Positions 1 through 28,000 of a DNA stretch of 28,000 nt are shown here, one piece after another. A program made the position numbers and the translations under genes. Numbering within the stretch: the first letter of the stretch is position 1; every line of letters begins with the position of its first letter. The notes beneath the pieces were generated by a model. It was not told where the DNA came from. It saw nothing but the letters and a program-made list of their open reading frames with translations, and ran no database searches. This DNA comes from Candidatus Proendomicrobium guianensium. Lineage in GTDB: Bacteria; Elusimicrobiota; Endomicrobiia; Endomicrobiales; Endomicrobiaceae. The stretch covers positions 1 through 28,000 of the forward strand of contig WQVR01000001.1 in NCBI GenBank assembly GCA_009785775.1. Reading direction: 5' to 3'.

Positions 1-1899
1 GCCTGGCACTTGAAAGAAGCTTTAAAACTTAAAGACAACAAAGTTAAGCGCATAACATTTAACGAAATTACAAAAGACGCGATACAAAATTCAGTTAAAA
101 ATCCCCGCGAGCTTGATATGGGGTTGGTTGACAGTCAACAGGCGCGCCGTATACTAGACCGTATTGTAGGTTATAAACTTTCGCCGCTTCTGTGGAAAAA
201 AGTTAAAGTAGGGTTGTCGGCGGGCAGGGTGCAGTCTGTTGCGGTTATGCTTGTTTGCGACAGGGAAGCGGAAATCCAAGCGTTTATTCCCCAAGAATAT
301 TGGAGCCTTACGGCAAATTTACATAAAGATAAATCTGAGCAAATTTTTGAAGCAGGGCTTGTTTCCAAAGCCGGCGTAAAATTTGAAAAGTTAAGTATTA
401 AAAATAAGCAGGAAGCAGACGAGATATTAAAAGACTTGAAAAGCGCCGCTTATAGCGTAAAAAATGTTGAATCCAAAGAGCGTCGTCGCGCGCCATATCC
501 CCCTTACACCACTTCCACAATGCAGCAAGACGCTTCAAGGCGTATAGGTTTTTTTGCTTCAAAAACAATGCAGGTTGCCCAAAAGCTTTACGAGGGCATC
601 CCCTTAGGCAACGCCGGCGTTACGGGTTTAATTACTTATATGAGAACCGACTCTTTAAATATTGCAAAATATGCCCAAGGAGAAGCTTTAAATTTTATCG
701 CCAAAGAATACGGCGAAGAGTTTAAGCCCGCAAAACCCAGATTTTATAAAGCAAAAGCTAAAGGCGCGCAAGAAGCGCACGAGGCAATACGCCCGACCAG
801 CGTTTCTCATACGCCCGAAAGCGTAAAACAATTTTTAACGGCAGAGCAATTTAAACTTTACAGCCTTATATGGAAGCGCTTTGTGGCAAGCCAAATGACA
901 GAGGCGGTTTTTAATACCGTTGCGGCAGATATTGAGGCGAAAGATTATATTTTCCGCGCCACGGGAAGTACCTTAAAATTCGAAGGTTTTTTAAAAGTGT
1001 ACGCCGTTTATGACGAAGACAAAGAAAAGGAAGCCAAGCTTCCCGAACTTAAAGAAGGCGAAAAACTAAACCTGGACGAACTAAAATCAGATCAGCATTT
1101 TACAGAGCCCCCTGCCCGCTATAATGAGGCAAGCCTTATTAAAACGCTTGAAGAGTACGGCATAGGCCGCCCCTCTACCTATGCCCCTACAATAAAAACA
1201 ATTTTAGACAGGCTTTATGTTCGCTTAGACGGCAAAAAGTTTTTACCTACGCCATTGGGCATAGTGGTTAATAATGTTTTAAAAGATTATTTTAAAAATA
1301 TAGTTAACGTGGAATTTACCGCAAAAATAGAAGAAGAATTAGACGATGTTGCCGAGCAAAAAGCCCCTTGGCAAAATATTATTAAAGAATTTTACACGCC
1401 TTTTAATAAAGATTTAGAACACGCTGAACAAAATATGACGCGCCAAAAGGTTGAAGCCCAAAAAACCGACGAATTATGCCCGAAATGTAATGCGTCTATG
1501 GTAATACGCGACAGCCGCCGCGGACAGTTTATGGCGTGTTCGGCTTACCCTGAATGTAAAACAACTTTTTCTGTAGGCAAAGACGGCAAAAAAATTGAAC
1601 AACCCACACTGTCTGAAAACGAAACCTGCCCTAAATGCTCTAAACAGTTGGTAGTAAAACAAAGCTGGCGCGGACCGTTTATAGCGTGTTCAGGCTACCC
1701 TGATTGCAAAACAACTTTCTCCATAGATAAAGACGGCAATAAGGTTTTAAAGCCCGAACCCGAAGTAACAGATATTAAGTGCGAAAAGTGCGGAAAGCTA
1801 ATGCTTAAGCGCGTAGGCAAACGCGGTCCGTTTATAGCGTGCCCCGGCTTTCCTAAGTGCAGAAATTTAAAAAAATGGACCTCTTCAAAAGAGAGTTAA
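1..1899 (+). CDS. topA: DNA topoisomerase I (type IA), 5'-truncated by the window edge
   Basis: The frame is open from base 1 (AWHLKEAL...), so TTG at 10 is not the real start. Motifs: SAGRVQS, STMQQDAS, LYEG..LITYMRTDS (catalytic Tyr), AQEAHEAIRPT, GIGRPSTY, and three C-terminal C4 zinc ribbons. Confidence 0.97.
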   Translation, partial: AWHLKEALKLKDNKVKRITFNEITKDAIQNSVKNPRELDMGLVDSQQARRILDRIVGYKLSPLLWKKVKVGLSAGRVQSVAVMLVCDREAEIQAFIPQEYWSLTANLHKDKSEQIFEAGLVSKAGVKFEKLSIKNKQEADEILKDLKSAAYSVKNVESKERRRAPYPPYTTSTMQQDASRRIGFFASKTMQVAQKLYEGIPLGNAGVTGLITYMRTDSLNIAKYAQGEALNFIAKEYGEEFKPAKPRFYKAKAKGAQEAHEAIRPTSVSHTPESVKQFLTAEQFKLYSLIWKRFVASQMTEAVFNTVAADIEAKDYIFRATGSTLKFEGFLKVYAVYDEDKEKEAKLPELKEGEKLNLDELKSDQHFTEPPARYNEASLIKTLEEYGIGRPSTYAPTIKTILDRLYVRLDGKKFLPTPLGIVVNNVLKDYFKNIVNVEFTAKIEEELDDVAEQKAPWQNIIKEFYTPFNKDLEHAEQNMTRQKVEAQKTDELCPKCNASMVIRDSRRGQFMACSAYPECKTTFSVGKDGKKIEQPTLSENETCPKCSKQLVVKQSWRGPFIACSGYPDCKTTFSIDKDGNKVLKPEPEVTDIKCEKCGKLMLKRVGKRGPFIACPGFPKCRNLKKWTSSKES

Positions 1900-2753
1900 T
1901 AAATAGGTTCTGCGCTTATCTGGAGGCAGAACGCAACTATTCGCCCAATACCGTGAGTGCTTACTTAAAAGACACGGAAAGCTTCGCTTTTTTTATAAAA
2001 GATTGCGATTTTAAAGATGTTACCCGCGATAGTATAAGAAATTATATAACCCATCTGAAAGACTCGGGGCTTTCAAAAGCAAGCGTGGCGCGCAAGTTTG
2101 CCGTGGTGCGGGCGCTCTATAAATTTCTAATCATTAATAATATTGTTTCCGAAAATCCCCTAAGGGTTATGAGCTACCCGAAAACAGAAAAAAAAGTGCC
2201 GGTTTTTCTTACGGAAAAAGAAGTGTATAATTTGCTTGAAACATCAAACCTTCCTCTCCGCGACCGCGCCATGATAGAACTTTTATATTCGTCAGGGCTT
2301 AGGATAGAAGAACTTGTTTCTTTAAATGTTTCGTCTATAGATTTTATAAGCGGGTTTGTGCGTGTTTTAGGCAAAGGTTCTAAAGAACGCACGGTGCCTG
2401 TTACCGATATTTGCTTAGACGCCATAAATAATTATTTATCATTTAGGCGCGCTCAAGGGTTGCAGGCACTGCCTAAAGACGCGCTTTTTCTAAATAAGTT
2501 TTCAAAGCGCATAGGTTCGCGCGGAGCACGCAAAGTTTTGGGCGGTTGGTTTATAAAAGCGGGCATACTCAAACGCATAAGCCCCCACGCGCTCAGGCAT
2601 TCTTTTGCCACGCACTTGCTAGACCGCGGCGCAGACCTTCGTAGCGTGCAGGAAATGTTAGGCCACAAAAATATTGCCACAACTCAAGTTTATACGCATG
2701 TTACCATAGAAAGTTTAAAAAACGCTTATAAAAAGGCGCACCCCAGAACTTAA
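1875..2753 (+). CDS. xerC: Tyrosine recombinase, XerC/XerD family (topA-linked, so probably XerC)
   Basis: N-terminal ERNYSPNTVSAY SAM-like domain; catalytic residues present: LYSSGLRIEEL, GKG, HALRHSFATH, LGH, TTQVY. ATG 1875 (overlapping the topA end) is preferred over GTG 1857. Confidence 0.88.
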   Translation: MDLFKRELINRFCAYLEAERNYSPNTVSAYLKDTESFAFFIKDCDFKDVTRDSIRNYITHLKDSGLSKASVARKFAVVRALYKFLIINNIVSENPLRVMSYPKTEKKVPVFLTEKEVYNLLETSNLPLRDRAMIELLYSSGLRIEELVSLNVSSIDFISGFVRVLGKGSKERTVPVTDICLDAINNYLSFRRAQGLQALPKDALFLNKFSKRIGSRGARKVLGGWFIKAGILKRISPHALRHSFATHLLDRGADLRSVQEMLGHKNIATTQVYTHVTIESLKNAYKKAHPRT

Positions 2754-2762
2754 AGTATAACT

Positions 2763-3668
2763 ATGAAAGAACAAATAAAACTATTAATGGAAGAAACGGG
2801 CTGCGAGGCAAACGAAGCCGAACTTGCCCTTACCCTTTGCGAAAATGATATAGAGCGTGCCGTAAAAACTATAGGCATGCTTCTTAAGTATATACTTGCC
2901 TTTAAAGCTAAATTGCGCTTTAAAGAGTCTAACCTTTTTGCTTTGGTACATTTGGCGGTTAACGCGAAAACAAGTGAAATATTAAGGTTTTCCTGCGTGG
3001 TTTCTTACAATCCGTTTATGTACGAAACATCTATAGATACCGACTGGTTTTCTTTTGAAAAAACTATTTATTCTTTCAGGCTGGACAAGGGCGCGGCTAC
3101 AGATTATACGCAAGGTATTTTACCAAAACTCAGGGAGTTTCTTACCGTAAAGCTAAAAGAAGTGCCTGTAATAGGGGTGGCAGAAATTAAAGAAATGCTT
3201 GCAGAATTTTTTTCTGCCGCGAGCCTTGAAATAGAAATAACCAGCCAGGAGCTGACCCTTACGCAGTTTAAAAGGTTCGCCGATCAAGACTTTGAAGATG
3301 ATGTGCAGGTAATAAAAGACAATAACGAAGCAAAAGAGGTAAACCTTTTAAGTGAAGTTATAGAAGACCCCGAAGGCACTGCCGTTTCAAAACTTTCCAA
3401 AGGCGATGTTGTGGTTGCCTTAATTACAGATGAGCGCGACATTGCGCATTATTTGTCCCACCTTATGGGCGGCCGTAAAGACGGCAAAGCCGTGCCGCTT
3501 GAGGCTCATATAAAAAAGGTTGTGTTTACAGAAGATGAAGCGGTAATAGAACTTTTTTACGCTTCTTCAATACTTGGCACGGCAAAAGCAGGGCTTTTAA
3601 GTAAAATTAAAGTTGTAACACCCCAAAAAGACAACAATCCGTGGTGGAAAAAAATTATTCCTTGGTGA
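2763..3668 (+). CDS. Hypothetical protein with an N-terminal UBA/EF-Ts-N-like helical module and an aromatic/basic C-terminal tail
   Basis: 301-aa ORF starting 9 nt after xerC. N-terminus IKLLMEETGCEANEAELALTLCENDIERAV resembles a three-helix UBA-like domain; ends NNPWWKKIIPW. Confidence 0.7.
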   Translation: MKEQIKLLMEETGCEANEAELALTLCENDIERAVKTIGMLLKYILAFKAKLRFKESNLFALVHLAVNAKTSEILRFSCVVSYNPFMYETSIDTDWFSFEKTIYSFRLDKGAATDYTQGILPKLREFLTVKLKEVPVIGVAEIKEMLAEFFSAASLEIEITSQELTLTQFKRFADQDFEDDVQVIKDNNEAKEVNLLSEVIEDPEGTAVSKLSKGDVVVALITDERDIAHYLSHLMGGRKDGKAVPLEAHIKKVVFTEDEAVIELFYASSILGTAKAGLLSKIKVVTPQKDNNPWWKKIIPW

Positions 3669-3718
3669 AAAGGGACTTCTGCAGGAACATCTTATAAGAG
3701 GGTGTGAATTCTTTTCAA

Positions 3719-4759
3719 TTATTCAAAAAGTTTTGTAAGGATAATATTTTTTACGTTGGGCACTATGTTACGCTTTGGTAGCGCGAAGGCGGTTTTAATA
3801 AAAAAATCGGCGGTTAAATCTTTAAGGCGGCAAAGTTTTGTGTATCTGTTTGCGTTTGAGGTTGAAACCGAAGTGATGTCTGTTGTGTCGGGAAAAACTA
3901 TAAAAGATTGTATAAACGGCCTGTAAATTTCGTCTTTACTTTTAAAGCCCGAGTCTGCAAGAATTTTTTCTATGCGTTTTGAAGTTTGCTTAAACTGGTT
4001 TTCGCTTTGCTCAAACAGGTTTTTGCGTTTGGCGTTTACACGCTCCACCCCGTCTGAAACTACCTTTAAAGGCTCATTTGCGCTTCCGTAAAGTTTAGAG
4101 TTCGGAAAATACTTTGTTTCAAACAAAAATACGCAAAAAGGCAGGGGGGGTGCAGTAAAAGCTAAAATGTCTATTTCTTGCCCGTTAATAATTTTGTTAA
4201 GCTTGGGTTCATTGGGCGCGCCCATAAAAATTTTTGAAAAACCGGCAATTTTTTTACAGACTTCGTCTTCAAAAAGCCTGCCCGCACCCTTTTCTTCAGA
4301 ATCTACCATGTCGGTCAAAACCGCGTTTTGAAGTTCTAAATCTCTTACTTTTTTTGAAATGTCTTGCGAGCCCGCAAGCGTTTTTTTAATTTTTATTATA
4401 AGTTCTGTTGCGGTAACGGGTTTTGAAATAAAATCTGTAATATATTCTCCGGCTACAGAAGTTACCGCTTCGCCATAAGTTTTTTCCATAGAGCTAAGCA
4501 AAATTACAGGCAAGCTCGGCGCAAATTTTTTAATGTCAGGCAAAATGTCTATGCCTGTTTCACCTATGCCGAAATGAATGTCTAAAATAAGAAGGTCAAG
4601 CGCGTTGGGGTTGTTATAGAGGAACTTTTTTAGTTCTACCGTAGTGGCAAATTGTTTTATGGTTGTGCCCGCCACATTTTTTAAAATGGTTTTTTCAAGG
4701 GAGTTTCGTATTAAAGCGTCATCATCGGTAATGGCAATAATTTTTTGAATTTCAGACAT
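3719..4759 (-). CDS. Orphan response regulator: REC domain + coiled coil + NERD/PD-(D/E)XK nuclease-like domain
   Basis: REC: ITDDD, LILD60IH, LLSS, SKPVT. C-terminal half: GRLFEDEV, QEID197IL, LFE214TK216, NLFEQ, FIQSFIVFP. SD-like AAGGGG 7 nt before the ATG. Confidence 0.8.
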   Translation of the reverse strand: MSEIQKIIAITDDDALIRNSLEKTILKNVAGTTIKQFATTVELKKFLYNNPNALDLLILDIHFGIGETGIDILPDIKKFAPSLPVILLSSMEKTYGEAVTSVAGEYITDFISKPVTATELIIKIKKTLAGSQDISKKVRDLELQNAVLTDMVDSEEKGAGRLFEDEVCKKIAGFSKIFMGAPNEPKLNKIINGQEIDILAFTAPPLPFCVFLFETKYFPNSKLYGSANEPLKVVSDGVERVNAKRKNLFEQSENQFKQTSKRIEKILADSGFKSKDEIYRPFIQSFIVFPDTTDITSVSTSNANRYTKLCRLKDLTADFFIKTAFALPKRNIVPNVKNIILTKLFE

Positions 4760-4810
4760 TTAATACCCCTTAATTTTACTAATGCTATTTTACCTTTTTA
4801 AAAAGAATAA

Positions 4811-4846
4811 TGCTATAATAAATAATCCTTTTTCTAGCTTTAGAGG
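4811..4846 (+). promoter_or_regulatory. Extended -10 promoter (TGcTATAAT) and RBS (AGAGG) for dnaX
   Basis: TGCTATAAT at 4811-4819; AGAGG at 4842-4846, 7 nt before ATG 4854. Confidence 0.6.
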
Positions 4847-4853
4847 TTTAAAA

Positions 4854-6500
4854 ATGTCATATTTAGTGCTTGCAAGGAAGTTTAGACCCGGTATTTTTGA
4901 CGAAGTAATAGGCCAAGAGCATATATCCCAAACATTAAAAAACGCAATTGCAGAGAGCCGCGTGGCGCACGCGTACTTGTTTTCGGGGCCAAGGGGCGTG
5001 GGTAAAACAACCATGGCGCGCGTTTTGGCTAAGTCTTTAAACTGCCAAAAGGGACCCACTTCAAACCCTTGCGGTATTTGCGTTAACTGCCTTGAAATTT
5101 CCAAGTCGGCTTCGGTAGACGTTTTTGAGATAGACGGCGCTTCCAACAACGGCATAGACGAAATACGCGCGCTTCGCGAAAACGTAAAATTTTCTACGGC
5201 AAGTTCAAAGTATAAAATTTATATTATAGACGAAGCCCACCAAATTACCACCCAAGCCTTTAACGCTTTGCTTAAAACACTTGAAGAACCGCCCGAACAC
5301 GTTGTGTTTATACTTGCCACTACCGAACAACACAAAATACCTGTTACAATACTGTCGCGCTGTCAGCGCTACCGCTTTAAACTGCTTAATGCCAAAGAAA
5401 TTTCCGCACAAATTAAATCTATAGCCGTGCAGGAAAACTTTGAAATAGATGAAGATGCTATTGCCGTAATAATCAACGCTTCCGGCGGCAGTATGCGCGA
5501 CGCTTTAAGTTTGCTTGAGCAGGCTGTGTCTTCTTCAGGCGGTAAAGTTTCAGGCGAGTATATAAGAAGCTTGCTAGGGCTGTTACCTCAGGAAATTATA
5601 TCTAAAACAACCCAAAGCCTTGCTTCCGGCGACATATACGAAATTTTAAAAATTGTTAAAACAATTACAGAAGACGGTTATAATGCCCTGCAGTTCGCGC
5701 GCGATTTGCGCGACCATTTAAGACAGTTAATGCTTTACTCCATAAGCCCCGACATCGCTTCAAGCCAAACCGAAGATAAGCAACTTTTAGAAAAACAAAA
5801 AGATTTATTTACCCCTGCGCGCCATGTTCGCTTAAACAACCTTTTATCAAAAGCTTTAGAAGATATGCGCTGGCATGACAGCCCCCGTATTTTGCTTGAA
5901 ATGTATTTAACAAAAATGGCAGAACCCTACTATAATATTGCCGAACTTATAAGCAAAATAGCAGAACTTGAAAGAAAATCGGGCACTATGGAAGATGACT
6001 TTAGCGCTCAAAGCCAAACCGCTCCGGCAGAGTTTGTCGCGGGCATTGCCGCAGAAGCCGCCAGCGCGGATTTGCTTGTGGTGTGGCACGAAATTCTTGC
6101 CGACATTGTAAAAAAGCACCCTTTGTCTTCGCAATCGCTCAAAACGTCGGCTTTTAAAATAACGGGGCCTGCTTCGGTAATGTTTAGCGCTAAAACCAAG
6201 TTCGACTTAGACGGCGTTTTAGAGTTTAAAGAAATAATAGAAAAAATGTTTGAACGCAAAACGGGTATAGCGGTTAGCGTTAAGGCAGAAGTTTCCATTT
6301 CTAATGCCACGCCTCAGGCGGCTCAGGTGGCAGTGAAAGAAGAAATTATTATTGAAGAAGAGTTAAGCGCGGCAACTGCCCCAAAGGCAGAGTATAAAGT
6401 TGAAGAAGACTTAAAAGAAACTGCCAAAACCGCGTTGCCTAAAAAAATTGAAGATATTGCCAAAAAATTCGGCGCAAAAGCAGTAAAAAAAATTGGTTAA
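4854..6500 (+). CDS. dnaX: DNA polymerase III subunit gamma/tau
   Basis: MSYLVLARKFRP, Walker A GPRGVGKTT, Zn motif C..GP...PCG.C..C, IDEAH, LLKTLEEPP, SRC, GSMRDALS. Start moved from 4782 to ATG 4854 because of the RBS and the typical N-terminus. Confidence 0.97.
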   Translation: MSYLVLARKFRPGIFDEVIGQEHISQTLKNAIAESRVAHAYLFSGPRGVGKTTMARVLAKSLNCQKGPTSNPCGICVNCLEISKSASVDVFEIDGASNNGIDEIRALRENVKFSTASSKYKIYIIDEAHQITTQAFNALLKTLEEPPEHVVFILATTEQHKIPVTILSRCQRYRFKLLNAKEISAQIKSIAVQENFEIDEDAIAVIINASGGSMRDALSLLEQAVSSSGGKVSGEYIRSLLGLLPQEIISKTTQSLASGDIYEILKIVKTITEDGYNALQFARDLRDHLRQLMLYSISPDIASSQTEDKQLLEKQKDLFTPARHVRLNNLLSKALEDMRWHDSPRILLEMYLTKMAEPYYNIAELISKIAELERKSGTMEDDFSAQSQTAPAEFVAGIAAEAASADLLVVWHEILADIVKKHPLSSQSLKTSAFKITGPASVMFSAKTKFDLDGVLEFKEIIEKMFERKTGIAVSVKAEVSISNATPQAAQVAVKEEIIIEEELSAATAPKAEYKVEEDLKETAKTALPKKIEDIAKKFGAKAVKKIG

Positions 6501-6572
6501 TACAGGTTATATGGGAGATTTTGCGAAGTGTTTTGTTGTTTTTGAAAATAGCAAAAGGCAAAGCAATAAATT

Positions 6573-7175
6573 ATGAACAGGCCGCAAGCAATAAATAAGA
6601 TGATAGACAGCATAAAGCGTCTTCCCGGCATAGGCCCGAAAATGGCAGAACGTCTAAGCTATCACCTGCTTAAAGTTTCAGATGTTGAGGTAGAACGCCT
6701 TATAAGCGCCATACAAAGCGCGCGCCGACAAATGCAAGTGTGCAGCGTTTGCTTTAATGTGGGCGAACAAGACCCCTGTGTTGTATGCCAAGACTCATCC
6801 CGTGACAAAACTATTCTTGCGGTAGTGGAAACCCCGCAAGACTTGCTTGCGTTAGCAAAAGTTAAAGAGTATACGGGGCTTTACTTTGTTTTAGGCGGCG
6901 CGCTTAACCCTTTAGAAGGTATAGGCCCTGACGATTTACGCATAACAGGTTTGATAAACCGCTTAAAAAATGGTACAATTACCGAAATTATAATTGCTAC
7001 TGATACCGATTCAAAAGGCGAAACCACGGCTTTGTACCTTGCAGAACTTATTAAGCATTTTAATATTAAAGTTACGCGCTTGGGCTATGGGCTTCCCGTT
7101 GGCGGCGATATTGAATATGCCGACGAAGTTACACTATCGCGCGCTATTGCAGGCCGCAGGGTTATAGATACATAG
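6573..7175 (+). CDS. recR: Recombination mediator RecR
   Basis: LPGIGPKMAERL HhH motif, C4 zinc finger CSVC...CVVC, TOPRIM (YFVLGG, IIIATD, GETTA), C-terminal GLPVGGDIEYADEVTL. Confidence 0.97.
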   Translation: MNRPQAINKMIDSIKRLPGIGPKMAERLSYHLLKVSDVEVERLISAIQSARRQMQVCSVCFNVGEQDPCVVCQDSSRDKTILAVVETPQDLLALAKVKEYTGLYFVLGGALNPLEGIGPDDLRITGLINRLKNGTITEIIIATDTDSKGETTALYLAELIKHFNIKVTRLGYGLPVGGDIEYADEVTLSRAIAGRRVIDT

Positions 7176-7259
7176 GGTTGTAAACCCCCGTCGCACCTAA
7201 AAACCCCGCAGGTGGCATAATAAAACAGACATCACTTTTTGGTACTGCCGGCAAAAAGT
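7175..7259. repeat. Degenerate intergenic composite palindrome (REP/MITE-like), copy 1
   Basis: GGGTT-GTA-AACCC (7175-7187), then AAACCCCGCAGG, then ACTTTTTG-N10-CAAAAAGT (7234-7259). Same parts and order as the copy at 18503-18578. Confidence 0.45.
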
Positions 7260-7281
7260 TTTTTTGCGGCTGGTTTTTTTT
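7247..7281 (+). terminator. Putative intrinsic terminator after dnaX-recR
   Basis: GCCG(G)CAAAA...TTTTGCGGC stem at 7247-7270, followed by TGG and 8 T. Confidence 0.55.
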
Positions 7282-7349
7282 AGATAAAAATGTAGACGTA
7301 AAAATATATATTCGGGGTTATTCTCATTTACCTCTAAGGAGAGATTAAA

Positions 7350-7919
7350 ATGATTGAAATTCGTTGGCATGGCCGCGGCGGGCAAGGCGCCAAAACTGCC
7401 GCATTGCTTTTTGCCGAATCTGTGCTTCCCACAGGCAAGCACGTGCAGGCATTTCCGGAGTACGGCCCCGAGAGAATGGGCGCGCCGGTACAGTCTTTTA
7501 ACAGAATCTCTGATAAACCCATAACGCTTCACTCGGCAGCAACCTCACCGACCTATGTTGTAATTTTAGACCCTTCGCTTATGAACTGTGTAAATGTTAC
7601 GGCAGGCCTTGTAAAGGGCGGAAAAATTATTGTTAACTCCACATTTTCGCCTAAAGAAATTGCTGCAAGGCTCGGCATAAACCCTAAACAAGTTTATGTT
7701 GTAGACGCAAGCCATATCGCGCTTAATACCATCAAACTAAACAAACCTAACACCCCTATGCTAGGCGCGCTTATAAAAGTTATGGACCTAGATATTAAAA
7801 GCATTTTAAAAGATACAAAAGAAAAACTGACCGAAAAATTTCGTCATAAGCCGCAGGTTATCGAAGGCAATATGGCTTGCATTAAACGCGCCTACGACGA
7901 AGTTGTAACACATAACTAA
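7350..7919 (+). CDS. porC: Pyruvate/2-oxoacid:ferredoxin oxidoreductase gamma subunit
   Basis: MIEIRWHGRGGQGAKTAA, AFPEYGPERMGAPV, VVILDPSL, NTPMLGA; SD AAGGAG. Confidence 0.93.
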   Translation: MIEIRWHGRGGQGAKTAALLFAESVLPTGKHVQAFPEYGPERMGAPVQSFNRISDKPITLHSAATSPTYVVILDPSLMNCVNVTAGLVKGGKIIVNSTFSPKEIAARLGINPKQVYVVDASHIALNTIKLNKPNTPMLGALIKVMDLDIKSILKDTKEKLTEKFRHKPQVIEGNMACIKRAYDEVVTHN

Positions 7920-7938
7920 AATTTTAAAGGGTATAAAA

Positions 7939-8274
7939 ATGAATAGAGCACAAATAAAGAAAGCAGCATCTTGCCAAGCTCCACTGCGCGCTTCTGAAAT
8001 TGCCCCCGCAGGGTTGGTTGAAGCAGGAACAAGCGTGGAATTTAACACGGGTGACTGGCGCGCTAATCGCCCTAAATGGTTTAAAGAAAAGTGTATACAC
8101 TGCCTTCTCTGCTGGATAGCCTGCCCCGACTCTTCAATACTTCTTAAGGCAGATAAAGTAAAAACCAGCGTTATGACAGGCATAGATTACGGGCACTGCA
8201 AAGGCTGCGGCATTTGCGCTAAAGAATGCCCCGTAAAAGATAAAGCCATAATAATGGAAGAAGAAAAGAAGTAG
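7939..8274 (+). CDS. porD: Pyruvate/2-oxoacid:ferredoxin oxidoreductase delta subunit (2x[4Fe-4S])
   Basis: TGDWRANRP; CIHCLLCWIACP and CKGCGICAKECP ferredoxin motifs. Confidence 0.93.
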   Translation: MNRAQIKKAASCQAPLRASEIAPAGLVEAGTSVEFNTGDWRANRPKWFKEKCIHCLLCWIACPDSSILLKADKVKTSVMTGIDYGHCKGCGICAKECPVKDKAIIMEEEKK

Positions 8275-8344
8275 CGGTTAAGCCGCTTTTAGAAAAATAG
8301 CAACAAAGCAGTTTATTAAAAATAAACATTAAAGGTAAATAAAA

Positions 8345-9550
8345 ATGATTAAACCTATATACTCTAAAGGTAAAATAGTCGCAAAAACCGGCAATGAAGC
8401 CATGGCTGAAGCAATGCGCCAGATAGAACCGGATGTTGTGGCGGCATACCCCATAACCCCTGCAACTGAAATCGTGCAAATATTTTCGCAGTTTGTTTCA
8501 GACGGTATTGTTAAAAGCGAATATGTGGCTGTTGAAAGTGAACATTCCGCTATGAGCGCCGCAATAGGCGCTTCTGCCGCCGGCGCGCGTGCAATGACGG
8601 GTACCGCAGCGCAAGGGCTTGCCCTTATGTGGGAAATGCTTTACATTGCCTCAGGCCTAAGGCTTCCCATAGTAATGGCGGAAGTTAACAGGGCGCTTTC
8701 AGCCCCTATCAATATTCACGGCGACCAATCAGACACTATGGGCGCGCGTGACTCGGGCTGGATACAAATATATTCCGAAAACTCCCAAGAAGCTTATGAT
8801 AATATGATTCAAGCTGTGCGTATTGCCGAAAAGTGCATGTTGCCCGCAATGGTAACCACAGACGGCTTTATTATTTCGCACTGCATGGAAGTTGTTGAAA
8901 CCTACCCAGACAAAGACGTAAAAAAGTTTGTAGGCCAATATAAACCCCAAAGAGCTTTACTAAATACAAAAAAGCCTTACACTTTAGGTTCTATCGAACT
9001 TCAAGACTATTACTTCGAACACCGTTGGCAGCTTGCCGAAGCCATGAACAAAGCGCAAGATGTTGTGCTTGATGTGGCAAAAGATTTTGCAAAAACTTTC
9101 GGACGCAAGTACGGAATGTATGAAAAATACAAAATGGACGGCGCCGAAATTGCCATAGTAGTTATCGGTTCTACCGCAGGTACTGCTAAAGTTGTTATAG
9201 ACGAACTTCGCAAAAAAGGCATCAAAGCGGGCATGATAAAAATAAGAGTATTCCGCCCGTTTCCTGCCGCAATGATTGCTAAAGACCTTGCCAAAGTTAA
9301 AGCCGTTGCCATTATGGACAGGGCAGACAGCTGCGCAGGCACTTTCGCGCCGTTGTATACAGACGTAGCCGCAGCCCTATTTGCGCATAACGAAGGCAAA
9401 ATGCCAAAAATGGAAAACTATGTTTACGGTCTTGGCGGAAGAGAAATCGCGCCCGAGCATATCACTGCTGTGTATGACAAACTTGCAAAAATTGCAAAAG
9501 GCAAAGCAAAACCGTCAAACAAAGTTGAATACATAAACTTAAGAAAATAA
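8345..9550 (+). CDS. porA: Pyruvate/2-oxoacid:ferredoxin oxidoreductase alpha subunit
   Basis: TGNEAMA, AAYPITPAT, VESEHSAMSA, NRALSAPINIHGD, IRVFRPFP, YGLGGRE. Confidence 0.95.
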   Translation: MIKPIYSKGKIVAKTGNEAMAEAMRQIEPDVVAAYPITPATEIVQIFSQFVSDGIVKSEYVAVESEHSAMSAAIGASAAGARAMTGTAAQGLALMWEMLYIASGLRLPIVMAEVNRALSAPINIHGDQSDTMGARDSGWIQIYSENSQEAYDNMIQAVRIAEKCMLPAMVTTDGFIISHCMEVVETYPDKDVKKFVGQYKPQRALLNTKKPYTLGSIELQDYYFEHRWQLAEAMNKAQDVVLDVAKDFAKTFGRKYGMYEKYKMDGAEIAIVVIGSTAGTAKVVIDELRKKGIKAGMIKIRVFRPFPAAMIAKDLAKVKAVAIMDRADSCAGTFAPLYTDVAAALFAHNEGKMPKMENYVYGLGGREIAPEHITAVYDKLAKIAKGKAKPSNKVEYINLRK

Positions 9551-9596
9551 CGGCTAAGCCAAAGTATTATATACTGCAAGTTTTAAGTTTTTAAAA

Positions 9597-9640
9597 ATTT
9601 TAAAAAGGGGCTTAGCCCCTTGAAGGGGTTCAACCCCATG
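9597..9640. repeat. Intergenic composite palindrome (REP/MITE-like), copy 2
   Basis: TTTTAAA-AAGGGGC-TTA-GCCCCTT-GAA-GGGGT-TCA-ACCCC-ATG: two tandem hairpins that align with 18503-18542. Confidence 0.6.
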
Positions 9641-9651
9641 GAGATATAAAA

Positions 9652-10587
9652 ATGGCAAATCTTAAAGAATTAAGTAAAGTACCCGAGCGCCTTGCCGGCG
9701 GACATCGCTTATGCATAGGTTGCGGCGCAGGAACACTTACAAGGCAAACTTTGCTTGCGGCGGGCAATACTCCTGTTGTAGTTACATGCGCAACGGGGTG
9801 CCTTGAGGTTTCAACATCTGTATATCCTTACAGTTCTTGGAAAAAAGATTCGTTTTTTCACAGCGCGTTTGAAAACTCTGCCGCCACAATGAGTGGTATA
9901 GAAGCGGCATATGTAGCGCTTAAAAAAACAGGCAAAATAAAAGAAAAAATTAATTTTATAGCTTTCGGCGGCGACGGCGGCACTTATGACATCGGCTTAC
10001 AGTCGCTTTCCGGCGCTATGGAGCGCGGCCACAGAATGTTATACATTTGCTATAACAACGAAGCTTACATGAACACCGGCATCCAGCGTTCAGCGGCTAC
10101 TCCGCGCGGCGCTACCACCACTACCGAACCCGCAGGTAAAGTAAAGCCCGGTAAAGAACAACACCGCAAAGACATGACAGAAATTATGGTAGCCCATAAC
10201 ATACCTTATGTTGCCCAAGCTGTAGTCGGCGACTGGAATGACTATGTAACCAAAGTACAAAAAGCCCTTTCTATAGACGGTCCTACGTTTATAAATATTA
10301 TGCAACCCTGCCCGCTTGGTTGGGGCACTAAGCCCGAAGACACGTTAGCACTCGGCCGTTTAGCCGTAGACACAAACATTTGGCCTTTATACGAAGTAGA
10401 AAACGGCGTTTACAAAATTAACAAAAAGCCGAAAGAGAAAAAGTCTGTAGTAGAGTTTTTAAAACCGCAGGCAAGGTTTAAACACTTGTTTAACTCTAAC
10501 CCTAAAAACGCTGAAATTATTGAAAGCGTGCAGAAAATTACCGACGCAAAGTGGGAATTGCTTCTTAAAAGAGAAGGCGGAAAATAA
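9652..10587 (+). CDS. porB: Pyruvate/2-oxoacid:ferredoxin oxidoreductase beta subunit (TPP-binding)
   Basis: GHRLCIGCG, CATGCLEV, FENSAA, TPP motif GGDG...YNNEAYMNTGIQRS, PCPLGW; SD GGAG. Confidence 0.95.
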   Translation: MANLKELSKVPERLAGGHRLCIGCGAGTLTRQTLLAAGNTPVVVTCATGCLEVSTSVYPYSSWKKDSFFHSAFENSAATMSGIEAAYVALKKTGKIKEKINFIAFGGDGGTYDIGLQSLSGAMERGHRMLYICYNNEAYMNTGIQRSAATPRGATTTTEPAGKVKPGKEQHRKDMTEIMVAHNIPYVAQAVVGDWNDYVTKVQKALSIDGPTFINIMQPCPLGWGTKPEDTLALGRLAVDTNIWPLYEVENGVYKINKKPKEKKSVVEFLKPQARFKHLFNSNPKNAEIIESVQKITDAKWELLLKREGGK

Positions 10588-10602
10588 TAAAGTACTAAAC
10601 AT

Positions 10603-10642
10603 AAAAAAGCCGCTGTGCGCAAACGCGCACAGCGGCTTTTTT
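10603..10642. terminator. Bidirectional intrinsic terminator between porB and mgtE
   Basis: Perfect palindrome AAAAAAGCCGCTGTGCGC-AAAC-GCGCACAGCGGCTTTTTT between convergent genes. Confidence 0.95.
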
Positions 10643-10666
10643 ATTTAGCGCTGATTATGGTATATT

Positions 10667-12055
10667 CTAACTGATATACGCCCTCAAGAACAGCGTGATA
10701 AGCCCAAAGTAAACTAAAAGTCCGGTGATATCTTTAATACTTGTAATAATTGGTCCGCTTCCTGCGGCTTGGTCCAGCTTAACTTTTATTAAAAAGTAAG
10801 GTACCAGAAAACCGGCTGAGGCAGCAATTAAGCAATTAGCCAAAAGCGCTAAAGATACGGCAAGGGCAAGGTGCCAATTGCCAAGCCACATACCCACGCC
10901 AAAAAAAGCAAAGAAGCCTACAACCGCGCCAATGGAAAGCCCTACCATTGCTTCTTTAAAAAACTGTTTCCAAAAAGCTCCCGCTTTTATATGCCCAAGT
11001 ACAAAACCGCGGGCAAAAATTGTTGTAGATTGCCCTCCAACGCTGCCGCCCATATCTAAAACCAGCGGTATAAAGAATGCAATCATCGTTGCCGATTCTA
11101 AAGCTTCTTCAAACCCTTCCATTATCATGCCCGCTATAAATCCGCCAATTAAAACCAGCATAAGTATAGGTATGCGAATTTTCCAAATAGCCCAAATACC
11201 GCCGTCTATAAGTGTGCTAGAGCGCGTATGCTCTCTTTGTTTTGCGGTATTTATACCAACTGCTTTTAACATATCTTCAGTTGCTTCCTCTTCTAAAATG
11301 TCAACGGCGTCGCCAATAGACACTATACCTACTAAACAATTTTCCTTATCGACCACGGGAACAGCCTTCCAGTCCAGCCTTTGCAAAAGTCTTGCCACTT
11401 CTTCCTGGTCTGTATCGGTTGAAACCCAGGTAGCCACTTTTTGCATAACCTTTTCAATTTTTGCAGAGGGGTCGCTAATCCAAAGGCTGCGCAGGGAAAT
11501 AACGCCTTCGAGCTTTCTTGCGTCATCTGTAATGTAAACGTTGTAAATCATTTCCTTTTCCGTTACGTGCGCCTTAATTTTTTCAAGGGTTTCTGCAACG
11601 GAAGCGTTGCGGTTAATGCTAACGTATTCCGGCGTCATAATACGCCCTGCGGTTTGTGGCGCGTATCCCATAAGAAGGCTTGTCATTTTACGTTCGTCCG
11701 GCGACAAAGCAGACAGCATCTTTCTTACAAATGTAGAAGGCATTTCATCAAACAGGCGCACGCGCTCGTCCGGGTCAAGTTCTGTTATTATTTCAATTGC
11801 AGCGTCATCGGTAAAAGATCGGATAAGCTTTTGCTGATTGCCTGTGTCAAGCCGCTCAAAAACAAACAATGCCTTATCTTTTGGCAGCAAGCGGTAAACA
11901 ATCGCCTGATGTTCATAAGATAAACCTTCTATCATATCAAGCACATCAACATAGTCGGCAATGCTTAGCAAATCTTTTAGCAAGTTTATGTTTTTAGATT
12001 TGATATGCGCTAAAACGGTTGCGCTTAAGTTGGCAATCCTGTTTTCTTTATTCAT
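10667..12055 (-). CDS. mgtE: Magnesium transporter MgtE
   Basis: MgtE-N helical repeats (ELDPDERVRLFDEMP), YAPQTAGRIMTPEY, CBS pair, TM domain with GPIITSIKDITG. The track start TTG 12109 lies inside the leader terminator; ATG 12055 (9 nt after GGAG) or 12061 is more likely. Confidence 0.95.
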   Translation of the reverse strand: MNKENRIANLSATVLAHIKSKNINLLKDLLSIADYVDVLDMIEGLSYEHQAIVYRLLPKDKALFVFERLDTGNQQKLIRSFTDDAAIEIITELDPDERVRLFDEMPSTFVRKMLSALSPDERKMTSLLMGYAPQTAGRIMTPEYVSINRNASVAETLEKIKAHVTEKEMIYNVYITDDARKLEGVISLRSLWISDPSAKIEKVMQKVATWVSTDTDQEEVARLLQRLDWKAVPVVDKENCLVGIVSIGDAVDILEEEATEDMLKAVGINTAKQREHTRSSTLIDGGIWAIWKIRIPILMLVLIGGFIAGMIMEGFEEALESATMIAFFIPLVLDMGGSVGGQSTTIFARGFVLGHIKAGAFWKQFFKEAMVGLSIGAVVGFFAFFGVGMWLGNWHLALAVSLALLANCLIAASAGFLVPYFLIKVKLDQAAGSGPIITSIKDITGLLVYFGLITLFLRAYIS

Positions 12056-12072
12056 TGTCATATACTCCATGC

Positions 12073-12114
12073 AAATAAAAATAACCCTTGCTAAGTTGAA
12101 CCTAGGCAAGGGTT
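12073..12114 (-). terminator. Leader (attenuator) terminator of the M-box riboswitch
   Basis: Minus strand: AACCCTTGC(C)TAGG-TTCAA-CTTAGCAAGGGTT followed by ATTTTTATTT, just before the mgtE SD. Confidence 0.8.
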
Positions 12115-12211
12115 TAGATTAAACATTTATATATACGCGCCCCGTAATATAAGGGTGCTGTTTATACAATATGCGCACGCAAAAAGGCGTGCTGTTAATT
12201 TTAGCCCATTA

Positions 12212-12362
12212 ACCACCGTTCAAGTTTTAGCTTTGTAGGGCGCTGAAGTTGAACTAGATTGCACCTTGTTTTCGGTACCCTCTGATTGCCGGCGCGAAGT
12301 GTCTCCACCCCTTTGCGGCATCAACCCATATCCCTACAGTAGCCTCACCTACCGAGTTTAAT
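12212..12362 (-). ncRNA. M-box (ykoK) Mg2+-sensing riboswitch aptamer
   Basis: Minus strand reads CTCGGT-AGGTGAGGCTACTGTAGGGATA...TGCCGCAAA..GTGGAGACAC...CCGAAAACAAGG...CCCTACAAAGCTAAAACTTGAACG. This matches the hallmark M-box segments (AGGUGAGGCU, P3 CUGUAGGG/CCCUACA, GCUAAA). It lies upstream of mgtE, with its own promoter and terminator. Confidence 0.92.
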
Positions 12363-12371
12363 GTTTCCGCC

Positions 12372-12401
12372 ATTATATACTAATTGTTCATTTTTTGTCA
12401 A
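12372..12401 (-). promoter_or_regulatory. Sigma70-type promoter for the M-box-mgtE transcript
   Basis: TTGACA (12401-12396), 18-nt spacer, TATAAT (12377-12372); both hexamers are perfect consensus. Confidence 0.85.
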
Positions 12402-12531
12402 ATAGTTTGCTTCATTTTTTGGGTTTATGCTTCCTTGGCTTGTGTTTGCGCGGTGTTTTGCTAATTGTACGCCTAACCCAAGCCCTTGTTACCTACTTCG
12501 CAAAATATATGATTATTGAAACTGCAAAAAA

Positions 12532-12540
12532 TGCTAAAAT
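12532..12540 (+). promoter_or_regulatory. Extended -10 element for thiL (probably leaderless)
   Basis: TGcTAAAAT ends 6 nt before ATG 12547; no SD is present. Confidence 0.45.
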
Positions 12541-12546
12541 AAAAAA

Positions 12547-13497
12547 ATGAACGAAGCAGATATTATAAGCTTTATCGGCAATAAGTTTGCGGCAAAAAAT
12601 AAAAATATTATTGTTGGTTTTGGTGACGATACTTTTTGCTTCAAATCCGGCGGCAAAGTGCTGGCTGTTACTAAAGACATGCTTGTAGAAAACACACATT
12701 TTAAAACCGCTTGGAGCACTCCGTTTGAAATCGGCTATAAAGCAGTAAATGTCAATATAAGTGATTTAGCTTCCATGGGGAGCGTAATGCCCCTTTATAT
12801 ATTGGTTGGGTTAGGTATTCCAAAAAATACAAAGCAGTCTTATATTAAAGGTATTGCTACAGGTATACAAAAAGCATGTAAGGAGTACGGTTGTATTGTT
12901 GCGGGCGGCGATACCGTGCGTGCCGAAAAAATTACAATATCAGTTACGGCTGTGGGAGAATGTTTGAGCAGTCCCATTACAAGGCGCGGCGCAAAAGCGG
13001 GCGATTTGATTTTTGTTACAGGCACTCTTGGCGACAGCGCAGCCGGCTTACAACTGCTTCAAGATAATAAAAAAAGCGGACATAAATATCTTTTATCCCG
13101 CCACAAAGCGCCTAAGGCGCGTTTAAAAGAAGGCGCGGCAATAGCAAAATGTAATCCATCGGCAATGATGGACATTTCGGATGGTTTGCATGAAAGTTTA
13201 AAAATTATGTCAGCTACAAATAATTTGGGGTTTTCTATAACAGCCGAACGTCTGCCGTTGTCAAAGGAATTTTTAAAATATTGTAAAATAAATAAGATTG
13301 ACCCTTATGCCCTTGCGATTTCAGGCGGGGAAGATTTTGAACTGCTTTTTACCATAAGCAAAGCCAATGCCAAGCCTTTGCAGGCGGCAATAAAAGGGAT
13401 AACTTGTATAGGTGAAGTTATAAAAGATGAAGATATCAGGTATTTATTTAATGGCAAAGAAACAAAAGTTAAACACACTGGTTTTAACCACTTCTAA
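12547..13497 (+). CDS. thiL: Thiamine-monophosphate kinase
   Basis: MNEADII, GFGDDT, DMLVENTHF, KAVNVNISDLASMG, GGDT, AMMDISDGL, GGEDFELLFT. Confidence 0.95.
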   Translation: MNEADIISFIGNKFAAKNKNIIVGFGDDTFCFKSGGKVLAVTKDMLVENTHFKTAWSTPFEIGYKAVNVNISDLASMGSVMPLYILVGLGIPKNTKQSYIKGIATGIQKACKEYGCIVAGGDTVRAEKITISVTAVGECLSSPITRRGAKAGDLIFVTGTLGDSAAGLQLLQDNKKSGHKYLLSRHKAPKARLKEGAAIAKCNPSAMMDISDGLHESLKIMSATNNLGFSITAERLPLSKEFLKYCKINKIDPYALAISGGEDFELLFTISKANAKPLQAAIKGITCIGEVIKDEDIRYLFNGKETKVKHTGFNHF

Positions 13498-13897
13498 TGC
13501 TGAAGAAACACGCACGGCGGGCGCCGAATTTTCAAAACTCTTAAAACCCGGCGACATAGTTTTTTTAAAAGGCAACTTAGGCTATGGCAAAACGACTTTT
13601 GTGCAGGGCGTTTTGCGGGGTTTGGGGTATAAAAAATTTGCGCGCAGTTCCAGTTTTAACTTAGTAAGCGAATATAATTTTAACAAGTTTAAACTGTATC
13701 ATTTAGACTTATACCGCCTTGACGCTTCAGACGTTTGGAAACTTGGCATTGAAGAATATTTATTTTCAGAAAATATAACGCTGATAGAATGGGCAGACAG
13801 AATAAAAGCGGCTGAGCCGCTGCATACTTGGCTTGTTGAAATTAAAGGGGGCGGCTCTAGCCGCGAAATTAAAATTACAAAGGTTGGGCAGATATGA
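13451..13897 (+). CDS. tsaE: tRNA t6A biosynthesis ATPase TsaE
   Basis: LKGNLGYGKTTFV, SSFNLVSEY, YHLDLYRL, LIEWADR. The start is uncertain; ATG 13451 overlaps the thiL end. Confidence 0.92.
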   Translation: MAKKQKLNTLVLTTSNAEETRTAGAEFSKLLKPGDIVFLKGNLGYGKTTFVQGVLRGLGYKKFARSSSFNLVSEYNFNKFKLYHLDLYRLDASDVWKLGIEEYLFSENITLIEWADRIKAAEPLHTWLVEIKGGGSSREIKITKVGQI

Positions 13898-14586
13898 ACA
13901 TTTTGGCAATGGAAACTTCGGGCAAAACTTTTAGCGTTGCGGTTTTTTCAGAAGGCACCGTAAAGGGAGAAGTTTTTTTAAATACGGGAAACACGCACTC
14001 GGAAACGCTGCTTCCCGCCGCTCAAAATCTTTTAAAAAACTTAAACTTGAGCCTTGCAGGCATAGACAAGTTTGCTGTATGCTCGGGTCCCGGAAGTTTT
14101 ACGGGTATACGCATAGCTATGACCGCCGCAAAAGTTTTTGCCCAAAGCCTTGATAAACCACTGGTAAGTATAGACTCTTTAACTTTGCTTGAACATGCTG
14201 TGCCAGTGATTAAAAATATCAAAGTAGTTGCCGCAATAGACGCTCTGCGTGACGAAGTTTACACAAAAACATCTAAAGGCATTGTAATTAAAAATATAAA
14301 TAAATTTGTGCAGGAATTATCAAAATACAAAGGTAAAGTTTTAATTGCAGGTAATGCTGCGCTAAAGTACAGAGAAGTTATTAAAAAGGGGCTTAGCGCC
14401 TTTTCAGTTTCATTAGATGAAAATTTCCACTATCCCAAAGCTTCCGTTCTTGCTTGCCTTGCAAGCACGCAAAAAGGCGTAAGCTTTGACAAGGCAGAGC
14501 CTTTATACCTGCGACGTTCATGGGCGGAAGAGGTTACGCCTAGGGCGAATAAAAAGGTTAAACTTAACAGTAAACGGAAAAAATAA
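13894..14586 (+). CDS. tsaB: tRNA t6A biosynthesis protein TsaB
   Basis: MNILAMETS, HSETLLP, GPGSFTGIRI, IDALRDEVY, AEPLYLR; ATGA overlap with tsaE. Confidence 0.93.
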   Translation: MNILAMETSGKTFSVAVFSEGTVKGEVFLNTGNTHSETLLPAAQNLLKNLNLSLAGIDKFAVCSGPGSFTGIRIAMTAAKVFAQSLDKPLVSIDSLTLLEHAVPVIKNIKVVAAIDALRDEVYTKTSKGIVIKNINKFVQELSKYKGKVLIAGNAALKYREVIKKGLSAFSVSLDENFHYPKASVLACLASTQKGVSFDKAEPLYLRRSWAEEVTPRANKKVKLNSKRKK

Positions 14587-14633
14587 AATTTAGTATAATT
14601 TAAAAATAAATTTAATTTAGGAGACAGTTTTTT

Positions 14634-14924
14634 ATGACAGGCGAAGAACTAAAAAAACTTGGAATTTTGGCGAAAATAGAAATTAAAGACGCCGAAGTTG
14701 AAAGCTATTTGAAAAAATTAAATTCAGAAATTGCTATTGCAAACGCCATAAGCGAGTTAGATACAAACGGTATTAACCCCACAACGCATGTAAGCGAACT
14801 GCGCAATGTTTGGCGCGATGACATTGTTAAACCTGCAAGCAAAGAAACTTTTGATGAAATGATGAAAGTTGCTCCTGAAACAGAAGGCACTTTTTATAAA
14901 GTCGAAAAAATATTAGAGGCTTAA
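14634..14924 (+). CDS. gatC: Asp-tRNA(Asn)/Glu-tRNA(Gln) amidotransferase subunit C
   Basis: 96 aa; ELDTNGINPT, WRDD, APE...FYKVEKI; SD AGGAG; precedes gatA. Confidence 0.88.
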   Translation: MTGEELKKLGILAKIEIKDAEVESYLKKLNSEIAIANAISELDTNGINPTTHVSELRNVWRDDIVKPASKETFDEMMKVAPETEGTFYKVEKILEA

Positions 14925-14929
14925 ACGCA

Positions 14930-16375
14930 ATGAAAGATATAGATATATTAAAATTAACAGCTGTTGAGCTTAGCGCAAAAATTTGCTCCGGCGAGATTTC
15001 AAACGACAAAGTTACGCAAACTTGCTTAAATCATATTAAGGAAGTTGAACCTAAAATTAAAGCTTATCAGCTTGTACTTGAAAATGGCGCGCTTGCTCAG
15101 CCTAAAGTATCAGGTGAGAAATGTTCGTCTCTGGCAGGCGTACCTATAGCAATTAAAGATAATATAATGATAAAAAATCACCCTGTGACTGCGTGCTCTA
15201 AAATGCTGGAAAACTATATTGCCCCTTATAACGCAACTGTTATAGAAAAACTTAAAAATGCGGGAACCTTGCTTATAGGCAAAACCAATATGGACGAACT
15301 TGCCATGGGCTCGTCTACTGAAACTTCTGCTTTTATGCGTACCAATAATCCTTGGGATTTAAGTTTGATACCCGGCGGCTCATCAGGCGGTAGTGCGGCG
15401 GCAGTGGCGGCGTTTACCGTACCGCTTGCCCTTGGTACAGATACAGGCGGCTCTATACGCCAGCCCGCGGCATTTTGCGGTGTGGTGGGCTTTAAGCCTT
15501 CTTACGGGCTTGTATCGCGTTTTGGCGCGGTTGCATTGGCTTCTTCTCTCGACCAGATAGGCACGTTTTCCCGCACGGTAAAAGATACTGCTGTTTTGTT
15601 TGACATTATAGCAGGCGCAGACTATAAAGATCCCATGTGCGAGCCGCTTGAAAATCCAAGCTTTTCACAAGGGTTAGATGAAGCAAATTTTAAAGGTTTA
15701 AAAGTGGGCGTGTTTAAAGATGTTGATTATATAAAACTAGACCCTGAAATAAAAAAAGCCTACAAAGAAAATATACAAAAAATTAAAGATTCAGGCGCAG
15801 AAATTGTAGAACTTGAAATACCGTCGTATCAATATATTCCCGCAATTTATAAAATAATCATGTGTGCGGAAGCTTCTGCAAACTTGGCTAAGTTTGACGG
15901 CATACGTTACGGTTATCGCGCTAAAAATGTGCGTAACCTTACAGAGATTTTTGAAAAGTCGCGCGGTGAAGCTTTAGGGCGTGAAGTAAAAGAGCGTATA
16001 TTGTTTGGCACATTTGTGCTTAGCGCAAAAAATTATCATAACTATTTTGATAAAGCGCAAAGGGCGCGTACTGTTTTAATTAACGAAACCAAAGAAGCTT
16101 TTAAAAAGTGCAACGTGCTTTTTACGCCTACCACAACACAAATGCCCACAAGGTCAGGTGCGGAGCTTTCAGAGTATTGCGATGTGTTTTCTACAGCTTC
16201 TAACCTTACGGGCGCGTCTGGAATATCGGTTCCTGCGGGGCTTTTAGGCGGCGTTCCCGTTGGTATGCACTTTAGCGCCCCTCGCCTAAAAGACGCAGAC
16301 GCTTTAAAAGCGGCGGCGGCATTTGAAAAAATTTCAGGCTGGGACAGTTCAAAACTCCCAAGCGCCTTAGGATAA
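14930..16375 (+). CDS. gatA: Asp-tRNA(Asn)/Glu-tRNA(Gln) amidotransferase subunit A
   Basis: [20 protein letters not shown], amidase signature [46 protein letters not shown]. Confidence 0.96.
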
Positions 16376-16380
16376 AAAAT

Positions 16381-17838
16381 ATGACAATAACTTATGAAAC
16401 AGTAATAGGGCTTGAAGTACACGCGCAAATTAATACAAAAAGCAAAGTGTTTTGCGAGTGTTCAACAGAGTTTGGCGCAGAGCCTAATGCAAACACCTGC
16501 CATATATGCACAGCACAACCGGGCGCGTTGCCAATACTTAACAAAGCGGCAGTTGAAGCTGTTGTGCGCACGGGGCTTGCACTAAACTTTACAATTAACT
16601 CCGTTTGCATGTTTTCAAGAAAGCAATATTTTTACCCTGATATTTCAAAAAATTATCAGATAACGCAATTTGAGCCGCCTTTATGTTCAAAAGGCAGGCT
16701 TGATATAATTTCAGACGGCAAAACAAAAAACATAAATATTACCCGCATACATTTAGAAGAAGACGCCGGCAAACTTGTCCATGACATCGGCGCGTGCAAA
16801 CTTGACTATTCGCTTGTAGACTTAAACCGCGCGGGTATCGGGCTTATGGAAATAGTGTCTGAACCAGAAATGAACTCTCCCGAAGAAGCCTACCAGTATT
16901 TAAGCGAACTTAAAAACGCGCTTGAATATTTAGGCACTTGTGAATGTTCCATGGAAGAGGGGCGTTTGAGGTGTGATGCTAATGTCAGTATACGCCCTGC
17001 GGGTCAAAAAGAATTCGGCACGCGCGTTGAAATAAAAAATATGAATTCGCTGTCTGGCGTGCGTGAAGCAATAACTTATGAGGTTGAGCGCCAAAAAGAA
17101 ATTTTAAACTCGGGTGGTACGCTCGTTCAGGAAACGCGCTTGTGGGATACTGAAGAGCGCGTAACAAAATCCATGCGCTCAAAAGAATCGGCAGCAGATT
17201 ACCGCTATTTCCCCGAGCCAGACCTTGCCCCTTTTAATTTAAGCCAAAATTTTATAGATGATATTGCAAAAACTCTGCCTGAACTGCCGCAAGCAAAGAA
17301 ACTTCGTTTTATTACGGATTTAGGCTTATCGGATTATGACGCACAAGTTCTTACCGCTTCTAAGCCTGTTTCAGATTTTTACGAAACGGCATTGTCAGGT
17401 ACCGGCATACAGGCGGATAAGGTTGCCAAACCCGTAGCTAATTGGGTTACTACCGAACTTTTGGGTAAGCTTAATGCCGCGGGGCTTGAAATACAGGCTT
17501 CGCCTGTCGCGCCTGAAAACTTAGGCAAACTTGTGGGTTTGGTAGTAAACGGTACAATTTCGGGTAAAATTGCAAAAGGCGTTTTTGAAGAAATGTTTAC
17601 AAGCGGGAAATGTCCTGAAGTTATAATAAAAGAAAAAGGGCTTGTGCAAATTTCAGATGAGGGCGCTATTGCCGAACTTTGCAAACAAGCTATTGAAAGC
17701 ATGCCCAAAGCAGTAGAACAATATAAAGCAGGCAAAACTGCCGCGATAGGCGCTATTGTAGGTGCTGTAATGAAACTGTCTAAAGGTCAAGCCAATCCGC
17801 AGGCTGTGAATAAAATTTTAGCGGACTTGCTTAAGTAA
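16381..17838 (+). CDS. gatB: Asp-tRNA(Asn)/Glu-tRNA(Gln) amidotransferase subunit B
   Basis: [59 protein letters not shown], YqeY-like C-terminus. Confidence 0.98.
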
Positions 17839-17865
17839 CTTTGTCTTTTTAGTTTTAGGTTTTTT

Positions 17866-17899
17866 GCCGGCGGCGCTTGAGCTCCGCCGGCTTTATTTT
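17866..17899 (+). terminator. Intrinsic terminator after gatB
   Basis: GCCGGCGG.GC-TTGA-GC.CCGCCGGC followed by TTTATTTT. Confidence 0.8.
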
Positions 17900-17907
17900 G
17901 GCTGGGT

Positions 17908-18483
17908 TTATAAATGTTTTATAACTTTGCAGGGGTTACCCGCGGCTACGGTATTTGAAGGTATGTTTTTTGTTACTACAGAACCCGCGCCTATTACCAC
18001 ATTATCTCCTATGGTAATGCCGGGAAGTATTGTTACGTTACCGCCAATCCAAACATCGTTTCCAATTGTTACAGGGCTTGCTAAATCTACAATTTTGCGT
18101 TCACCGTTTGCATTTGAAATAACGCGCTTTTTACCGTTTAACGGATGGTGTGCCGTGTAAATATGAACATTTGGCGCAAAAAGTACGCGAGAACCTATGG
18201 TAATTTTTGCGCAGTCTAAAAACACGCAGTTGCAGTTTAAGTAAACCATATCTCCGAAGTGTATGTTTTGCCCGTAATCGCAGTAAAAAGGCGGTTCTAT
18301 ATAAGGGCTCTCGCCCGCCGCACCTAAAAATCCTTTTAGCATTTCACAGCGTAACTTTTCATCGTGCGTGGCAGTGGCATTATATTTTGCAATAAATTCT
18401 TTTGCTTTATGAAAAATGTTTCTAAGTTCGGGGCAAGAGGCGTCATAAGGTGCGCCGCTTAACATTTTTTCTTTTTCTGTCAT
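17908..18483 (-). CDS. maa: Sugar O-acetyltransferase, maltose/galactoside (Maa/LacA) family
   Basis: MTEKEKMLSG..Y, IEPPFYCDYG.NI, hexapeptide repeats, VWIGGNVTILPGITIG, GNPCKVIK; SD GAGGT. Substrate is not determined. Confidence 0.85.
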   Translation of the reverse strand: MTEKEKMLSGAPYDASCPELRNIFHKAKEFIAKYNATATHDEKLRCEMLKGFLGAAGESPYIEPPFYCDYGQNIHFGDMVYLNCNCVFLDCAKITIGSRVLFAPNVHIYTAHHPLNGKKRVISNANGERKIVDLASPVTIGNDVWIGGNVTILPGITIGDNVVIGAGSVVTKNIPSNTVAAGNPCKVIKHL

Positions 18484-18502
18484 AATTTATACCTCAACCA
18501 TG

Positions 18503-18578
18503 TTTTAAAGGGGGCGTCTGCGTGCCCCCTTGAACCCCCATGCATTATTTTTTGTGGCGACAAAAAGTAATCCAAAAG
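18503..18578. repeat. Intergenic composite palindrome (REP/MITE-like), copy 3
   Basis: TTTTAAAGGGGGC-N8-GCCCCCTTGAACCCCCATG, then TTTTTGT-GGCG-ACAAAAA and GTAATCCAAAAG. Confidence 0.6.
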
Positions 18579-18694
18579 CGCGGGCGTTTGGCAGAAGTTT
18601 GCAAAACAGCAAGAGGTTGGCAACCTTCTGAACAAACGCAACAGCACAAGCGCGTCTGTTGCCGTAAACGTCAACAATCCGCGAACAGCAAAAT

Positions 18695-18940
18695 TTAAAC
18701 AGTTACCAGTTTTGTTTTTACGCCTTTAATTTTCTTTAAAGCATTTATAAATTTTGTAATTTCGGTTTTTTTGCCGCAAACGTCTAATATTATAATTCCT
18801 TTATCCGTGCAAGCATTCGGGTAGGTTTCGTGTAGCCCTAAACGCATTTTTATTATGCACCCAAAGTTTGTTAAAACTTCCTGTACCGGCACGGATGTTT
18901 CTTTTCTTTTTGCAAGCGTAACAATTAAAATGTTTGTCAT
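18695..18940 (-). CDS. Small ACT/ferredoxin-like fold protein (TM1266/NikR C-terminal-like)
   Basis: 81 aa with a beta-alpha-beta-beta-alpha-beta pattern; VQEVLTNFGCIIKMRLGLHE...C...GIIILD...IKGVKTK; SD AAGGGAG. Confidence 0.65.
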   Translation of the reverse strand: MTNILIVTLAKRKETSVPVQEVLTNFGCIIKMRLGLHETYPNACTDKGIIILDVCGKKTEITKFINALKKIKGVKTKLVTV

Positions 18941-18977
18941 AGGTTTAATTCTCCCTTGTGCCTAAGGCACGTTAAAA

Positions 18978-19661
18978 TTATTCTAAGCCAAGCAGTTCGC
19001 TCAGGGTTACAGGCTCAAGTCCTGCCGCGCGGATATCATCTATAAGTTGCGCTAAAAAGCCGGGCACTCTCGGGTTGCTTGAAAGGTCGTGCATTAAAAA
19101 AATAGCGCCGGGTTTTATGTGGGCTTTATATCTTTGGTGCATTTCTTCTTTGGTAAGGTTTCTGTTCCAGTCTATGCCGAAAGACCAATTTACCATAATA
19201 TAACCATGGCGCGCAGCAACCTGACGGGCTGTAGAGCGGGAGTAGCCGAAAGGGCTGCGAAGCAGGCGGGTTCTTATACCTGTAGCATTAAATATGGCTT
19301 CTTGCCCGTTTAAAAGTTCGGTTTCAAAAGTTTGGTCTTTATCTTCGCCTGTATATGAAGAAAAGTTTATGTGGTTAAAAGTGTGATTTGCTATTTCGTG
19401 GCCGCCGTCGCGGACTCTTCTTGCAAGCGCAGGGCGCGCTTTTGCGTTAGAGCCCGTCATAAAAAACGTTGCCCGCACATTTTTTTCTTCTAAAATATCT
19501 AAAATTATTTGCGTGTTGCGGCCGGGGCCGTCGTCAAAAGTTAAAGCTACTTTTTTTATGTCGGGGCTTCCGTGCGTATAAAAACGGCTAAGTTCAGCAG
19601 CTGACGCTACAGACAGTAAAAATAATGCAAAAAATACTGACAGTATTATTTTTTTTAACAT
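18978..19661 (-). CDS. Secreted polysaccharide deacetylase (NodB homology, CE4)
   Basis: Signal peptide (MLKK + hydrophobic stretch + ASA-A); motifs TFDDGP, HTFNH, RSPFG, WSFGIDW, LMHD. Confidence 0.92.
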   Translation of the reverse strand: MLKKIILSVFFALFLLSVASAAELSRFYTHGSPDIKKVALTFDDGPGRNTQIILDILEEKNVRATFFMTGSNAKARPALARRVRDGGHEIANHTFNHINFSSYTGEDKDQTFETELLNGQEAIFNATGIRTRLLRSPFGYSRSTARQVAARHGYIMVNWSFGIDWNRNLTKEEMHQRYKAHIKPGAIFLMHDLSSNPRVPGFLAQLIDDIRAAGLEPVTLSELLGLE

Positions 19662-19690
19662 TTGCCCTCACGGCGCGTGCGAGTTATCCC

Positions 19691-20272
19691 TTAAATAAAG
19701 CGTCCAAGTAAAGTTAAGGCAAGCGCATTTATAATTTGTAGCCAAAAGTTGTCGTTAAGCGGCCAATGTATGGCTTCCACAATTGTTGCTATTAAGGCGG
19801 CAATAAGCGCAAATTGCCAGTTAAACAAAAGTAGTCCCAAAATAAAACAAACAACAAAACACGCCAAACTTCCTTCAAGAGTTTTTTGCCCGAGAAGTTT
19901 GCGTTTGCCGATACTTCTGCCTACAATGGCGGCGGCTGAATCGCCAAAAGCTAAAAACAAAAAACTTGCAAATACTATATGTCTGTCCGGAAAAAGAAAC
20001 ATTGTTAAAAAGGCGCCGGATAGCGTCCATGTAAGCCCTGAAACTTTGCGTCTTTCTTCATGGCGGTGAAAAGCGCCGAAATATTTTAAAAACCGCGCAT
20101 TAAGTTTTACATTGTTTAGGCGTACACTTTCTTGGATAATTGTGTATAAAACCACTGCCCCTATAATCCACATTGTAAGCGGCGCGGATATAAATTTGTA
20201 GCTTAGCGCATATAAAAGTATAAGCATATGAAATGCTTTGCGCGCTAATTCATCCTTTGGAATGATGCCCAT
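19691..20272 (-). CDS. CTP-dependent polyprenol/diacylglycerol kinase family (SEC59/DGK1/VTE5-like) membrane protein
   Basis: RKAFH, GDSAAAIVGR..G, KTLEGS, NDNF; multiple TM helices. Confidence 0.8.
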   Translation of the reverse strand: MGIIPKDELARKAFHMLILLYALSYKFISAPLTMWIIGAVVLYTIIQESVRLNNVKLNARFLKYFGAFHRHEERRKVSGLTWTLSGAFLTMFLFPDRHIVFASFLFLAFGDSAAAIVGRSIGKRKLLGQKTLEGSLACFVVCFILGLLLFNWQFALIAALIATIVEAIHWPLNDNFWLQIINALALTLLGRFI

Positions 20273-20934
20273 ATAACTTTAACCCCTTCTAAAATATATT
20301 GAAATATTGAAACAGCCCGTAAAAATGTGCCGTAAAAAAGCATTAAAATATTTACAGATCCCGGAAAAATCGCCGCAAGCACAAAAGTTAGCGTTATTGC
20401 ATTAACCAGAACTATTATTAAAAGCGAAAAAAACACGCCGTAAATTTTCAAATCTTTTTGTCCGGCTTTTATGGCGTAATAAGTTAGCGCGAAATGAAAT
20501 GCCGTGGTAATGCCTACAAGAAAAATAAAGTACGGATAAAACGGCGTGAGATTTATAAAAAAACCTAAAAGTAAATAACAGACTATAATTATTATGCTGT
20601 AAAACGGTATAAAATAGGGAGAGAGAGTTATCCAAATATTGTTTCTATCTAAGGTTACGCTACCGCCGTTTTTTGTAACTTTAAATTTTTTAAGCGTTGC
20701 GCCGGAAAGTATGCCGGCTAGCGCGTGGGTAAGCTCATGCCCGAAAACATAAGTGCGCATGGGGCGGGCGAAAAAAATTTGAAATAAAACGTATGTAGCA
20801 ATACCCGCCCAGAAAGGTATTGTGTACATTTTTGTATTTGCGCCAAAAACAAGTACAATTTCAAGGCTGGTATAAACAGCGGCAAGCGCCACGGGTATAA
20901 GCAATAAAAATATTATAAATTTAAAAATTTTCAC
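20245..20934 (-). CDS. M50-like membrane zinc metallopeptidase
   Basis: VFGHELTHA (HExxH) flanked by TM segments; LSPYF; GTG start; 28-nt overlap with the downstream kinase gene. Confidence 0.72.
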   Translation of the reverse strand: MKIFKFIIFLLLIPVALAAVYTSLEIVLVFGANTKMYTIPFWAGIATYVLFQIFFARPMRTYVFGHELTHALAGILSGATLKKFKVTKNGGSVTLDRNNIWITLSPYFIPFYSIIIIVCYLLLGFFINLTPFYPYFIFLVGITTAFHFALTYYAIKAGQKDLKIYGVFFSLLIIVLVNAITLTFVLAAIFPGSVNILMLFYGTFLRAVSIFQYILEGVKVIWASFQRMN

Positions 20935-21022
20935 AAGAGTTATTATATATTATTTTGAGGTGCCCAAGCCACTTCCTTAGCCAGACTGCTTTAAAGCATA
21001 CGAGTGACTTTTTGGGAATAAG

Positions 21023-21041
21023 GCAGCCGCTAGGCGGCTGC
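21023..21041 (-). other. Perfect 8-bp GC hairpin overlapping the giant gene's stop codon
   Basis: Minus strand GCAGCCGC-CTA-GCGGCTGC. There is no U-tract, so it is not called a terminator. Confidence 0.6.
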
Positions 21042-24000
21042 AAGAATTGCGCGGGTTCCGGCAATTTGATGGCTGTGTGCGTTATTTCTTTGCCTGCGCG
21101 ATGTAATATCAAGAACGGGCGCAAGCCTGAAAGAATCGCTAATTACAACCGCTATTGCCTGTTTAATTTGTTCTTGAGTGGCATTGCCTGAAAGCCCTTG
21201 CATTATAAGCTGTCCAAAAGTAAAATCATCATCTGAAGCTACAAAGAAAGATGAAGCATTTTGCAAAAATTCAATGCCGTTAAAAGTTTCATCTTTAACT
21301 ATAAGCGTTGTAAGCGTATTTTTCCGCCCTGTGTCTTGCTCTATTATTAGCCTTTCGCTTTGTATAAGGTTTTGTTCAGCCCTTGTGCGTTCTATCATGT
21401 TTAAAACCAAAATTCTTGCCGTTAAGGTTTCAATGTATGCTTCGTAGGTGTCAGCGTCAAGCTGTGAACGCATTATTTGCGCTTGGTGTAAATTTGCTGC
21501 TATAGGTCGCGCCATATCTTTTGTTAATGCTTCGCCAGTAATACGCACCGCTTCGCTAAATTCCAACTTATGCGCCATATTTGTAGCGTCTTGTTTGGTT
21601 ATTTCGTTTAAGAAGAATGTTTTGCCAAACCAGCCTTGTAGCGCGCTTAAAATATTGTTTCCCGCCAAAATACTACGCATGCTATTTATTTCGTCTTGTA
21701 TGAAATTTATATCTATTATGTTATAACCTTGGAAGTTATCGCTTAGTTTTGCGTCAAAACTCAAACCCCCTAAATCTTCGATTTTGTGAAATGTGCGTGC
21801 CGGTAACGTTATCCCTGTGGACAAGCTTGTTAAAACACCGTTTGAAAAAATCCCGCTAATACCTGTATTAGCATAACTAGCCTTTTGTTCGGTGGCAGTG
21901 TTTTCGTTGCCAAGATTTAAAAATATTTCTACGCCAAATAAACGCAAATTTCTTATATTTGCGCCGTAGTTTTCAAGTTTTTCAAGTTGTTTTTCATTTA
22001 ACATAACTTTCATAGGTTGGAGTGCATTTTGGGTTGCAAGCAGCCTTAAAACTTCACCGGCAGACCTTTGAAAGGATCTAAAGTTAGAAATATCTAAAAT
22101 GTTTTTGTTTGCTTGTGTTTCGCGCCACTCTCTTTGTAAGTTAGAAAGACCGGTTATGTAATCGGCAAGGCTTCCTGTAGTGCGGTGTTGCTCTATTAAC
22201 TCGTGGCCAACTTTTATCATGTCTCCCTCAAAGCTTATTGCGGTTGCGTTTTCGCTATCAATAACTACAAAAGCCGATATATCGCTAAACATTCTGCTGT
22301 TTTGTAAAGTTTGGGCTATTTCGGTGTGAGAAACACCATTTGCCGAAAACACCCGTTTACCGTAACTTATTTCTAGCGGCCACTCTCTTAGTGCCGCACG
22401 GTTAGCGCTTATATTAATGCTGGTAGAGTTTCCCCGTATAACATCGTTAACTATAAAAACAACACCGTCTACCAAGCCGTATTGCTTAATTTTTTCTTGT
22501 AGATTAGCTTCTGTAGCATATACAAAAAACACTGTCTGGGTTGCGTTGCTATTTATATTCCTGCCAAACCCCATTTTGAACTTTATAATCTGCCGGAAAA
22601 TATAGGCTACAATTTTTCTGCTGTTTAGAGTAGATATAAATCCGTCTATAAAATTTGTTTGAACTGCTTCAACTGAATGTTCTTCGCTTGTCATATTCAA
22701 CGGCAAATGAATTTCGCCAAAGTTATTGTTGATGGGGATAATATAAAGCGTTTCAAATTCTCCATATTCAAAAGAAGTAAAATTTACGGCAACATTATTT
22801 AAAATGCCGTTTTCATTGGCTTGGGCTATAATTGCCCGCAGGCGCATAATCTGCTTAGGTGTAAAGTCAGTAGTTTTGAGTCTTGCTATTGTAATATGGA
22901 AAAAATCTAGTTGAGTTTTAAAATCCTCGCTAACTTCTATAAGCGCAAGGCGCGCATTACTTATCCAATCTAATATTTCCGCATTAGAAATTTTGTATAT
23001 TATTACCCCGCTAGGCGTAAAAATAAACTCGCCTGTAAGTTTTACATTGTTAAGTTGCCCTGCCGCTATTGAGGCGGCTTCAGTTGCCTGCCTAAGCAAA
23101 GCAAGATTTTCTGGAGTTATTATATCGTATGGTGAGGTTCCAGGTTTAAAACTTAAGGTAGAGTGAAGAGCATTATTAGTTGAAATGTGTAAAAGCCCTT
23201 CAAGTTCAGGTGCGTTTAACTGCTCGACAAAGGGTGTTATGGCTTCTGTAAATGCGCGGTTGAGTGAATATCTGGTTATTATGGTAGGCGCAGTATAAAG
23301 CGTCGTTCCTTCTTCGGGCATAGATTTTTTTATCTGAGTTCTAACCGCATCGAGATTTAATGTGCGCATTGTTTCTTCATAAATGCGCAACTCTTCAATG
23401 TAGCGTTCGATTATTAGTTTTAAATATTCGGGGATAGTGTTTTTAAAATTTTCATACAGCCTTAAAATATCTGCGTGATTGGTCAAGCGAAACAAATATG
23501 TTTTTATTGCTTGAGGGTTTTGGGAATTTTCAATCAAACCTATAATTACAGGTAAAACATCTGCGGTTACGGGAGAGGGTATTTTCAGGTCAGCGTTATC
23601 TCCCCAGTTGTGTTTGGAATAAATAAGCATTCTTAACAGTTCGCCTGCGATAGATTGTATTTGTTCGTCGGTTTCGCTTAAATTTTCATTTCTTCTTTCG
23701 TGCACATACGGTATGGTTATGCTTATGCCTTCAATTTTGCCTTGCTCCAACTCGGCTGCAAAAGTTTGCATAAAAGTACCGTGTGTGCGTAATTGTTGAA
23801 CAGGTATTTGCATATAGGCAAGCCTTATGGGGCGTGCGGGGCGGGCATTTTCAATAATATACTCAAGTATAATATCTCTGGTTAGGGTAAAATTTTCGCC
23901 CGTGTGGCGCGCTTGTGTTTCCAAAATTAAATCACCTGCAGCTATTTCTATCCCCATATTATACGCATGATGCCTTAAAACTATTTCTATAATTTTTGCT

Positions 24001-27000
24001 TCGCTAAGACCATTTGCACTAAAAAAATCCCTTTGTTGATTTTCTGTAAGGTTGCCTATTTTGTTTTCAAAGTCTGCGATGTTTGAAATTGTTATATTGT
24101 TTGATATTTTTACGGGTATTGCCGCTTTAGCGGTTCTTTCAAGAAGCGACATTGTTCCCCAGCCGAAACCGCCTGAAATGATTATTCTTTTTGTAGCGCC
24201 TTCATTGTATAACTGCAAAGCTTTCTTAAAGATATCCGCATTATCGTGACCGCAAATTAAAAGGAAATCTGCTGGGCTGTCCGTGGTTAACTGTTCAGAG
24301 CGGCTTAAAAGTGCAATAAGCTTGTTTATGTTGGTGGCAATTTGTTGCTCTTTTGTTTTAAAGTTGTCTTTAAAAATTTGGTTTATAAGATTAACTAATT
24401 CTTCTTTACGTATGTTGTCAGTAAAGTTTAACGGGTCGGGCATATGTCTATGTTGCAATTGTGGCAATTCGGGTGAAAGCTCGCTAAACAAAAGCACGTT
24501 AGGGTGTACGCCTAAAGCATTTAAACGCTGTAATAATGTTTGCCGGTGCTCTTCATCGACTGTTATTATAAAGTTAGGAATTGTTGCTATTAAAGTGTCG
24601 CCAAGATATTCAGATTTAAAACGGTTTAATATGTCTATATCAACTTGTCCGCGTAATATATTTTTATATTCAAGAGATAATGAGTTGTTTTGAATACTTG
24701 AATAATAGTCTATGCCAGCTGAAAAAACCTCTATATTCTTTTTGCCGTTGTCGCGCAAAAATTGTCTAAACAAAACGTTTGCCACAGCGCTGCGATTCAT
24801 ATTTTCAGAGCAAACAAAAACAATAGAGGTTTCTCTGTCATTGATTACGGCGGCTCTTAAATTTGCGATGTTTCTTGCTGTAATGGCGTTAATGTTTTGC
24901 GTTAAACGCGCTTCGGATGAGCCGAAAGCGTTCCAAATAAAATGGCTCCATATCAGGGCAATATTTAGCGCGATGTTTTGTAAAATTTTAAACCTGCTAA
25001 ACCTTTCATATGTTCTTTTGGCAGAACTTAAAATTTGGTTAAGGCCTTTTTCGTATTGTTTTCTGGTGGTTTCGTTATAGCCTGAATGGTTTTCAAGAAA
25101 TTCCTGCTCTTGGCTGGTTTTTCCCTGCAAACCCGCAAGAAAAACATTTTTAAGTTCGCGCCTTTCAGCGAAAGGCGCTATGGCAACCTGAATTATCCTT
25201 AAACCGTTTTCACCAAGAAACCTAAGTATAAGCTTGCTGTACCATTTGTCTAGGGTTGTTTCTGTTGTTAAATGCTGTCCTATTGACCGAAAATCACCTG
25301 TTATGCCAGCGGCTTGCCATGGGGCTTCCTGCGGCACTGCTATTGCCTCAATCTGTTGTAGTTGGGTAAGTTTTTTTGGAAGAATTGTAGAGGTTGCTCT
25401 AAATACTTCGTTGGAGTAAAAGTTTTGTATTTCTTCTGTCTTAACGAACCAAAATGATGTATAAGTATTTCTAAAACCGTCATTGCCTGTAGCAATACCT
25501 ATTAGAGGATACCATACACCCGCCTGTTTGCCGTATGTACCTTGTGACGATTTGTAAAACAAATGTCTCTGCCCATTAGGGTATGCGACTTCTACTATGT
25601 TTCTTCCGGAAAAGAAAAATCTATTTACAATTTTAAATTCTGTAACTCCGTTTAAGTTAAGGTTTAATATGTTGTCAAAAAATGCATAGAAGCGCGCAAT
25701 GCTTTCCTCACTTCTTAAAAACGCGTATGCTTGTCCTTCTGCGCTAGTTAAAAACTCTAAAAACCTTTCCTGTTCAGACTCAGGGTTGTTTTCCATTTCA
25801 ACGCGCTCAAATACATATTCGCCTGTTTGTAAATTAATAAAAGTTTTTCTGCTTACAATTTTATTATGTTCGGACAAATTTATTGAATATTTAGAATGAA
25901 GATGGCTGTTGGTAATTAAGTAATAAATCCCGTTTTCTTCCTTTATTTCAAATGTGTCTGTTGCAAGATTTACAAACCCGTTTGAAATGTTTGCTATTTG
26001 AAAATTTCCGTTTTGTTTAGAAATAGCGATAAGAGGAAAATATCGGTCGCCATGTCCATGATAAAAAATAGTATCTCCATTGCTTAAATCTGGCAGAGCA
26101 AAAACCAAGTTTGTTCTTTGGGTTCCGTCAAATTCTTGCCAGTGTATACTTTCGTTAAGTCCTTCAAGCGCTTGGTGGAAAGTAGGGTTTTCATTTAATT
26201 TTATAGTTTTCCCAACAACAAACATGTTTTTGCCGTCTGCATGTATTCTCGCAAATTGCGAGCCATAAGCATTTCTTGCTTGTAAATTGCCCACTCCGGC
26301 GCCATATAGTCTTGCTGCTGTAATTTGTGACAGCATGTTAAGGCTTGCTTGCCTGCCGATATCTTCATTTATTACCGAAATGCTGTTTGCGCCGTCGTAA
26401 AATATCCATATTTTTTTGGACGGATCTGCATTATTGCCGTGAATATAAGCGTTTTTTATAGTTTCTTTTAAAGCCTCCTGCTTCCATTGGAGATCATATT
26501 CACTAATATGCAATTTTTCTACAAGTACGCCAGCTAATGTATAAATTATACCTGCCACGTCTTGGCGGAATATTTCAGGAAGGATGGGGGCGTCTGTTTC
26601 AAAACTGTCAAATATTATAGATATTAATGCAGATTGCCCTCTTTGCATTTTTTCAGTTATAGTTTGTCTGACATGTTCGTCTCCCGGTGTTATCTGATCA
26701 TGAAAGGCTTTTTGCATGAGTAAGTCAGTAAAGTTAAAATCAATAATTTGTTGCGGATTAAGTTTTTGGGTTAAAATGTATTGTGCGGTTGCTACGTCAG
26801 TTGTAAGTGCAATGCCTTTTCTGTTTACCAATGAGTGGGTAAACATCATAGCGACATTTGCAAAAGCAGAGGCAAAAGTGTTGGTTGTAAATCTACTATC
26901 ATAACTGTATAATATTCTATCTAGCTTGGCATTAAATTCTGCTATTGTCTCAGTATTTCCTACTGCAACCGCGGTTCTATAACGCAAGTGCCTCATTAAA

Positions 27001-28000
27001 AACGCATTTCTCTTATTTTTATATTCTTCTATAGCGTGTGTCTCAAGCCTAAAGTTTTTAACATAAATTCTAAGTTCTGCTAATTCCCTTAGTTCAGATT
27101 GTTCAAAAATAGGGGCTAATATGCGCGTTAAAATAAAGTGCCTTAAACCTTTGGTTGTTCCGCCAAATCTGTAAGCTCTTGCCCAAGAAGACGTGAAAAT
27201 TTTGCCTAAAATTGTGTGTTCTTGCACACTTGTGACAGTTGTATCTGTAGTTAATACGGTAGAGGGTACAGGATTAAATATTTGGCGGGCATGATAAAAG
27301 GCAGAGCCTTCATCAAATTGTATTTCTTCACTTTTGTACTCCGTAGTAAAATAGGAAGCTCCGTGGTTATTGTTTACTTCAATGATTCCTCCGCCATGTC
27401 CGTGTACGCCAGTAATTTTTGCAAGTGCTTTTGCGTTATTATTTGCAACTGCGCCTATTTTGTTTAAAACATTTACAGTAGCGTTTGTTTTGTCTATGTA
27501 GATAAATAGCGGTTTATTTAATTGACCGTAATATCCATGGGCTATGGCATTTTTTAACATTTCCCAAAGTCCAACATTAAGAGCAATCCGCATACGGTCT
27601 TTTTCATAAAATAACTTGTCAAATATAAGCTCTGAATTCGGGTTAACATTTTTGGTTAAATAATCTGTGAGCCCTTGCACAAATGAAAAAAATTCTTGTG
27701 CTATTACGCGGTATTGCCATTTAAAGTCTTCAGACATTTCACTTACGGATATATCAGGTATTATGAAATTTCTGTTTACAGTTAAAGAAAGAATTTCTCC
27801 GCGGTTAACGGCTTGTACTATTTCATAAAATATATTCTCATCAAAATTGCCGCTTGGTAATATGTCTGTTAAATCAAATTCTGTTATTCCCGAAGCATTG
27901 AAAAAATTAACAAGGTTATTTATATTTGTGGCATGTAAATCGACGGGCATGGCGGCAAGGTGCCTTTGCAAAAGCCATTGTTGGCTGCGCTCTGTCCAAC
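21030..28000 (-). CDS. Giant multidomain protein, C-terminal >2320 aa (5'-truncated): 2x HATPase-like, LMW-PTP, YdcF/DUF218, 2H phosphoesterase, repeated helical modules
   Basis: The frame stays open to base 28000 (WTERSQQWLLQRH...), so TTG 27971 is not the true start. Motifs: EMLKNAIAHG, ETIKNAYIHGN, VCSENMNRS...PDP, ISGG...SEA...HTGEN...VQQLR, HST/HIT. Confidence 0.9.
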   Translation of the reverse strand, partial: WTERSQQWLLQRHLAAMPVDLHATNINNLVNFFNASGITEFDLTDILPSGNFDENIFYEIVQAVNRGEILSLTVNRNFIIPDISVSEMSEDFKWQYRVIAQEFFSFVQGLTDYLTKNVNPNSELIFDKLFYEKDRMRIALNVGLWEMLKNAIAHGYYGQLNKPLFIYIDKTNATVNVLNKIGAVANNNAKALAKITGVHGHGGGIIEVNNNHGASYFTTEYKSEEIQFDEGSAFYHARQIFNPVPSTVLTTDTTVTSVQEHTILGKIFTSSWARAYRFGGTTKGLRHFILTRILAPIFEQSELRELAELRIYVKNFRLETHAIEEYKNKRNAFLMRHLRYRTAVAVGNTETIAEFNAKLDRILYSYDSRFTTNTFASAFANVAMMFTHSLVNRKGIALTTDVATAQYILTQKLNPQQIIDFNFTDLLMQKAFHDQITPGDEHVRQTITEKMQRGQSALISIIFDSFETDAPILPEIFRQDVAGIIYTLAGVLVEKLHISEYDLQWKQEALKETIKNAYIHGNNADPSKKIWIFYDGANSISVINEDIGRQASLNMLSQITAARLYGAGVGNLQARNAYGSQFARIHADGKNMFVVGKTIKLNENPTFHQALEGLNESIHWQEFDGTQRTNLVFALPDLSNGDTIFYHGHGDRYFPLIAISKQNGNFQIANISNGFVNLATDTFEIKEENGIYYLITNSHLHSKYSINLSEHNKIVSRKTFINLQTGEYVFERVEMENNPESEQERFLEFLTSAEGQAYAFLRSEESIARFYAFFDNILNLNLNGVTEFKIVNRFFFSGRNIVEVAYPNGQRHLFYKSSQGTYGKQAGVWYPLIGIATGNDGFRNTYTSFWFVKTEEIQNFYSNEVFRATSTILPKKLTQLQQIEAIAVPQEAPWQAAGITGDFRSIGQHLTTETTLDKWYSKLILRFLGENGLRIIQVAIAPFAERRELKNVFLAGLQGKTSQEQEFLENHSGYNETTRKQYEKGLNQILSSAKRTYERFSRFKILQNIALNIALIWSHFIWNAFGSSEARLTQNINAITARNIANLRAAVINDRETSIVFVCSENMNRSAVANVLFRQFLRDNGKKNIEVFSAGIDYYSSIQNNSLSLEYKNILRGQVDIDILNRFKSEYLGDTLIATIPNFIITVDEEHRQTLLQRLNALGVHPNVLLFSELSPELPQLQHRHMPDPLNFTDNIRKEELVNLINQIFKDNFKTKEQQIATNINKLIALLSRSEQLTTDSPADFLLICGHDNADIFKKALQLYNEGATKRIIISGGFGWGTMSLLERTAKAAIPVKISNNITISNIADFENKIGNLTENQQRDFFSANGLSEAKIIEIVLRHHAYNMGIEIAAGDLILETQARHTGENFTLTRDIILEYIIENARPARPIRLAYMQIPVQQLRTHGTFMQTFAAELEQGKIEGISITIPYVHERRNENLSETDEQIQSIAGELLRMLIYSKHNWGDNADLKIPSPVTADVLPVIIGLIENSQNPQAIKTYLFRLTNHADILRLYENFKNTIPEYLKLIIERYIEELRIYEETMRTLNLDAVRTQIKKSMPEEGTTLYTAPTIITRYSLNRAFTEAITPFVEQLNAPELEGLLHISTNNALHSTLSFKPGTSPYDIITPENLALLRQATEAASIAAGQLNNVKLTGEFIFTPSGVIIYKISNAEILDWISNARLALIEVSEDFKTQLDFFHITIARLKTTDFTPKQIMRLRAIIAQANENGILNNVAVNFTSFEYGEFETLYIIPINNNFGEIHLPLNMTSEEHSVEAVQTNFIDGFISTLNSRKIVAYIFRQIIKFKMGFGRNINSNATQTVFFVYATEANLQEKIKQYGLVDGVVFIVNDVIRGNSTSINISANRAALREWPLEISYGKRVFSANGVSHTEIAQTLQNSRMFSDISAFVVIDSENATAISFEGDMIKVGHELIEQHRTTGSLADYITGLSNLQREWRETQANKNILDISNFRSFQRSAGEVLRLLATQNALQPMKVMLNEKQLEKLENYGANIRNLRLFGVEIFLNLGNENTATEQKASYANTGISGIFSNGVLTSLSTGITLPARTFHKIEDLGGLSFDAKLSDNFQGYNIIDINFIQDEINSMRSILAGNNILSALQGWFGKTFFLNEITKQDATNMAHKLEFSEAVRITGEALTKDMARPIAANLHQAQIMRSQLDADTYEAYIETLTARILVLNMIERTRAEQNLIQSERLIIEQDTGRKNTLTTLIVKDETFNGIEFLQNASSFFVASDDDFTFGQLIMQGLSGNATQEQIKQAIAVVISDSFRLAPVLDITSRRQRNNAHSHQIAGTRAILAAA

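Follow-up and report, generated by a model that had tools for sequence, protein, structure and literature searches.

The window, a stretch of 28,000 nucleotides that comprises the entire contig WQVR01000001.1 of the Candidatus Proendomicrobium guianensium assembly GCA_009785775.1, carries a single giant open frame on its minus strand, running from position 27998 to a stop codon at 21030-21032. The 3′ end of this gene is complete, and its 5′ end is lost at the contig end. The encoded protein is called Q here and follows the residue numbering of P0001; an earlier sequence-only reading of this DNA had counted from a TTG at 27971, with numbers 9 lower. The following features were placed on the frame:

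21030..27998, minus strand: giant ORF of 2322 codons plus stop, 5′-truncated and 3′ complete
27264..27716, minus strand: GHKL module 1 (RsbW/SpoIIAB-type, HATPase_c_2-like), residues ~95-245
26811..27215, minus strand: helical module 1, residues 262-396
25899..26789, minus strand: GHKL module 2 with C-terminal extension, residues 404-700
25359..25811, minus strand: module at residues ~730-880, with a homologue in relative L031
24909..25286, minus strand: helical module 2, residues 905-1030
24384..24833, minus strand: low-molecular-weight phosphatase (LMW-PTP), residues 1056-1205
23481..24329, minus strand: DUF218/YdcF-like module, residues 1224-1506
22704..23363, minus strand: 2H phosphoesterase module, residues 1546-1765
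21033..22577, minus strand: conserved C-terminal domain, residues 1808-2322
21033..21056, minus strand: family-wide C-terminal tail, here T-R-A-I-L-A-A-A-COOH

The unbroken minus-strand frame described in the sequence-only reading is a real gene, cut off at its 5′ end, of a termite-gut Endomicrobia bacterium. Two termite-gut metagenome runs supply contigs that tile this region without conflict at ~5x depth, the runs probably being the source data of the assembly and not independent of it, and the contig end does not overlap other contigs of the assembly at k = 21-127. An artefact, whether a chimeric assembly or a pseudogene in decay and without function, is close to excluded. The assembly is admittedly a fragmented MAG of low coverage (~5x), and the listed Logan contigs give poor coverage of a 250-bp stretch at 23967-24219, but residues 1224-1506 of Q align to relative L027 without a break across that very stretch. 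Further homologue alignments continue over several module junctions, which makes a chimera unlikely. A decayed or artefactual frame also fits poorly with 2322 stop-free codons at 38% G+C, with module catalytic motifs that are intact on inspection of the sequence, and with a family conserved in 98 of the 401 genomes of the phylum.

Enzyme assignments proposed for this frame from the sequence alone were borne out to differing degrees. The LMW-PTP call is confirmed by a match to Pfam LMWPc (PF01451) over residues 1059-1193 (27.2 bits against a cut-off of 23.2), together with the P-loop C1063-SENMN-R-S (C-x5-R-S) and a general acid, D1188, in an MPDP motif at 1186. The YdcF/DUF218 call is supported at the level of the family: the DUF218 model (PF02698) scores Q below its cut-off (E 1.5e-4, 22.2 bits versus 27.6) and matches 6/6 homologous modules in relatives, two of them above the cut-off (35.3 and 32.3 bits). 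The same module order, LMW-PTP followed by DUF218, is seen again in relatives. The 2H phosphoesterase module has no match in a Pfam search of Q, and its assignment draws on two H-x-(T/S) motifs, which 2H folds carry some 80-90 residues from each other, here H1612-S-T and H1701-I-T, and on an ESM Atlas score of 0.95 with 191 shared features, where all named top clusters are 2H families; weak homologues occur in L037, L038 and L039. Both proposed HATPase-like domains gained partial support. GHKL module 2 reached an ESM Atlas score of 0.96 for HATPase_c_2, in agreement with weak SpoIIAB matches, and travels with its C-terminal extension as one cassette in L026, L028 and L029. GHKL module 1 is homologous to module 2 (hhalign 96.3%, E 1.5e-9) and matches Pfam HATPase_c_2 below the cut-off (E 2.6e-3). 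It contains an N-box (E146..N150) and a Gly-rich lid, GHGGG, at 200. Overall, the two GHKL modules possess N-boxes and G2-like GHGGG or GAGVG motifs, with a G1 motif that is atypical relative to DxGxG.

Helical module 2, also noted in the sequence-only reading, is strongly conserved in one relative, L031, which holds two copies at ~50% identity with invariant A-P..E, F...H and H...N motifs. Its proposed counterpart, helical module 1, carries the motifs AP..E, F...H and H...N and matches module 2 weakly (HMM iE 0.16; 30% identity in the alignment). We considered an Rce1-like/CPBP protease (PF02517) identity for these modules, looking for E-E-x-x-x-R, F-x-x-x-H and H-x-x-x-N inside transmembrane helices together with a model match, and rejected it: hhalign gave 5%, the HMM had no match, and the modules are not hydrophobic. 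A canonical Rce1-like module exists in relative L036 (25.6 bits versus 22.4). The order of the three motifs in Q is Rce1-like, which is a lead at the level of motifs only. Between the helical modules, the labels "beta-rich unknown" and "possible toxin-like domain" previously given to residues ~611-900 found no backing, as searches of Pfam, the PDB and the ESM Atlas returned no family or structure for this stretch. Residues ~730-880 within it stand as an independent cassette in L031.

A word-based homologue search with whole Q retrieved only Q itself and one partial LMW-PTP match; whole Q, residues 611-905, the helical modules and the C-terminal domain each gave no significant match in sequence searches of the PDB; PADLOC defence models and NCBIfam yielded nothing useful; and tblastn found no paralogue of whole Q in its own genome, the link to a family coming only via a head domain described below.

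The C-terminal domain of Q, an alpha/beta part followed by a helical bundle, shares 41-44% identity with the C-termini of four relatives and five sequences of an alignment, and falls into 30 clusters among 1.84 billion representatives. The ~515-residue domain marks the subfamily of Q. It is common to nine proteins with differing middle modules. Its AlphaFold2 model is confident (pLDDT 83, pTM 0.84), and fold searches of the PDB and BFVD gave no match, with best E values of 0.03 and 0.23 and query-normalised TM-scores of 0.12-0.13. The chain then ends in an eight-residue tail whose consensus, Y-R-A-M-L-A-A-A-COOH or a close variant, closes 17/17 complete C-termini and 56 of 64 database members. 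Tail-like matches inside family chains are sporadic, and a search of the giant chains for a recurrent junction or cleavage motif came up empty, with no GARLA or GFGA and a single RSExR. Mimicry of an ssrA tag was considered for the tail and set aside, the tag predicted by ARAGORN for the genome of Q (AASFYL) being unlike it; that prediction itself looks unreliable. Family genomes also encode an S41 tail-specific protease and a secretin, both of which are common genes and prove nothing.

Complete relatives begin with a basic and hydrophobic, signal-peptide-like segment, and every one of them continues into a head of ~550 residues that contains the motif IQDLH. Among the database members, 60/64 possess the signal-like N-terminus and 58/64 the IQDLH head. 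These observations come from relatives and from other contigs of the genome of Q, the head lying outside the window; that genome has five head matches, each cut by a contig end. Three orphan head fragments lie on its other contigs. In 21 sequences, down to 20% identity, five head residues do not vary: D83, H85, E115, R436 and H486. No match was returned by Pfam on 15 heads, by Pfam Erythro_esteras (PF05139) in 61 genomes, or, at significance, by a PDB sequence search. Foldseek of the head model against the PDB placed EreC first (6xcq, E 0.024, probability 0.69) and second (6xcs) and Bcr135 (3b55) fourth, all with low TM-scores. The best matches by fold are thus erythromycin esterases, members of the TIKI superfamily, and they are statistically weak. 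TIKI enzymes use a catalytic set of 2His/2Glu plus Arg (PMC6254334), ordered as an acid-x-His, a Glu some 28-30 residues on, an Arg and a second His; the head shows D-x-H, E (+30), R and H in this order.

Q belongs to a large family of giant modular proteins in Endomicrobia (Elusimicrobiota), which has more distant members elsewhere in the phylum and in at least one record from Omnitrophota; we found no paper describing it. Members span ~2,000-12,000 residues, and in one complete relative of 1.84 Mb, 12 of them total 44,828 residues, or 7.3% of the genome. Enzyme modules are swapped as cassettes between paralogues, between a constant head and tail. The cargo across the family includes LMW-PTP, Metallophos, 2H, HD, adenosine deaminase, NDK, GNAT, pyruvate-phosphate-dikinase (PPDK)-type and phosphoglucomutase-type modules. 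The comparison that the sequence-only reading proposed, of paralogues for exchange of cargo around a constant scaffold, gave a positive result: the nine proteins sharing the C-terminal domain of Q differ in their middles, all complete members keep the signal-like start, head and tail, and homologue searches revealed no orthologue with the fixed architecture of Q. Its description of the cargo as "signalling interference" is too narrow, given the PPDK-type, phosphoglucomutase-type, NDK, adenosine deaminase, GNAT and HD modules. Judged by their scores and copy numbers, the module enzymes are diverged extra copies beside stand-alone housekeeping genes. NDK reaches 166-174 bits in its stand-alone genes and 103 bits as a module within a giant, and one genome (G018) encodes two stand-alone LMW-PTPs in addition to one inside a giant. 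The neighbours of family genes are housekeeping genes or small membrane proteins that match no family, and no secretion or translocation machinery linked to the family was found among them. A small upstream membrane protein without a family match recurs in six loci and was not found in the genome of Q; a downstream dnaG-rpoD pair, considered as a conserved partner, proved to be plain synteny.

Where Q acts has to be judged from the sequence features of its relatives, its own N-terminus lying outside the data. We infer that the missing 5′ end of the gene encodes a signal and a head. TIKI-type domains typically act outside the cytoplasm. At least one strongly hydrophobic internal segment (a 19-mer) is present in 58 of the 64 family members; in L025-L028 such segments include hairpins directly ahead of the C-terminal domain. 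Many members may therefore be polytopic membrane proteins, some of their modules then lying on the cytoplasmic side in the producer. Q, over its 2322 residues, and two of its closest relatives, L022 and L024, contain no internal hydrophobic helix, and Q would accordingly be exported whole across the inner membrane. Q probably works outside the producing cell. Complete members of the family share a fixed frame, made up of a Sec-type signal-like start, the ~550-residue head, variable enzyme modules and the conserved tail. On balance, we lean towards Q being the 3′-complete part of one such member, exported whole, whose modules act outside the cytoplasm of the producer and likely on another cell. 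The phosphatase, 2H, DUF218 and GHKL modules of Q may then act on phosphoproteins, nucleotides or phospho-metabolites. Since the GHKL modules need ATP and the GNAT modules of relatives need acetyl-CoA, the likely target would be the cytoplasm or surface of another cell, such as a protist of the gut or a microbe nearby. The sequence-only reading went further than the results in proposing delivery to a host, prey or competitor: neither a delivery apparatus nor a translocation domain came to light, and the internal hydrophobic helices of most members point to membrane embedding.

Two other placements of the chain have to be weighed against export to another cell. Family cargo is mostly phosphoester, nucleotide and sugar-phosphate chemistry, the genomes are small (1-2 Mb) and the N-terminus is signal-like, all of which would suit an envelope-bound scavenging array, periplasmic or exposed at the surface of the cell, that harvests phosphate, nucleosides or sugar phosphates from gut fluid or, in endosymbiotic relatives, from host cytoplasm. 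We consider such an array unlikely, as the family's GHKL kinase-type, PPDK-type, NDK and GNAT modules depend on ATP or acetyl-CoA, compounds that one would not expect in gut fluid or periplasm, and there is no obvious need to fuse scavenging enzymes into chains of 2,000-12,000 residues with a conserved head and tail. Alternatively, the chain could be threaded through the membrane of the producer as a polytopic inner-membrane scaffold or polyprotein, with its ATP-dependent modules cytoplasmic, and serve, cut or uncut, the regulation or metabolism of the cell itself. The absence of an internal hydrophobic helix from Q, L022 and L024 speaks against this arrangement, as do the stand-alone housekeeping copies of the same enzymes and a module content that varies between paralogues and species, unlike that of a core cellular machine. 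In its favour are the hydrophobic 19-mers and hairpins of other members, the bona fide intramembrane Rce1-like protease module in L036, and a preprint on giant genes of Omnitrophota that argues for cytoplasmic-membrane association (bioRxiv 10.1101/2023.11.21.568195). For Q, we regard a membrane scaffold as improbable.

If the chain is processed or its tail recognised by a hydrolase, the TIKI/erythromycin-esterase-like head would be the best candidate for that role. A bolder and doubtful extension, offered tentatively, is that head, universal tail and cassettes together form a self-contained export-and-processing system, in which the head or a tail-reading partner would check that the chain is complete and cut or release the modules, delivering a customisable set of phosphatases, kinases and nucleotide-acting and metabolic enzymes to another cell. 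Such a system would represent an unrecognised principle of effector delivery common to Elusimicrobiota and Omnitrophota and occupying up to ~7% of some genomes. Exported arrays that act on other cells would constitute the main interaction toolkit of Endomicrobia toward termite-gut protists or neighbouring microbes, and would supply secreted phosphatases, 2H phosphoesterases and kinases from a new source. Were they instead membrane polyproteins serving the producer, they would show bacterial enzymes organised in an unusual manner. Both outcomes would be informative. Uncultured gut and groundwater bacteria with small genomes devote a surprising share of their DNA to giant genes. The family also offers concrete handles: invariant, catalytic-looking head residues, a near-universal eight-residue tail, a confidently modelled C-terminal domain without a known fold relative, and swappable cassettes that can be assayed.

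Several known systems share parts of this architecture. Within the TIKI/TraB/PrgY/ChaN/erythromycin-esterase superfamily, the head model has its best, statistically weak, fold matches in EreC and Bcr135 and keeps the residue order of the catalytic set, and the head differs in an Asp that replaces the first Glu, a ~280-residue helical insertion and the lack of a sequence-profile match. The same superfamily includes RRSP, a MARTX effector. MARTX toxins (the Vibrio RtxA family), cited as a precedent in the sequence-only reading, are likewise giant exported polypeptides, export being predicted here, with several unrelated enzyme domains, swapping of domains between variants in a constant frame, and a protease domain within the same chain. 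Effector swapping in a constant frame thus carries over; RTX, CPD and type I features do not, which limits the precedent to an analogy. In agreement with that reading, which saw no RTX, Rhs, Hint or CPD motifs, Pfam found neither the glycine-rich RTX repeats (HemolysinCabind) that MARTX toxins carry at both ends nor their inositol-hexakisphosphate-activated CPD cysteine protease (Peptidase_C80) in Q or the giants of nine relatives. Relatives instead have an N-terminal Sec-type signal-like segment in place of type I secretion, which goes without a signal peptide, a TIKI/Ere-like head, a short conserved peptide tail and other cargo families, and the genes are chromosomal, in many copies per genome, in a gut commensal. 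Polymorphic toxins (Rhs/CDI) combine a constant N-terminal part with a variable C-terminal toxin tip and a downstream immunity gene. In the present family, by contrast, the C-terminus is the constant part, the genes downstream are unrelated between loci, and there is no Rhs or Hint match in Pfam.

Polyvalent proteins of phages and conjugative elements, reportedly described by Iyer, Aravind and colleagues in 2017, are also long chains of unrelated enzyme domains; their delivery to another cell, with occasional cutting by embedded peptidases, has been proposed, and they lie on mobile elements and travel with DNA. Family genes differ in sitting among housekeeping genes and in their predicted signal peptides, and LPD16 gave a single non-significant match. 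The giant genes of Omnitrophota (West-Roberts et al., bioRxiv 10.1101/2023.11.21.568195) encode peptidases of the C39 and S8 types along with domains that degrade cell walls or serve adhesion, and resemble this family in a signal peptide, an N-terminal peptidase-type domain, many unrelated domains, frequent membrane helices and proposed cutting. One protein from Omnitrophota (P0088, E 8.6e-18) is a weak match to the family head; a TIKI-type head is not mentioned in that preprint, and the present family differs in having a C-terminal domain and a tail of its own and smaller members (~2,000-12,000 residues). Finally, the modules of Q belong to the same families as stand-alone LMW-PTP, YdcF/DUF218, 2H and RsbW/SpoIIAB proteins and keep their catalytic motifs, differing in that they have diverged and are fused in one chain of a putatively exported type.

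The giant reading frame of the window lies on the minus strand and is open from the contig end at 27998 to a stop at 21030-21032, so the gene for the encoded protein, Q (2322 codons, G+C ~38%), is 3′-complete and 5′-truncated. Residue numbers used here run 9 above those of an earlier sequence-only reading, which counted from a TTG at 27971. The source assembly is a metagenome-assembled genome of 1.02 Mb in 178 contigs, 78% complete, and the window is all of its contig C1. The Q region is present in two termite-gut metagenome runs, with contigs that tile without conflict at ~5x depth; these runs are probably the source data of the assembly rather than independent evidence. The finding itself is real. 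At least five more fragments of the giant family lie elsewhere in this genome, each cut by a contig end (loci L040-L044):

C25, 6411-8543 (+): family fragment
C59, 1-3162 (-): family fragment
C128, 1-2109 (-): family fragment
C34, whole contig: family fragment of 2654 aa, open at both ends
C64, 2-2647 (+): family fragment

Five matches to the conserved ~550-aa N-terminal domain of the family, the head, were found on contigs other than C1, and all end at contig ends, which indicates that assembly breaks systematically inside such genes. The missing 5′ end of Q most likely encodes a head, because 7/7 complete proteins sharing its C-terminal domain have one. Three other genes of this genome were recorded:

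Window 20245-20934 (-): gene immediately downstream of Q, 229 aa, with weak, sub-threshold likeness to M50 site-2 proteases (E 0.002); not kept beside giant genes at other loci
Window 3719-4759 (-): response-regulator receiver domain fused to a ~220-aa C-terminal part that has no family assignment; the window contains no kinase gene
Contig C95, 4146-4538: tmRNA gene called by ARAGORN; the predicted tag, AASFYL, is atypical, and the resume codon may be mis-called

The domain calls of the sequence-only reading were mostly right. An LMW-PTP module (Pfam LMWPc, aa 1059-1193) scores above the Pfam cut-off and retains both its P-loop (C1063-SENMN-R-S) and its D-P general acid. The DUF218 module scores under the cut-off in Q, and the same model matches 6/6 homologous modules in relatives, two of them above it. 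The 2H phosphoesterase module, which has no Pfam match, carries H1612-S-T and H1701-I-T, and its language-model features match 2H families only (0.95). GHKL module 2 matches HATPase_c_2 clusters (0.96) and is homologous to module 1 (hhalign 96.3%, E 1.5e-9). One proposed helical module, aa 905-1030, is ~50% identical to two copies within one relative, and its suggested first copy at 262-396 is weakly similar to it. The stretch 611-900, called beta-rich and possibly toxin-like, found support from none of the methods used.

Searching relatives with Q matched separate pieces in a large variety of giant ORFs (2,000-12,000 aa), 18 of which were retrieved and mapped against Q. As judged from these maps, modules move as cassettes between family members: Q residues 404-873 are found together in one relative (L026), the order LMW-PTP then DUF218 is repeated in L027, L028 and L030, and L031 carries the helical module and the module at 730-880. 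The sequence-only interpretation was half right: its swapped cargo in a constant scaffold is supported, with a fixed head, a fixed tail and exchangeable cassettes between them.

Cargo recognized by Pfam in giant ORFs of relatives (L) and on a further contig of the window's genome (C34)
L022: GNAT and HD
L024: adenosine deaminase
L031: NDK and GNAT
L027: Metallophos and LMW-PTP
L028: two LMW-PTP modules
L036: PPDK-type modules, LMW-PTP and a bona fide Rce1-like intramembrane protease module
C34: PPDK-type ATP-binding module

Precomputed annotations of 64 database members added HD-GYP, HATPase_c and M48, and include accessions that we take to be phosphoglucomutase, PGI, PGK and adenylate-kinase families. 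By sequence comparison, the cargo enzymes are diverged extra copies: in all four relatives the stand-alone NDK genes reach 166-174 bits, versus 103 bits for the giant-embedded NDK, and the complete 1.84-Mb relative G018 has two stand-alone LMW-PTP genes and one within a giant. Catalytic motifs of the modules are intact.

All complete ORFs begin with a basic and hydrophobic, signal-peptide-like start, followed by the head with its I-Q-D-L-H motif. Neither Pfam, including its erythromycin-esterase model, nor a PDB sequence search gave a match to the head. Membership of the TIKI/TraB/erythromycin-esterase superfamily was first suspected from head motifs. In fold searches with an AlphaFold model (pLDDT 75), erythromycin esterase EreC ranked 1 and 2 and Bcr135 rank 4, with weak statistics (best E 0.024, probability 0.69, low TM-scores). 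D83, H85, E115, R436 and H486 are invariant among 21 head sequences with identity down to 20%, and their order agrees with the acid-x-His / Glu / Arg / His set of TIKI enzymes, RRSP and Bcr135 among them (PMC6254334). The modelled fold and these residues make it somewhat probable that the head belongs to this superfamily.

The other end is also fixed. A tail of the form [I/M/L][L/M/T]-x-[A/S]-A-COOH closes 17/17 complete C-termini among the retrieved relatives and 56 of 64 head-bearing proteins in a 5.8-billion-protein collection, mostly as Y-R-A-M-L-A-A-A; half of the eight exceptions come from records flagged as partial, and the other four include the sole Omnitrophota-labelled protein and one labelled Elusimicrobia. 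A tail so conserved would have to be read by something. The last ~515 residues of Q form a domain always placed at the very C-terminus, 41-44% identical in four relatives by genome search and BLAST mapping and in five sequences of a separate alignment, and detected by HMM in nine retrieved proteins. Few proteins carry it: 1.84 billion representatives yield 30 clusters, almost always at the C-terminus of a long protein. Its confident model (pLDDT 83, pTM 0.84) matches no fold in PDB or BFVD.

Of 401 genomes sampled across the phylum, 98 have the head (E ≤ 1e-10); among these are 64/103 sampled genomes of the window's order, 13/44 of the genus with 0.6-1.4-Mb genomes, and members of several more distant families. 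Three of four sampled genomes of the sister genus g11 have a match, and the complete, single-contig 1.6-Mb genome G010 of that genus has none; presence may track lifestyle. Relatives come from Endomicrobia and Candidatus Endomicrobium MAGs of termite guts, and further hosts, going by database names, are rumen Elusimicrobia and Ruminimicrobiellum, with a single weak match labelled Omnitrophota. G018 encodes 12 members (44,828 aa in total, 7.3% of the genome), partly in tandem:

G018 C1, ~1,692,000-1,757,800 (-): four members in a row, of 9030, 1976, 4993 and 3075 aa
G018 C1, 701,058-~723,500 (+): two members in a row

Directly upstream of six giant genes, on the same strand, lies a gene for a ~170-196-aa protein that begins with a hydrophobic segment and has a membrane helix and then a basic cluster at its C-terminus. 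No Pfam family matches this protein, and a tblastn search of the window's genome did not recover it.

L022, 8600-9127 (-): small upstream protein
L024, 12699-13286 (-): small upstream protein
L025, 2089-2598 (+): small upstream protein
L031, 18650-19165 (-): small upstream protein
L027, 9960-10490 (-): small upstream protein
L028, 4747-5265 (+): small upstream protein

The giant chain would be exported through Sec. Strongly hydrophobic internal segments occur in 58 of 64 family members, which makes it probable that much of the family sits in a membrane. None is present in the 2322 residues of Q or in its close relatives L022 and L024, and this subfamily would therefore be expected to pass the inner membrane whole. 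GHKL modules require ATP and GNAT modules acetyl-CoA, cofactors found inside cells, which makes a role in or on another cell more likely than simple scavenging. The delivery and "signalling interference" proposed by the sequence-only reading are unproven; no delivery device was found, and gene neighbours were uninformative. No recurrent motif was found at module junctions; the head would be the strongest candidate for a processing role. Embedded Rce1-like/CPBP modules are candidate built-in processing proteases, canonical in E-E-x-x-F-R, F...H and H...N inside hydrophobic helices, one scoring above the Pfam cut-off:

L036, 3880-4287 (+): Rce1-like/CPBP module
L036, 9529-9942 (+): Rce1-like/CPBP module
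L039, 7132-7554 (-): Rce1-like/CPBP module

MARTX toxins, the precedent originally cited, are the nearest functional analogy and share cargo swapping, but every other defining MARTX feature is absent from the Q family. One survey counts Elusimicrobia as a phylum with many huge proteins and leaves them unanalysed, and a word search of the main comparative-genomics paper on Endomicrobia found no mention of giant or large proteins, secretion or signal peptides. No description of the family turned up in the literature searched. A preprint on giant genes of Omnitrophota (West-Roberts et al., bioRxiv 10.1101/2023.11.21.568195) reports proteins with signal peptides, C39/S8 peptidases at the N-terminus and membrane helices, which may be cut into pieces; a TIKI-type head, as proposed here for the Q family, goes unmentioned in it. 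What is new here is the Endomicrobia branch of giants, together with the C-terminal domain and the universal tail found in it.

Follow-up and report, generated by a model that had tools for sequence, protein, structure and literature searches.

A previously undescribed five-helix domain with an invariant Glu/His/His/Asn set in giant proteins of Endomicrobiales

In the 28,000-nucleotide stretch of DNA from Candidatus Proendomicrobium guianensium analyzed here (hereafter designated the window), we found that two segments of the giant open reading frame P0001 are copies of a genuine, discrete domain of about 140 residues. This domain, which is soluble, consists of five helices and was previously undescribed, is confined to giant, predicted Sec-exported multi-enzyme proteins of the Endomicrobiales (termite-gut Elusimicrobiota), apart from a single occurrence elsewhere in the phylum. 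Because its Glu/His/His/Asn set mimics that of the CAAX-type (CPBP/Rce1) proteases, the domain may serve to split the giant protein into fragments. The features of the window are collected in Table 1.

Table 1 Features of the giant open reading frame P0001 and its two module copies
Feature	Positions	Strand	Remarks
Giant ORF P0001	21030..27998	-	2322 aa in window; both module copies inside
First HATPase-like (GHKL-like) domain, core	27468..27584	-	PF13581, weak; upstream of copy 1
LTTD, N-terminal edge of copy 1	27243..27254	-	aa 249-252
Module copy 1	26772..27275	-	aa 242-409, HMM envelope; more diverged copy, two insertions
Copy 1 motif APIFE	27102..27116	-	invariant Glu, E299
Copy 1 motif FLMRH (FxxxH)	26988..27002	-	invariant His, H337 (earlier numbering, H328)
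Copy 1 motif HSLVN (HxxxN)	26823..26837	-	invariant H388 (earlier numbering, H379) and N392
LTTD, C-terminal edge of copy 1	26796..26807	-	aa 398-401; PSSM p 0.005
Second HATPase-like (GHKL) domain, core	26355..26528	-	weak TIGR01925 match; between module copies
Module copy 2	24876..25292	-	aa 903-1041, HMM envelope; near family consensus
LTTE, N-terminal edge of copy 2	25260..25271	-	aa 910-913
Copy 2 motif APFAE	25164..25178	-	invariant Glu, E945
Copy 2 motif FLENH (FxxxH)	25086..25100	-	invariant His, H971 (earlier numbering, H962)
Copy 2 motif HFIWN (HxxxN)	24930..24944	-	invariant H1019 (earlier numbering, H1010) and N1023
Degenerate LTQN, C-terminal edge of copy 2	24894..24905	-	aa 1032-1035; PSSM p 0.18, alone not significant
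Low-molecular-weight phosphatase domain	24420..24824	-	PF01451, 5.2e-6, above curated cut-off; begins 18 aa past copy 2
Third LTTD	24279..24290	-	aa 1237-1240; linker between LMW phosphatase and DUF218 domains

A repeated module in giant proteins

The sequence-only reading had placed copy 1 at 27215-26796 and copy 2 at 25256-24894; these coordinates and the residues named within them are exact, the earlier residue numbering being that of P0001 (21030-27998, minus strand) minus 9, and the HMM envelopes of both copies are slightly wider than those borders. BLASTP of the chosen pair gave 25% identity (E 0.002), and the Smith-Waterman score of 49 was reached by 9 of 2000 shuffles. When copy 1 was compared with the rest of P0001, copy 2 was the best match, with a score reached in 17 of 300 shuffles, and neither self-BLAST nor phmmer --max of P0001 linked the two copies. 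These weak pairwise statistics and the silence of phmmer are what would be expected if the likeness of the two segments were due to chance and the repeated module did not exist. Since direct self-comparison found no link, sequences of relatives were needed, and a test HMM of 147 positions was built from seven modules, all of them from other genomes. This independent profile matched both copies over their full length, copy 2 with 105.7 bits (1.1e-34) and copy 1 with 20.1 bits (2.5e-8; HMM positions 4-142 of 147), and the HMM of A3, an alignment of 29 module sequences with a mean column identity of 25%, gave 83.7 bits for copy 1. Moreover, more than 50 further module matches were found, in keeping with the existence of other copies that the earlier note had proposed to look for by HMM, and the approximately 30 of them checked by residue carry the same invariant residues. 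Chance resemblance is thus refuted by the relatives-only profile and the further matches, and we leave it practically no probability. The comparison of the pair against shuffles remained marginal alone and it was the relatives-only HMM that proved decisive; together with the 29-sequence alignment, it bears out the repeated helical module with conserved Glu, His, His and Asn.

Within the order, the module was detected in 25 of 88 other genomes searched from its own family (termite-gut Endomicrobiia) and in 5 of 15 searched from different families; elsewhere in the phylum, 1 of about 297 genomes searched had it. All matches lie inside open frames, which are 582-11,894 aa long; among the proteins of 76-243 aa searched, none was a module standing alone. 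The suggestion that it might be the defining domain of the system was not sustained, because most of the giant paralogues examined (12 of 18 open frames of at least 900 aa fetched from relatives) are devoid of it. The giant family is marked by its two ends, a signal peptide with a conserved domain at the N-terminus and the tail R-x-[IL]-L-x-A-A at the C-terminus, the enzyme blocks being variable. The giant proteins of the relatives start with the signal peptide and the conserved N-terminal domain of about 500 aa, and both conserved ends were present in all 11 full-length relatives examined. P0001 terminates in RAILAAA, matching the family tail; its 5' end is open because the contig ends at 28000, and the N-terminal part lies beyond that end. 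Other contigs of the same genome encode at least four N-termini of the giant-family type.

As the sequence-only reading had it, the modules lie between cargo blocks: in the window and in relatives, they stand directly between enzyme domains (LMWPc, GHKL-like, NDK, GNAT, HD_4, UDPGP and PGM). The second GHKL-like domain of P0001 matches the first (iE 0.003). A larger duplication unit comprising GHKL and the module was rejected as a general arrangement, because about 1,300 aa separate them in the relative genome G002. Gene neighborhoods compared with relatives gave no operon-level hint to the role of the module; the neighbors of P0001, which are M50-like, CTP-transferase-like and polysaccharide deacetylase genes, do not recur beside the relatives' giant genes, nor does the C-terminal region (about 540 aa) recur within them. 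A word-indexed protein search with the whole P0001 retrieved solely a protein sharing the LMW-phosphatase.

Invariant residues and predicted fold

The only invariant columns of A3 are the Glu, the two His and the Asn, whose spacings in copy 2 are 26 (E-H), 48 (H-H) and 4 (H-N) residues; the Phe of FxxxH is conserved in at least 90% of the sequences, and the invariant H117 and N121 (A3 numbering) constitute the HxxxN motif. All four residues are kept in more distant members, where both Phe and His of FxxxH are retained in nearly all cases and HxxxN is also found, apparently further downstream in one group with an insertion. The same conserved residues occur in a third copy from the same genome (contig C120).

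The AlphaFold2 model of copy 2 is a confident five-helix bundle (pLDDT 88.8, pTM 0.81), in which the invariant Glu is at the start of helix 2, the His of FxxxH follows helix 3, and HxxxN is on the last helix; helices 2 and 3 are short, with 12 and 8 residues, respectively. From this helix topology, all four residues would lie at one end of the bundle. Single-sequence modeling of P0001 aa 1-1060 gave no usable model (pLDDT 32). The two moderately hydrophobic helices noticed earlier are indeed present, with Kyte-Doolittle (KD) 19-aa maxima of 1.24 and 1.25, below the transmembrane level. No 19-aa window above KD 1.6 occurs in either window copy, and one such window occurs in 4 of the 29 modules. 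The module has a GRAVY of -0.36 with 26% charged residues, compared with +0.75 and 11% for CPBP domains, which speaks against the membrane insertion once envisaged for it as a general property.

The impression that the module belongs to no named family agrees with all libraries searched. Pfam had no match for any of the 29 members, NCBIfam contained no fitting family, a PDB sequence search returned nothing consistent, Foldseek found nothing in the PDB at E<1 for the model, and the AFDB clusters and ESM Atlas structures contained no convincing or consistent match to the fold. An ESM Atlas feature search gave no match for copy 2; for copy 1 it pointed to crAss/SU10 capsid clusters, a sub-threshold recognition taken as noise.

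The conserved polar residues might serve folding or partner contact in a non-catalytic spacer, docking or juxtamembrane module that organizes the enzyme blocks or positions them at a membrane. Helical bundles are common as adaptors, the module has its two moderately hydrophobic helices, and in relatives G018 and G092 a stretch of basic residues and a clear transmembrane helix come directly after each module. MARTX and clostridial toxins likewise reuse four-helix membrane-localization domains. The bundles of MARTX, PMT and large clostridial toxins resemble the module in being reused units of about 100-140 aa beside effector domains; they differ from it in having no invariant E/H/H/N, and no fold match to them was found. 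However, an adjoining transmembrane helix is absent for most modules, and strict E/H/H/N invariance throughout an order, at a background identity of 25%, typically characterizes active or ligand sites rather than scaffolds. We consider a purely structural role decidedly unlikely.

Alternatively, the module could be a metal-binding helical bundle with a site of the 2-His-1-carboxylate type and the Asn in the second shell, acting without proteolysis of the giant protein, either as a further cargo enzyme (an oxidoreductase, or a hydrolase of small molecules or phosphoesters) or as a metal-dependent regulatory switch. A Glu with two His is a classic mononuclear metal triad, and CPBP proteins were themselves first predicted to be metalloproteases on these residues (PMC3578759). 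Moreover, the module is shuffled among the giant proteins like other enzyme domains, which, with its absence from 12 of 18 giants, fits one cargo among many. A His and an Asn at i and i+4 of one helix would nevertheless be unusual as a metal site, Pfam, PDB and fold searches gave no match to DinB, hemerythrin, HD or ferritin-like domains, and the repeated, co-varying LTxD flanks described below are left unexplained. We regard this interpretation as less likely than not, but as only slightly less probable than the self-processing proposed below.

Comparison with CPBP/Rce1 proteases

The closest known system is the CPBP/Abi/Rce1 type II CAAX glutamic intramembrane endopeptidases (PF02517, MEROPS G5), with which the module shares a Glu followed by FxxxH and then HxxxN, alike in identity, order and approximate spacing. 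The motifs are each on their own helix in both, a small-residue helix separates motif 2 from motif 4, and the AP..E of the module places a Pro shortly ahead of the Glu. P..EE is common in CPBP. The catalytic residues of MmRce1 (E141, H173, H227 and N231) are spaced by 32, 54 and 4 residues, and those of DidK by 33, 37 and 4 (residues from PMC10811503). In terms of the CPBP motif definitions, which include EExxxR, FxxxH and HxxxN/D (PMC3578759), the module has motif 2 and, on its last core helix, motif 4, whereas motif 1 is incomplete: the Glu is single and is followed by R, A, Q, S or L, and the alignments have no conserved Arg at +4/+5. The architectures also differ, since the module has short helices, is soluble and is embedded in giant exported proteins, whereas CPBP proteins are free-standing, multi-pass membrane proteins with four core transmembrane helices.

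Homology to CPBP was sought by several means. The PF02517 HMM had no match in the genome at E<=10, hhalign gave a probability of 0.2% for A3 and a CPBP alignment, and Rce1 (4CAD) was not in the top 50 of the 48,161 chains in the fold comparison, where the SpdC chain 6u0o_A ranked 16 with a Z of 4.5, the noise level for helical bundles. CPBP membership is accordingly rejected, the profile, profile-profile and fold comparisons being at noise level and the composition soluble. A true but extremely diverged CPBP/Abi descendant, which would insert into its own or a host membrane after export, might still be read from the similar motif set, order and spacing, from the hhalign register of AP..E with the EE motif, from the four modules with a window above KD 1.6 and from the rank of SpdC. 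Against this descent stand the noise-level comparisons, the hydrophilic, highly charged composition and the shortness of helices 2 and 3, which together make it highly improbable.

LTxD linkers and possible self-processing

P0001 contains three LTTD sequences, compared with 0.045 expected, a number reached in none of 2000 shuffles, and each of them is at a domain boundary. An LTxD motif marks the N-terminal edge of nearly all modules; at the C-terminal edge, it is found in 11 of 29 modules at p<0.05 (about 1.5 expected) and is missing in about 60%. The two flanks of one module are more alike than the flanks of modules that are not kin (Wilcoxon p 0.004), and in relative G021 an LTSD is at the start of a duplicated cassette. 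In relatives, LTxD showed no enrichment at domain boundaries other than those of the module, and judging from the DSSP assignment it is perhaps only a helix N-cap.

By analogy with CPBP/Rce1 chemistry, we tentatively suggest that the module is a self-processing hydrolase, most likely a proteolytic one, as a distinct possibility. The Glu and a His would activate water, and a His and the Asn would stabilize the oxyanion; the module would then cut the giant protein at the flanking LT-x-D linkers and set free the neighboring enzyme blocks after export. The release of neighboring enzymes by cleavage, already raised by the sequence-only reading, is plausible in view of the CPBP/Rce1-like residue constellation and the LTxD motif repeated at the flanks. 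The more specific proposal that the module is a soluble, miniaturized counterpart of CPBP/Rce1, whether convergent or diverged, that excises itself at the LT-x-D linkers is unlikely on present evidence. Points counted against self-processing are the C-flank motif missing in most modules, the lack of LTxD enrichment elsewhere, the giants without the module, the absence of detectable CPBP homology, the incomplete EExxxR and the possible N-cap nature of LTxD.

The cysteine protease domain of MARTX is an internal autoprocessing domain of a giant multi-effector protein. Like that domain and the MPTase of polyvalent proteins, the module is a small domain among unrelated enzyme or effector domains of a very large polypeptide, may have more than one copy or cut site per protein, and is accompanied by short recurring linker motifs at domain boundaries. 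Unlike them, it is all-helical, has neither a Cys-His dyad nor HExxH (which is not conserved in the 29-sequence alignment), occurs in a minority of giant paralogues only, and would cleave only putatively. Precedent for such processing comes from giant polyvalent and toxin proteins, which carry internal autoprocessing peptidases, including the zincin-like MPTase (PMC5512222).

Whether giant multi-domain bacterial proteins work as intact chains or as fragments becomes directly testable with this module. Even if it is no protease, the module would constitute a new, confidently modeled fold family with an evident site for catalysis or ligand binding. If active, it would represent Rce1-type chemistry without a membrane, establish a new family of peptidases and offer a candidate for a self-cleaving tag; its activity would also help to explain how termite-gut Endomicrobia deploy the kinase-like, phosphatase, NDK, GNAT and sugar-metabolism enzymes that they export in arrays. 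If the proposal holds, the module would be the first soluble protease to use the CPBP/Rce1 catalytic residues and would reveal a new way in which giant bacterial proteins process themselves.

Module copies in P0001 and in relatives

The two copies of the module, a ~140-aa helical domain carrying E, FxxxH and HxxxN, had been proposed for the giant protein P0001 by a sequence-only reading, whose coordinates, residues and numbering all proved exact (its residue numbers are those of P0001 minus 9). As a pre-selected pair, copies 1 and 2 aligned by BLASTP with 25% identity (E = 0.002), and their Smith-Waterman score of 49 was equalled by 9 of 2000 shuffles of the pair, so that the pairwise similarity stood only marginally. 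Against the rest of P0001, this score of copy 1 was equalled in 17 of 300 shuffles, copy 2 being nonetheless its best match, and the link between the copies was missed by self-BLAST and by phmmer --max. Six-frame searches of related genomes revealed module-like stretches within giant open frames, and an HMM of 147 positions was built from seven modules of other genomes and none of the window. This HMM matched copy 2 with 105.7 bits (E = 1.1e-34) and copy 1 with 20.1 bits over positions 4–142 (E = 2.5e-8 in a one-protein search space; ~1.6e-4 when scaled to the 6,288 ORFs of the genome). Since both copies are matched by an HMM derived from relatives, in which further copies exist, the repeat claimed from two copies is real; chance similarity between them is excluded. 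Judged by sequence, copy 1 is the more diverged of two genuine repeat copies.

With the alignment profile, 25 of 88 further genomes from the same family contained the module, as did 5 of 15 from other families of the order, with one weak and partial match in the rest of the phylum (~297 genomes) and none in the 44 small genomes of one genus (g2). Matches were confined to open frames between 582 and 11,894 aa long, which often contain the module twice, and no stand-alone protein of 76–243 aa matched the profile in a collection of 5.8 billion proteins. An exhaustive phmmer search with aa 1–1050 as the query against 1.84 billion representatives returned just 35 proteins at E ≤ 0.001, the module being the best-matching part in five of them. 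A third copy in the same genome lies in another giant fragment (contig C120, minus-strand ORF, aa 118–260; frame of 1,194 aa open at both contig ends) and is divergent, with LTEE, APEAE, FLGGH and HRQHN. Open frames exceeding 10,000 aa occur in two relatives of the same order (11,894 aa on G028:C8 and 10,285 aa on G023:C13), with domains in common with P0001.

Giant proteins that carry the module

The window is the entire 28-kb contig C1 of a MAG of 1.02 Mb (completeness, 78%), and DNA near-identical to it is contained in termite-gut metagenomes. The closest named relatives of P0001 are MAG proteins of Endomicrobia/Endomicrobium, each annotated as hypothetical. In P0001, Pfam and NCBIfam recognised nothing beyond a low-molecular-weight phosphatase that passes the curated cut-off, a DUF218 match below threshold and two weak GHKL/HATPase-like stretches.

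Features of the window on and beside P0001
Feature	Position	Strand	Remark
P0001, giant ORF	21030-27998	-	2322 aa, open at contig end
Module copy 1	26772-27275	-	
Domain between copies 1 and 2	25347-25667	-	P0001 aa 778-884; ~100 aa, no Pfam recognition
Module copy 2	24876-25292	-	
C-terminal tail RAILAAA	21030-21065	-	R-x-[I/L/M]-L-x-A-A-stop form
Small multi-pass membrane protein	20245-20934	-	Directly downstream of giant gene; weak, sub-threshold Peptidase_M50/M50B-like match, HELTH motif

The domain between the copies also occurs in many small proteins (131–500 aa) and in further giants among the 1.84 billion library representatives. The genes downstream of P0001, including the M50-like one, are not conserved beside the giant genes of relatives.

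Enzyme domains occupy stretches neighbouring the module in P0001 (GHKL-like domains and the phosphatase) and in relatives, which bears out its proposed place between cargo blocks. In relatives, the domains within ~500 aa include NDK, GNAT, LMW phosphatase, HD_4, UDP-glucose pyrophosphorylase, phosphoglucomutase, phosphoglucose isomerase, CBM48/alpha-amylase and RamC_N. PGI, PGM, UDP-glucose pyrophosphorylase, CBM48/alpha-amylase and NDK, sugar and nucleotide enzymes of housekeeping type found inside signal-peptide-bearing giants (loci L029–L058), are unusual exported cargo.

The giant proteins have in common a signal peptide, a conserved N-terminal domain of ~500 aa and, at the C-terminus, the tail R-x-[IL]-L-x-A-A-stop; in loci L011–L028, a Sec-type signal peptide precedes the ~500-aa domain with the motif ..YGKITS..VINIQDLH... 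P0001 retains the tail, but its N-terminus is cut off where the contig ends. At least four giant N-termini were found in its genome (contigs C128, C59, C25 and C34), and the giant exported proteins of the MAG therefore form a paralogous family. The tail, in its R-x-[I/L/M]-L-x-A-A-stop form, also ends L011, L013–L015, L018, L020–L022, L025, L027 and L028 and occurs three times on other contigs of the same genome, twice on large open frames (C64 and C174); it resembles a C-terminal signal for sorting or secretion of the giant family. Of the 18 giant frames examined, 12 lack the module, which therefore does not define the system, a possibility that had been raised.

Conserved residues, predicted fold and likeness to CPBP/Rce1

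Among 29 aligned sequences (mean column identity, 25%), exactly four columns do not vary, namely E43, H69, H117 and N121 (copy 2 numbering), and F65 is conserved in ≥90%. E, FxxxH and HxxxN are kept almost without exception in more distant members, among them a subfamily whose proteins, of ~2,300 aa, each contain the module twice, and representatives of the order's other families. AlphaFold2, supplied with the module alignment, gave a confident model (pLDDT, 88.8; pTM, 0.81) with five main helices (17–42, 44–55, 60–67, 77–97 and 102–123), a short one before them (11–14) and a low-confidence one after them. In this model, E43 sits where helices 1 and 2 meet, H69 directly past helix 3, and H117 and N121 close to the end of the last helix; given a simple up-down topology, we infer that the four would share one end of the bundle.

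No convincing structural neighbour was found in PDB by Foldseek (best E, 1.2; TM ≤ 0.3), in AFDB clusters (TM < 0.4) or in the ESM Atlas (TM by query ≤ 0.44), and VIA-align, run over 48,161 chains, reached a best Z of 6.2, a noise value where helical bundles are concerned. No match with E below 0.01 came from a sequence-profile search of PDB, and Pfam scans of all 29 members gave no consistent family. Neither curated families nor solved structures nor predicted-structure clusters match the module, in which the sequence-only reading had recognised no named family. It is established as a new family of soluble helical domains whose tetrad resembles an active site or a ligand site; that the module is a metal-binding enzyme or regulatory cargo domain is conceivable, if on the unlikely side.

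The membrane glutamic proteases CPBP/Abi/Rce1 (PF02517) are defined by EExxxR, FxxxH and HxxxN, one per helix (PMC3578759), with E140, E141, H173, H227 and N231 catalytic in MmRce1 (PMC10811503), and this E/FxxxH/HxxxN set recurs in the module in the same order. The E–H, H–H and H–N spacings are 26, 48 and 4 in the module, 32, 54 and 4 in MmRce1, and 33, 37 and 4 in DidK. However, the module is hydrophilic (GRAVY, -0.36; 26% charged residues), unlike CPBP domains (+0.75; 11%). PF02517 had no match at E ≤ 10 in the genome, hhalign against five Elusimicrobiota CPBP domains gave a probability of 0.2% with the Glu motif alone aligned, Rce1 was not among the top structural matches, and the CPBP-like SpdC chain 6u0o_A reached a Z of only 4.5. 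CPBP membership was rejected, as the PF02517, hhalign, structure and hydropathy tests all fail; the module is therefore not demonstrably CPBP, and a true, membrane-inserting CPBP descendant is highly improbable. The likeness of the active-site constellation to CPBP/Rce1 remains the most specific functional lead.

LTxD flanks and possible self-processing

L-T-x-D/E opens nearly all modules. A PSSM of the N-flank detected the same motif 7–12 residues past HxxxN in 11 of 29 modules at p < 0.05 (expected, 1.5) and, on this C side, in 6 of 29 at p < 0.01, counts that overstate the statistics because kin modules are not independent. The two flanks of one module are more alike than those of non-kin modules (one-sided Wilcoxon p = 0.004, 22 representatives), and one lineage has LTKNS at both sides. 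LTTD occurs three times in P0001 (expected, 0.045; 0 of 2000 shuffles), on either side of copy 1 and in the phosphatase–DUF218 linker, while copy 2 is flanked by LTTE and a degenerate LTQN. Moreover, two paralogous cassettes of G021 (71% identical) begin two or three residues ahead of LTSD in unrelated surroundings. Elsewhere in the giant proteins of relatives LTxD is not enriched, which counts against a general cleavage-site reading, as does the possibility that, structurally, LTxD may be just a helix cap. Every module of G018 and G092 leads directly into a basic (Lys/Arg-rich) stretch and a clear transmembrane helix (L013 of G018:C1, aa 695–864 and 1766–1941; G092:C20), and the C-flank LTxD is absent from this lineage; a non-catalytic spacer or juxtamembrane role for the family is nevertheless rather improbable.

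The most likely mechanism, proposed tentatively, is that the module would act as an Rce1-like hydrolase, metal-independent or metal-assisted, cutting at its own LTxD flanks. The exported giant protein would then be split into enzyme pieces, in analogy to the peptidases by which polyvalent and toxin proteins process themselves (PMC5512222). We found no description of the module in the literature on giant Elusimicrobia/Endomicrobia proteins. Conserved modules within giant, exported multi-enzyme proteins are a known theme; this particular one is new. If the protease reading is true, such chemistry on a soluble scaffold would also be new.
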